NCBI GenBank assembly: GCA_024137785.1
Contig: JAHRHZ010000099.1
Coordinates: 2,216,494-2,280,493 of the forward strand
DNA: 64,000 nucleotides
Direction: 5' to 3'
DNA from: Ginglymostoma cirratum
Lineage: Eukaryota
In this document: positions 1-64,000 of the stretch, one piece after another
Layout: every line of letters begins with the position of its first letter
How positions within the stretch are numbered: the first letter of the stretch is position 1
The notes under the pieces: generated by a model
Databases searched by the model: none
The model's input: the letters and a program-made list of their open reading frames with translations, nothing else
Told to the model about the DNA's origin: nothing
Made by a program: the position numbers and the translations under genes

Positions 1-2561
1 ATGTTCTATCTGCATGATCATAATTTCGTTTATATGTGTGTATGTAGCGAGTTAATTCAGTTTTCAACCTGTGGCTCGTTCCTGATACAAGATCCTCTTG
101 TAAAATATGACGAAGCAATTACAAGAGAGAACAGCTTAATATAAGCGGTTATGATAACAATTCCCATAATTCATAGCACTGGTGGCAGCTCGCAGTGACA
201 GTCCATCCTCTCTATTGGCAAAGCTGGAATTGTAAAGATAGTATACCAAATTTACTTTGACAGTTTTCGGCTGAAGGCTTCTATATGCGTTATATTTCTA
301 ATGTTGAACAATATCTGCCTTCAGTTAACTTTAAGCCACATTAAACAGGAGTGGATATGAAATGTACAGAACGAAAGCTATGGGGAACCACTTCAAGTAG
401 TCTCACTGATTTGCAAATGTGAAACTGGAGAGGAGAAATGGGTGGAGCTAAATTCTGCAATTACCGGCAGGTTTACGTGAATTATGAAATTAAATTATAT
501 TCTAGTTAGGTGGGGTCTGGAAATGGACTTTGATGTAAATCGTTTACAGAGATTTCTGTGACCACATGGGCCGTGCGGCTTATACAATTCATTGGTCCTC
601 ACGTACCCCGATTAGCTGGTGCAACGACTCATTCAGCCACTCTCATACCAGTTGTATTTTGCCGCGAAGCCGTAAAGAGAAAGTGTTGTTAAATACAGCA
701 ATACATTCATGAGATTTCACAAAGAATTGGAGGCTGGAAATGGGACGGTCGCCCACCAGAATAGTTTGTTTTTGTCCTGAGAGGAATAGATTTAAAGGAA
801 AGAGGGACAACTTCTGAGGAGAATTGTTTGGCATGTCAGCTCACCTTGACGGCAATGCAGAGAGCAGAGTCGTTGAGTGGGAACATAATCGAGAGAACTG
901 AAGGGAGGTCTCTTGGAGCAGATGAGCTCAAAGACAGCGTGAGGGGAGATAAAAGAAACTTGTGTCACAGCAGTAAAGCTCGCCTGATGTCCACTGCGTG
1001 TCTGACAGATTCAGAAACTGCTCACACTGAAGATGTTGGCAGTCTCTTTTTGAATCCGACTGGTGACAGTGTCATTTCCTGCAGTATCCTAAACTGTAGT
1101 CAGTTCAATCTGCAGAGCGCCCCAGATGAAACCAATTCACCAAAACTGACCAGAATCACCGTAATTTAGTTGGAAGAAGACAGAAAGACAGGTGGAACTG
1201 GTGAATCTGAAAGCGAATGCACAAAATTATAAAGGCCCTTCATTCTCAGCTGGGAATGCAGAAATAAAACCGTTTCAATGACTTTTGTAAAGAAAGGACG
1301 ACTTGAATTCGTTATAACAAGACTTTTAACATAATATTCCAACATAGTAAGTGCAAATTAAGTCGGAAAATCACAATTAAATGTCAATAGAACAGCTTAA
1401 GCCAGTCCCTTGGACCCTTCGATTTTGGAAGTGAAATTGATATTGAGAAGTCGATATACCGTTAAACGCGGAGACTAATTGAAAATTACGCTTTGAATTG
1501 AAGGCATTGGCTAAATTATTTCCATGACCATCAATGAAGACCAGTGATAGCCTCGTGGCTTCACTAGGCTTCACTGCCGACTATGAGGAACAGCCAGTAC
1601 AGTTCACTCATGTACTTTAGGAAAGGCAATCTGCAATTCTTACATTCACCTTCATGTGACTTGAGATTCAATCAGGACTCTTAACTGCTTTCTAAAAGGG
1701 TCTAGCAAGTTATTCTGTACTCGTCATTCACGTGTTGTTCTCATGGTACCTTACGTACCATGTCCCAGACACCCATCACGATTCTTGTTGTCAGTGCTTC
1801 AGGGAGTCAATCCGTAAAGATTGTTACTTCTGTGGGAACAGATTCTCATAGAGAGGGTGTGGAATTTTCTATTGGCAGGAGGTAATGAGGCGGGTACTGT
1901 AACATATATCAGTATTCAATGACATTAAGAGACCAGATATTAATGTCCAACAGTCAGACTTGCAGATTTTGAATTTGAAGAGGAGAACTTTAGAAAAGGT
2001 AATCGCAGATTAGTTCTCAGTGTCGCAAGCCAGTCAGAGTGGAAACCGGCAAGACAGAAATATCAATTTGTGGTTTGAGGCACAGTGCAGAGTGGATGGC
2101 TACGCTTTCTTGGGGCATTATGGCCAGTTGAGGGGAAGGATGCAGGTACTGAGAAGGCATCTTGACACCTCAACAAGATCGGGGCGGAAAAAAATGACAC
2201 AAAGGAGACAGAACCACTCGGGATGAGCATCTCATCTCCCCCCATGAAGATGAAGTTTGTCGAAAATAGTAGCCACCCTGAAAGGTTGAATGACTGAATG
2301 AATGAATAAATTTATTATCATATGCATGTTACAGTGATTTTTTTAAAAAGACGGTAAAATATGGTGAAGGTTTTTCCCAATGTCTCCATGTTCTAGTGCA
2401 TTTTTGAATAATTGAAGAATAAGAAAAAAATAGAAAGTTAAAGCTGAACGCGAGAGCGCATCAGTCCCAAGTCGGCTCATCACTATCAATGACGCATGCA
2501 TTGCCATTTCTCCTCTACAACCTCTCCGCTGTCGACACCGGACCCAACCAATCTTGAAGTA

Positions 2562-3499
2562 TAAAGGTTTTGAGATTTGTAGCTCGGCTTGTGGATGAGG
2601 TTGCAGACTTGCTCGCTGAGTCAGTGTGTTTGATTACAGATGTTTCGTCACCCTGCTAGGTAACATCGTCAGTGCACCTCCGGTGAAGCGTTGGCATTCG
2701 GCCCCACTTGTTATTTATATGCCTCGATTTGCTGGGGTAGTCGCTATTACTTCCGGTTCTGCTTTTCAGTGGTTTGTATATCGGGTCCAGTTCAATGTGT
2801 TTGTTGACGGAGTTTCGGTTAGAATGTCAGGCCTCCAAGAATTCCCTGGCATGTCTCTGTTTGGCTCGTGCTATTATGGATGTGCTGACCCAGTCGAATC
2901 TGTGTCCTTCTTTGTCCGCTTGTATTGAGACCAGTGAGAATTGGTCACGTCTCTCGGTGGCTAGTTGGTGTTCATGCATCCTTATTGCCAGTTTTCTTCC
3001 AGTTTGGCCCATGTAAAGTTTCTCACAGTCTTTGTGTGGTATTTTGTACATTACATCAGTTTTATTGGTTGTGAGTATGGGGTCCTTTACGTTTGTCAGT
3101 AGCTGTCGCAGTGTAGTTGTTGGTTTGTGGGCTACCCTGATACCTAGGGGCCTAAGTAGTCTTGTGGCCATTTCTGGCATGTCCCTGATGTATGTTAGGG
3201 TGACTAGTGTGTCAAGCTGTGTTGTGTCTTCTTGCTGTGGTCTGTCACGGAGGCAACGGTGGACTGTGGAAGAAAACTGGCAATGACGATATAAGAGCAC
3301 CAACTATCCTCCAAGAGACAGGTCTAGTTCTCACTGGTCTCAATACACACGGACAAAGAAGGACACGAATTTGATTGGGACAACACATCCATAATAGCAC
3401 AAGCCAAACAGAGACGTGCCAGGGAATTCCTGGAGGCCGGGCATTGTAGCCGGAACTCTGTCAATAAAAGTATTAAATTCGACCCGACATACCAACCAT
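2562..3499 (-). mobile_element. Penelope-like element 3' fragment (GIY-YIG) with an inverted partial copy
   Basis: ORF 2827-3303 has VMYKIP..DC.KLYMGQTGR.L..R..EH...HRFDW...REFLEA. 3265-3499 is an inverted copy of the same region. TTGAAGTA flanks both ends (2554-2561, 3500-3507). Confidence 0.85.
2637..2674 (-). ncRNA. Hammerhead ribozyme-like motif in a Penelope terminus
   Basis: CUGACGA-U-[GUUACCU-AGCA-GGGUGAC, 7-bp stem II]-GAAA-CAUC. The stem III tetramer is ACAU rather than ACGU. Confidence 0.65.
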
Positions 3500-4749
3500 T
3501 TGAAGTAGTTGATCCTCAGATTCCATCTTTCTACACTAGGCCAAATCACATACAACACTGCCTCGCCGCCTGTGCCAAATTCACCAACATTAGAGCCACA
3601 TCTCATGCTGCAGGGCCTATCTCGATGTCAAAGTAATGCCCCCACCTACTCCGGACCTAACCAATGACAAACTCGCTGATCCTCAAGCAGCATTTTTTAC
3701 TGCTAGGCTTACACACTGATGTTGCTTCCGGCTGTAGCAGCGGTTGATTCCAATGCGGACTCAGTGGTCAGCCGGGAAAGCAAAGGTCCTTTCTCCTCCA
3801 CGCTGGTCAACCTCACCTCCGCATTGGGCCCACTCTTCTTCACACTGGTCTTGTGGAGAAGTCTGAACTGGGGTTACTCCACACTGGGACTGTTCGAGGA
3901 GAGCGCTGGGTCCAATCAAAGTCTGCACAGGCCTCTAACTGTCGCTAATGCCATCAGAACTTGGAAGTGAAGGGAAATAGAGAAATTAAAAACTAGGAAA
4001 AACGAAAAAAGAGAAAAGGGGGTCAGAGCAGACGAACTCCAGTTCAGAAGCCCTACTCTACCACCATCTTGAAGGATGTTGAAGGTGGAGTTTAAAGAGA
4101 AGTGCTATGTACAGAACAAAACAACTTCTTTTTTATACGCAGGCGGCACCGGGATCTTTTTGTTTTGGAATTTAGACTTTCATTTTAAATTTGTTGGTAA
4201 GAATGTAGATAATTGCACTTCTTCCGAGATGTTTTGCGACTTTTGCGCAGTGACTCTTTAAAGTGTAAAATCATGTAGGTTTAAACTTATTTAACATCAA
4301 GATTTGTACAGACATTTAAAACGTGCAAGACATTTCACTCAACTGATCAATTCAGCCAATAGGTAATGGTATAGACCACTGAAAACGCATGTACTATTCA
4401 TTGCAAACTCCAGAATCATAAACCTTGTCCCCTGTAAAGTGTGTACAGAATGTAGAACATGCAACATTGCATCAAGTTAGATTTTAATAATGGATAAATT
4501 AACTGTGAATTTGAGCTGTTGCACGGCAGTGGCACCGTCCCTACCTCTGGACGAGAAGACCCAATTCAGAACTCCATAACTCTCAGTACATGTCTGAACG
4601 GGTTGACTAAAAATGGCTGCAAATGTCCCAGGGCCCAAAGCAGTACAGGTATTAGAATTGAATATGGGAAGATCCAATGCATGGAGCTACTTTGGACGAA
4701 TTAAAAATCGACTTTTTCTGAATTAAATGTCTCTAAAAGACAACGAAAT

Positions 4750-6300
4750 GCAATAAGTGAAGGATGTCCACAGAGGGAGTGGGACATTCGAACATGGTGA
4801 GCAGGTTATTAAACTGAATTCTGCGATGCTGTACTAACAGAAAGCAACAGGGCAGAATGAATAGGGCAGGAATAATACCATTCTGCCTTATCAACGCACG
4901 AATCCTTGTAACCATACTATTTCTCATGCAAGTGTTCCCCTGTGCAACATCATCAGAAAACACAACATGTGTACGTTTTCAGTAACCATAACTCAATGCC
5001 CTGACTTTAATGGTGAAGCAGGCTTGAATCTCCTTGATATTTCAAAGGATCTACAGAGACTCACTGTCTCCCAGACCAAAGGAAAAGCAAAGCAAGGAAA
5101 GTTCAGGCCCAGTTCTAACTGGCACACTTCATGAGATCAGCGTAGCTTTCCACTCAGACCTGGACAAAGCAGATACTGGAAACAAAGTTAGAAGGTGGGG
5201 AAAGATGTGCCAGCACTTACAAGGCAGTGCTACCATTGTTCTTTTCTGACATTGGCACTTGAGCTGAAGCAATGTCCAGATAGTAAGATAACTCATCCTA
5301 GCTTGTATAAGAGACATCAGAAACAGAGATAGATCACTTGACATGTGTCTCATTTAACCGAGGTTAGGCCTCCGGCAAAGAAGACAAACAGCAGAGAGAG
5401 GGTAAAGTCGAAGTAATTGCCTCAGGAAATCAATCACATCAGACCCAACAGGGCGATGTTCCTAGGTGTGAAATTACATGGAAAAGGGCGCAGAGAGCGA
5501 TCAAGTAGTTAGTCTCCAGAAAGGGGAAACTTCAAAGCTGAGTCAAATATCCAAGAACCAAATTTCTGAAGATTAGGCCTCACCAGAAAAGCCATCAATG
5601 ATTTGTGTACGGTATTGCAGGACAAACTAAGCCCCATGGGGAATAGCTGTTAACACTCCTCAGTGACACTGAAGGTCCACGTGACACAGAATGTCTATGC
5701 CTCTTCACAATTTCTATGATCCATTTGATGAAATCTGGGATCTGGCAATCTGTGGTGCAGAGATGAAACACGTTGTAGATAAATGTCCTGTTCAAGAGAG
5801 CAAAGAACAATCTATATTTGCACACTAATCTGTACAGTCAATCTAAATGAGTCATGGGTTTCAGGGTCATCTCTGAACTCCTCCAGGTGAGATATTGATC
5901 AACTGAACGCGTGTGGCTATTAAAACCACAAATGACAAGTCTATGTCTGTCACGAAACTGAGGCATTGATGTATATCCAATCGGTGGCCACCGCAGAAAG
6001 CTCTTTCACGCGTGTGCACAGTTCCCAGGAAGTCACCAATGTACATACGTAGTTCAGCAGCCTAATGTGACATAACTATTCCTGCTTCATGCTTGCCATG
6101 AGGGATAGATGCTCAAAGGATAGTCTACTGAGGTTGTACCTGTCACACGCAGATGCAGAGAAGCATTTAGCCAAGTGAGCTAAGGGAAGGGAAGTGAGCA
6201 GCAAGCACTTGCCAGCTTGGTGACTTTTTATTGAGTTGGGGTCTGGAGGCACGAGACATATGATCAGAAGACTAGTTCCACTGCAGATCAAACCTGTTTG
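4750..6300 (-). mobile_element. Heavily degenerate L1/Tx1-like LINE RT region
   Basis: Eroded motifs only, e.g. an SLEQD...RVS-like stretch near 5765-5805 and an SP motif near 5630-5645. No intact ORF. Confidence 0.35.
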
Positions 6301-6447
6301 CTGGTGGAATAATGATTAAAGGAGGAAGAGGTGAAACGAGCCTGATAACGGTTTCAGTGGCTTCAATATTCAAAGCTTTCTTGTATGAGACGTAATATTC
6401 AAATGAATCCTTGAAAGATACTTTGGAATATACATAGAATGGTGATT

Positions 6448-6760
6448 TCATAGAATCCCTACAGTGTGGAAACAGGCCCTTCGGCCCAACAAGTCCACAC
6501 CGATCTTCAGAGCATCCCACCCAGATCCATCCCCCCATAACCCACTTAATCTACATATCCCTGAACACTACGGGCAATTTAGCATGGCCAATCCATTTAG
6601 CCTGCGCATCTTTTGACACTGAGGAAACCAGAGCACCCAAAGGAAACCCACGCAGACACGGGGAGAATGTGCAAACCCCCCACAGATGGTCACCCGAGGG
6701 TGGAATCGAACCCGGGTTCCTGGCCCTATGAGGCAACAGTGCTAACCACTGAGCCAGTGT
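6448..6760 (-). mobile_element. HE1-type tRNA-derived SINE (V-SINE)
   Basis: A box TGGCTCAGTGG, B box GGTTCGATTCC, V-domain TTTGCACATTCTCCCCGTGTCTGCGTGGGTTTCC, and CR1-like tail GGGCCGAAGGGCCTGTTTCCACACTGTAGGGATTCTATG. Confidence 0.9.
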
Positions 6761-6799
6761 TTTCTGCTATGTCCTCTAAATCAACATGACTTCTGTAAT

Positions 6800-9400
6800 A
6801 AAACAAAGAACTGCAGATGCTGAGGGTTCAAAACAATAACTTAAATTTCAGGAAAAGCTCGACAGGTCTAGTCGCATCTGTAGAGAGAAAGCAGAGGAAT
6901 TAATTCGAGTCCTGTGACCCTTCTTCAGAAATCATAGCAGCTAGGAAATGTTGGACTATATGCTGATGAGGGAAGAGGGGAGCAATCCACAAAGCAGTCA
7001 TCCACTCTGTGTTTCATATCCCCAGTGTAGAGGAGACCACATGACGTGTAGTGAGTACAGTAAACTAAAATGAGTGAAATGCAGGTAAATCATTGCTTCA
7101 TCTGGAAGGTATGTCATAAGTCCTGGAAGGTCAGGAGGGAGAAGTAAATGCCCAACTGTTCACCTTCTGCAGTTGCATGAGATATTTCCATGGGGATGGG
7201 AGAAGTTATTAAGAGTGGAGGAGGAGTGGAGCAGTGTGCCCTGTAGGAAATATCTGAGCAAAGTACTGACAAAGGACAGGAGGAGCTATGTGCCTGATGG
7301 TGGAACCCCATTGGATGTGTCTGAAATGTCAGCTTCGAATCGTTTGGATGCAGGTGCTGGAACCATTGGAAGCGTGGACCAGAAGAACACTATCAGTTTT
7401 TTAAATAGGAAGAGAAAGGGTCAAGGCAGAAGTGTAATCTAATGGACGTGGCTAATTATCTTGTCAACCACGGTTGTAGCCAATTGTCAGTTGAAGGAAA
7501 TAATAATAGCTACTGAGGCACTCTGGCAAAACGTGACATCATCACAATAGAAGCAGCGGAGACAGAGAAACCAGGAGAGTGGAATAGGGTAATTACAGGA
7601 AGCATGGAGAGATTGTGCAGTGCAGATATGAATTTGATGGGCTGAAAGTGGTAGCCGACCCATTTCCAGAAATGTAAACAGAAATACCGAGGAATGGAGC
7701 GCAGGAATCAAAGATGGAGAAGTTGAAGACAAGAACAGAGTGAAATTTGGAAGAGAAATTGATGATTTCTTTTTCAAAGACAAAAGCAGCTCTGAAGACC
7801 TTATTGATGTACTAAAAAATTGAGTAAGATCCAATTCAGCAATATTCCACATTTTCCACAGAGACCCGTGTGGGTAGGTGTGGCCACACCTTTGATCATA
7901 AGGAAAGGAGATGAGTTAAAGGAGAAGCTGTTCAAAGAAAAGATGAGCTTGACCAGGTGGAGGAGAATGGTGATGGATGACAATTGTTCATGCCTTCTTT
8001 CCAGGAAGAAGCAAAGAACAGTTAGACTCTCCTGATGGGGGAAAGCATGTGTACGGGGATTGCAAGAGCATTTTGAAGAGGACGTGGCTGGTGCCCGCAA
8101 ACTGGAAATTTTGAAACTGATGCAATGGAGATATATGGGAATGTACAAGAGAAGGGGAGAAAAGTCACATCAAGGTAGGAGGAAATACATCCAACCGGGA
8201 GAAAGGCAGAAGCAATGGGACTACGCAGACAGTTCTGTTTGCGATTTTTGGAAAGATGTTAGATGTGGCCTGTATGGGATTGGGAACTGTGAGCTTGGAG
8301 GCTGTTGGAGGGCAGGGATTATGTGTGGGACCAGCAGAAAAGATGAGATTAGTGATTATAGTAACCTAATGTTTGATGGTGGGATCATGGTCCAGGGGTG
8401 ATGGGAGGAGGCATATAAGAGTAGGCACTCAGTCTCCAAAATGTAGCGAGATAACAAGGTGTGGGGCTGGATGAACACAGCCGGCCAAGCAGCATCATAG
8501 GAGCAGGAAAGCTTGACGTTTCGGGCCTGGACCCTTCATCAGGAAAACAAAAAATCAGACAGCCCCACACCTTGTTATCTCGGATTCTCCAGCATCTGCA
8601 GTACCTTTTATCTCCAAAATGTAGCGGTCATTGCACAGACAGCAATGGCACCGCATTTGGCGTAGTCTTATTAACAAAGTCAAGGTTGAATCTGAGAGTA
8701 CAGAGAGTAGTCCATTCAGAGGGAGGGAGAATCGAAGGGGTTGAGGGGGGGAGGTTGGGCAGTGCAGAGAAATCAAGGCGATTGACATCATGTCAACAGC
8801 TCTCAATGAAAAGATTGAGCCAGGTAACATACCACAGGGTGGTTTCCAGGTAGAGGGAGACTGTTGGAGGCCGGTGAAGGAATGATTGAATGGCGATGGA
8901 CATTTGTCCAGTGAAATGGTCATGGAGATCGAGGCAAGGGTTTTCAACGTAACATCGTGCCTGAAATTCATTGATGTGCGTATGCAGAGGGATAAAGCTA
9001 AGTCCATTGCAGAGTACAGAACGTTCAGCATCAGGGAACAGAATATCCGAAGAGACAGTAAATAACCCACAAAATATGGGATGAGGTGAAAAGATAGAGA
9101 CAGGAGAAATGGCAGAGGAAGAAGATTCCAGAGGGGCTTGGCCACCTCGAGATGCTGCAATTCGCTCTCTTTAATGCCTGAAAAGAGGAAACGTTTCTTC
9201 ATGGAATGTCAAACGACCCAGAGAATGAAGTAAAACTGAAAGGCAGGACAGCTCTGAGATTGTGCGAAGCAGTGTTGCTTGACAGAGAGTTGAAGATTGT
9301 GCTTGTGATAATGCATGGCACTGAGTGTGGATCTCTGGAAGCAGTGAGAAGAATAACTTCTGCAAATAACTGCAACAATGACATGAGACCATTGTGAGGT
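6800..9400 (-). mobile_element. Degenerate long Penelope-like retroelement
   Basis: Minus-strand remnants QSPYTCFPHQE (~8030-8063), IKGVATPTHTG (~7863-7896) and CGLLYTGD (~7015-7042) correspond to the SLYT, G.AMG and YIGET motifs. The terminal repeat is at 6800-6930. Confidence 0.7.
8449..8610. mobile_element. Palindromic Penelope-terminus insertion (family A) with hammerhead core
   Basis: Two inverted arms. Direct repeat TCTCCAAAATGTAGCG at 8433-8448 and 8611-8626. Minus-strand CTGATGA-AGGGTCCAGGCCC-GAAACGTC at ~8515-8542. Confidence 0.85.
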
Positions 9401-11390
9401 TATCGTTGTGTACTCCTATATATTCATCATTTTGGTGCTGCTCTATTATTAAAATGATTAGGAAAACACATGATGGCTGCAGCTGTCGTGTTAGAAAAGA
9501 AATTAAACTGTGATAGCTGCATTGCATTTTATTATTCTGATCTTATTTTTAAGAAATCGGCTCTCTCTCTTAAAATAGTCCAAATTAGGCTACTTTATTC
9601 TTGACAGCATGAAGCAATAATAAGTCCTATTTTCTGTCTCATATATTGGCAAATGCGGAAGCTGCTGTCAGTTTGTCTCTCGAAAATAGAAACTTCTTGG
9701 AGTTGACGTAAGTCACCCCTAAAAGGCAGCCCTCTTCAGATTGCTGTCATTCCCACTTTAAATACGCGTGTATTTTTCCTTCTTTTTTGCTTCACATTGA
9801 TGTGCCTGCTTTACCATTTCTTACCTAGAGTTCATTTTAGCCATTGTTATCTTGCTCCACTCCATCTGTGTTTTGGGAATTATCTTCATGATTCGATTAG
9901 GTTAGCTCCACAGCAACGCTGCTGGTAGAAGTGGGAGATTTCTTTCACTTAGGCTCTCAATGGCAGTAATTGAAATCAAGATTTGGACCCCAAGAATACA
10001 ATATTGTAATTTGGCCCTCGAGTATGTTTTGCAATTCATTAAGGTCCTGATATTGTAACTCAGCGCCACTTTCCTGCACTAATCCTATATTCGTCCGTTC
10101 AAAAATACATCAATTTGTGCTTGGTTGGTAATTAACGAAGCCACATCATGTATAGGTTTTTAAAGGCTAAGGGAAGAAATGTATGCTCATCTCAAGACAA
10201 AACACAATGCTCTATCACTGAAACATATCCTTCCCAATCGAGATCGTTTCCACCTCACCCCGCCAGAAATCAAACAGCATTTTGTTTGCATTCGTTCTGA
10301 CCTATAATAACTGCCGTTTCCAGTTGCAACAATTTATCTGGTTTCGTCCTGTTTCAGACTGAACAACTGCAGTGAATGGGAAGCATTCTATACTTGGTTC
10401 ACGGTGAGTGTGAAGCTAATATTTGTATATAAAATCACGACTTTAATCTAAACCATATCACATTAAATTTTACAGAATCGGTCGTTATGACCAATTACTT
10501 GCGACTAAAATCTGCCGCTTCGAAATAGGCAAACCGTATCAATTAAAGTTATCAGATAATTTTGAAAGAAAGAAGTTTGCAGTATCAGAAACTGCACTGA
10601 CAATGGGCCCCCTGAAGTCCAGAGCATAGGCAGTTGCAATATTTAACTTGGATTTGTAGGAGTCAATACTTTAGAAGCACTGACTCTAAGTACGAGGCAT
10701 GGACAAAGGATAAAGGTTTTCGCCCTACTCCATAAGGACTAGATTCATCCAAAACTATCTTTGAGATATGTTATCTATTCAGAGTTGGAGGATCTGCCAC
10801 TGCACCACAAGAGCCGTTACGTCAATCTTGAAAGTAACGATTTTCCACCACCTGTTCAGACATATACCATATTTTCAGAGGCTGGTGAGACTTGAAGCCA
10901 GGCCTGAGGGCTCAAAGGAACTGACTCAATTATTGCAGTCCAGAAGCACCTGTACGAATCACTGATTGTTTTATGCTTGAATTGAAATGTCCTCAATCTG
11001 CCAAGATAGGATTTGAATCCATATTTCTAGATCATTTGGTCAGTATTTCTAATCCAAGACATGACCACTACACAACCACCTCCCTTAGGTCTACCTTTGA
11101 GCGGATATTTTCAGATGTTCAAAGGTGCTATTACACACCTCTGGAGCAGGGCGGACTCGAAACCAGATGGAGGGAGACTACAGCTGCACCCAAAAATACC
11201 ATTTTCCTCTATCTTTGAAAATATGTTGAAGGGAATCCCATTTTTCCGACTGATGAAAATGACATCATAAAATGTGCAGAATGTTGCAAACATTAAAATT
11301 AAGGAGTCGCCACAATTAGCTAGATGTTGAGGAATGAATATGTGAGTGAATAGAAAATTATTACAACGTTTGAGATAAGCAATAGTCATT

Positions 11391-11396
11391 TTTATT
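11391..11396 (-). terminator. Putative polyadenylation signal of gene 1
   Basis: AATAAA on the minus strand ~170 nt after the C-exon stop. Confidence 0.6.
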
Positions 11397-11562
11397 ATAC
11401 TGCGAGCAGGTGCACGTTGATTTGACCACTTCAGAGTGAACACACTGTGAAATATGCACAGAGAAATTGTCACCTGTTATGATTTGAATTTGTCTACTAT
11501 ACCGAGCTTGTTTGATTTTACACAAAACTTGCCGCTAGCATAAAAAAAATTAGATATTTGAA

Positions 11563-11885
11563 TCAAACACAACTAGATTTCGTGATGCTTTTTTGAAGTG
11601 GGTTTGTTAGAGTCTCGTGTTTAACCCCACAGGAGTAAAGCTCGTGTGAATTCCACTCTGAGGCTGACAGAGTCAGATAACTGCTCATACTGAACGTGTT
11701 GTCCGTCTCCTGCTGGATCCGACTGGTCTCAACTCCGTTCCCTCTGACATTTCCGTCTACCGTCCACTGAATCTCCGCAGCTCCCGGGTTAAAACCGCTC
11801 ACCAAACACACCAAGGTCGCCTTGCTCTTTTCCGTGATTTGAACCGGTGAAGGTGGAAGGAGGGAAAGTGAAGGCGCTCGTGGAT
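11563..11885 (-). CDS. IGL: Ig light chain type II/lambda, constant exon (gene 1)
   Basis: TATTTTTCAG acceptor, phase 1, then (N)PRAPSLSLLPPS...ATLVCLVSGFNP...W...SSYLTL...YSCGVKH...KSSCV*. This is a C1-set domain with the penultimate interchain Cys. Confidence 0.95.
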
Positions 11886-12189
11886 CTGAAAAATAGGAAT
11901 AAGTCGAAGAGGAACCAATCATTAATGTATATATGGCGGAATCAGTGTTTCAGGGTTTTTAAATATTTGAAAATTTCACATCATTCTGCAAAACCATGAA
12001 GAATTTCGCGAACCGGATCCTCATTGCGTTCAACAGTGCAACAATTGCGGCTGACGGTGCTAAATAGCTAACATGAGATGATATTCTCACTTTCTAAATG
12101 CCAAGGCACGCATGAATATTCTGGAGAGGAAATTGAAACAAAGTAAAACACAAGGGCGGTTATATAGCCAGAGTTATTAATAAACAGAG

Positions 12190-12755
12190 GTGAGACCTCT
12201 TTTGGAATATTGTGTCCAGTTCTGGTGGCCCCGGTATGGGAAGGATATTATCAGGCTGGAGAGGTTTCAGAAGAGATCTACCAGGATGTTGCCAATATGC
12301 AAGGTTTGAGTTTTAAAGAAAGATTGTACAGGCTGATACTTTTTTAACTGGAGCGTAGGAGGTTGAGAGGTGACGTAATAGAAGTTTATAAAATAATGAG
12401 GGGTATAGATCGAGTTGATGGCAGTTGTCTTTTCCCGGAGACGGGGTATTTCGAGAACACGGAGCACATTTTTAAGGTGAGAGGAGACAGACTTAAAAAA
12501 GACATAAGAGGCAAACTTTTTACACAGAGCGTGGTGCGCGTGTGGAATGAACTTCCTGAAGAAGTGGTGGATGTGGGTACAACTACAACATTTAAAAGAC
12601 ATTTGGATTGATACATGACTAGGGAAGGTTTGGAGGGACGTGGGCCAGGAGCAGGCAGATGGAACTAGTTTAGTTTGGGATTATATTCAGCATGGACTAG
12701 TTGGTCCGAAGAGTCTGTTTCCGTGCTGCATTATCTATTGCTCTTATGATTATAT
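12190..12755 (+). mobile_element. CR1 LINE 3' fragment in the gene 1 J-C intron
   Basis: LEYCVQFW-like coding, RGDVIEVYKIMRGIDRVD...WNELP...FKRHLD, and a CR1 3' UTR with tail. Confidence 0.88.
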
Positions 12756-13061
12756 GACCCTGTTCAAATAACAGTAAGATGCAACAAACTAGAATTCGGA
12801 ATAAACTAACGCTGACCGAAAAAAGAAACAGCTGCAACATTTAAAACGTTTAAAGTTGCATTTCTGTACAGCCCAGTTTGCTGCTTTTCTCGCTTCTAAG
12901 AGATTCTCCACATGGTTCCCAATCCTCGCTTCCCTGTAATTTAATGTGCAAACCTTCCGAAGACTGTTCTTGCGTCAACAAAATACGCTGTTTGTGAACT
13001 TTATCGGGATCACAGTGTCACACTTTCTCACTACACAGAAAACCGCCACCTATAAATAGCC

Positions 13062-13241
13062 ACAAAAACAGAAGTTGCTAGAAAAGTTCAGCAGGTCTGG
13101 CAAAATCTGTGAAGAGCGAACGTTTCGGGTCCGGTGAACCTGCCCGGATTTCTCTTCACAAATGGTACCAAACCTGCTGAGCTTTTCCAGCAACTTCTGT
13201 TTTTGTTTCTGATTTACAGCATGGCAATTCTTTTGGATTTT
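13062..13241. mobile_element. Palindromic Penelope-terminus insertion (family B) in the gene 1 J-C intron
   Basis: Inverted arms ACAAAAACAGAAGTTGCT...AGCAACTTCTGTTTTTGT. 14-bp TSD ACCTATAAATAGCC at 13048-13061 and 13242-13255. Confidence 0.85.
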
Positions 13242-14882
13242 ACCTATAAATAGCCTTTGTTTGGGAACCAACTATATCTGCGCCGAGCCTTGCTAAACGC
13301 GAAACAAGTTCCTCAAAAAAAGACGCATTTGATCACCGCGCTCAGATGTCCTTAAGTCTTAGTCGGCGCAAGTTCGTTTCCGTATCTCTCTCGTAAAGTA
13401 AGAAACGTTCCGACGACAGTGACCATGAACTATCGCCCAGTGCGATCGAATGTGTTGACAGCGAAATGCCAGGGCCCCCTGTCTCGGCCTCAAATTTTAC
13501 ACGCTTCAGTTGACAACGCCAATCACTTGGTACATTTGATCACGTAATGAAAAGCAGTGAAGAAAATGTGAAAATGTCACTACTTTGTTCATGTCTAAAA
13601 GTAGAGATTGACCTGCTTCATTTTTTTTTGTGACATTGTGATGTTGGGGCCAACTCTTCCGGACCGCCTTGGCCGTCCCAGATCAGTCCCTTGTCAGTTT
13701 AACAAACTTCTTCCGTCGTTAACGTTCCGTCCGGGAACTTGACAGTTGAATTGGGTGATTTTCTGTGTAGTCTAACAAGTATCACAAACAGCTAAAAGCA
13801 TAATCTCCTTGCAACAGCTGGAGGTTATTTGAACATTATGACAATATAAGTGTGGAATATCTGAAATCTCCTATACATGGGGCAGGGCTTGCCTTCATTT
13901 TATATAATCGTCCAAGTAAGTGTTTTGCCGCGAGCTAATTAACCGTGGTGTTTTTAAAATTTGGCGCTTTTAATTTTAGGAAACAGTTGAAAATATGATA
14001 GAATATTTTCTGTTTCCTATCACAACTTGGTGCATTTCACGTCATGTTGCCGAAAACAGAAGATGAAATAGCAACAACGAATATGTACTTTTACTGTTCC
14101 TACGTTGATCACAGAAACAGCGGGAAAATGCAATTGAAGGAATATACAATATGTTCGAAAGGCTTTTCCGACTCAGTATAGCGAAATATCAGATTGAGGT
14201 TCTTTCACTGGGTTTGGAGGCGAGGCTGAATTGCAGCAAGTTGCCCCACTATCTATCCTTAACCAAGATTGGGGGTTCAATCTCCCAAGATCGAAATGGA
14301 ATGAAGTATTTAACTGTTCGTTTTAGCCAGAGGAACGGGACTATCGGAATTCAGGTTTTGTCAGTCTGAAAAACCCAGCGGCCGAAGAATTCTAGTACTC
14401 AGAAGCAGGAGCTTCTCCCCCTCCTTTCCCTTTTAAAGACTACCTTGATTCTGCTCGCTCCATTCTCAGAAATAAGGCACTGCAGTGAGAACCCTTCCTG
14501 GGTAAATAAACATCACGTCCGGTCCTTCCATCCCACTCCAAATGAAATTAAGTTTACCTCCCCGGGCCCAGCAGCTGCCCGATCTCTGAAAATGGCCGCA
14601 TTCCATCAGAATGTGGAACGTGACGGTAAAGTTTCTTCACCTTGACTTTCTCCGAAAGCGTTTTAGGTATTTTAAATCAACCTATTTAATTATCTTGTAA
14701 GATGTCTCTGAATCAAATGGAGCCTTCTAATCTAGCATTAGGGACACCACCACTGCCCGACAACAGCCGCACTTGGACCGAACGAAAGCCAGGGCATACT
14801 GTTATGACCTGGGAAACGATTCGACCTACTTTCTGTTTGCAGCCCAGATCATCCACTTCAAAATAGCCGCATTTCTGCCTGA

Positions 14883-15093
14883 GAGATATTAGGAGCTGCA
14901 GATGCTGGAGAATCTGAGATAACAAGGTGTAGAGCTGGGTGAACACAGCAGGCCAAGCAGCATCAGAGGAGCAGGAAGGCTGAAGCTTCGGGCCTAGACC
15001 CTTCTTCTAAAGAAGGATCGAGGCCCGAAGTATCAGCCTTCCTGATGCTGCTTGGCCTGCTGTGTTCATCCAGCTCTACACCTTGTTATCTCA
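14883..15093. mobile_element. Palindromic Penelope-terminus insertion (family A) in the gene 1 J-C intron
   Basis: Head-to-head arms centred ~15007. 13-bp TSD CATTTCTGCCTGA at 14870-14882 and 15094-15106. Both hammerhead cores are degenerate. Confidence 0.88.
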
Positions 15094-15261
15094 CATTTCT
15101 GCCTGACCCATCTTTCCATATCATATAATGCAGATTCACTAGTTCACTGGAAATATATTTAGGAACAATGGGCCAGACTTTATCTAGTTCAATCTACCTA
15201 ACCAATGATTTTCAACTATTTTTGAGACTTCCACAGTAATACTGCGTATCATTTTACTTAC

Positions 15262-15603
15262 TGCCCAGGTTCAGCTTGGTTCCTTTCCCGAATGTAACTA
15301 TTCCGCTTTTTGCTACAGCGCAATAATAATCGGCGGCGTCCTCCGACTGTACGTTTGTGATGGTTAAATGCATCTTGTTACTTGACGAGTCCACGGACCC
15401 GGTAAATCGATCTGGAATTCCCGAAGCTGTACCTGTGCTTTCGTACCAAACAAAGACCGGGGCACTTTTGGGTTTCTGCCAGTACCAGCTCGTGTAGTAG
15501 CTGCCGATGCTGCCTCCGGACATGGTACAGGTAATCGTCACAGTTTTGCCCGGGGATGTTGAGATGGAACCTGGCTGAGTCAGAACAGGATCCCCATTTG
15601 CAC
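15262..15603 (-). CDS. IGL: Ig light chain type II/lambda, germline-joined VJ exon (gene 1)
   Basis: TTTCACCAG acceptor, then (S)ANGDPVLTQPGSISTSPGKTVTITC...WYWQKP...DYYC-AVAKSGIVT-FGKGTKLNLG, then a GTAAG donor at 15261. Both Cys, the Trp and the FGxG motif are in one open frame with no RSS between V and J. DPVLTQPGS and WYWQKP are as I recall them for shark type II/lambda chains. Confidence 0.95.
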
Positions 15604-15738
15604 CTGGTGAAATAGTGAAGATATTGACAAGTTACATTTTGCAGCTTTGAATATTGTTTGTAGTTCCCCCCGCTTAACCACGACGCAAAGAGAACAATGT
15701 AAACAGAAGCGATCGTGCGAATGAATGCCCGTACTTAC

Positions 15739-15787
15739 TGTGGAGACAGAACAGCAGAGCCGCGAGTGCTCGAACCCGTTCAATCAT
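15739..15787 (-). CDS. IGL: Ig light chain type II/lambda, leader exon (gene 1)
   Basis: ATG at 15787 gives MIERVRALAALLFCLH + 1 nt, a hydrophobic signal peptide. It is followed by a phase-1 GTAAG donor at 15738 and a 135-nt intron to the V exon. Confidence 0.93.
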
Positions 15788-15848
15788 CGTGAAGGTTCTT
15801 GTGAAAATCAGGAGGAAAATAATTCCTGACTCAATGTGTTTCTGGACT

Positions 15849-15974
15849 CTTTTAAATCTCTCCTTAAGAAGTGTCAGCCCCAGCAACCTACTGAATATTG
15901 AACATGCATGCAAGTCTGTATCCACAGCAAGCCAATAATTGGATTCTGCAAACTGCATCGATTTACATTTGCAT
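15849..15974 (-). promoter_or_regulatory. Putative promoter of gene 1 (octamer, CCAAT, TATA-like)
   Basis: Perfect octamer at 15967-15974 (ATGCAAAT on the gene-sense strand) overlapping an ATTTACAT variant. CCAATAATTGG (two opposed CCAAT) at 15932-15942. ATTTAAAA ~65 nt upstream of the ATG. Confidence 0.55.
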
Positions 15975-16257
15975 AGAGCGTATGTCATCCATCTTAGAGA
16001 GAAACAGAACAACAAACAGTCAATACAGCACATAAATGATGGAATAACGCAAAACAAATAAATAGATTAAACGAGCGAGTTTTGGATAATTGAATTGTGA
16101 AAATTACCACAGAGGGAAGAAGCTGAGTGTGGTAAATTTGTTTAATAGCTTTTGAGTTCCCATGTAGTCTGAACTGAATGATCAATTGTGAGCTTACATT
16201 GAACTTGTAGATAGCGAGAGGTAGAGGAGATTGAGCACTGTCCTTTCAGAATGTACG

Positions 16258-16299
16258 GATAGATAGATAGATAGATAGGTAGATTGATAGATAGATAGA
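16258..16299 (+). repeat. (GATA)n microsatellite
   Basis: About 10 imperfect GATA units. Confidence 0.85.
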
Positions 16300-16599
16300 A
16301 GACAGAGAATCAATCAGTTTTATTCTGCCATGGCAAGTAAGTGAGTTGCCAGAATGCTGAAGTCTTGAGAAGTCTTAATGAGTTGCTTGTTATGGGAACA
16401 GTTCAGACAATGAAATCGAGCCTTTACCAAGAGGTTCCATGAATTAGTCTTCGAGATATATTCAAGGTACAGGAAGTCGTGAGATTTAAAAATTGAAGGC
16501 AGTGCAGAAAATGAGGAATGCGTCAAATGTACCAATTCTTACGTAGGGTGGTCATAGCTATGATGAACTGCAAAGTAAATACAGCGCCACAAAGAATTG

Positions 16600-18728
16600 T
16601 TGAAACAAATATGCAAAATTCCTATTCTAAGAATAGCACCTCCTCTAAACTCATTCCTAGGAAAAAGAAGCATGGTACAGGGACGAAGAGGCAACCGTAG
16701 CTGACTAGGGATGTCGGGGATCACATTAAAACAAAAGTGAAAGCATATAATGTGGCGAAGGGCAGTGGGAAAACGTGGATTGGGAAGATTACAAAGACCA
16801 ACAGAGGGCCACAAGAAAAGAAATAAAGAGGGAGAAGATTAAATGTGAGGGTAAGCTAACCAGTAAAATTAAGGAGGACTTTAAGAGTTTCTTTAGATAT
16901 GTAAAGGGCAAAAGAGAGGCAAAAGTGGACATTGGACCGCTGGAAAATGACGCTGGAGACATGGTAGTGGGGAACAAGGAAATGGCTGAGGAACTGAGTA
17001 ATTACTTTGCATCAGTTTCACAGTAGAAGTTACGAGTAATATCCCAAAAATTCTCGAGAATCAGGGGCCAGAGCTGACTATGGTGTCCATCAACAAGGAG
17101 AAGCTATTAGGAAAACAGAATGGCCTAACGGTGGATAAATTATGGACCAGATAGACGACGCTGCAGAGTTCTTGCAGAGATAGCTGAAGAGATAGTGGAG
17201 CCGTTAGTGATGATCTTTCAGGAATCGCTAGAGTCAGGGAGGGTCCCAGAGGACTGGAAAATCACTAATGTGACACCTCTGTTTTAAAAGGGAGTAAGGA
17301 AAAACACTGAAAATTACAGGCCGATTAGCCTAACCTCGTGGTGGGTAAGATTTTAGAGTCCATTGCGAAGGATAAGATTTCTGAATACTTGGAAGTGATG
17401 GTAAAGTAGGGCAACGTCAGCATGGCTTCATCAAGAGGAGGTCATTTCTGACAAATCTCTCAGAATTCTTTGAGGAAATAACAAGCAGGTTAGACCAAGG
17501 AGAGCCAATAGATGTTATCTACCTGGACTTCAAGAAGGCCTTTGACAACATGCTGCACAGGAGGCTGCTGAGTAAGATAAGGGCCCCTGGTGTTAGAGGC
17601 AAGGTACTAGCATGGATAGAAGATTGGCTGTCTGGCAGAAAGCAGAGGGTGGGGTTAAAAGTGTCTTTCTCAGGATGGCAGTTGGTGGCAAGTGGTGTTC
17701 CACAAGGGTCAGTGTTGGGACCACAACTTTTCACTTTATGCATTAATGATCTAGATCAAGGAACAGAGGGAATTCTGGCTAAGTTTGCAGACTAGACAAA
17801 GATAGGTAGATGAACAGGCAGTATTGAGGATGTGGAGAGGCTGCGCAAGGATTTGGACAGGTTAGGAGAGTGGGCAAAGAAGTGGCATATGGAGTACAAC
17901 GTGGGAAAGTGTGAGGTCATGCACTTCAGTAAGAAGAATAGAGGTTTGGACTATTTTCTAAATGAGGAGAAAATTCAGAAGTCTGAGGTGCAAAGAGACT
18001 TGTGAATTCTAGTCCAGGATTCTCTCGAGGTAAACTTGCAGATTGAGTCAGTGGTTAGGAAGGGAAATGCAACTTTGGCATTTATTTTGACAGGATTTGA
18101 ATATAAAATCAGTGATGTACTTCTGAGGCTCTATAAGGCTCCAGCCATGCCGCATTTGGAGTATTGTGCGCAGTTTTGTGACCTATATCTCAGGAAAGAT
18201 GTACTGGCCCTGGAGTAGGTTCGGACGAGGTTCCCGAGAATGGTCCCAGGAATGAAAAAATTAACATGTGAGGAACATTTGAGGATTCTGGTTCTATATT
18301 CGATGGACTTTAGAAGGATGAGTGACTACTAATTGAAACTTACAGAATACTGAATGGCCTGGACAGAGTGGATGTTGGGAAGTTGTTTCCATTGGTGGGA
18401 GAGACTAGGACCCGAAGGCACAGCCTTAGAGTAAAGGGAAGACCTTTTAGAACAGAGATAAGGAGAAACCTCTTTCGCCAGAGAATGGTGAATCTATGGA
18501 ATTCACTGCCACAGAAGGTTCTGGAGGCCAGGCCATTGAGTTTATTTAAGACAGAGATAGATAGGTTCTTGATTATCAAGGGGATCAAGGGTTACGGGTA
18601 GAAAACAGGAGAATGGGGTTGAGAAACTTATCAAAAATGATTGAATGACTGAGCAGACTCGATGGGCTGAATGACCTAATTTCAGCTCCTATGTCTTATA
18701 GTCTTATGATATTATGATATTATGGTCT
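16600..18728 (+). mobile_element. CR1 LINE, 5'-truncated and degenerate
   Basis: [25 protein letters not shown] motifs with stops. Ends in a (TTATG)-type tail. Confidence 0.92.
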
Positions 18729-19349
18729 AAAATCATACAAAACCTTTAGATTTTCTCATTGACAATAAACCAACATTATCTAATGACAATTCACCGAAAT
18801 TTCGCAAAACAGTGCCGGAGCATTTTGACATTTCGCTCACATCCCAAAGTAGAATAAGAATATTCTGTCTTTACGTATGTATCTATCTATCTACTGATCT
18901 GTCTTTCTCAAGATGCAGCGGTGAGCTGGCGAGCCTGTAATTCATACCAATATTAATAGCGCAGGTTGGCTTCTCTCTCCAGCTAAAGTGAACTTTATTC
19001 CAATGTCTTTTTCCTGCATGTAGAAGGCATTGAGAAACCACTCCCGACGGAAACGGTTCACGATATTCAGGCAATGTGTCACAGTTCTGCCTTCAGGCAG
19101 TTCACACATGAATGAATGGATAGCGGATGTGCGAGTAGATTGAAAAGTAGCACGTGTGATACCCGCGCTCAGGAATGTGAGTGAGGGAATCCTGATACAT
19201 CTCGGTCGGCTAGTTTAATTTCTGTAGTGGGCAAAGCTTCGGAAATAATAATCATGAACTGAAATATTTGGTAACTGGGCAGATTTGAGTTTATTCAAGT
19301 GAGTAGCATGGATGTTTAATATTGCATTTTCTGATAAACTATCTTCTAT

Positions 19350-19760
19350 AGAAACACACAAAAAATGCAGGAGTGGGTCATTCGGCCCTTCGAACTTGCA
19401 TCACCATTCAATACAATCAGGGTTGATCATGCAATCTAACTATCCATTCCCGTTCTCTTCCTATACCCCTTGATCCCTTCAGCTGCAAGAGCCACGTCCA
19501 GCCCCCTCTTGAAAATATCTAATGAACTAGCCCAGACAGCTTTCTGTAAGAGAGAATTCCAGAGGTCCACCACTCTCTGGGTCAAGAAATTCTTCCTCAA
19601 CCCCATTCTTCTAAATTTCAGCGAATACAAAGCCAGTCGATCCAGTCATTCCTCGAATGTCACGCCTGCCATCCAGGGAATCAGTGTGGTGAACCTTCCC
19701 TGGACTCCCTCAATAAATGAATGTCCTTCCTCAGACTAGGAGGCCAAAATTGCGCACAAT
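19350..19760 (-). mobile_element. CR1 LINE 3' fragment
   Basis: NFLTQRVVDLWNSL...IFKRGLD...GIKGY and a CR1 3' UTR (CGAAGGGCCGAATG). Confidence 0.8.
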
Positions 19761-22402
19761 GACTCTCATATGGTACATATGCGAATGCAGTGAATGTTGT
19801 TCGTACAATGTAAAAATGGCCTTTAACAAACTATCTCATAAACGGCCAGATTACAAAATTGATGTTCATTTTATAGGTGGGCTAGTTTTAGGTTGAATTA
19901 TAAAATGTTTTCAGGACACAAAATGGCAAGTTGTATTTTTTTTCAGCCTGGTGGATTCTAGAAATATTGATCCCAAATATCAGCGGTGGGATAGTTTGAT
20001 ACATGGAGGAGACTCGTTCATTAGACTACATGGTAAAGTTTCAAATGTTGTAGATAATACAAAATTAAAGGTGTGTCAAACACTGACGTTGATACCAATT
20101 GACTGCAATAGAACATATGTAGGATAACAGAATTAATAGACACAAGGTAGATGGAATTATAAACAGAGCAGTGTGAGGTTGAGCATTTTTTTTTTGCACG
20201 ACAGTTAGGGAGAAGAAACGTATACCTAATTGTTGCATAGAATGTGGATGTCGATGGCAAGGCCAGCACATGCTGCCCATCTCCAGACGGACAGGTGGAA
20301 TATTGGGTTTTAGAAATAGAAATATCGAGGTCAAAACAGGAAAGTTATGCAGAAGCTTTAGAAAACTTATGGTTAGGCCACAACTAAGAAGTTGTGTCCA
20401 GTCTGATCCTCACACTTTTGGAGGGGGAAAGACTCCTTAAGTGGTGGAAACGAGATTCATTGTATAATCCCTGGGTTTAGGAAATTTAGCCATAATCTGA
20501 GTTTCGAGCTGGATTTTCTTGCCAATGAAAAAAAATGATTGATTTGCGACTTGATGGGAGTCCACAGGATAGTTGCAAAGTTAACTTAAGTAGAAAAATA
20601 AAGATTGCTGGCATTAGTTCATGGTAGAAGACGAGGGCAAAACCTCAGGTTTTGGGGCAAGAGATAAAGCACCAGCAGGAAATAAATTTGTAGAGCAACG
20701 AGGAGTGTGTGGGGAATATTTCCAGCTAAGTTATTCGTTATAGAGCGTGAATGTGCTTGATGTATCCTAAATGGACTATTTCTAAATCATATTGTTCATG
20801 TGACTACATAGTATTTTATCACATCAATTCTTGTATTAATGAACAGTTGGATGCAGGAGCATTTAATTGTCCAGCTGACACCAAGAAGGAGTGCAAGAAT
20901 CACAGATCCCATCTACAGTGATCACAACAGTCATGTCTGTAGTGTTCTGTGGGCTGCAAATTTATGCAGTTCGTTAATACCATTTTTTCTGATGTTCCAA
21001 TTGAAAAATAATCAGCAGCAACGCTTTAGTCTTAAGCAAGTTTATGATCAGTTTATTATTAAGCTGTCGCTTAAAATTAGTTCGTAAAATGTAAATAGTA
21101 ATTAGATTAGTAGATAAAATGCAGGTGCAAAGGTAAAAACAGATACAGCAAAGAAGATGCTTGTAAAGATGATCGTAAGGCCAGCCGTTAAGCTACAGAT
21201 ATGTCACTTCCTTAAAGATTTCCTTTCTGTGGTGAAAGGTTTGCAAAAATTAAGTCAGCAGCTGCAATTTTGCACACCAGTTTCTCTGACGTGGTTAGGG
21301 CTTTTTCATCGTTTCATGGCATTCCTGTTTATGATTGTTCATAGCCTGGTTCGGGACGACAGTTCTTTCACTGGTTGTCTTGGTCCCATTCCCTATTAAG
21401 AATCCCGTCCCTCCCTGATTGTGTCTCTCACAGTTCTTCTTGGAGTTCTGTCAAAAAGGTGTCTTCACTTTGACTGATGTAGATCAAAATTTACAATGGA
21501 TACTCAGTTAACTTTAAAGAATAATTGCTCCAGAGCGCTAACTAAAATATACTGCTAATTTACGCGGTGTCCTGTTTTCTCAAAACCTTTGAATGCTTCC
21601 ACCTTGAGAAGGAGCAATTATGTTGCCCAAGGGTTAAGCGAATTCTAAACGTGTCATTATCTGATTTATGCTGAAAAAACACACCAGCAGATCTCAGTTT
21701 CTGGCAACAGTTAATCAACAAGGTTTGCGTAATTGATGGGTGCCAACTTCCAAGATATTGCGCCCTTTTTGAAAATGTCGGATTAAATTTCTTTGTTACA
21801 GGGATAGTGGTATAATTGCGCGGTTATGACATAATCAATGCACTGAAATGTTCGACAATTGAGAAGATAATATCTCATTTGACCATTTAGGGAGGGAAGA
21901 TCAAATGAGCCCAAATAACTCGTCTTCCCTTTGGCGGCTCTATGAAACAACTATCCAGTTAGACATCCGGCTCTTCTCTTTACCTATTGCCTGACATATT
22001 ACCATTGTTCAGCCCTTTTGCTATTATCCTTCCTAGGTTTTTATTGAACGCTCCTTCACCATATGTCAGTCTACGCATTTCCAATCATAAAAAATGTCTC
22101 TCCATTTTTTACCTCCTTCCACTTGCTCTGCCCTTTCTTTTCGCAAATTACCTTAGATCTGGAGCGGTCGAATTTTCGCGCAATGGAATCAGTTTTCCCT
22201 CGGTTGCTCTGAGAAACTCTTCCAACAACACGTCGATCAAATCTCCTCACACCTGCTCTGCCTTAGGGAGAACAGTCTCAGTTTCTCACGTCCAGTGTAT
22301 TTTCCACTGGAAGACCTTTTTCCAAATAGATAACTAATCACTGACCTATCTGATGTTCAGAGTACTGCGTACTAATATTGTTTTAGCCACTTTTTAGAAG
22401 AC

Positions 22403-22533
22403 AGAGATGGTTGGAACTGCGGATGCTAGAGAATCTGAGATAACAATGTGTGCAGCTGGATGAACACAGCAGGCCAAGCGGCATCAGAGGAGCAGGAAGG
22501 CTGACGTTTCGGGCCTAGACCCTTCTTCAGAAA
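22403..22533 (-). mobile_element. Penelope terminus (family A) with intact hammerhead core
   Basis: Minus strand TTTCTGAAGA-AGGGTCTAGGCCC-GAAACGTC-AGCC, followed by the family A 3' sequence. Confidence 0.82.
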
Positions 22534-22954
22534 TCAGAAATTCAGGATGAAATTCCCTCCTCCAATATTTTCTCATCAAGCTGCTCAGAGATGTTCCTAC
22601 ACAACTCCGGAGCAGGTGGAGCTTGAATCTAAGCCTCCTGACTCGGAAGACACTACCACCACGCCCTACGGCCACCCTAGATCGAGCCCATTCAAATTAC
22701 ATGGCCCAATGTCGCCCAGTGAAATTGTCTATCAGACCTTTTCTATCAGTGAACTTCATTGACAACTATATCCTGAGATCCAAACTCATACTTGGCCAGT
22801 GGATAAATTGCATGTGAGTGATTCTTGCATCTACTATTCAGATATATATCAGTAATTAATAAACACAGGTCAATTATGGCACTGTCTAATATTTTCTGGC
22901 ATCCTTTCACCAACTGGAGGTAACAACAGCGAGAGCAACTTTCTGACATAAGAG

Positions 22955-23250
22955 ATGCAATGGTTTAGTGCTATTATCGCAAGACTATTAATCCGGAGAC
23001 TCAGATATTGTTCTGGGACCAGGGTTTGGAAACGGTGGAATTTGAAATCAATAAATATGTCTGGAATTAAAAAATCTACTGATGACTATGAACTCATTGT
23101 CAATTGTCGGAAATACACATCGAGCTTATTAACGCCCTTCAGGGAAGGGAATCTGCCAACCTCACCTGGTCTGGCCTACATGTCACTCTAGACACATAGC
23201 AACGTTGTTGACCCTCAGCTGCCCTCTGAAATGGTCCAGCAAAGCTTCTC
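22955..23250 (+). mobile_element. Deu-domain SINE
   Basis: CCCTTCAGGGAAGGGAATCTGCC..CACCTGGTCTGGCCTACATGT.ACTCTAGAC core. Related copies at ~1470-1750, 36530-36890, 40090-40350, 44200-44540, 52110-52340, 52630-53010, 53280-53530 and 56430-56600. Confidence 0.7.
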
Positions 23251-23329
23251 GGCGGTATCAAGCACTACGAAGTCTCAGGAAAGAAATTATATTGAACCGA
23301 CCACCTGCATCGACATATGCACCGAAAAA

Positions 23330-25500
23330 GACAATGGTAAAACAGCCTCATTGTCTCTGCAAAGTCCTCCTCATGAATATCTGGGGGCTCGTGCTGAAGT
23401 TGGGAGGCACCACAATCCCACCGGCAGGACAGACCCAGGGGTATACAGGAAGAAAGAAATTTCCCTGGGAGTCCTCAGCATTGACAGATTGTTATGGCTT
23501 CAGGAGACCTCCTGCTGGTTACTTCGTACCAGCTTCTGTCCTCTGATGAATCAGTATTCTTCCATGTTGGAGGAATCACTGAGGATAACAAGGGCGCAAA
23601 ATGTGCTCTGGGTGGAGGATTTCAAAGCCTAAGACCAACAATGGCTCGGTTGCCCCACTACTGATCGAGCTGTTCGAGTGCTAAAGCACACCACTGCTAA
23701 ACTGCGTCAGTGACAGGTGGTGAGGGAACCATCAAAAGGGAAAATCATACTTGACCTCATTCTTACCAATCCGCCGACTGCAGATGCATCTGTGCATGAC
23801 AGTGACGGTGAGAGTGACCACCACACATCTCCTTGTGGAGGAAAAATCCCGCCTTCACTTTGAGAATACCCTCTATCATGTGGCGTGGCATTATCACTGG
23901 GCTAAATGGGACAGGCTTCGAACAGACCTAGCAACTCAAAACGGGACATCCATCAGACGCTGTGGGCCATCAGCAGCATCGAGCGCAATTTGCACCCTCA
24001 TGATCCAGCATATCCCCCACTCAACCATTACCTGACGCCAGGGAATCAACTCTGGCTTAATGTAGAATGCAGGAAGGCATGCCAGGAACATCACTAGGCA
24101 TACCTAGCAATGGGGTGTCAATCTGGTGAATCTACCAAACGGGACTATTTGCATGCCAACCGGCATAATCCGCAAGAGATAGACAGAACTACGTTAGCCG
24201 ACTGATTAGATTTAAACTGCAGTCCTGTCGCATCCAGTCATAAATGATGGTGGACAGTTGAACAACAGGAACAGGACGCTCCACAAATATCCCCATAGTC
24301 AACACATCAGTACAAAAGATAAGGCTGAAGCATTCACAGTAATTTTCAGCCAGAAGTGCAGAATGGATGATCCATCATAGCCTCCTCTGATGGTTCACAG
24401 CATCACAGACACCAATCTTCAGCCAAGTTGATTCACTTGACTTCATATGAAGAAATGGTTGGAGGCACCGGATACGTCAAAAGCTATGGACACTGGCAAC
24501 ATTCCAGCAAAGTACACTATACTTGTGCCCCAGAACTTGCCAATCCCCTAGCCGGGTTCTTCCGGTACAGTTACAACACTGGCATCTCCTCATTCATGGA
24601 AAATGGTCCAGGTATGTCCTGGACACAAAAAACAGGACAAATCCAACCTGGCCAATTACTGTCCCATTAGTCTACTATTGATCGTCAGTAAAGTGTTGGA
24701 AGGTGTGATCAACAGTGCTATCAAGAAGCACCTGCTCAGCAATAATCCCTCAGTGGCGCACAGTTTGGGTTCCACCATGGCCACTCAGCTTCTGACCTCA
24801 TTGCAGCCTTGCTTTAAATGTGGACAAATCAGTTGAATTCCAAAGTTGAACTGAGATGAGAGTGACAGCACTTGATATCAAGGCAACATTTAACAGTGTG
24901 TGGCATCAAGGAGCCCTAGAAAAACTGGAATCAATAGATATGAGGAGACAAACTCTATGCTGGCTGGAATCATATCTGGTACACAGGGAAGTGATTGTTG
25001 TTGGAGGTCAGTCAGGTCAGATCCAGTACATCTCTAGAGGAGCTCCTCAGGGTAGTACCCTAGGCCCAACCATCTCCAGCTGCATCATGAACAGCCTTCC
25101 ATCGTGAGGTCAGAACTAGGATTGCTCACTGATGATTGCACAATTTCCAGCATCATTCATGACTCGTCAGATACAGAAACAGGTCATGTTCACACGCGAC
25201 AAGATATGGATAACATTCAGGCTTGAGCTGACAGCAAGTGATCTTTGCATCACACAAATACCAAACAATAACTATATCCAATAAGAGACAATATAATCAT
25301 TGCACCTTGACATTCAATGGTACTGAATCGCGACTATCAACATCCTTGAGATTACCATTGACGAGAAGCTAAACTGGACCTCACCATGTAAACACAATAG
25401 CTGCAAGAGCTGGTCAGAAGCTACGAATATTGCAGCAAGTAACTTATCTCCTGACTCCCCACAGCCTTTGCGACATCCACAGGCACAAGTGAGGAGTATG
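23330..25500 (+). mobile_element. CR1/L2-clade LINE, degenerate EN-RT
   Basis: LWVEDF (endonuclease), NYCPISLLLIVSKVLE, ALDIKATFNSVWHQG, GAPQGSTLGP. Confidence 0.85.
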
Positions 25501-25509
25501 ATGAAGGCA

Positions 25510-26070
25510 AGTATGCGAAAGGCCTTCTTCACTACTATGTCTACCTATGACGCCATTTTCAAAGAATACGTACCTGCACCCCCAGGTTTCTCTGTTTGAC
25601 AACTGTGCCCAGGGACCTGCCATTAACTGTGTAAGTCCTGCTCTGGTTCGTCTTACATGAATCCAACACTTCACATTTGTCTAATTGAAACTCCTTCTAA
25701 TTTAAAGGTCCTCAGCCCACCGGCCCAGTTGATCAAGATCCCATTTCACTCTTCGATAAACCTCTTCACTGTCCACTATACCACAATTTTGGTGTCATCT
25801 GCAAACTTGCTAACCATGCTTCCTATATGCTCATCCAAATTATTTATATGAATGAGAAACAACAGTGGACCCAGCAGAGCCTTGTGGCACACCGATGTTC
25901 ACATGCCTCCAGTCTGATAATAAACCTCTACCACCAACTACTGTCTCCAACCGTGAAGTCAATTTTGTATCCAATTGACTTGCACGCCCTGAATTTCATG
26001 TGAGCGAAACTTACGAACCAATTTAACATGCGGGACTTCGTCAAAGGCCAGGCTAAAGTCCACGTAAGCA
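25510..26070 (-). mobile_element. CR1 LINE fragment
   Basis: Reverse complement encodes SKFADDTKI and LGPLLFLIHIN-like RT motifs. Confidence 0.75.
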
Positions 26071-26902
26071 ATGACCCCCACTCTGCCGTCACCTATTGTC
26101 TTTTCTCCTTAATATACCTTGTAGAATCTCTTTGGATTTTCCTAAATCCTACGTGCCAAAGCTACCTCACATCCCCTTTCTGCCCCAAGGCATCGCCTTT
26201 GTGCCGCCATGATCTGTCTTTCTGTTGCATATTTTACATACTGAACCTAGCAAGCCATTTGTGCGGACATCAAGTCAATCCACGCGGGCCATCATCTTTT
26301 TCTCGATAATCCATTAAGTTTCAATATTTCACATGTGCAAACAGTAAATTGCATGTCTTGGTAGGGACGGTGCACGTTGCTAAAGGAAAAGTAAGTGGAA
26401 CATAAATAGTTTCTTGGTGACACCATTGAGACACTCGTCGATTTGCGGGATTGAGCTGACGGTAATCGAGTCAAAAATCTGGGAATGGGTGAGAATTAAT
26501 GTGATTGGTGCTACGCTTGTGGTGCCGTAGAGCAGTGGAATTTGGAAATTACAGCATACAGAAACTCAAGCTGTGTTGGATAACTTTACAGCTGGGTCTT
26601 TGGTGAAACTGACGCTGGAAATTTCATAATAAGATCTTACAACATGTTTTGTGTTTCTGTTGTCTCTGCAGTATTGTTCCCACGTCATTCGTCACTGAAG
26701 ACAATTGAAGGGTCTAGAAGCAGTGAACACTATTAGACTGTCGATCATTCCAAAATAATGATGAAAGGGCGTCGACCTAAAACGTTAACTTGGTTTTGGT
26801 CATCATTGCCTAAGTATTCCTCGTATGGATCATCTACTTTAGCACCCGGAGCAAGCAATAGGCTGTGTTTAGAGAGTAGGTAGAACGAACCTGAATTCAC
26901 GG

Positions 26903-27118
26903 CATAAGAAGAAGCTGGAAATCAGAAACAAGAACAGAAGTTGCTGGAAAAAAAACTCAGCAAGTCTGGCAGCATCTGCGGAGATAAATCAGAGTTAACG
27001 TTTCGAGTCCGTCAAAGTTCTGAGGAAGGGTCCCTTGGACATGAAACGTTAAATCTGATTTCTCTCCACAGACGCTGCCCGACCTGATGAGGTTTTCCAG
27101 CAATTTCTGATTTTGTTT
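26903..27118. mobile_element. Palindromic Penelope-terminus insertion (family B)
   Basis: Inverted arms. 12-bp TSD CTGAATTCACGG at 26891-26902 and 27119-27130. CTGAGGA...GAAACGTT core at ~27020-27050 with a damaged stem II. Confidence 0.85.
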
Positions 27119-27345
27119 CTGAATTCACGGTATTCCAAGTATTTCACGTGCTCTTGGATTATTCAAGCCTTTGGGCAGAGACCAAACTAGAAAGTGCAAA
27201 TCTTAACGAAGAAAACATGAGAACTCAAATTACACTGGTGTAATGGAACTTGATGCGTCCCCTGGCTCATGTCACATCCTGTTGAGAAGCCTAATACTAT
27301 GTCCAATGTAACTAGGACAACATAAATCTGGAAGTATTTTTTGGC

Positions 27346-27830
27346 AATCTTCTCCATGTACGATCTTTATTTCGTTGATGTACACGCATTTAGCTGGTTA
27401 ATTCAATCTACATCTTGCGGCTAGTATCTGATATACATTCTCTTGTGGAAATGTGATGAAGCAATTACAAGAGAGAACAGCTTATTGGAAAATGGTTATT
27501 ATTCTGCCCGGAATTCATCACCACAGTGTCAGCGAGCAGTGGTAATCTTTCCTCCGCTCTCGCAAAAGTAGAGGGTAAATGTAGTTAAGTCAAATTTGTT
27601 CAAAAGGTCTCGGCTGAAGACTTTCGCTATATTTAACACTGCAGACAAGGTAAGTGGGTACGAAATTTACAGCGCGCAAGCTGCGGGGAACCATGTCAGA
27701 CCAATCTGACTGATGCCCAACTGTGAAGCTGTCGAGGAGTAAATGAATGGAGCAAGGTTATGCAATGGTATTGAATTAGCTTATGTGAATTATTCATTCA
27801 AATTCTACTCTAATTACATGGGGGGTCGGG
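27346..27830. repeat. Segmental duplicate of 1-520 (downstream flank of the lambda cluster unit)
   Basis: Colinear matches such as GAAGCAATTACAAGAGAGAACAGCTTA (111 vs ~27457), CGGCTGAAG, and AAGCT..GGGGAACCA. Confidence 0.85.
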
Positions 27831-27837
27831 GAGGGTG

Positions 27838-27963
27838 CTGACACTGCCATCTACCGCACACTCAATATCCACTACTCCCGTGTTAAACCGCTCACCATCG
27901 CACCAGGAACGGTGATTTGAACGGATGAAGCCGGAAGGAAGGAAACCAAAGGGACCCGCGGTT
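27838..27963 (-). pseudogene. Relic 5' half of a lambda C exon
   Basis: Aligns by eye to 11744-11885. It keeps the TTTTTCAG acceptor and reads PRVPLVSFLPASSVQIT, then a deletion/frameshift, then GVVDIECAVDGSV. The 3' half of the exon is missing. Confidence 0.85.
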
Positions 27964-29152
27964 CTGAAAAACGGGAATCAGTCGAAGAATTTTCAATTAT
28001 CAATTAGCGCATATGTCGGAATCCTTGTTTCACATTTTTCAAATATTTGAAAATTATATATCGCTCTAGGAAAGGTTTGAGAAATTTAGTTGGACAGAGC
28101 CACACTGGGGTCAACTTTGCCACCATTGCGGCTTCCGGTACAAAAAAAAAGCGATGACCTGAAAGGGTGCTCCGACTTTCTACCTGCTGAGGCACACATT
28201 CATATTCTGAAGAGGAAACTGAAGTGTGGTAAATAGCCCAAATATTTGAAAGAAAGTTAGCAAGTAATAACTTAGAATTTAGTATAAATTAATGCCGACA
28301 GGAAAATAAGCTTCAATATTTAAGTCAAAAATGCTTCACGGCAGTGTTACAAATTGGCCAAACAGTTGCATTTCTGCATAACGCATTTTACTACTTTGTT
28401 CGCCTCCACGAAACTTCTCTCAGTGTTCCCAAACATGCTTCACTGCAATTTATGGTGTAAACCGTGAAAACACTGTTCTACCATATTCAAAATACACTAT
28501 TTGGGAACGTGATTTGGATCACAATATCACACCTTGTAACTAAACAGAAACCCTGTAACCAGCTACATCTCTATTGTGCAATCGTATCATAATGAGGGGG
28601 GGGGGCCCCAAAATCCTGCAATGGAAACCACCTGACAAATATTCATCCCTCACCCAAAATCGCTTTAGACAGCTTAAGTGGTCATTCGTATTTGTGGAGC
28701 CTTGCTAAGGGAGAAACTCGAACCTCCGTCGCTAAGGTGGCTTTCCTTCCAAAAAGGGTGCACTGAACCAACTGTGAAGTGCGCCCAGATGTCCCGAGGT
28801 CGTGGTCGGCGCCACACTAGTGTAAGTTCGTTCCTATTTCTCTATTTTGACAAACAAACGCTCCCATGATAGTAACCACGAAATATCACAGAGTGGAACA
28901 GGATGTTTTGAGACCGAACTGTCAGAGTTTCATGTCGCTGCCTCATGCTTTAGAATCTTCTGCTGAGAAAGCCAATCACTTGGTAGACTTGATAACTTGT
29001 TGTAAAGCAGTGATTAAAATATGAAAAGATTATATTTTTGCGGGAATAAAATTAATGAGTAACCCCGCTGCAAATTGTTTGTGACATTGGTGTGCACTGC
29101 CAGCTGTTCCAGAGCGCCCCCTAGCAGTTCAATAAAGTAGTGGCGTTCTGAT

Positions 29153-29248
29153 GATAACAAGGTGTGGAGCTGGACGAACACAGCAGGCCAAGCAGCATCA
29201 TAGGAGCCGGAGAGCTTAACGTTTCGGGCCTAGACCCTTCTTCAGAAA
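29153..29248 (-). mobile_element. Penelope terminus (family A) with intact hammerhead core
   Basis: TTT-CTGAAGA-AGGGTCTAGGCCC-GAAACGTT-AAG. Absent at the paralogous position ~13715. Confidence 0.82.
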
Positions 29249-29616
29249 ATGAGGATTCCGCCTGGGAACCAATAAAGTTTACCTGACATTTAATTTGGAG
29301 AGGCAATGTCCTAGTATTCTGACAAGTATCTGAAACCCCTGACAGCAGATCTAACCGTAGCTTAGTTGAACATTATGAGAACAGAATGACTGAAATCTCC
29401 TGAGATAATCAACCAGGTTTTGCCTTCATTTTATATCATTCTCCAAACGAAAGAATGTTGCAGTGAAGTTTGTAGCGGCGTTTGTAATGTCAGGCGTTTG
29501 TATTATTGGATAAACAGTTGAAACTTTCTTTTTGTTCGTCATCTCATCTTGGCCTATTTCACGTTATGTTATTGAAAGGACAAGTCGTAATAACAATGAC
29601 GAAAACATTCTCTGTA

Positions 29617-29805
29617 ACAAAAACGGAAATTACTGGGAATGTCAGTTGGTTTTGTGATCCAAAGCCTGTGTTCTGAAGAAGGGTCACTGGACTTGAAACG
29701 TTAACTCTGATTTCTCTCCCAGATGCTGTCATACCTGTTGAGTTTTTCTTCCGACAATTTCTGTTTCTGATTCTGATGTCCAGTATCCGCAGTTCTTTCC
29801 TTTTT
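29617..29805. mobile_element. Palindromic Penelope-terminus insertion (family B)
   Basis: Short inverted arm, then GTT-CTGAAGA-AGGGTCACTGGACTT-GAAACGTT-AAC (29670-29705) and a full 3' tail. Confidence 0.75.
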
Positions 29806-30589
29806 AATTCATGTATCTTCTCTAATATTACTGCTCTTACTCTGAACGCAGAACCTGCAATCGTACAACTGAGGGGACATACAATGTGTGTCAGAGGTCT
29901 TTGTAGGTCAGCGGTAGTGTCTCTGCATCTCGGCCACTAGTTTCCGGTTTCAAGTGCTACCTGCACACATTTGGTGTGTCCGAACAGGCTAATGAAATAT
30001 AATTCCAAAATATACGACCACATGATCACCGTTGGTGGGGATCTCACAGTACCGTTCATCGAATGGGTAGGCAAGACACACCAGTAAAACAAAAAGACCT
30101 TGTACCAATCAATGTTTTGTTTTCGTTCGGCTAACTATCATTCCCACAAACCGATTCCTGATAGGTTGACTCTAGCCCGCGAGGGTTATTGCAAAATATG
30201 GGAGTGAGGTTCTTTCACTGGATTTGGAGGTGAGACTGAATTGCAGCAAATTTTTCCACGATCTATCCTAATCGACGATCGAAGTGGATTGGAGTATTTA
30301 AATGTTTGTTTCAGCCGTTTGAACAGGGCTATCGGAGGCCTGGATATGTCAGCCTTTAAACCCAGTGGGCAAAGAATTCTAGTGCACAGAAGAAGTTGTC
30401 TTTTTCCCTCTTTTCTCTTTTAAACCCTTGATTCTGTTTGCTCTATTCTTACAGGTAAGACACTGTAGTCCGAGCCCTAAGTGAGTAAAAAGTACATCCC
30501 ATCCTATCTTTTTTATTCCTCTCCCAATGAAATGTAGCTAATCTCCTTGGACTGGCGGTTTCCGTTTACTAAAATATGTCGGCTTCCCG

Positions 30590-33030
30590 CTCCTGGCGAG
30601 AGCTGATGATGAGGGAATGTGTCACGGACCTGCATTCAGGCAACGCACACGTGAATGAATGAACAGCGGAGGTGCGAGTGGATTGAAAAGTAGCAAGTGC
30701 GACAGGGCTGGTCAGGGGAGTGTGTAAGGGAATTCCTGGTATATCTTGGTCGGCGAGTTTAATTCCAGTAGTTGGTAAGCTTCAGAAATGATAATCGTGA
30801 TCTGAAATATTTGTTAAAATAGACAGATTTGAGTTAAGTAAAATGATTAGCATGGAGCTGTAAATTCACATTTCCTAGTGAAGAGGCATAGCAGGATCAT
30901 AATGATAATGCTGTGGGTGTTATCTATTCAAATGTGCAGAGGGCCTTTCACAAATTATCACAAAAAAAAAGGCGGGATGACAGCATTGAGACTCATGGAA
31001 TATGTGAGTTACTGTCGGCTTGGATATTAAAAATGCTTTAAGGACAGCAAAAAGACAGTTGAGGGTTTTCAGGCTGGAGAATAGAAAACAATATCGATCC
31101 CGAAATATCAGTGCCAGCGCCAATTGATACACAGAAGTCACGTGTGCATTAGTATACAGGGTAAAATTTCAGCACTCTCGATGATAAAAAAAATCAGAGG
31201 CGTGCCAAACTGCGACGTTGAGACCAATCAAGACATACATAAGCGTAGAGCACGGACGTGCAAATGGTCGGTGGAATTCAAAACAGTGTAGTGGTTTGAG
31301 TATTTTGGCAGGATGGTTTGAGAAAAGCAACATTTCTAAAGTTCAAAAGATTGTGCAACGACAAAGGAACGTTGGTGGGGGGTATCAGGTGAATTGATTT
31401 TTGAAGATTGCAGGGCGGACTGACAAGTTGAAGTTCTGCTTTTTTTTTAAGTTGTCTTATGGGATGTGGACGTCAATGGCAATGTCGGCTTTTAGTGCCC
31501 ATTCCCAGACAAACAGACGGAATGTTGGGTTTTATAGGTAGAGGTATCAAGCTCAAAAACTGGGAAGAGTTGCCATTTGTACAGGGAAATGTACAGGATA
31601 ATGGCAAGTTTAGATAAAGTAAACAAATGAAGACTGTTGCCATGAATTAACGGTTCAAAAAGTAGAGGACACAACTTTAGGCATTGTGGCAAGATCGAAA
31701 GCGAAGATGCGATTAAAAGGGTTTTTCTATTGGCAAGCCATCACGCTCCTGGGGGCGTGGGAATGGGGACAGTCAATTCCTTCACAGGAATTTAGCTACG
31801 CACCAGCGAGACAGAAATTTGCAGGACAAAGGTGATAGGATGGGGGAATGTGACCATCTGGATTCTTCTTATAGAGTCCAGGATGAGCTCAATGGAATGT
31901 GAATTGACTGTTTCCAAGTCATACTATTTCTGTGACCCACAATACTTCAGTTATGCGAATATACATGTCTACGAACAATTGAAAGAAGTAACATTTCCAT
32001 AGACCAACTGAAAAACATGGAAAAGAGAAAGAACATAAGATTCCATCTATGATGACCTGAACGGGCATTTCTGCAGAGAGTTCTGTGGACTGTAAATGTG
32101 TGCAGCTCATTTAACCGTAATTAGTTTCATCAGTTGTTCCAACTAAAGAAAAACCAGTAGCAAAGATATAAATCTAAACAAGATAATGTGGCTTTTACCT
32201 TTTCTGAGTTATTATTGAATGCTCCTTCACCATCTGTATGCAGTATATCTGCGATAATTTAAAAAGAACTCGCTCCTTATTTTGCTTCCTCCTACATCTG
32301 TAGTTTGTCATTTCGCAGATTATCTTAAACGTGATTTGTTGAGCTTTCTGATGCTCAGACTACTGCGTGCCAAGATTATTTCAGTCAGGCTTTTAAAGAC
32401 AAATATGCAACTACTGATATCAGTGAGATGGGACCCTCGGCTATTCACTGTTTCTTCTTGGCAGGAACCCGAAGACAGCGAAACATAGAGTGAGCAAACG
32501 CGGGAGAGAACAGGAGCACGACAGAACGGGAACACGGGGAGAAATACAGCGGCGGTAGCTGGTCCAAGACAAATAAGCAACAGGGGAAGGTGCATTTAAA
32601 AAGAATGAAACATCTAAGGTCCTGTGTGAATAACTACGATTAATTTAAAGACAAATGTCTTTAGATGTTAATATTTTGATTGAAATGTGCTTTGTTTAAC
32701 GGTCGAACTGTTCCGACTCGAAATTTCTGTTGAGAGAGGGCGAGCTATTCGCTGTGGAACATTGCCCTCTGGTGGTGCAGTGAAGTAAGACGCAGGGTGA
32801 AAGAGGCGCCTTCGATAAATTCTCATCTGTACGTTCAGATGTGATATTACGCACCTTTGGACCAGGTGGAACTCGAATCCAGGCCTCCTGACTGAGAGAT
32901 AGTGATACCATCACTGCTCCACAAGAACGTTACGGCTGCCTTAGACAAACCTATTCGAATTCAGTTTCCTGGTGTTGCTTTCAAACTGTCCGTCAGGTGT
33001 TTGCATGTCAGTAAATTTTAGAAAAAATGT
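30590..33030. repeat. Segmental duplicate of the gene 1 upstream region (~19040-22830)
   Basis: Colinear anchors: AATGTGTCAC..TTCAGGCA..TGAATGAATG..GATTGAAAAGTAGCA (19073/30616), TTATTGAA.GCTCCTTCACCAT (22041/32212), TCTGATG.TCAGA.TACTGCGT. Confidence 0.8.
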
Positions 33031-33039
33031 GCGCCGTCA

Positions 33040-34170
33040 AGGTTTCAATGTACAAATCTCTAGAAAAGGGAGTAAAGAATGTACTCGATGCTCCCCCTCA
33101 TCCTAATGGCCACCTTTGTTTCTGGCTGCATCAAGTGGTGCATAAACCCTCCGTAGGCAAACACCAAGTGTCGCAATATACTGAGGTTCTACCTGTCCCT
33201 GGTGTTACGAAGGATGGGCCTGGCCTCTTCACTGTGGAACTCTCCAAGTAGTTGCACGGTTCGGTATCACCTGGCCTTTCTGGAGAAATTTGCAAAGAAA
33301 AACACCCTTGACCACAAATCCGTCAGGAAATGGTCAGCACGTACTGGCCTTGAGACCCTCCGGGAAAAGGAGAGAGTGGATCATTTTGGGTGATTCCCCG
33401 AGCAGGCTGTTAAAGTTATTTGGCAGAATGCCTCATCACCAGAACTTTCCAGTAAGCACCAAGACATCACTTGGCTGGCTTTGAGAAGGGCACTACCTGT
33501 TCAATCTCTCAAGTATCCCCGTTCTCTCTGTGACACTGCCAGCTGCCTTTGAAGCTGCTGCGGGGAAGGGGTGGGTACAGAATGTCGTGCATCTCCCACT
33601 AGAATATTCCTCTGCAAAGAAGATATGGAGAGAGATGCAGTGATTTTTATTGAGGTTCGTCCTGAGCAGCTCTGTCATGAAGGACTCTGTGCTTTATGGG
33701 CTATCTTCAGGAAGCACATCGAGACAACCATTGATTGCACCTGGAAAACCATCAACTCAGTGAATGATGCTCTTTGGTCTGACCAAAATTTGTTGGTTTT
33801 CCAACAAGTTGATCTTGACAGAGTAGTGCAGATTGGCACATTCCAAGGCCCAGGACTGCGTGCTGAGGGATGCACTGAAACTTGGAGTAGCGGCCACCAA
33901 GGCACAGTGGGGAAAGTCCATTGTTTGAGGGTTATTGGCCAAAGTAAAATGGGGGTATATTCAGTTATTGGACTTTCTCGGTACCTCTAATATATGTAAA
34001 TAGCATATTGCATATGTAAGAAATCTCTTAGGTTGTTTGTTGGAATTCTTGAGAAAGTCACAATCCAACATCTATTTGTTCCCAATTGCAAAGACTGTAC
34101 AGTATCAAAAGGTTGGAGTGACTATGTGTGTATATAAAGATTTTAATATGAATAAAGCATATTTTTGAAA
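33040..34170 (+). mobile_element. L1/Tx1-like LINE 3' fragment
   Basis: WKTINSVNDALWSDQNLLVFQ C-terminal motif. AT-rich 3' UTR ending AATAAAGCATATTTTTGAAA. Confidence 0.6.
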
Positions 34171-34179
34171 TATGAAGAA

Positions 34180-34760
34180 GATTGACCAAAATTGAAATAC
34201 TGTATAAATACAATGGGTACAAGAGCAGATTAGAGGCGAAGCGTACTCAGTGAGTAACTCACCCCCTGACTCCCCAAAGCTCGTCCACAAGGAACAGGTA
34301 GGAGTGTGATGGAATACTCCCCACTAGCCTGGAAGAGTGCAGCTCCAATGATGTACTTGACACCTTGCAGGACAAAGGGTGTCTACATGATTGGCACTAC
34401 ACCCTCTCCCTCTACCACCTATGCTCAGTTGCAGCATTGTGTGGCATCTGCTAGATGCACTGCAGAAATTCACCAAGCCTGTTTAGACAGCACCTTCCAA
34501 GCCCATGAGCACTTCCACCAAAATAACAAAAACAAGGACCACAGATACATGGGAACAGCATCACCTGCAGCTTCCTTCCCAAGTCACTCACCATCCTGAC
34601 TGATAAACATATTACTGCTCCTTCATCGTGTCCGGATCAAAATCATGAAACTTCATCTCTCATAGTATTGTGAGTCTGCCACAAAGGCACATGGAATCCA
34701 GCTGCTAAAAAGAATGCAGTTCACCACCACATTCTCAAAGAGCAACCGCGGCCAGGCAAT
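34180..34760 (+). mobile_element. CR1/L2-clade LINE 3' end
   Basis: MEYSPLAW motif and a 3' end CACCACCACATTCTCAA...GGCAATAAA. Same family as 23330-25500. Confidence 0.65.
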
Positions 34761-34761
34761 A

Positions 34762-34990
34762 AAACAAGCACAGAGAGCTAAGGATGCTGGAAATCTTAAA
34801 CGGAAACAGAAAGTGCTGGAGACATACAGCAGGTCCAGCAGCAACTGTGGTGAGAAAATAGAGTCAGCATCTCAAGTCCACTGACCTTTCATCAGCCAAA
34901 GGGTTCTTCTAATCTTAAATATTAACTCTGTTTTCTGTCCACAGATGCTGCCAGACACATTATAGTTATCCAGCACCTTCTACATTTAGT
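34762..34990. mobile_element. Older palindromic Penelope-terminus insertion (family B)
   Basis: GATGCTGGAAATC..AACAGAAAGTGCTGGAG arm opposed to a TTAACTCTGTTTTCTGTCCACAGATGCTGCCAGAC arm. Confidence 0.7.
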
Positions 34991-35846
34991 TATATATCCA
35001 GCTCATCTCATAAAAAAGGATAGCATCTCATCATCCTTCCTGATAATATGCTGTGCATGCACTCTAATATTTTGTGATTCATGCATGAGAACAGGCTAAA
35101 GGAGAAAGAGTAGCATTTATGCTAATGATGGGTTTGGTGTGGTTGACAATTCAGGACATGGGAATGGAGTGCACGCGCTCAGAATAGGGGGTTCAGGCAA
35201 ACAAAGATATAGCTAAGGATAAGCTGAGAGTGCATTAAGTGCTCAGGATGGCACTACAAGAAAAGCAGATAGTTGAAAATGGGTTTGCTGTGCAGGGAGC
35301 AGCCCATACAACACAAGACCTAGAAGTGGGTGAAGAATTGCCTGTGTTGGACTTATTTTTACAACCTTTTTGACCACTTCTGATTCTTCAGCCATTGGAT
35401 ACCAAGGGAGACTGATATGACCAGAGCTTCTCATTTCCCTCATTATCCTTCGATGTATCGTTACCTGTCGAGTGCAAAATCAACCTTTATGATTTTGCCT
35501 GTCCAATTCCTCCTATTTATTGATTCTGAACCCTTTTAAGTGTCTGATTGATCTTCTCTTTAACCATTATCTTCTTCTTTTGTAAATAAATGTGAATGCC
35601 TCAGCTATGCTCCATGCCTCTAGGTGTAAATCCTGTTACTTGCCCTTCACGTATGCCACACCTCCTTTTACTGAACTTTGTGAGGCCTTGGGTGTTTTTT
35701 TCTAAGTTGCAACAATAGAAGCAGCCTGAAATGGCGGGGTCAAGCTCCCAGAGAACCAAGTTTTTTTTTAGTTTTAGCCTTCAGTAGCAGTTGCTGGGAT
35801 CTTGAAGCTGGGTTTGGAAGTGGCACTATATCTCTCCCTGCTGCTG

Positions 35847-35882
<36 letters not shown>

Positions 35883-35890
35883 GTCTCTCT
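35847..35890 (+). repeat. (CT)n microsatellite inside a possible solo LTR (~35680-36278)
   Basis: The CT tract is directly visible. The LTR call is only a guess from composition and the ...CCATAAC end; no TSD was found. Confidence 0.6.
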
Positions 35891-36289
35891 CAGAGTTTTT
35901 TCATTCATGATTATCCTTCTGGACTGGAAAATTGCATATGAGACATTCTATTTTACTGAATTTGCCTTTGGTATGGCTGTGTTTATGGGATATTACTATA
36001 TTGGAGCATTTAATTACTGGGAGTTAACATATATACATATATTAATTTGTTCAGCATTTCGATAGAGTTACAGTTAAGCCAATTCTTTTATTTTTATTTT
36101 GCCCTGTATTTTAATTGTAGTGTATGAATTAAGTGTTATTTTCTTCACAACTGGTAGTTTGACCCACCAAATTGCATCCAAACGCAAAGCCTTTGGATTT
36201 GTATTTGAAATAAGAAAAAGTTAGGGTCTAGGTTTTTTTTGTCAATATATTTTGAGAGTACTTGGTCTGGTCCATAACTGCAGGAAACC

Positions 36290-37730
36290 AAGTGAGATAA
36301 AGGATTCTTTTTCAGGTTGGCAACCTGTAACGAGTGGATTTCCTCAGGGCTCAGTGCTAAGACAACATCTGTTACAATTCATTTTTATGACTTGAAGGAA
36401 GGAAGCAAATATACAATAGCTACATTTGCAGACAACACAAAAATAGTTGGAAATGCAATTTGCTAGAAGGCTACAAACAGTTCATAGAGAAATAGTGACA
36501 AGTTAAGCAATTGAGTAAAAAAGGGGAATGCAACAGCCTCGTGGTACTATTACTGCACTGTTAATCCAGAGGCTCTGATAATGTTCTGGAGACCCAGGTT
36601 CTAATGCTGCCATGGTGGACAGTGGATTTTGAATTCAATTTATTTTTCAAATCTCCATTTAAGAATCTAATGATGACCACGAACCCATTGTTGATTGTCA
36701 GGAAAACCCCATATAGTTCACTAATGTGCTTTAGGAAGGAAACTGCAGTCCTAACCTGGCCTGGCCTAGATGTGACTCCAGACCCCCAGCAATGTGGTTG
36801 ACTCTCAACTGCCTTCTGGGCAATTAGGGATAGTCAATATATGCTGCCTGGCCAGCATGATCTTCATCCTGTGAATCAATAAACAAATAAAAGCTAGCAA
36901 ATACAGTATGATGTGGGGAAATGTGAAGTTATTCATTTTGAAGGGAAAACAAAACAACAGAGAATTACTTAAATACAGAACTGCAGAAAACTGCAACACA
37001 AGGGATTGGGGTACTTATACACACCTCAAAAAAAGGTTTGCACATGAATGCAGCAGGTAATCCGGACGTCTGGCCTTTATTTCAAGGGGTTTGCAATATA
37101 AGAATCAGGGAATCTTACTGCAAATGTACAAGGTGATGGTGAGACCACACCTGGAGTACAATGAGCAGTTTTGGTTCGCTTATATAAGGAAATATATCAT
37201 TTCATTGGAGACAGTTCAGACGAGGTTTACTAGGATGCAGAAAGGTCACTGGACCTAAAATGTTAATTCTGCCTTCTCTCCAAAGATGCTATCAGCAATT
37301 TCTGTTCTTCAAACAAGGAAGATTCAGGGGTTGTCTTATGAGCAAATCCCTGAAACGATTCTTGAGGGCCTTTTGTTCTTTGTTTGTTCTTTGAAAAGGT
37401 AAATCTGAGCAGACGTTTCCCTTTAGGGGAGAATCTAAGACCACAGGACACAATCTCAGAAAAGAGGGGAGTCAATTTAAGATGACATGAGGAGGAATTT
37501 CTTCTCTCAGAGGGTTGTGAGTCTTTGGAACTGCTTCCCGTGGAATGCTGTAGGGGAAAGTTGTTGTCTATAAGCTTGAGGTAGATAGGTTCTTGATGAG
37601 CAGGTGAATCAAGAGTTCTGGGGTAATGCAGGAAAATGGACGTGATGAACGTCAAATCAGCCATGATCTGACTGACTGGCAGAGCATGCTCAGGGATCGA
37701 ACAGCCTACTCCTGATGCTATTCCTAATGA
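36290..37730 (+). mobile_element. CR1 LINE 3' part with nested SINE and Penelope fragment
   Basis: GFPQGSVL, FADNTKI, RPHLEY-like remnants and a CR1 3' UTR. SINE at 36530-36890, family B fragment at ~37240-37310. Confidence 0.75.
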
Positions 37731-39994
37731 TAGAAATCTACAGAAATCTTGGTTTTACTTTCTTGTTTGAAGCCAGATCATTCTTAATACAGTGGACATT
37801 TGGAGCCTCAACACTGCAGCAACATGGAGCTTTACTAAAGTTTGATTTTTATTCTGATAGCACAAATTGAGAGAAACTATTTCTCTCATTCAGGTGGCAG
37901 TAACAAGAGATTTCCTTTTAAATTTGTCACTAAGGAAATAAAGATAGATATTAAGATTCATTAATTTGTACAGATAGTAATTGGAGCATGGATTGCTTCA
38001 TCACCACTATATTTCAAGGACAGATTATTGAATCACCAAGTGAAAATGGAATAAATATTGGATTAAAAAGAGATATCATGAATGTGGAAGGAAATTGTCT
38101 CGGGATCAGCTCAGCAGACCTTCTAGCAAAGAACCAATGATGCTGTCAACTTCTACAAAAAGGCAGAAAAATGTCTTTAGCTGAAACGTGAAGAAGAAAT
38201 GAAGATGCAGACTGAAAATGACACATGGGAAATCCAGGATTGAAATCAAGGCGATTTCCTTCAGAAAAGAAATGCGCTTAATAGTCGGAAGAAATAGCAA
38301 GATACGGTTATGAAAGCTCTGGAATCATTCAAAGCCAATTGAATTAGGACAAGAAAGTGATTCTGGAGTATTAATGAATGAAAGAATTAAAACTGTTCAA
38401 AATGAGGATCAGCTCAGAAGAAATAGGTGGAGCCATTCAGCCCCTCAAAGTTGCTCAATCACCTATATTTTTCCATAACACTTGATTCTCCTACTGATCA
38501 AGAATTTATCTATCTCAGCTTTAACTATACAGATGAACTCTGCTACCCCAGTTCTCTGTGGCATAGAGTTCCAAAGACTCACAAACTTCTGAGATATGAA
38601 ATTTCTCTTTTCAGTTTTAAATTAGCGCTCGTTTCTTCCAAGACTTCACCCCAGTTCAAAACTGTCCTATGAATGTAAATATCATCTCAACATTTACCCT
38701 GCCAAACCCCTTCATAACTTCCATCAGCAACTAGTGAGTAAATCTCCAGATACAGTGTAGAGATGGTTAAAATATCATTTCATTTTTCTGAAAACCAAAC
38801 TGTTCCTTAGACTACATTTGAAAACTCAAACTCTTTATTGCTAAAATTATGATGGTAATTATAAATCATGTGGTAATACAGAACTTGAGGATTTTTGAAA
38901 AAAAAACTTCGTAAAAGCTTTACATCTTGCACTTATCATGACAATTTGCAAGCAGGTATGATATCAGGTATATTGGCCATAAATTCCAATGAATAGTGGA
39001 TGGTATAAAATGACAGAGCCCCTCAACTATTTGCAACAAGTAAGGTACTGAAAATATCCAACCAACCCACGCTTGCAAATCCTACATTGCAAATGTAATG
39101 TTAGATGTGATGTTGCAACTGGACAATACTTGCTGAATAATCCCAAGTGTGTGAAGAATTTCAGAGCAACTGGTTTTGAATTATTGACTGGGCCTGGTAC
39201 TTACTTGTACCAGAGGTTACATATCTTAACAAACAATGCCCTGTTGCTTGCAGGCACAGGGAACATCTACATGCACTGCTCCTGTTTCAACTGAACAGAG
39301 TGGTTGATCATGATTCACTGGTTGATTTCTCAGGGTGATGCCTTAAACAAGCAGAACCAACCTACTTCGTATAACATTTAAAAATGCTCTGACAGTTAAC
39401 TGCCAATCATCATTATCTGGTGCATTTTCTCTGGTAGCTTCTCTACCAGAGTGTCCCTTTCCCAGTAATGCACAATAAATATATTTATGCAAGAAACTAA
39501 CATTAAGAAATCAAAAATAGTCGCACTTTAGTTAAACCATAACTATTAATCAAGGGGAAAATGAATGCCTATAAGACTTCAAGAAACTTATTTTCCAGGC
39601 AAGGAGCCAGAAACAAAGCTTTGACTAATGAAGATCACATCTCTGGAATTAATCAAAAGCTAGTTGGAGGCTGTGATGGTGGGACAGTTGAACTGCAACA
39701 TGACGATGGATTTGAATTAGAAGAAAAAGTGGTTATGTTTAATTTGGAAGAATGAGTTGAAGTAGAAAAAATTAAGACTGCTTGGATATTTTCCCCAGAA
39801 ATCAAAAACAGAGGTATGTCGTGGAAGGAGAGACAAATGAGAAAATGGGAAAAAAGATGCAAATATGTATATCAGGAAATAATTAGAAATAGAGGTTAGT
39901 ATAATGGATATTTATTGATTTTTGTTTGGTGGAGACAGTATAGTAACATCACTTGCTGAACAATTCAGAGGCCCACACTAATGCAATCAACTCG

Positions 39995-40087
39995 AAACAA
40001 AAATTGCTGAGAAACTCAGCAGGTCTGGCAGCATCAGGGGTGAGAAAACGCAATCAATACTTAAGGTCCATTGACCCTTCTTCAGAA
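39995..40087 (-). mobile_element. Penelope terminus (family B), degenerate
   Basis: AAATTGCTGAGAAACTCAGCAGGTCTGGCAGCATC...TGACCCTTCTTCAGAA. Confidence 0.7.
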
Positions 40088-40406
40088 AAAAATGCTGTGG
40101 GACTATGGATTCAAATCTCATTTTAGCGATATGGAATTTAGACGTAAACAATAGATTTTCAGTGTGAAGATGACATTGTGAGCAATAGTCATGAAACTAT
40201 GAAAGTGTTGTGAGAACCCTTTGGGTTCACTCATGTCCCTTTGAGAAGAAGATCCCCTGTGTATACCTGATCTAGCCTGCATGTGACTCCAGTGCCATAG
40301 CAACAGGGTTGACCCTGAAATGGCCAGAGCAAGCCACGCTATTTGAGGACACGATGTGATCGAAATAACTATTCTATTTAAAAGAAAACACATCGCTATT
40401 TTCAAA

Positions 40407-40826
40407 ATCTCCCCTCCCCCTACGGTATCCCAAAACCAGCCCAGCTCGTCCCCGCCTCTCTAACCTGTCTTTCCTCCCACCTATCCCCTCCTCCCACCTC
40501 AAGCCCCACCCCCATCTCCTACCTACTAACCTCATCCCGCCCCCTTGACCTGTCCGTCCTCCCTGGACTGACCTATCTCCTCCCTAACTCGCCATCTACA
40601 CTCACCTTTACTGGCTCCATCCCCGCCTCTTTGACCAGTCTGTCTCCTCTCCACCTATCTTCTCCTCTACCCATCTTCTATCCGCCTCCCCCTCTCTCCC
40701 TATTTATTTCAGAACCCCCTTCCCATCCCCCATTTCTGAAGAAGTCTGGGCCCGAAACATCAGCCTTCCTGCTCCTCTGATGCTGCTTGGCCTGCTGTGT
40801 TCATCCAGCTCTACACCTTGTTATCT
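40407..40826 (+). mobile_element. Penelope family A 3' region (C/T-rich tract plus terminus)
   Basis: A ~330-bp pyrimidine-rich tract runs into CTGAAGAAG..GGGCCCGAAACATC and the family A end ...CACCTTGTTATCT. This links the short elements to a longer parent. Confidence 0.78.
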
Positions 40827-41170
40827 AACATCGATATCCTAGTCTTGGGTTTAGCAGATTTAAGTTCATGTTGACAATGCAAATTTTAAAAGTATTGTGA
40901 ATAGTGACAACGTGATGGAGGAGTTGGCACGTGGCAGATCCAATTTAATTCAGAAAGTAATGCAGTTGTAGATCTTGGTAGGAAAACGAGGCGTGAATGT
41001 ATTGAAAAAAGCGTGTACAATATATTTCTACAGAAAGACAGGGTCCTGGGGGCAGACGTGCGCAAATACTTGAAGGCGGTAGGGCAGGCTGAGAACATAG
41101 TTAAAACTCAATACAGTTCCTGGGCTTTATAAATAGTCCGAAAGTATAAAACCGAGGAGTTAATAGTGTA

Positions 41171-41741
41171 GAGAGATAAAAGGTACTGCAGATGCTGGAG
41201 AATCCGAGATAACAAGCATGGGGCTGGATGAACACAGCAGGTCAAGCAGCATCATAGGAGCAGGCTCCTNNNNNNNNNNNNNNNNNNNNNNNNNNNNNNN
41301 NNNNNNNNNNNNNNNNNNNNNNNNNNNNNNNNNNNNNNNNNNNNNNNNNNNNNNNNNNNNNNNNNNNNNNNNNNNNNNNNNNNNNNNNNNNNNNNNNNNN
41401 NNNNNNNNNNNNNNNNNNNNNNNNNNNNNNNNNNNNNNNNNNNNNNNNNNNNNNNNNNNNNNNNNNNNNNNNNNNNNNNNNNNNNNNNNNNNNNNNNNNN
41501 NNNNNNNNNNNNNNNNNNNNNNNNNNNNNNNNNNNNNNNNNNNNNNNNNNNNNNNNNNNNNNNNNNNNNNNNNNNNNNNNNNNNNNNNNNNNNNNNNNNN
41601 NNNNNNNNNNNNNNNNNNNNNNNNNNNNNNNNNNNNNNNNNNNNNNNNNNNNNNNNNNNNNNNNNNNNNCATCATAGGAGCCTGCTCCTATGATGCTGCT
41701 TGACCTGCTGTGTTCATCCAGCCCCATGCTTGTTATCTCGG
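41171..41741. mobile_element. Young palindromic family A insertion spanning the assembly gap
   Basis: Perfect inverted arms on either side of the gap. 12-bp TSD GTTAATAGTGTA at 41159-41170 and 41742-41753. It sits inside a degenerate CR1 fragment. Confidence 0.85.
41270..41669. other. Assembly gap (400 N)
   Basis: Run of N. Confidence 1.
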
Positions 41742-42432
41742 GTTAATAGTGTAACTTCACAAAGTACTGGTCTGACCTTAACTGTTTATTGCCTTCAATT
41801 ATGAGTCACACGTTGGAGCGTGGTTGTGGAATCTCTGGACGTGATTCAGAAAAGAGTTTTGAGAATTGGTGTTGCGATAGGAGACTTCAGTTCCTGGATA
41901 GATTGGAGAAGGCGGGTTTATTCGCCTCAGAGAGGCGAAGACAGAGAGCAGATTTGGTGAAGGAGCTTGTCTAGAGGCCCCGCTACTTCTGGATTTGACA
42001 TTCACAACTCTTTAGCAATGAATAAACAGTTCTACAAGAGTCCCTTTTCAACATTCCAGTTGTACTAAATCCAAACAGGACAAACTAGTCAATAAGCACC
42101 AAGATAATCGAATTGCTGCACTCTCGGTGCCCGGGAATTGAGGCAGTTTGAGACCCACAATTTTTAAAATGAAGCAGTGGAGAGAGATAGGGCTGGAGAT
42201 ACACAAATAAAAACTAAACTTGTGAATTCTCAAGTGGCAGCGCAACAAAAAAGAAACAACTTGCCAGAATGATAATATGAAGGGTCTAGATTTCTAACTA
42301 CTAATTTTCATGCCTTTTATCATATCATTAACGCAGTGCTGCTTAATGCAAAGTACGGTGTAAACTGACATCGAGCCATTTGCTGATGCGAGTGGTTTAC
42401 GTGTATTTTTTGTAAATACCTGTGCTGGCAGG

Positions 42433-42680
42433 AATAAGAACAGAAAATGCTGGAGAAGCTCAGCAGGTCTGGCAGCATCTGTATGGAGAAACACAACCAA
42501 TGTCTCCAGTCCAACGAGACTCTCCAGAACTCAGAAGAATAATCTTTTGAGGAAGGAACATCTTGAAATCGAAACTTTAACTGTTTTTTCCTCCGCAGAT
42601 ACCGCCAGACCTGTTGAGTTTCTCCAGCAGTTTCTGTTTAGTATTTCAGACCTCCAACATCGACGGCGGGTTGCTTTCGT
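42433..42680. mobile_element. Older palindromic Penelope-terminus insertion (family B)
   Basis: AACAGAAAATGCTGGAGAAGCTCAGCAGGTCTGGC arm opposed to a GCCAGACCTGTTGAGTTTCTCCAGCAGTTTCTGTT arm. Confidence 0.75.
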
Positions 42681-42929
42681 TACATTGTCTAACCCCGTGC
42701 GACCAGCCGCATCCATCAAGAAGCTAATTTGCCCTCGATTAGACTTGTTTAGAATGCAAGCTGCGCGGAAATATGGGTAGACTATTTTCTTTCATTTGGT
42801 CAGTTAATTTGTATGATGAGTTCGGAATGCAGCCAAGATTAATAGGACAACAGAATTTGGATGGGCTTGGGGGTGAGTGAATAAAGCCGAAACGGTCTCA
42901 CATCCCATTAAAATGTAGCCCGTACTTTG

Positions 42930-43400
42930 TGGACAAGGTTAAAAGCCGCAGGACACGTTACAGTCCAAAAGGTTTATTTGAAATCTCAAGCTTTCAAATC
43001 GCTGCCCCTTGGTAAGGTGAAGTGAAGAGAGAACCTAAGCACAGAATTTATAATCATAGAGATCAAAAGGCCGTACGAATGGTCTGAGTGGAGTGTCCAA
43101 AGGCCGAATAACAGGGCTCTGCTGGTGATTAAGAGTTTCAGGCGGTGTGAGTGTCAACAGCTGAGTAACAAGTGAAGGAGTGACTATAATCCGATTAATT
43201 GAGGCAGACAGACAATTACAAAACAAAAATAAGGTGGTGCTGGAGACAAACCAAAGTGCTGGAAATAACATACTAGGTAAAAGGGTCACTTGCCGAGGGC
43301 CTGACCAAAGCAACAACTAACCCAAAACTGTACAAATTAATTAAGGTGGAGAGATAATAACAAGTTTCAAGGTGATGGTGTCGAAACAGGATAGTGAGGA
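42930..43400 (-). mobile_element. Probable third Penelope family 3' end
   Basis: Eroded hammerhead-like TCACCT..AAGGGGCAGCGATTTGAAAGCTTG (AGCU tetramer) at ~42985-43020, next to a pyrimidine-rich minus-strand tract. Confidence 0.45.
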
Positions 43401-45035
43401 AGGCTGAGGGCTATTGCACTATAATGGAACACATGGGCGAAGGAAAGCAATTTTGATTTCAACCATAAATAGCAAAAAAAGACATGATTGAGCGTAATTT
43501 TATTACACGATAAAAGTTTCAAGAAGCAATGTTAGAAAAGTAAGTTATCATGTATTACACACGTAGAATATCCGACTTCAATGTAACAACGTGTATATGT
43601 AGAAGCACTAAATATATCTTCGATATTTGCTTGTTCTGAACTTTACGAAAGGCTGACTGCATTGTTTATCTCTAAACAACTTCTGTCCGGGTACTCCACG
43701 TTCTAAAAATGGTTGCAAAAGCTGTAGGACTGCAAGCGAAGCATAAACCTCTCACAAAAGTCAATGGTTTACGACGATATTACTGCTACCCCTATTAAAT
43801 TCCAAATAGTCAGCCTTAGCCCCGAGAACTACAACTTAAAGATGTTTTAATAGAGAATCGCTTAAACAACAACTTATTCAATTCAAAAAACGGATCTTTT
43901 GTCATTATTCGATTTAAAACATTTGGAAATTCGTCATAAATGCAATTTGCAGTGACCCCATTTCCGCGATGGTGTCCTACAACTTATACCTTTCCATTCC
44001 ATCAGTGCAACATCTGTCATGATGAGCAAAATCTTGTGAATGTTACCTCATGACACGTATAAACGAGATCATTTCGTGAAAGGATTACCCTTTGTACCAA
44101 TATCAATTCCTGGAACCTCGGAAGTTTTACAATTCACTTTTGCTGGAAATGTATGAATTGAAGGACCATTTCAACAGTGTAACAGCAAGGGGAAAGAATG
44201 TTAATGAATTAACTGTCCATTTGTGGGATGCGGGCATCGCTGGCTAGGTCAGCATTTACTGTCTATCCCTAAGTGCCCAGAGGGCAGTTAAAAGTCAACC
44301 ACGTTGCTGTGGGTCTGGAGTCACATGCAGGCCAGACCAGGTAAGGATAGCAATTTCCTTCCCTGAGGGACAATCAATAAAGCATTCATGGTCATCGTTA
44401 GACTCGGAACTCCCGACTTTGCTTTAATTAAATTCAAATTCCTCCATTTGCTGAAGGAGGATTTGAAGCGGGTCTCCAGAATGTTATCTGGCTCTCTGGG
44501 TTAACAGTCCACCGATAGCACCACTGGGGCATCGCCTTCCCTGGGGACTTCAGATGAGTGAATTTAATCCATCGGCCATTCTGCAGACAAGGCCTGGGGC
44601 TAGTTGTACTGACTGATTACCCAAAATGGAAACAGTTAGAAATTTATAAATGTACCAATAAAGGATTTTGCACTTCCTACAATAGAAAAAAAGCCCTCAG
44701 CGCCTCACTGCAATTTCTAAGTGCAAAATAAACAGTACTAACGCTGATATATTAATTTATTTGTGAATTAGCAATCAACTTCAACGATTTAAATGACAAA
44801 ATAACTAAATACATGACGCGACTGCAGTTGCTAATCATAAGGGACAATTGATTAAAAATATAACCATTGGTCAAATTTGAGGTTTTACTAAATATGAGCA
44901 TTGAAATATGTTAGCCTTTGGATTTTATTCTAAGTCGTGGCGATAATGCGAAGAGAAACATCTCAGCGGGGAGGAGGGAGAGTGGACAGGTTGAATTCTA
45001 TCGTTTGAATTTCCTGTTTAGAAACATTGTGACTG

Positions 45036-45158
45036 ATGCAATTGGTTACAAGAACCTGGATACTGCTCAGTTGGCCAATCGACACTTTCGGGAGGACAAT
45101 ATATTTGCCTACCTAATAAGCCGGTGACATTTAAGTTGCCCCGGCCTTTGACATAAAA
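45036..45158 (+). promoter_or_regulatory. Putative promoter of gene 2
   Basis: Octamer-like ATGCAATT (45036-45043) and ATTTGCCT (45103-45110), each 7/8. ATTGG at 45041, CCAAT at 45075, and TATA-like CATAAAA at 45152-45158, ~60 nt before the ATG. Confidence 0.45.
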
Positions 45159-45214
45159 GGTTGCATTCACTGAGCTGAAAGATTGTATATTCCTGCTACA
45201 ATAGTGCTGTCACA

Positions 45215-45260
45215 ATGGCCGCTGCTCTTGCTCTGGTCTTGCTTATGTTGGGTCTGACCT
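45215..45260 (+). CDS. Divergent lambda-like Ig light chain, leader exon (gene 2)
   Basis: ACAATGG start context, MAAALALVLLMLGLT + 1 nt, then a GTAAGT donor at 45261. Confidence 0.9.
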
Positions 45261-45431
45261 GTAAGTGTCATCAAAATATGTGTAATTTCTTTAGCATTAT
45301 GAACAATTGTTTTAAAAAAATCAAGCAAGCACCTAATCCGGAGTGTGTCTTGATCTGAACGTAATGTCGTCGTTCTGTGCTCATTTTTATTAGTTGATTA
45401 TTAATCATGAAATGTTTTATCTGTTTTACAG

Positions 45432-45776
45432 ACACAAGCGCGGACGTCCGCTTGGTCCAACCGGCTTCCGAGTCCACAACACCTGGAGAAACTGTTCGCC
45501 TGACCTGTACAGTCCACGGAATCAGCCTTTCAAAAAAGTATGTTTTTTGGTACCAGCAGAAGCGAGACAGTGCCCCAAGATTTATTCTGAAGGGGACCGA
45601 TAAAAGAGGTCAAGGTATCTCGGACAGATTTACCGGCCTGGAAGATGAATCAACCAACGTGGGATATTTGACTATCACTAATGTGCAATCGGAGGATGCT
45701 GGTGACTATTACTGTTATTCAAGTGATGAAGGCGACATAGGCTACTTCGGTAGCGGAACCAGACTGATCGTGCCGG
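45432..45776 (+). CDS. Divergent lambda-like Ig light chain, germline-joined VJ exon (gene 2)
   Basis: TGTTTTACAG acceptor, then (Y)TSADVRLVQPASESTTPGETVRLTC...WYQQK...DYYC-YSSDEGDIGY-FGSGTRLIVP, then a GTAAGT donor at 45777. Open frame, all V hallmarks, no intervening RSS. Confidence 0.93.
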
Positions 45777-47019
45777 GTAAGTGGCTTATTCTTTACGCCT
45801 CTAAGTAACATTTCTTGTTAAGATTCCTAGTTTAAATGCAATGTTTACTTTGTCAATTTCCAACGAAGTTTTTTTTTTGCCCTGAGACTGAATCTGTTTC
45901 TCCTGCTATTAAAACAAACAAATTATGCTTTAGGGTCATTCCCAAGAAAATAATAATTCTATGTAAAAAGAGTAACAAAGCTAGTGGACGGTTCACATGT
46001 TCGAGAGAAACAACTGGTGCAGGTTGAACCTGAGGGGAAAAGTTAAAAGCTGGGACTTTCATGGTAACCTCAACTGGTCCAAAATTTGAACCCGCGCTGA
46101 GCAGCTATCCAGCCAACTGAACTAACCGACACCCTCATATACAAGTTAAGCAATGGCTCGTAACTAAGTGTAAACTAACCTTTCAATCGAGTTTCAAGCC
46201 TCTTCCAATCCTCACGTATCCCGATCAACCGCCCGGCTCATTCAGAGGACAAAAGACCACAGATTGGGATAATTTTGCAGGCGGAAGTCGGGAACAGTTT
46301 CGGGTCCCAAGCCCACCTCATACTTGCTGGCTTAACGTTACGGGAAGCGGATGCTTAGTTAGCACCCCCCCCCCCTCCAGCCCCCTGGATTCACCGGCCA
46401 TTTGGGGTCCGTGTGGGGAGGGATGGTGGCAGCCTCAGTGGGGAGAGGTGAGAGCTGTGAGGCAGATAGAGAGCTATATCTTGAAGCGATTCCCCACAAA
46501 GCTTCATGCAGTCTGCCTCAAGTTGTTTGGAACACATAGGAGAGAGGGGTATGCTTGCCCCTGGTAAAGAAATAGCACCGTAGTGCCGAATGGGGATTAA
46601 TGCGCCCCTCAATTCTACCCCACTGCCCGAGCGGGTCGCCACTAACACCGGGGATCCGTCCGGGAAAAGTCCCCGTTGATGGGAACCAATCGGGAGACCC
46701 AACCCACACGTTATATTCCAAAATTCTCCGCGTCACCCCTCCGACTCCAACACTACATCCATGGGTTAGTGAAATTTGGCTGATCTCTGCTCAAACCTTG
46801 CGGAACATGAAGGGAAACTATGTAGAAACAGGGTCGACGTTTTTTTTTCCCACACCATCGCTGTAAATCGTAAAGAGCCTCGGGGTGATTTTTTGGCAAT
46901 GTTTCATATCGGCAGGTAGAATTAGACTACCCACAGAGCCCCAGACAAATCCCGGAAGTAACGTGTCCCCGGAACAGCGCCAAGACTAATCTTGTTCCAA
47001 TTTCAACAAAATATTATCC

Positions 47020-48030
47020 CACGTATTGTCTGAATTGAAATAGGATTAAACTGTGTCTGTTATCAGGGTCTTTTACTAACACCAAGTAATCAGGCAGGGA
47101 TAAGAAGGGCGTGTCAAGGCGAAACCCATGGACTAAAAGGAACAGCGTGACTAGGGACTGGGCTGAACGAAAGAATACTGAGTCGTGGTAAATGGTTACT
47201 TTCTTGGCCGCAGAAACGTGTACAGTGCAGTCCCTCTGTGATTACTGCTTACTGATCTATAGGAATAAATTAGACTTTGGTATAGTGGGTACATTTGCAA
47301 CGTCAGGGATGAAAAAATCTTGGGAGTGCTGTGAGCTGTGAGGAAGATGATGAATTTCAAGACTGACTAGTCTGATGACATTGAATGGAGGGAGGTGTGA
47401 ATCGTTACATGGTGTAAGGGAGAATAAGGCAAAGTAATATGAAGCAACGAACGTGATTGTACAGAGCATAGGAATACAGAGAGGCACGGGGATTTGAGGG
47501 CACAAGATGAGATCTTTAAACACAGGGAAGGTTGAGCATCTTTTTTACATTAAAAAAGAGATTTCGGAATCCTGGTCTTGAAAATAGACGAACGGATTAC
47601 AAAAGCAACGAATTTATCGTGAACTTTCATAAAACACTGAATTGGCTACATCAGGTGCTTTCGACCCAACTTGGCAGGGATTGCAAGGGTTTTAATGGGT
47701 GATACGAAAAGGTAACGTATATAAAAATGGCTCCACAGTTCAGTGAGGCGGTTTCATTGAAGAAGCAGGGAGTGTTCTCTCTAAAGAAGATGAGGAGCCG
47801 ACAAGATTTGATAGGGACGTCCATAATCATGGGATGTCTAGGCAGAGTTCCTGGGGAGAAATCGTTCCCATTGCTGGAATGATGGCAAACCAAAGGACTC
47901 GAATTTAAGGTGAAAGGCAAACGAACCAAAGGTGGCACGAGGAGAAACATTTTAGATGTGGTGTGTTCAAGGACTGGAATGTACTTCCTAAGACTGTGGG
48001 GATGGCAGATTCAATTCTGATTTCCAAATA
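47020..48030 (+). mobile_element. Degenerate CR1 fragment in the gene 2 J-C intron
   Basis: Eroded RT C-terminal and 3' motifs (GAATTTAAGGTGA, GGAGAAACATTTT, TGGAATGTACTTCCT). Confidence 0.6.
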
Positions 48031-49500
48031 ACTCTCCCAGGGACTTGCCCGATCTCCCTCTCTTATTTGGGTCTAAATGTGGGTCTTGGATTTGGCTATT
48101 CTCCGGGAAATCGGGTCTCTCAGCGGAATTTGGCATTAAAGGCTGTTTGGAATGGATACGGTGATCCCGGTAACATGTTTTGTTGATAAAAGATATATCG
48201 GTCAGCGTAGTTTGGAATCTACTGAGTCAACGACGTTATGCTGGGGAATGTTAATAATAGAAAAGCCGTACTCTGTTTTACAGATAACCTAAATAATTTT
48301 AAAACGTTTTTGCTACAGTTACAGGGGAAGGAATGTAAAGGTGTTTGGAAATTTTCCGGTGAGCCTCCTAGAGGAAGGGTTAACCATATACAACTGATGG
48401 TCCCCCCTAGATAATTCTGTCCAACTTTGTTCAGACATGTAGGCAGAAACCTACATAGATGTAAATAAAATTAAACTGAGCGATGCCTCGGACACCCAAT
48501 CTATAACATAACTAAAACAATTTAAAAGTCCTCGTGAAGGACTAATCAACGTTGGTAATATTTGGTGGTATTTGATCAAAGGCCGAATTGGTGCAACCTG
48601 TTGCAGATACCTTTGTGTGTTTATACACCCCTGGAACAGGTAGGATTTGAACGCAGGCTCAGAGGTTGGGACACTACCACTGCTTCACAGAGCTCTAATG
48701 CAATTTGCCGACACTTGTGAATATCCAGAAACCAAGTGTCATGTAATTCGGAGTTGACTTGTGGTTACATCAAGTCCTGAAGCATTATTGTTCAATTATT
48801 CTCAAAACTAATTAATGATTTCAAATATCAGCAAACCAACAGAAAGTACGTCTATAAAGTAAATTACAGTTGAAATAAATACCACAGCCATGAACAAATA
48901 TTTAGCTTCATATCAAGTCAGACTGACCGGACTAAGGGTGTGTCAAATGTACAATGTTTGGGGATACTTGTCTTTGCTTGATGTCAGTGGGAGTCTGCAC
49001 ACATTGCTAACGCTAAGCAATTTGAAATAGAAGCCAGTCTCTGTCACGTGCAGTCAGATTTGAAATAACATCCCTGTGGTATAGAGGAATTTTCTGCTTG
49101 AAGTTGTCCACAGAAATACATGAGGAATGCTCGTCAGGAAATAGTCCGATGGTAAGTATTCGCGCTCCGAATGTGCATCATGTTTGGAAAGAATGCAGAG
49201 GTAAAGTTTCGTGTCCGGTGACTCTTGTTCGGTTCTGCCGGACCTGCTGAGTTTTCCCAGCAATTTATGTTTTTGTTTGTGAATAAAAAAAGACATTGCG
49301 CCGTGTTGTATTCTCTTCTTACCAGCATGCCGAGTGATCGTTTTTGCTCCTTGCCAAACTGGATGTTTTCTAAATCAGCATGTTCACAGATGTAATTGCA
49401 CGCTACCCGCGTGATTGAGACTTAAACCCGCGGCCTTTAGCTTCAAGGAATAGGGATACTGCTACTGCATCACAAGAGCCACAACTTAAAACAGATTTGA

Positions 49501-49574
49501 TGTTTTTGACCTGATTTCGAACCGGGCTCCTTTCGCCTGTTACGCGAATGTCATAACGACAACTTTACTGGAAC
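49501..49574 (-). pseudogene. tRNA-Val(AAC) pseudogene
   Basis: GTTCCAGTAAAGTTGTCGTTATGACATTCGCGT-AAC-AGGCGAAAGGAGCCCGGTTCGAAATCAGGTCAAAAACA is colinear with vertebrate tRNA-Val. The anticodon stem is intact; the acceptor and T stems are broken. Confidence 0.75.
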
Positions 49575-50231
49575 ATAAGAGTGTGAAGCTACCGTGATTT
49601 GAAAACGCAGCCTACGATTGCGCCACAGGCTCTCCCCTCCTTACCAATATGTGGATTTTGAGAACTAGTTCCTTGAAATGATCAGAAACTTTTTTTTAAC
49701 CCAAGTCAATGTATCTGCGCCACGAGAGCAATTTGCAGACTCTCCAGCCTTCTCCAGCAAGAATTTAAATGACGGAATATTTCTTTTTCCGTTTGCAGTT
49801 TAATAAAATTCTGCTTTGTACGTTTACCTTGCACGTGCTGTCGGGTATATTTGCATCCAAGTGAAATTTCATAGAAGTATAAACCCATGGCAGGTACAGG
49901 TCTCTCTGCAGTTCAGAATCAGACACATTAATTGTTTAAATATGAGGGTTTGACAGTTTATAACTCTGATGCACCACTGTGCTTTAGTGAACTCAAAGCA
50001 GTGTTTAACCTTTCGCTTCTAGGTCGTCAGCCAGCCAAGCCCAAAGTGTCGCTCCTTCCCCCCAGCACAGAGCAGATTGCAGGAGCCAACGAGGCGACGC
50101 TGATGTGTGTGGTCACTCATTTTTACCCGGAGTCGGTGACGCTGGTGTGGAGTGTGGACGGCAAAGTCAGACAGACCGGCGTCCAGACAACCTCAACCAT
50201 ACAGGACTCTGACCAGACATACAGCTTAAGC

Positions 50232-50361
50232 AGAGATAAAAGGTACTGCAGATGCTGGAGAATCCGAGATAACAAGCATGGGGCTGGATGAACACAGCAG
50301 GTCAAGCAGCATCATAGGAGCAGGAAAACTTGACGTTTCGGGCCTAAACCCTTCATCAGAA
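50232..50361 (-). mobile_element. Young Penelope terminus (family A) inserted in the C exon of gene 2
   Basis: 130 bp between the AGC and AGT codons. 50232-50324 is identical to 41172-41264. Only a 2-bp AG ambiguity at the junction. Confidence 0.92.
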
Positions 50362-50364
50362 AGT
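50326..50364 (-). ncRNA. Minimal type I hammerhead ribozyme motif
   Basis: UUU-CUGAUGA-A-[GGGU-UUAG-GCCC]-GAAA-CGUC-AAG: intact core, palindromic ACGU stem III, 3-bp stem I. Confidence 0.7.
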
Positions 50365-50699
50365 TACCTCACTCTGCCAGCTTCCGAGTGGAGCTCACAC
50401 GAGCTTTACTCCTGCGAAGTAAAACACCAGACCCTCAGCTCCACACTTGAGCAAAGCATCAGGCGATCAAGCTGCATGTGATGAAGAAAGAAATATATTA
50501 TTAAAAAATGTTGTCTTTTCTGTACTCCTGTTGAAAATAACTTGTCGCTGTTTCTTAATTTGAATCTCATCCAATTTTTACACTGTTGGTCTCTTTTTGA
50601 AAAGCAAGGGTGAGTGACCGTCTCATCTTTAAGCAAAGTAACGCCGTTGCATTTGCGTGTGCTGTATTAATAATGTCTTATTTTTAGCCTGGCTTAAAT

Positions 50700-50705
50700 A
50701 ATAAA
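50700..50705 (+). terminator. Putative polyadenylation signal of gene 2
   Basis: AATAAA ~220 nt after the stop. An ATTAAA also lies at 50500-50505. Confidence 0.5.
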
Positions 50706-51896
50706 ATACCACGAGTACGCAAAATGCTGTGTAGCTCACAACGCAAAGGCCAAATTCGCTATCAGCGATTCACACTGAAAGTATCAGGAAGTGATCATTG
50801 ACAGGCAGATACTGACTGACTCCAGTGTGTACCTCCAGCAAGTGCTACTTTCTTTTGAACTCACGGATTTGCAAGAGTTTGTTGGATTTATAGTATTATC
50901 CAGCGCGTCCACTTCCCCTTCCTACGAGGGAACTCGTTTATTCGACATTTGTGAAAAATACGGAGAAATTATCAAACATTTAAATAGTGCCTTCTAGCTT
51001 CTTCAAAACAAAAGGGTCTCAAAGGAAATCAGGCAACACAATGAGAGGAGTCTTGACACAATGAGAGGAGTCGGCAGAGGTGGTGAACTGTTATTTTGAT
51101 AGGGACTTGAAGTAGAAGACGGTATAAAAATAAGGGGCCATCCACTTAACATGAAAATGAGGACTTGTTTTTCTCTCAGATTCTTTGGAATTCTCTTGCC
51201 CAGAGAGCACTGTGAGGCTGGATCACTAAATATTTTCAAGGCTGAGATTAAGGGGAATGAATGGTTATCGGGAATAGATGGCAACATGGGGTTGAGGCCA
51301 CCGTTAGAAGGTATTTTATTGGCAGTGAAGCCTGGGCACTTTCTAAATCTGTGAACTGCGCTTTATGAATGCGGGTCATTTCTTTAGACGTTCCACTGTC
51401 AAAATGGCAATCTCTTTTTTGACTGTCTTTTTATTTAATCAGAATGACTGAGTGGGAAAACAATCTTTTAAATATACTGTAGTTTCTAGTTAGAGACCAA
51501 GCGAGTTTTCAAAGTGTTAAATTTTCCACTAGTGTCAGCAAACCGATATCACCACCTTTCCGAGTGTTAACCCCAAGTAGTCATTATCAGGCTCAATGGC
51601 TTGATCTTGCCTCTTGATGAAACCCAGTATTGGTCAACACATACTAACATTTTAACCCAATGCAGGGCCCATATGCAGGCTTTCTGAGAGGGGTGACGTT
51701 CAACTGCAAGGAGGTTCTGTTCCAACTCACATAGAACCATGTTTAGATGGCATGACACAACTGTCAACATTTGTGAGCTCCCTGTTGAAAAGAGAAATGA
51801 AAGGGCAGGAGAAAGTGCAACAGAAGTTGCCAGTTAAACAGCCCATCTGAGAGTCATCTTGCGTTGTTGTAACAAAAATAAAAACTTTAAAAGGGA

Positions 51897-51996
51897 CAAA
51901 AGCAAAGTTGCTGGAAAAGCTCGGCAGGTCTGGCAGCATCTGTGAAGGAAAAAACAGAGTTAACGTTTCGGGTCCGGTGACCCTTCCTCAGAACAG
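51897..51996 (-). mobile_element. Penelope terminus (family B) with TSD
   Basis: Flanked by AACTTTAAA(A)GGGA at 51883-51896 and 51997-52009. Confidence 0.82.
51958..51994 (-). ncRNA. Minimal type I hammerhead ribozyme motif
   Basis: GUU-CUGAGGA-A-[GGGUC-ACCG-GACCC]-GAAA-CGUU-AAC: perfect 5-bp stem II, GUU/AAC stem I, ACGU palindrome. Confidence 0.75.
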
Positions 51997-54129
51997 AACT
52001 TTAAAGGGAACCTACCAAATTGAAATTGCATTTCCAGCTGCGAGCATGCTGAAGTATCTATCAACCTTGGGAGGCCTCTATCATATCAGGAACATTTTTT
52101 TAGTGATTGGATATGGGTATCGCAAGTTAGGCCAGCATTTATTACCCATCCCTAATTACCCAGAGGCTAGTTAAGAATCAGCCACATTGCTGTGGCTCTG
52201 AAGTCACATGTAGGCTATTCCAGCTAAGAACAGTAACTTACTTTCCTAAAAGACATTAGTGAACTAGATTCCACCATCTGCCATGATCAGGACATTTTAA
52301 CCCAGGACATTATCTGGGTCTCTGGATTAATAGCATCATCAGGCTATCACCTCCCCAGTTTTCAGTATTGGTTGATATTTGGTAGCCTTTGTGTTTGCCG
52401 GTGGGTAGCACTCAGACACAAGAGAGCAAAGATGATATGGGCCAAATGCAGGCAGCTGGGACTAGTTTAGTTTGGGAAACTTGGTTGGCATGGACGCTTT
52501 GGACAAAAGGGTTTGCTTCCATGCTTTATGATTCCATGAGTCTATAATGCTGAGTCAGAGGGGCCAAAAGGAAGGCTGGCCAACACTGACCAAATGGTGG
52601 AAATAGCACACTGAAAGCTTTTGAAGATGGCAATGTAGTGATAGGTCACTGAATTGCTAATGCCAAGGCCTAGGCTAACATTCTGTAGATATGGCATCAA
52701 ATCTCATCGAATCAAATCAAATAGTAGCTGGTGGAACTTGAACTCATTTAATAAATCTAAGTCTGAACACTAGTCTCAACGTTGCTGATGGTGGATACTG
52801 TCATTTTTTTTGTAATTACATCTCATCAGGCTCACTAATGGTCTTGAGGGAAGGGAATCTATCAACCTTACCCGATCTGGTCTACATGCGACTGCAGACC
52901 CACAGAAATATGGTTGACTTGCATCTGTCTCTGAAATAGCCTCACAAGCTATTCCAATTAAGGGGATGAATAATACATTTTCAGCTCACTAGTGCTCACC
53001 CAGCGGTAATGTCCGATGGAAGCCCTTGATAAACAGTCAGGCCAGGACACTGCAGTCTGTCTCAATTCCAACACCTGGACTAGGCAGCAAGGAACTTTGG
53101 CCTGGCTGATAAAAAAGAAATGTAAAGCAAAATAAGGGAAAGTAAAGGATGAGTCATTGAGGCCAACAGTGTGTACCACAAGACAACAGCCGATTGGAAA
53201 TTTTGCTGGACTAGTCTTGCAAAGGCCAGGAGTAATGTTATGGGGAAGCGCAGGTGGCAGCTTGACAAATTAAATTAGAACATCTAGAATATGGAGCTGG
53301 TTCTCAGGAATAGTGACCACAGCAACTGCAAACAAATGTTTTCAAATCCCTCTGGTTTAATAGTAGCCCTTAGAGAAGAAAATGTGGGATCCTTTTCCTG
53401 GTTTGGCCTACACATGACTCCAGACCAACAGCATATGATTGACTCTCACTATTCTCTGAAGTGACCCAGAAAGCCATTCATTTCATGGACCATTAGAGAT
53501 GGGCAACAAATATTGGCCTTGTCAGCTACACCAAGGCATAGGCATGAAAGCACAACAAGAAATAAAAACACTTAAGGCATCAATCTGCAGGGACAATACC
53601 TCCATATGACTGTATTTGCTTCTCATGTGCTATTTTAGACCCGTTCCCCCTTTACAAAATGACTGTATAAGCTCAGATAATGGCACTCATCTCCCTGCTG
53701 CCAGGAAAATGCTTGTTAATTAGCTCCTCAATGACTCAGTGTCCGACCACTGCCAGGAAGGTAGCCATTTGGACACTCAGCATAGCCATGGGGAGAAATA
53801 GAATTGGAGGTGACAACATGTCAGGGGTTGGCTTTCACAGCTCTTTCAGCATTTTTGCACCACATCGTCTTCCTTCACTGCCCTCTTCTCCAAAAAGGCA
53901 CCTCCATGGGGGCCAGGGGAATTCAGGCTATAAAGCCCCTGACCCAAATCATCCACAACCAAGAAGTCAAAAAGGCCATGTAGCTATTTCTGCAACGTTG
54001 CCACCCAATGATCACTGACTGATGCATTAGAGGAGGAGGAGGGTGAGCCGTGAGTTTCGACTCACTGGATCAGATGGAGAAACTGTAGCATTCTCCAGAT
54101 TCCCTCCCATGAGGGTACCCTCCCACCCT

Positions 54130-55741
54130 TTTAGACTTGAAAGGATTGAGGTTAGTAAGGAGGGGGTGTTATCAATTCTAGAAGGTATGAAGGTAGATAA
54201 ATCCCCTGGGCTGGATGGGATTTTTCCGAGGATTCTCTGGGAAGCTAGGGAGGAGATGGCGGAGCCGGCGGAGCCTTTGGCCTTGATCTTTGAGTCGTCA
54301 TTGTCTACAGGTTTAGTACCAGAGGACTGGAGGATTGCAAATGTTGTGCCCTTGTTCAAGAAGGGCAGTAGAGATGACCCAGGTAATTATAGACCAGTGA
54401 GCCTTACGTCTGTTGTAGGAAAAGTTTTGGAAAGGATTATAAGAGATAGGATTTATAATCATCTAGCAAGCAACAATTTGATTGGAGATAGTCAACATGG
54501 ATTCGTCAAGGACAGGTCGTGTCTCACAAACCTGATTGAGTTTTTTGAGAAGGTGACCAAGCATGTGGATGAGGGTAGGGCAGTTGACGTGATGTACATG
54601 GACTCCAGCAAAGCCTTTGATAAGGTTCCACATGGTAGGCTATTGGAGAAAATGCATGGGATTGAGGGAGATTTAGCAGTTTGGATTAGAAACTGGCTTT
54701 CTGAAAGAAGGCAACGAGTGGTGGTTGATGGAAAATATTCAGCCTGGAGTCCGGTTACTAGTGGTGTGCCACAAGGATCTGTTTTGGGACCACTGCTGTT
54801 TGTCATTTTTATAAATGACTTGGACGCAGGCATAGGTGGATGGGTTAGTAAGTTTGCAGATGACACTAAAGTCGGTGGAGTGGTGGACAGTGTGGAAGAA
54901 TGTTGCAGGGAGACTGGATAAACTGCAGAATTGGGCTGAAAGGTGGCAAATGGAGTTCAATGCAGATAAGTGTGAGGTGATTCACTTTGGGAAGAATAAT
55001 AGGAAGGCAGAATACTGGGTCAATGGAAAGATTCTTGGTAGTGTGGATGTGCAAAGGGATCTTGGTGTCCAGGTACATAGATCCCTGAAAGTTGCCACCC
55101 AGGTTGATAGTGCTGTTAAGGCGGCATATGGTGTATTAAGTTTCATTGGTAGAGGGATTGAGTTCCGGAGCCGTGGTGTCATGCTGCAATTGTACAAAAA
55201 GCTAGTGCGGCCTCACTTGGAATATTGCGTACAGTTCTGGTCACCCCATTACAGAAAAGATGTGGAAGCATTGGAAAAGGTGCAGAGGAGATTTACCAGG
55301 ATGTTGCCTGGTCTGGAGCAAAGGCCTTATGAGGAAAGGCTGAGGGACTTGGCTCTGTTCTCATTGGAGAGAAGGCGGCTAAGAGGGGATTCAATAGAGA
55401 CATACAAGACAATCAGAGAATTAGGTAGGAAGGACAGGGAGAGTCTTTTTCCTAGGATGATGACGTCGGCTTGTACAAGGGTGCATAGCTGCAAATTGAG
55501 GGGCAATAGATTTAAGACAGATGTCAGAGGCAGGTTCTTTACTCAGAGTGGTAAGGGCGTGGAATGCCCTGCCTGCCAATGTAGTTAACTCAGCCACATT
55601 AGGGGCATTTAAACAGTCCTTGGATAAGCATATGGATGATGGTGGGATAGTGTAGGGGGATGGGCTTAGATTAGTTCACAGGTTGGCACAACATCGAGGG
55701 CCAAAGGGCCTGTTCTACACTGTATTGTTCTATGTTCTATG
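54130..55741 (+). mobile_element. Relatively young 5'-truncated CR1 LINE (RT)
   Basis: Long open frames 54043-54921 and 54836-55588 with [55 protein letters not shown]. (TTCTATG)n tail. Confidence 0.95.
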
Positions 55742-57974
55742 ACTTTGACAACAAGTCTACAGATACCCAGAGACAGGGGCCTCTGCTGTCCTTTCTCCAA
55801 GATTGCACTTGTATCTACATAGGAAATTGGAAGAAAGCATAAAGAAATTTACTTCCAGGGTTCAGACCAATTGGGTTTCTTTCCAAATACTTGCTGTGCA
55901 TTGTGCTGCCACCAGCTTTTGAGGTAAATCACGCAGACTCAAGATTTTCAACCAGATTTCCAAGTAGCATTGACAGTGTTCACAGTTACATCCTTACTTT
56001 GACATAGTGACTTATCTGCTATACGAAAGCCTATCTTTTTAGAGCCTCATCTCATGAATTTGAGCGCCATTTGGTACTCAGTATCGACCTTTACTGGGAT
56101 CTAGTCATTGCAGAAAATGCATGACTCTACTGTTTAGTTTGGTTATTCTAATTATGATAATACAATTACTCATCTCTTAAAAAGAGTAATCAGCAAGCTG
56201 GATAAACATTTTTAAATAAGTTTCAGCTAATCCAAAAATAATTTTCTGATGGGTGATGTGACCGTGGAACCGTGTGCAATTTGGTTTAGCACCACTAGAG
56301 GACGCCTAAGCCCTTTTTAAGTCTCAGCCACTGTCGAAAAGAAAGCGTCAACTGCAGAAAATATGTTCATAGCCTGTCCAAACAGGTGATTAACATTTAA
56401 AGTTTTTACAGCTTTTCTTTTAAAGGTGGCACAATGTCCCTCGGGATGGAGGTCTGCTGTCCTTCGGTAGTCTGACCAGCATGTGACTCCAGACCCGCAG
56501 AAATGTGGTCGGCTGTTAAATGCCCCTTGAAAAGGCCTAAACAGCCACTCAGGATCAAGGGAAATGAGGGAGGGATAACAGAGACTGGCCTTGTCAATTA
56601 CTTCCACTTCCTATGAAAGTAGAGCACTGTTAACATGTGGCAAGTTTTTTTTTCCCGACAGCTGTAATACATTTGAAAATCCTTTTGAATCTGCAGCAAA
56701 AAGATGGAAGTTTAGTATTTTTGGAGTGTAATGACAGTTACAGATTGCAAGATTATGATCAGTGGCTCTGTAAGTTGATGAGGCAGGAGTTGGCTGCTTG
56801 TTGAACAGTTACTGCTGGTAAATGCATTTCAGCTCCAGTAATTTGGAAAAATATACATTTCTATACAAATGCAGGGCTAATATTAGCAATAAAGAGTTTA
56901 TAGACACGAGTTGATTAAGTGAGTAGACTTATTTTTACTTACGTAGAAGAGATAGAATAGCCTTTATTGTCATCTATACTCATTGAGTAGTGAAAACTTT
57001 TCGCATTGCCAATTACAGCACCAATTTATATACAAAAAGTACCTAAGCACAGCTTCTTTTGTTACAAGATTTTAGACAATACAGAAATAAAATGCACAGT
57101 CTTACAGAAATAAGACTTCAGTACAGTAGACCACATTTGCCTGGAAGCTAGATGCCACACTGGGCCCTGGCTCCATGCCACACAACACTGCCAATCCATG
57201 CTCAGAGGCCTCTGCAGGAGGCCAGAAGGTCTCTATGCAATGCCAGGAGGCTGGTACAGGATGAATCCACTGCACCAGGCTATTAAAAAAAAAAAATCAG
57301 GACTTTGAAGGTTGTAATTTCTGGATAGAAATAGGAAGAGAGAGCAGATGAAAGCATTGCTGAAGAGTTGGTCCAGGAGTGAGTGCTTTAGATTTCAGGA
57401 TTACTGGCTCCTTTTCTAAGGAAGGTGGGACCTGTACAATCTGATGCATGGGACCTAAGTCAAACCGAACCAACATCTTTATAGTGGGGGTTTCTAGAGC
57501 TGTTGGTAGGGATTTAAACTTATTTGGCAGGGCAAAGGGATACTGAGTAGATGCATAATGAGGATGAAGCACAGACAAGTTTAAGAAAATATCAAATCAG
57601 TCTGGAAAGCAAATCATATATAATCAAGTGAAGGTGCAAGGATGCATGGCATTTATTTTAAAGCAAGGTGTCTTATGAGTAAGGCAGGGGAGTTGAGGGA
57701 CTAGGAGCTCAATATTCTGAGTATAGAAGTAAGATTTAAGGTAGTCATGGAAAAGGACAAAGTGGACTGGAAATAGAGATTCTGAATTAAGTGCAGATGG
57801 GTTTTAGTTTAAGACTGGATCTGGGAGCAGCTACTTGTAGGAAAATCTACACTGGAGCAATGGAAGTCTTTCAGAAAGGAAATAGTGAAATGCAGGGCCA
57901 TCACATTCTTGTGAAGAGTATTGCCTGGTTGGCTCTCTTGACTAAAATTTTTGTCTGAACACAAAGACTGATAG

Positions 57975-58590
57975 AAACGTATAGCATGGAAACAGACCTT
58001 TCAGCCCAACTCATCCATGCGGACTAGATATCCTAAATTAATCTAGTCCCATTTGCCAGCATTTGGTCCATATACTTCTAAACACTTCCTATCCATATAC
58101 ACATCCAGATGCCTTTTAAGTGTTGTAATTGTTCCAACTTCCACTACTTCCTCTGGCAGCTCATTTATACACGCACCAGCTTCCTCAGGAAAAAAAAATT
58201 GCCTCTTAGGTCCCTTTTAAATCTTTCTCCTCTCACCTTCAACTTATGTCCTCTTGCTTTAGACTCCCCCACCCTGGGGAAAGGCCACATCTATTCATCC
58301 TATCCATGGCCCTCATGATTATGGAAACTTCTATAAAGGTCACCCCTTAGCCTGCGACACTCTAGGGAAAAATTTCACAACATCTTTTCTATAGCAGGGA
58401 GACCAGAATTGCATGCAGTATTCCAAAAGTGGCCTAACTAACGTCCTGTGCAGCTGCAACATGACCTCCCAACTCCTATTGTCAATACCCTGACCAATAA
58501 AGGCAAATGTACCAAACACTTTCATTATCCTGTCTACCTGCAACTCCACTTTCAAGGAACAATGACCCTACATCCCTAGGTCTTTGTTCA
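57975..58590 (-). mobile_element. CR1 LINE 3' fragment
   Basis: [20 protein letters not shown] and a CR1 3' UTR. It is nested among older plus-strand CR1 remnants (~57300-59390). Confidence 0.82.
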
Positions 58591-60002
58591 TCAGAAGAAA
58601 CAAATCTATATCAACTGACCACTACCTTGATTAGTTTATATAAAGCAGACGAGCAATTTACACCACTTGGTTTGAAAAAGTTAACAGCAAGCATGCAATT
58701 AATCAACACACACTAAGCTTGACATTCCCAGAACAGCCAGCAAAATAAAAACTAATGCTGAAGAATAAAGATTACACTGGCTGTGTATCCCTTTCAGATC
58801 TTGGGAGTCTTCTCCACACCCAGGTGTAGGGTTCACTTTGCAAAGGTTACTGTTCAGAGATTTCACTCATGGCACACAAATCCTTCATTTTTTAAAATCA
58901 ATTTTCCTTATCTTCCCAAATCATGGTGTCTTGCTCTTGTTGGCTTCTCAGCTCATCTGAGAGCAGTGGCCCTCCACTATGGAGTCACTCCAAGGACAGC
59001 TTTAGGATTACCTCATTACCTAGCCCAGCAGCTAGGGCTCAGGTAATTTCAGTTCAGTTACTGTCTTTGAGAGAGCAGCATCTGGCCAACAAGAGGAGAA
59101 AGGGTACAAGTAGTCCAGGGAACCCTGGACATCAAGGAATGTAGTGTTGGATAAGGGAAAAAAAAAAAAGGAAGTGCATGGTAATCTGCAAGGTTTCAAA
59201 ACACTGGAATCTCCAGATACATATTGAAAATGCAGGGGGTTGCGCAAAAAAAAAATTAGAAAAACAGAGGGAGCATAAAAGAACACCGATGAGTAAAATA
59301 AAAGTAAATCCAAAAAAGGTGTTGTATCAATGTATTGTGGTCAAGAGAATAACCAGGGAGAGAGATGATGTTCCATTATGTTGTGAAGTGGAGGGCAACC
59401 CCCGCCTCCGATAACTAAAACTGAAACAGAGGCTTGCCTCACCTTAATCTGTTAAAAGTGTGAAAAGTGGCATAATCTGCCTCTCAGCCTCAAGCTGTTA
59501 TAAAATGAGTGGTTAAATTAAACGAAACCACTTCACTCACTCCATAATCAACAAGTAACAATTTACTTATCTACCTCTAACAGAACTACTAACAAACCAA
59601 ACAATTCCCCATTAACTACTAATTCATCCTGAACCAACCAAACTTCGAATGGTATGCTGCTCCAGTAAGTACAAGTCCCACCTACATAAACCAAAGTAGT
59701 AATAAAATTAAGATGTGATCTCAAAATTACAGCCAGGATATGATTTCCAGAATGCTCCGCACACTTCCCGGTGATCTTCAGTCAGAAACACCTTTCTGTT
59801 GAATTCTTGTGACAGGAATACCCCTTTTCATCAAATTCTTGCATCAAGAATATTAACTGAGAGTGCTGCTATAATTTTAGTTCAATGATGGTTCTCAGAG
59901 CTTAGAGAATTCTGTGACAGCCCTTAGAGCCGATAGGTTATTAACTATTGGATTAACTAACTTCTTATAACTAGTTATTAACTAACTTCTTTAACAAATC
60001 CA

Positions 60003-63000
60003 TCAGTGGTGCCACCACACAATAACGTTTGGTAAAAACTTCCTGCAGAATCTGCACAATCCCAAAAATTGCAACTCCATCTCGGAGGATGTTCTTAAAA
60101 ATTCTTCCACAGCCTTTGTGTTCACATTCCTTGGTGTCATCCATTCATGTCTGATGCTGCATCCAAAGAACGTCACTTCCGTCTTTGAGAATTCTGACTT
60201 TGCCAAATTTGTGACCAACTTTGCCTTCTGTATTCTCTTGAAGAACTCTGCCAAATACGCCATGTGTTCTGTCCACGAGTGGACAAAGATCACTAAGTCA
60301 TCTAGATAGATGGCACAAATAGTCAATCCAGCCACAACTCTGTTCATAAGTGTTCGAAATGTGGCTGGTGCATATTTCATTCCAAAGGGCATAACTTTAA
60401 ATTGATACAGCCCATTTGGTCTGCCCAAAGATACTTGCCAGCAACTGTGACGCAAGTCCAACTTTTATGTTGGTGGCTTGTACAAATTTTTCCCCATACA
60501 GTCCTCCCACCTTGGAAGTGGGTAGGAGTCCTATTTAGTCACAGCATTGACCTTCCAATAATCTGCACAGAATCACTGAGTAACATGTTTGGGAACCAAC
60601 ACAACCAGCAAACTCCATTTGCTTTATCTCAGTTCAATGATGTCTTCTTGAAGTATCACTTCCACTTTCTTTTGTGGATGTGCTGCTTTGAGAGGATTAA
60701 GCATGTAGGGATGTTGATTTATTGGAACAGCACTTCCTACATCCACTTTGTTACTATAGTATTAATCCTCCCCGTTTTATTTCTACATACATACTAAATG
60801 CTGCAACAGGTCTTTCCATTCAGGTCTCTGTTCCTGAGAGAGATAGCTTACTACCTTATCCCGTTGTTTTTTTTTAAGAAAAGGACTTCGTCAGATTCAA
60901 TTTATTCTGAGACACATCAAAATCTGAATCATCTGGATTTGATTCCTCACTCAGTGTCAGTGACTAATACCTGCTTGTCCGATTCCCTTTCCTCATCATA
61001 GTAAGGTTTCAGCATGTTCCCATGACAAACCCAATAATTTTTTATTCCCTATCTGGCATTTTTACTCCACCTGACTTAACGCCTCAATCTGGTAGGTACC
61101 AATACACCTTGCTTTGAAGGGATCTCCTACTACTGGTAATAACACCAATACTTTATCCCCATGGGCAAACATGCAAATTTTAGATTTCTTATCCACTGCT
61201 TGCTTCAGTAGCTACTGTACCACCTTCAAATGTTGTCTAGCTAATTCACCTACTCTGTTTAATCTTTCTCTCACCTCAGATTCATAATCAAACAGAGATC
61301 TCTGACTTCAGACCTATCAATCAATTTTTCTTTGTGTCAGAGTATCAATTCAAATGGAGTAAACTGAGTTGACTCATTTTGAGAATGTCTAATAGCAAAC
61401 AATATAAAAGGGATACCTTTTATCCCAATCACTTGCATAACCCGGGCAATAAGCCCTCAGTATGTTCTTCAGAGTCTGATGCTGCTTTTCCAATGCTCCC
61501 TGGGATTCAGGATGGTATACACTTGATTGAATGTGTTGGATGCCTAACCTGTCCATGACCTCCTTAAATAGTTTGGAAGTAAAATTAGAGTCTTGGTCTG
61601 ACTGAATCTCCCTGGGTAGTCCATAATGGGTAACGAAAGCAAGCCATTCCTCCACAATCTTCTTTGCCTTGACATTCCACAATGGAATTGCTGCCGCGAA
61701 TCTGGTAGACACAACCATTATGCTTAAATAATGGTTCCCACTTTGATTTGGGAGGAATCTACACAATCAAAACCTGCGTGAAAGATTGTTCAAATGTGGG
61801 AATCAGCATTAAAGGCACTAGTTTTATTACTGCTTGTGGCTTTCCTACCATACGAAAAGTATGACAGGTCCAGCAAAACTCAACCACATCTTTATGTAAT
61901 CCAGGCCAATAGAAATGTTTTTTTTTCTTAGCCTCAGTGTTCCTCACTGAGATGTCCTCCTACAGGAAATTTGTGTGCTACCCACAATACTTCCTATCTG
62001 GTGAACTTCCTCCCCTGCACTCGCCTGTCAAGGTCTCCACTTCTGCCTTAAGAATTTATCCTTAAATGTAACAACATTCTGGAATACATTCTGATTCCTT
62101 TTGAGTAGGCTTTATGGTATAAACCTTTTATTGTCACATCTTTTTGTTGTAATTCCGTTAGTCTTTCAGAACTAATTATCTCTGCCTGATCCTCTACCTG
62201 CTTCATTTTCTACTTTGCAATTTCATCAAACAAGGTATCAGCTAACTGGACCTCAACGCCATCTTCCTCTTTGGTTTTCCATTCATGCTTTAACTTATCA
62301 CTGTGGGTCATTGTCAACACAGTGTGGAAATATTCCAGAGCATATTGTTTTTAACTCCTCACTTCCATGGTTTTCTTTGGACTTCACCACAACGGGTATC
62401 ACTCCCACCTTTGATCTGGCTAGGTCATTTTCAAGAACAAGCTGTGTTCCTGGATTAGACACTCTTTCAATCACTCTCACTGTCACTTTCCCAGTCTTGA
62501 TTGGACTTTCTAGCCTTATTTTACATGAGGGAACATTAAATCTCTGTCCATTTATTCCACAGATTATCAAACAGGTAAATTTTCAGAAGGAGTGCAAATA
62601 ATTTCACATCTTACTATTGGAGACTGGCCAGCTCCCGTATCTCAATACTTCAATTTCTTTACCTTCTGCCCCATTCTTCCTGAGTAAAACCTTCCCCACA
62701 GAGGTGAAGTCTTTGAAGAGATTGGGCACAATCTTACTATCCAGCCAGTGGCTAGACTGTGGACTTCCCTACAGGTCCTCAACTTCTTTTGGGATTTCCT
62801 TCACTACCCACTTGTTTGGTGTGTTTTACCACATCCTTTCCCCCCAGTGCCTCTCTTAATCCACCAGCACTGTGACTTTGTGTGCTCCCGTTGAATACAG
62901 TGGAAACACTTCAAGCCTTTCACCCCTTTTATCACCCTCTTGAGTTTCTTTCTTCACAGATGTAAACTGCTCCAGGATGACATACTTTTTGTTTTTCATT

Positions 63001-64000
63001 GAAGGATCCCCTTTTTCTCAATTTCTATCCCTCACGGAATGAAACTGCTGTTGAAAGCTAGATTTTGAATCTTGCACTAACGTGCATTCATCTGCCATCT
63101 CTGCATCTCTTCTCATTGTTCTAATTTTCTGTTCCTCAACATGAGTTCTTATCATTCTGGAAGTGATTTTTTCAACTCCTCCAGCAGAATATTCTCTCTA
63201 TGATCCTCTTTTTTTCTATCTTTAAATCTCTCACCCATCTGTCAAAGTTGCTCTGTTCAAACTCAACGTAAGCCTGACCTGGTTCCTTTCTTTCATTTCT
63301 GAACTGTGGCCTATATGGTTCTGGTACCAGTTCATAGGCACTCAAAATAACATGTTTTACTTCTTCAAATTCTCTCAAGACCTCATCTGACAACACTGCA
63401 AGCATCTCACTAGCCCTGTCTTTCAACTTGGTCTGAAGTAACATTACACAGAGTCTCTGGTCAGTTCATCTGTTTAGCCAATTTCTCAAAGGAAGCGAGA
63501 GCATCTTTTACATCCATTTCATTGAATTTTGGTACCAATTGTACATATTTGTATATATCCCAACCAGGCTGTTAACCATGAGCAAATTCATCACCAACAC
63601 TTCTATCTTGTAGTTTTACTTTTATCACTTGAAGTTTTTTTGTTTTTTCCCCCCAACTCAAACATCTTTTCCCTTTCTTCTCTCTCAATTAAGAATCTTT
63701 TTCACTTTCTTTCTCTTCTGCTTTTAACCATAGTTCAAACTGTCTCCTTCCTCTCATTCTCTAACTTCAGTTGTCACCTTTGCAATTTATTTTTTTCTAA
63801 CTCCACTGCACTTTACTGTTCCTCTGGTGTACCTAATGCTTTGTTAACTCTGATACAATTTCAGCTTTCCTCTTATCCCTTGTTAAGCACAAGTTTAGCA
63901 TGGCTGCTCATTCTAAAAGTTTCTCCTTTTTCTATCTTTCTAAACTGTCTTGGCAAGTTTGGAAAGCATCTTCAAACCCTAGAACCTCTTTACTGTGTTA
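60003..64000 (-). mobile_element. Degenerate Gypsy LTR retrotransposon with Gmr1-like order (gag-PR-IN-RT)
   Basis: gag-like ILSAYELVPEPYRPQFR (63172-63444), protease-region LENDLA (62298-62570), zinc finger HFYWPGL..DVVEFCWTCHT (61759-61947), integrase YGLPREIQSDQDSNFTS...YHPESQGALE (61389-61766), RT MPFGMKYAPATF...YLDD (60003-60461). Confidence 0.88.

What the first reader, a model, noticed from the sequence alone, without database searches (positions are those of the whole stretch)
50232..50361. Very recent ribozyme-bearing Penelope insertion disrupts an otherwise intact Ig C exon
Seen: removing 50232-50361 restores ...TAC AGC TTA AGC AGT TAC CTC... (YSLSSYL), matching FSMSSYL in gene 1. 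The 130-bp insert shifts the frame and adds a stop at 50289, which removes the second domain Cys and the interchain Cys. No other lesion is visible in L, VJ, C or the splice sites. The first 93 nt are identical to the copy at 41172-41264, including variants (AACAAGCATGGGG, AGGTCAAGC) absent from the other copies here. Inference: an active subfamily and gene disruption caught early, possibly polymorphic.
Basis: partly seen in the sequence, partly recalled or inferred. Interest (0 to 1): 0.7.

Follow-up and report, generated by a model that had tools for sequence, protein, structure and literature searches.

The report
Retroelement breaks ancient shark antibody gene
A 130-base scrap of a very common jumping gene sits in, and cuts short, the only copy found in this shark of an antibody light-chain gene that other sharks and a chimaera still carry; the gene is still transcribed, and the damage is likely shared by most or all of the species rather than a rare new allele.

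Summary
The insertion is real. Removing 130 bp restores a 239-aa light chain; with it the frame stops at 219 aa. It is the ribozyme-to-tail end of a Neptune-type Penelope-like element, antisense to the Ig mRNA. Four runs from four studies of this species carry the filled junctions, three on spliced or exon-bounded contigs, and none shows the empty allele. Two DNA runs of a related shark show the clean empty site. So it is lineage-specific and probably fixed, not polymorphic. 'Very recent' is unproven: a diagnostic 37-mer has 53,164 exact copies in the genome, the subfamily is about 1% diverged (roughly 9-16 My), and identity to the 41172 copy is expected. It is the only copy found of a germline-joined lambda-type branch, separate from classical shark lambda in V and C trees and kept from Callorhinchus to Heptranchias, Mustelus and carpet sharks. 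Decay is common at this locus: 5 of 10 other clusters are broken.

The parts
50232..50361 (-). Insert: terminal 130 nt (pseudo-LTR end plus about 34-nt tail) of a Neptune-type Penelope-like element, antisense to the Ig gene; boundaries may slide +2 (AG at both ends)
   Evidence: empty site in related shark
50332..50359 (-). Minimal hammerhead motif (CUGAUGA core, 4-bp stem II, GAAAC-GUC); predicted cut between 50332 and 50331; 5' arm of stem I lies at the truncation point
   Evidence: pattern scan and fold; no Rfam hammerhead hit; activity untested
50232..50265 (-). Optional tail between the two preferred element ends
   Evidence: 46 of 100 sampled copies begin at insert position 1-4 and 47 of 100 at 34-40
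50289..50291 (+). Premature TGA inside the insert, in the last exon
50023..50481 (+). C exon of gene 2 (coding part, interrupted by the insert); native stop 50479-50481; transcript contigs run to about 50710 past AATAAA at 50700
45432..45776 (+). Germline-joined VJ exon of gene 2, open
   Evidence: spliced in RNA contigs
45215..45260 (+). Leader exon of gene 2
   Evidence: splice joint 45260-45432
41159..41753 (.). Independent fold-back insertion of the same subfamily, with a 12-nt target duplication (41159-41170, 41742-41753) and a 400-N gap in the middle
11566..15631 (-). Gene 1: classical shark lambda cluster (joined VJ and C both open), the comparison gene

Best explanation
A 5'-truncated end of a Neptune-type Penelope-like retroelement sits in the C exon of a single-copy, germline-joined lambda-type light-chain gene and stops its reading frame early, so this still-transcribed gene is likely a dead allele that has likely become fixed or nearly fixed in this species. 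Shown: the insert, the stop, spliced transcripts that carry the junctions, the empty site in a related shark, intact orthologs, and a parent family with RT, Cys linker and GIY-YIG. Inferred: the element protein nicked the exon and reverse-transcribed from the outer of its two start sites, using at most 2-3 nt of microhomology, and stopped at the front of the hammerhead, where many copies of this family stop. Inferred: the 219-aa product (V, half a C domain and a 19-aa tail) cannot fold its C domain or bond to a heavy chain and is discarded; the mRNA persists because the stop is in the last exon and the ribozyme is on the other strand. Inferred: the allele spread by drift under weak selection some time in the last 0-20 My (95% bound 21-37 My), as part of the ordinary turnover of this locus.
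For: Frame and stop. Filled junction contigs with 0 mismatches in X1 and X2 (both sides), X6 (left) and X4 (right), four studies. Splice joints L-V and J-C in X1, X2 and one read each in X21. Clean 130-nt skip in DNA runs X10 and X17 of organism B, 239 and 142 letters on the shorter side. Single copy in the assembly by DNA, V protein, C protein and junction 20-mer. Full-length orthologs in five genera at 72-91% V identity, also Chiloscyllium and Callorhinchus. Parent frames with RVT_1 and GIY-YIG beside element ends 99-100% identical to the insert. Two start classes and 44 of 100 ends at positions 119-134. 5 of 10 other lambda clusters on the contig carry stops, frameshifts or a truncated V.
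Against: Junction contigs reach only 24-27 letters into the insert, under the 31 the tool asks for to count as bridging; I read this as the limit of extension into a 50,000-copy repeat. Contigs drop rare variants, the joint table was cut (106 rows not shown), X4 and X6 are shallow (10-13x) and each shows one side, and the four samples need not be four unrelated animals; eight filled chromosomes would still allow an empty allele at up to 31%. No long target duplication, while 11 of 25 simple copies have one of 7 nt or more. No protein data. A gene conserved since the chimaera split and then lost sits awkwardly with 'weak selection'.
Confidence: 0.72

Rival explanations
1. The insertion is recent and still segregating; the assembled animal and the sampled runs happen to carry the filled allele.
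For: The insert equals the subfamily consensus and the family has open RT-EN frames. Few animals sampled; contigs drop rare variants.
Against: No skip joint in X4 or X6; X1, X2 and X6 contigs pass the left junction and X1, X2 and X4 the right one without a break; runs span 2013-2023 and four studies. An intact allele should be at least as well expressed as a broken one (inference).
Confidence: 0.13
2. The disrupted gene still works: either a cryptic intron (donor GT at 50243, acceptor AG at 50362-50363) removes most of the insert in frame and leaves three extra residues, or the truncated chain acts as a V-only or surrogate-like chain using the two new Cys.
For: Leader, VJ and splice sites are intact and the gene is transcribed in several studies. 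A GT and an in-frame AG exist at those places (arithmetic by hand).
Against: No such joint was listed, and contigs run through both sites unbroken. The donor is a poor consensus match and a better AG lies 4 nt upstream, out of frame. The new Cys lie 6 and 8 residues after YSLS instead of 19, and strands F and G are gone.
Confidence: 0.07
3. The gene was already decaying in the ancestor shared with the whale shark, and the insertion only finished a gene that selection had released.
For: The Rhincodon model has an odd leader, AEYYC for GDYYC, FCSGT for FGSGT and a 2-residue gap at J-C. Six of the seven listed coding differences between this C exon and organism B change the residue.
Against: The Rhincodon oddities may be assembly or annotation errors. 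Stegostoma is intact and 91% identical. Apart from the insert, this gene shows no stop, frameshift or splice damage. Not all differences were listed (9 of 13 for X10), so the ratio is not a dN/dS.
Confidence: 0.06
4. Assembly artefact, or local gene conversion from the 41172 copy.
For: 93-nt identity 9 kb away; short-read gaps at fold-back copies.
Against: Independent runs carry the junctions; tens of thousands of equally identical copies exist; the exon had no prior element to convert (empty in organism B).
Confidence: 0.02

Closest known systems
EN+ Penelope-like elements, Neptune/Nematis type (PMC8557442, PMC3846280; passages read)
   Same: RT then CX2-5CxxC linker then GIY-YIG in one frame; pseudo-LTR ends, inverted truncated copies, optional 30-40 nt tail, hammerhead in the pseudo-LTR; insertions with or without target duplication.
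   Different: This copy is only 130 nt, single-armed, has at most a 2-nt duplication and lies in a coding exon. No RT tree was built to separate Neptune from Nematis.
Poseidon element PAc of the green anole (PMC11167929; abstract, main text and start of methods read)
   Same: Two nearby start sites for reverse transcription that define the tail; hammerhead near the pseudo-LTR end.
   Different: Poseidon lacks the Cys linker seen here. The in vitro mechanism is borrowed by analogy and was not tested for this family.
Cartilaginous-fish lambda (type II / NS3) light chains (PMC4279169, PMC5192425; passages read)
   Same: V-J-C cluster, germline-joined VJ, same CDR1 and CDR2 lengths as gene 1, same contig as the classical lambda clusters.
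   Different: V about 50% and C about 46-55% identical to classical lambda; separate starred clades in V and C trees that each include a chimaera sequence; one or two copies per species; conserved CDR1 (SLSK[KR]YV) from Callorhinchus to carpet sharks.
Ray-finned fish lambda-2 (PMC5985310; passages read)
   Same: Low copy number (1-2 genes); lambda-like but distinct from classical lambda. That paper did not find it in cartilaginous fish.
   Different: CDR1 here is 8 residues by my count against 5-7 for lambda-2. No verified lambda-2 sequence was in my trees.

Membership tests
EN+ Penelope-like element | RT and C-terminal GIY-YIG endonuclease in one frame in the parent | tested here: met
   L122 and L123 hit RVT_1 (one above and one just below the Pfam cut-off) and GIY-YIG (both above); their ends match the insert at 99-100%. 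L122 has an N gap and L123 is 5'-truncated, so no complete copy was seen.
EN+ Penelope-like element | Pseudo-LTR ends in direct or inverted arrangement, optional 30-40 nt tail | tested here: met
   starts at 1-4 (46 of 100) and 34-40 (47 of 100)
EN+ Penelope-like element | Hammerhead motif in the pseudo-LTR | tested here: met
   Core and stem II on the minus strand, 50359-50332. Rfam models do not hit; PLE hammerheads are described as minimal (PMC6155905).
EN+ Penelope-like element | Self-cleavage of the hammerhead | not testable with these tools
   Stem I is weak here and in the parent; the anole element needs its protein to cleave (PMC11167929).
EN+ Penelope-like element | Target-site duplication | tested here: inconclusive
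   Family: 7 nt or more in 11 of 25 simple copies, control 1 of 25. This copy: only AG, duplication or microhomology.
Neptune/Nematis clades | CX2-5CxxC linker between RT and EN | tested here: met
   C-X4-C-X2-C upstream of the GIY-YIG in the parent frames; definition from PMC8557442
Neptune/Nematis clades | RT phylogeny | not tested
   no reference PLE RTs in hand
Penelope/Poseidon clade | No Cys-rich linker | tested here: not met
   linker present
Shark lambda (type II / NS3) | Germline-joined VJ in a V-J-C cluster | tested here: met
Shark lambda (type II / NS3) | V and C group with described type II chains | tested here: not met
   Gene 2 V clade 99/97, classical lambda V clade 99/97; C clade with sister branch 99/97, classical C clade 99/95. 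The base of both trees is unresolved, so a wider lambda group is not excluded; no AU test was run.
Lambda-2 isotype | CDR1 of 5-7 residues | tested here: not met
   8 by my IMGT-style count; range from PMC5985310
Lambda-2 isotype | CDR2 of 2-3 residues; 1-2 genes per species | tested here: met
   3 residues (also 3 in gene 1, so not discriminating); one copy here, two in Chiloscyllium and Hemiscyllium
Lambda-2 isotype | Groups with gar, bichir and teleost lambda-2 in trees | not tested
   no sequence verified as lambda-2 among the proteins returned
Polymorphic insertion | Empty allele within the species | tested here: not met
   not seen in X1, X2, X4, X6 or the assembly; X21 and X22 had too few reads; rare alleles not excluded

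The most novel reading that the evidence does not exclude
Gene 2 and its sister branch are an undescribed light-chain sub-isotype of cartilaginous fish, as old as the chimaera-shark split, with an inherited and conserved binding surface (an innate-like antibody chain), and this species is a natural knockout of it made by a single Penelope-like insertion, with the gene still switched on in B cells.
Probability: 0.3. Interest if true: 0.68.

Novelty: new member of a known kind. Interest (0 to 1): 0.42.

Why it matters
A transposon breaking a gene is ordinary, and so is decay among shark light-chain clusters. The value lies in the target. A pre-joined light chain whose CDR1 and framework 3 are kept from a chimaera to carpet sharks suggests a fixed ligand or a fixed heavy-chain partner. 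A species that lacks it, beside relatives that keep it, gives a ready comparison. A pre-joined gene that is transcribed but cannot make a full chain also allows a direct test of how shark B cells exclude light-chain genes: do cells that switch it on go on to express another chain? The site is also a clean presence/absence marker for carpet-shark phylogeny.

Tried and rejected
DNA search of the genome with the insert returned nothing because very common words are skipped; a pattern search was used instead. Rfam gave no hit at gathering level in the window and only three chance-level, non-ribozyme hits around the insert. No listed holder was on record as RNA. Raw RNA runs X21 (about 1x on the gene) and X22 (none) could not test the junction. 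Depth differences left and right of the insert go both ways among runs and were not used. A single-sequence AlphaFold model of the truncated C half had mean pLDDT 49, with the last 32 residues under 50: too poor to use. The ESM Atlas returned only generic lambda and kappa C clusters. My first reading of the parent as Poseidon was dropped after finding the Cys linker. Local copying from 41172 was rejected. The spliced translations printed were one base out of frame and are replaced. In one search two C rows were badly cut and a kappa chain was mislabelled lambda; the C tree was rebuilt, whose bootstrap had not fully settled. Gene 1's V found no named protein above 89%, so the species was not determined. 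Two papers recalled as relevant (a 2017 study of nurse-shark light-chain exclusion and a 2021 review of cartilaginous-fish Igs) were not held; I saw nothing of them.

Full report
Observation. The 130 bases at 50232-50361 interrupt the C exon of an Ig light-chain gene. Without them the spliced gene (L 45215-45260, joined VJ 45432-45776, C from 50023; both introns GT..AG) reads as a 239-aa chain ending RRSSCM. With them it stops at TGA 50289 after 219 aa, the last 19 from the insert. The cut can slide by two bases because AG stands at both ends. The first 93 nt equal 41172-41264. That copy is one arm of a separate fold-back insertion with a 12-nt target duplication and an assembly gap in its middle.

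What the insert is. A 37-mer that holds both diagnostic variants occurs 53,164 times exactly in the 4.36-Gb assembly, with 0 for the reversed control, and 72,512 times with up to one mismatch. I examined the first 100 listed matches, all on contigs C1 and C2 and selected for the exact 37-mer. Of these, 46 begin at insert positions 1-4 and 47 at 34-40, and 44 end at 119-134, some at gaps or fold-back points; 13 of the 24 that cover all 130 nt are identical to the insert. The two start classes match the optional 30-40 nt tail of Penelope-like elements, which in the anole element reflects two start sites of reverse transcription (PMC11167929, main text read). Longer copies join this end to an RT frame. 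Among 22 loci chosen for high score or long frames, L122, L123, L125 and L129 read open from before the RT through the endonuclease; L122 and L123 hit RVT_1 and GIY-YIG, and their ends match the insert at 99-100%. No complete, gap-free copy was seen. A C-X4-C-X2-C linker lies before the endonuclease, which marks Neptune or Nematis rather than Penelope/Poseidon (PMC8557442, passages). Earlier notes of this scan had named Neptune for this genome's short insertions, and that led me to check.

The ribozyme. A minimal hammerhead core lies on the minus strand at 50359-50332. Rfam does not detect it; PLE hammerheads are described as minimal (PMC6155905, passages). It is antisense to the Ig mRNA, its stem I is weak and begins at the truncation point, and the anole homolog needs protein to cleave. 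It marks the insert's origin and has no evident role in this gene.

Junction. Eleven of 25 simple copies have a target duplication of 7 nt or more, against 1 of 25 controls. This one has only AG. Insertions without duplication, joined by microhomology, are described for PLEs (PMC3846280, passages).

Real, lineage-specific, probably fixed. I laid 8 of the 24 runs listed. In organism A, whose contigs match the exons with no differences, X1 and X2 carry both filled junctions, X6 the left and X4 the right; these are four samples from four studies dated 2013-2023. X1 and X2 show the L-V and J-C splices; X6's contig leaves the stretch at the C acceptor. The contigs reach 24-27 letters into the insert, short of the tool's 31-letter bridging rule, which I read as the limit of extension into a huge repeat. 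No 130-nt skip is listed for them (0 for X4 and X6; the table for X1 and X2 was cut, but their contigs pass the junctions unbroken). X21 and X22 had too few reads. Contigs drop rare variants, and eight filled chromosomes allow an empty allele up to 31%. In organism B, DNA runs X10 and X17 from two studies show the exact skip, with 13 differences in 511 letters for X10. The listed differences translate to a C domain identical to the Rhincodon typus protein over 105 residues, so the empty site comes from another genus and bounds the age only loosely.

Age. The ratio of one-mismatch to exact matches gives 0.98% per base, and the sampled copies give 1.0% outside the seed. With whale-zebra shark dS of 0.061-0.111 over about 50 My (PMC13100897, passage), that is 9-16 My on average. 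Copying errors, sub-lineages and truncated ends would inflate this. Zero differences in 130 nt has probability 0.28 at that divergence, and the 95% bound is 2.3%, or 21-37 My. The insertion may be young, but identity does not show it.

The gene. It is the only copy found in the assembly: next best hits are 70% in DNA, 53% for V and 55% for C, and the junction 20-mer is unique. These searches score only the best candidates and the assembly has gaps. Full-length orthologs with an uninterrupted C domain exist in Stegostoma (V 91%), Rhincodon (88%), Hemiscyllium (85%), Mustelus (75%) and Heptranchias (72%), with two copies each in Chiloscyllium and Hemiscyllium. Callorhinchus has one, with entries named immunoglobulin light chain, 56% in VJ and the same SLSKKYV and LEDESTNVG motifs. 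In the V tree these form a clade (99/97) apart from classical shark lambda (99/97). In the C tree they join a sister branch (99/97) apart from classical lambda (99/95). Both sides include a chimaera, so the split predates chimaeras and sharks. The bases of both trees are unresolved. All cartilaginous-fish lambda genes are described as germline-joined (PMC4279169, PMC5192425, passages), and gene 2 lies among them, so I file it as a divergent lambda-type branch. Lambda-2, not found in cartilaginous fish by PMC5985310, has a shorter CDR1, and I had no verified lambda-2 to test against. The window's species was not determined; it is a carpet shark nearest Rhincodon and Stegostoma among named hits.

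Context against surprise. Five of the 10 other lambda-type clusters on this contig carry stops, frameshifts or a truncated V. The whale-shark model of this gene also looks damaged or mis-assembled, so selection may have eased before the insertion.

Mechanism. Shown: insertion, stop, continued spliced transcription, empty ortholog, parent family. Inferred from PLE biology: nick, reverse transcription from the outer start site, early termination at the hammerhead front, repair with little or no duplication. Inferred from Ig structure (my own knowledge): loss of half of strand E, strands F and G and both native Cys prevents C-domain folding and heavy-chain bonding; a last-exon stop would escape nonsense-mediated decay. 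A cryptic in-frame splice (GT 50243 to AG 50362-50363) is possible on paper but was not seen.

Novelty. Ten paper searches listed nothing on this insertion or this branch, but I read only passages of eight papers, no supplements, and two recalled papers on shark light chains were not held, so the branch may be described elsewhere. The scan has many earlier notes on short Penelope insertions in this genome, one on what looks like the sister branch in another genome, and none near this place or on this V. Verdict: an ordinary kind of event, well supported, in an unusually old and conserved target. New member of a known kind; interest 0.42.

Noticed in passing
L156 (G000:C99:1330500-1336500); L037, L133: An open germline-joined gene with long CDR2 and very short CDR3, whose C region is sister to gene 2's branch and groups with Cetorhinus and Carcharodon proteins. 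A broken paralog lies in L155.
   Followed up: partly
L159, L153 (G000:C99:1.28-1.31 Mb): A further divergent V family joined to a classical lambda C region, with orthologs in Cetorhinus and Chiloscyllium; suggests V and C regions of different ages in one cluster.
   Followed up: partly
G000:C99, 1.28-2.27 Mb: Of 11 lambda-type V genes found, 4 have open V and C, 1 has an open V with no C found in the 9 kb fetched behind it, and 6 including gene 2 are broken.
   Followed up: yes
P0004 (Rhincodon typus model): The whale-shark ortholog model has an odd leader, an altered J motif and a gap at the J-C joint; it may be decaying or badly assembled.
   Followed up: no
window 50361-50365 and L012: The five letters after the insert's last TCAGA are the same AAGTT that follows the predicted hammerhead cut, and fold-back copy L012 turns at that same word; possibly a hint on how the 5' junction forms, possibly chance.
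   Followed up: no
window 45103-45110 and 49849-49856: The promoter of gene 2 has ATTTGCCT, one letter off the octamer (consensus recalled), while a perfect octamer lies in the J-C intron 170 bp before the C exon.
   Followed up: no
window 8447-8614, 14882-15097, 22403-22533, 29147-29248, 40732-40826: Older copies of related Penelope-like ends, two of them fold-backs, 83-95% alike to the insert.
   Followed up: partly
window 2620-3627: An inverted pair (2770-3001 / 3498-3267) with another hammerhead-like motif at 2672-2639 on the minus strand.
   Followed up: no
window 60006-60464 (-): Fragment of an LTR-retrotransposon-like reverse transcriptase frame (YLDD motif).
   Followed up: no
P0205: A shark lambda J-C protein filed as a hypothetical protein of Aeromonas veronii on a 652-bp contig: likely contamination in that record.
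   Followed up: no
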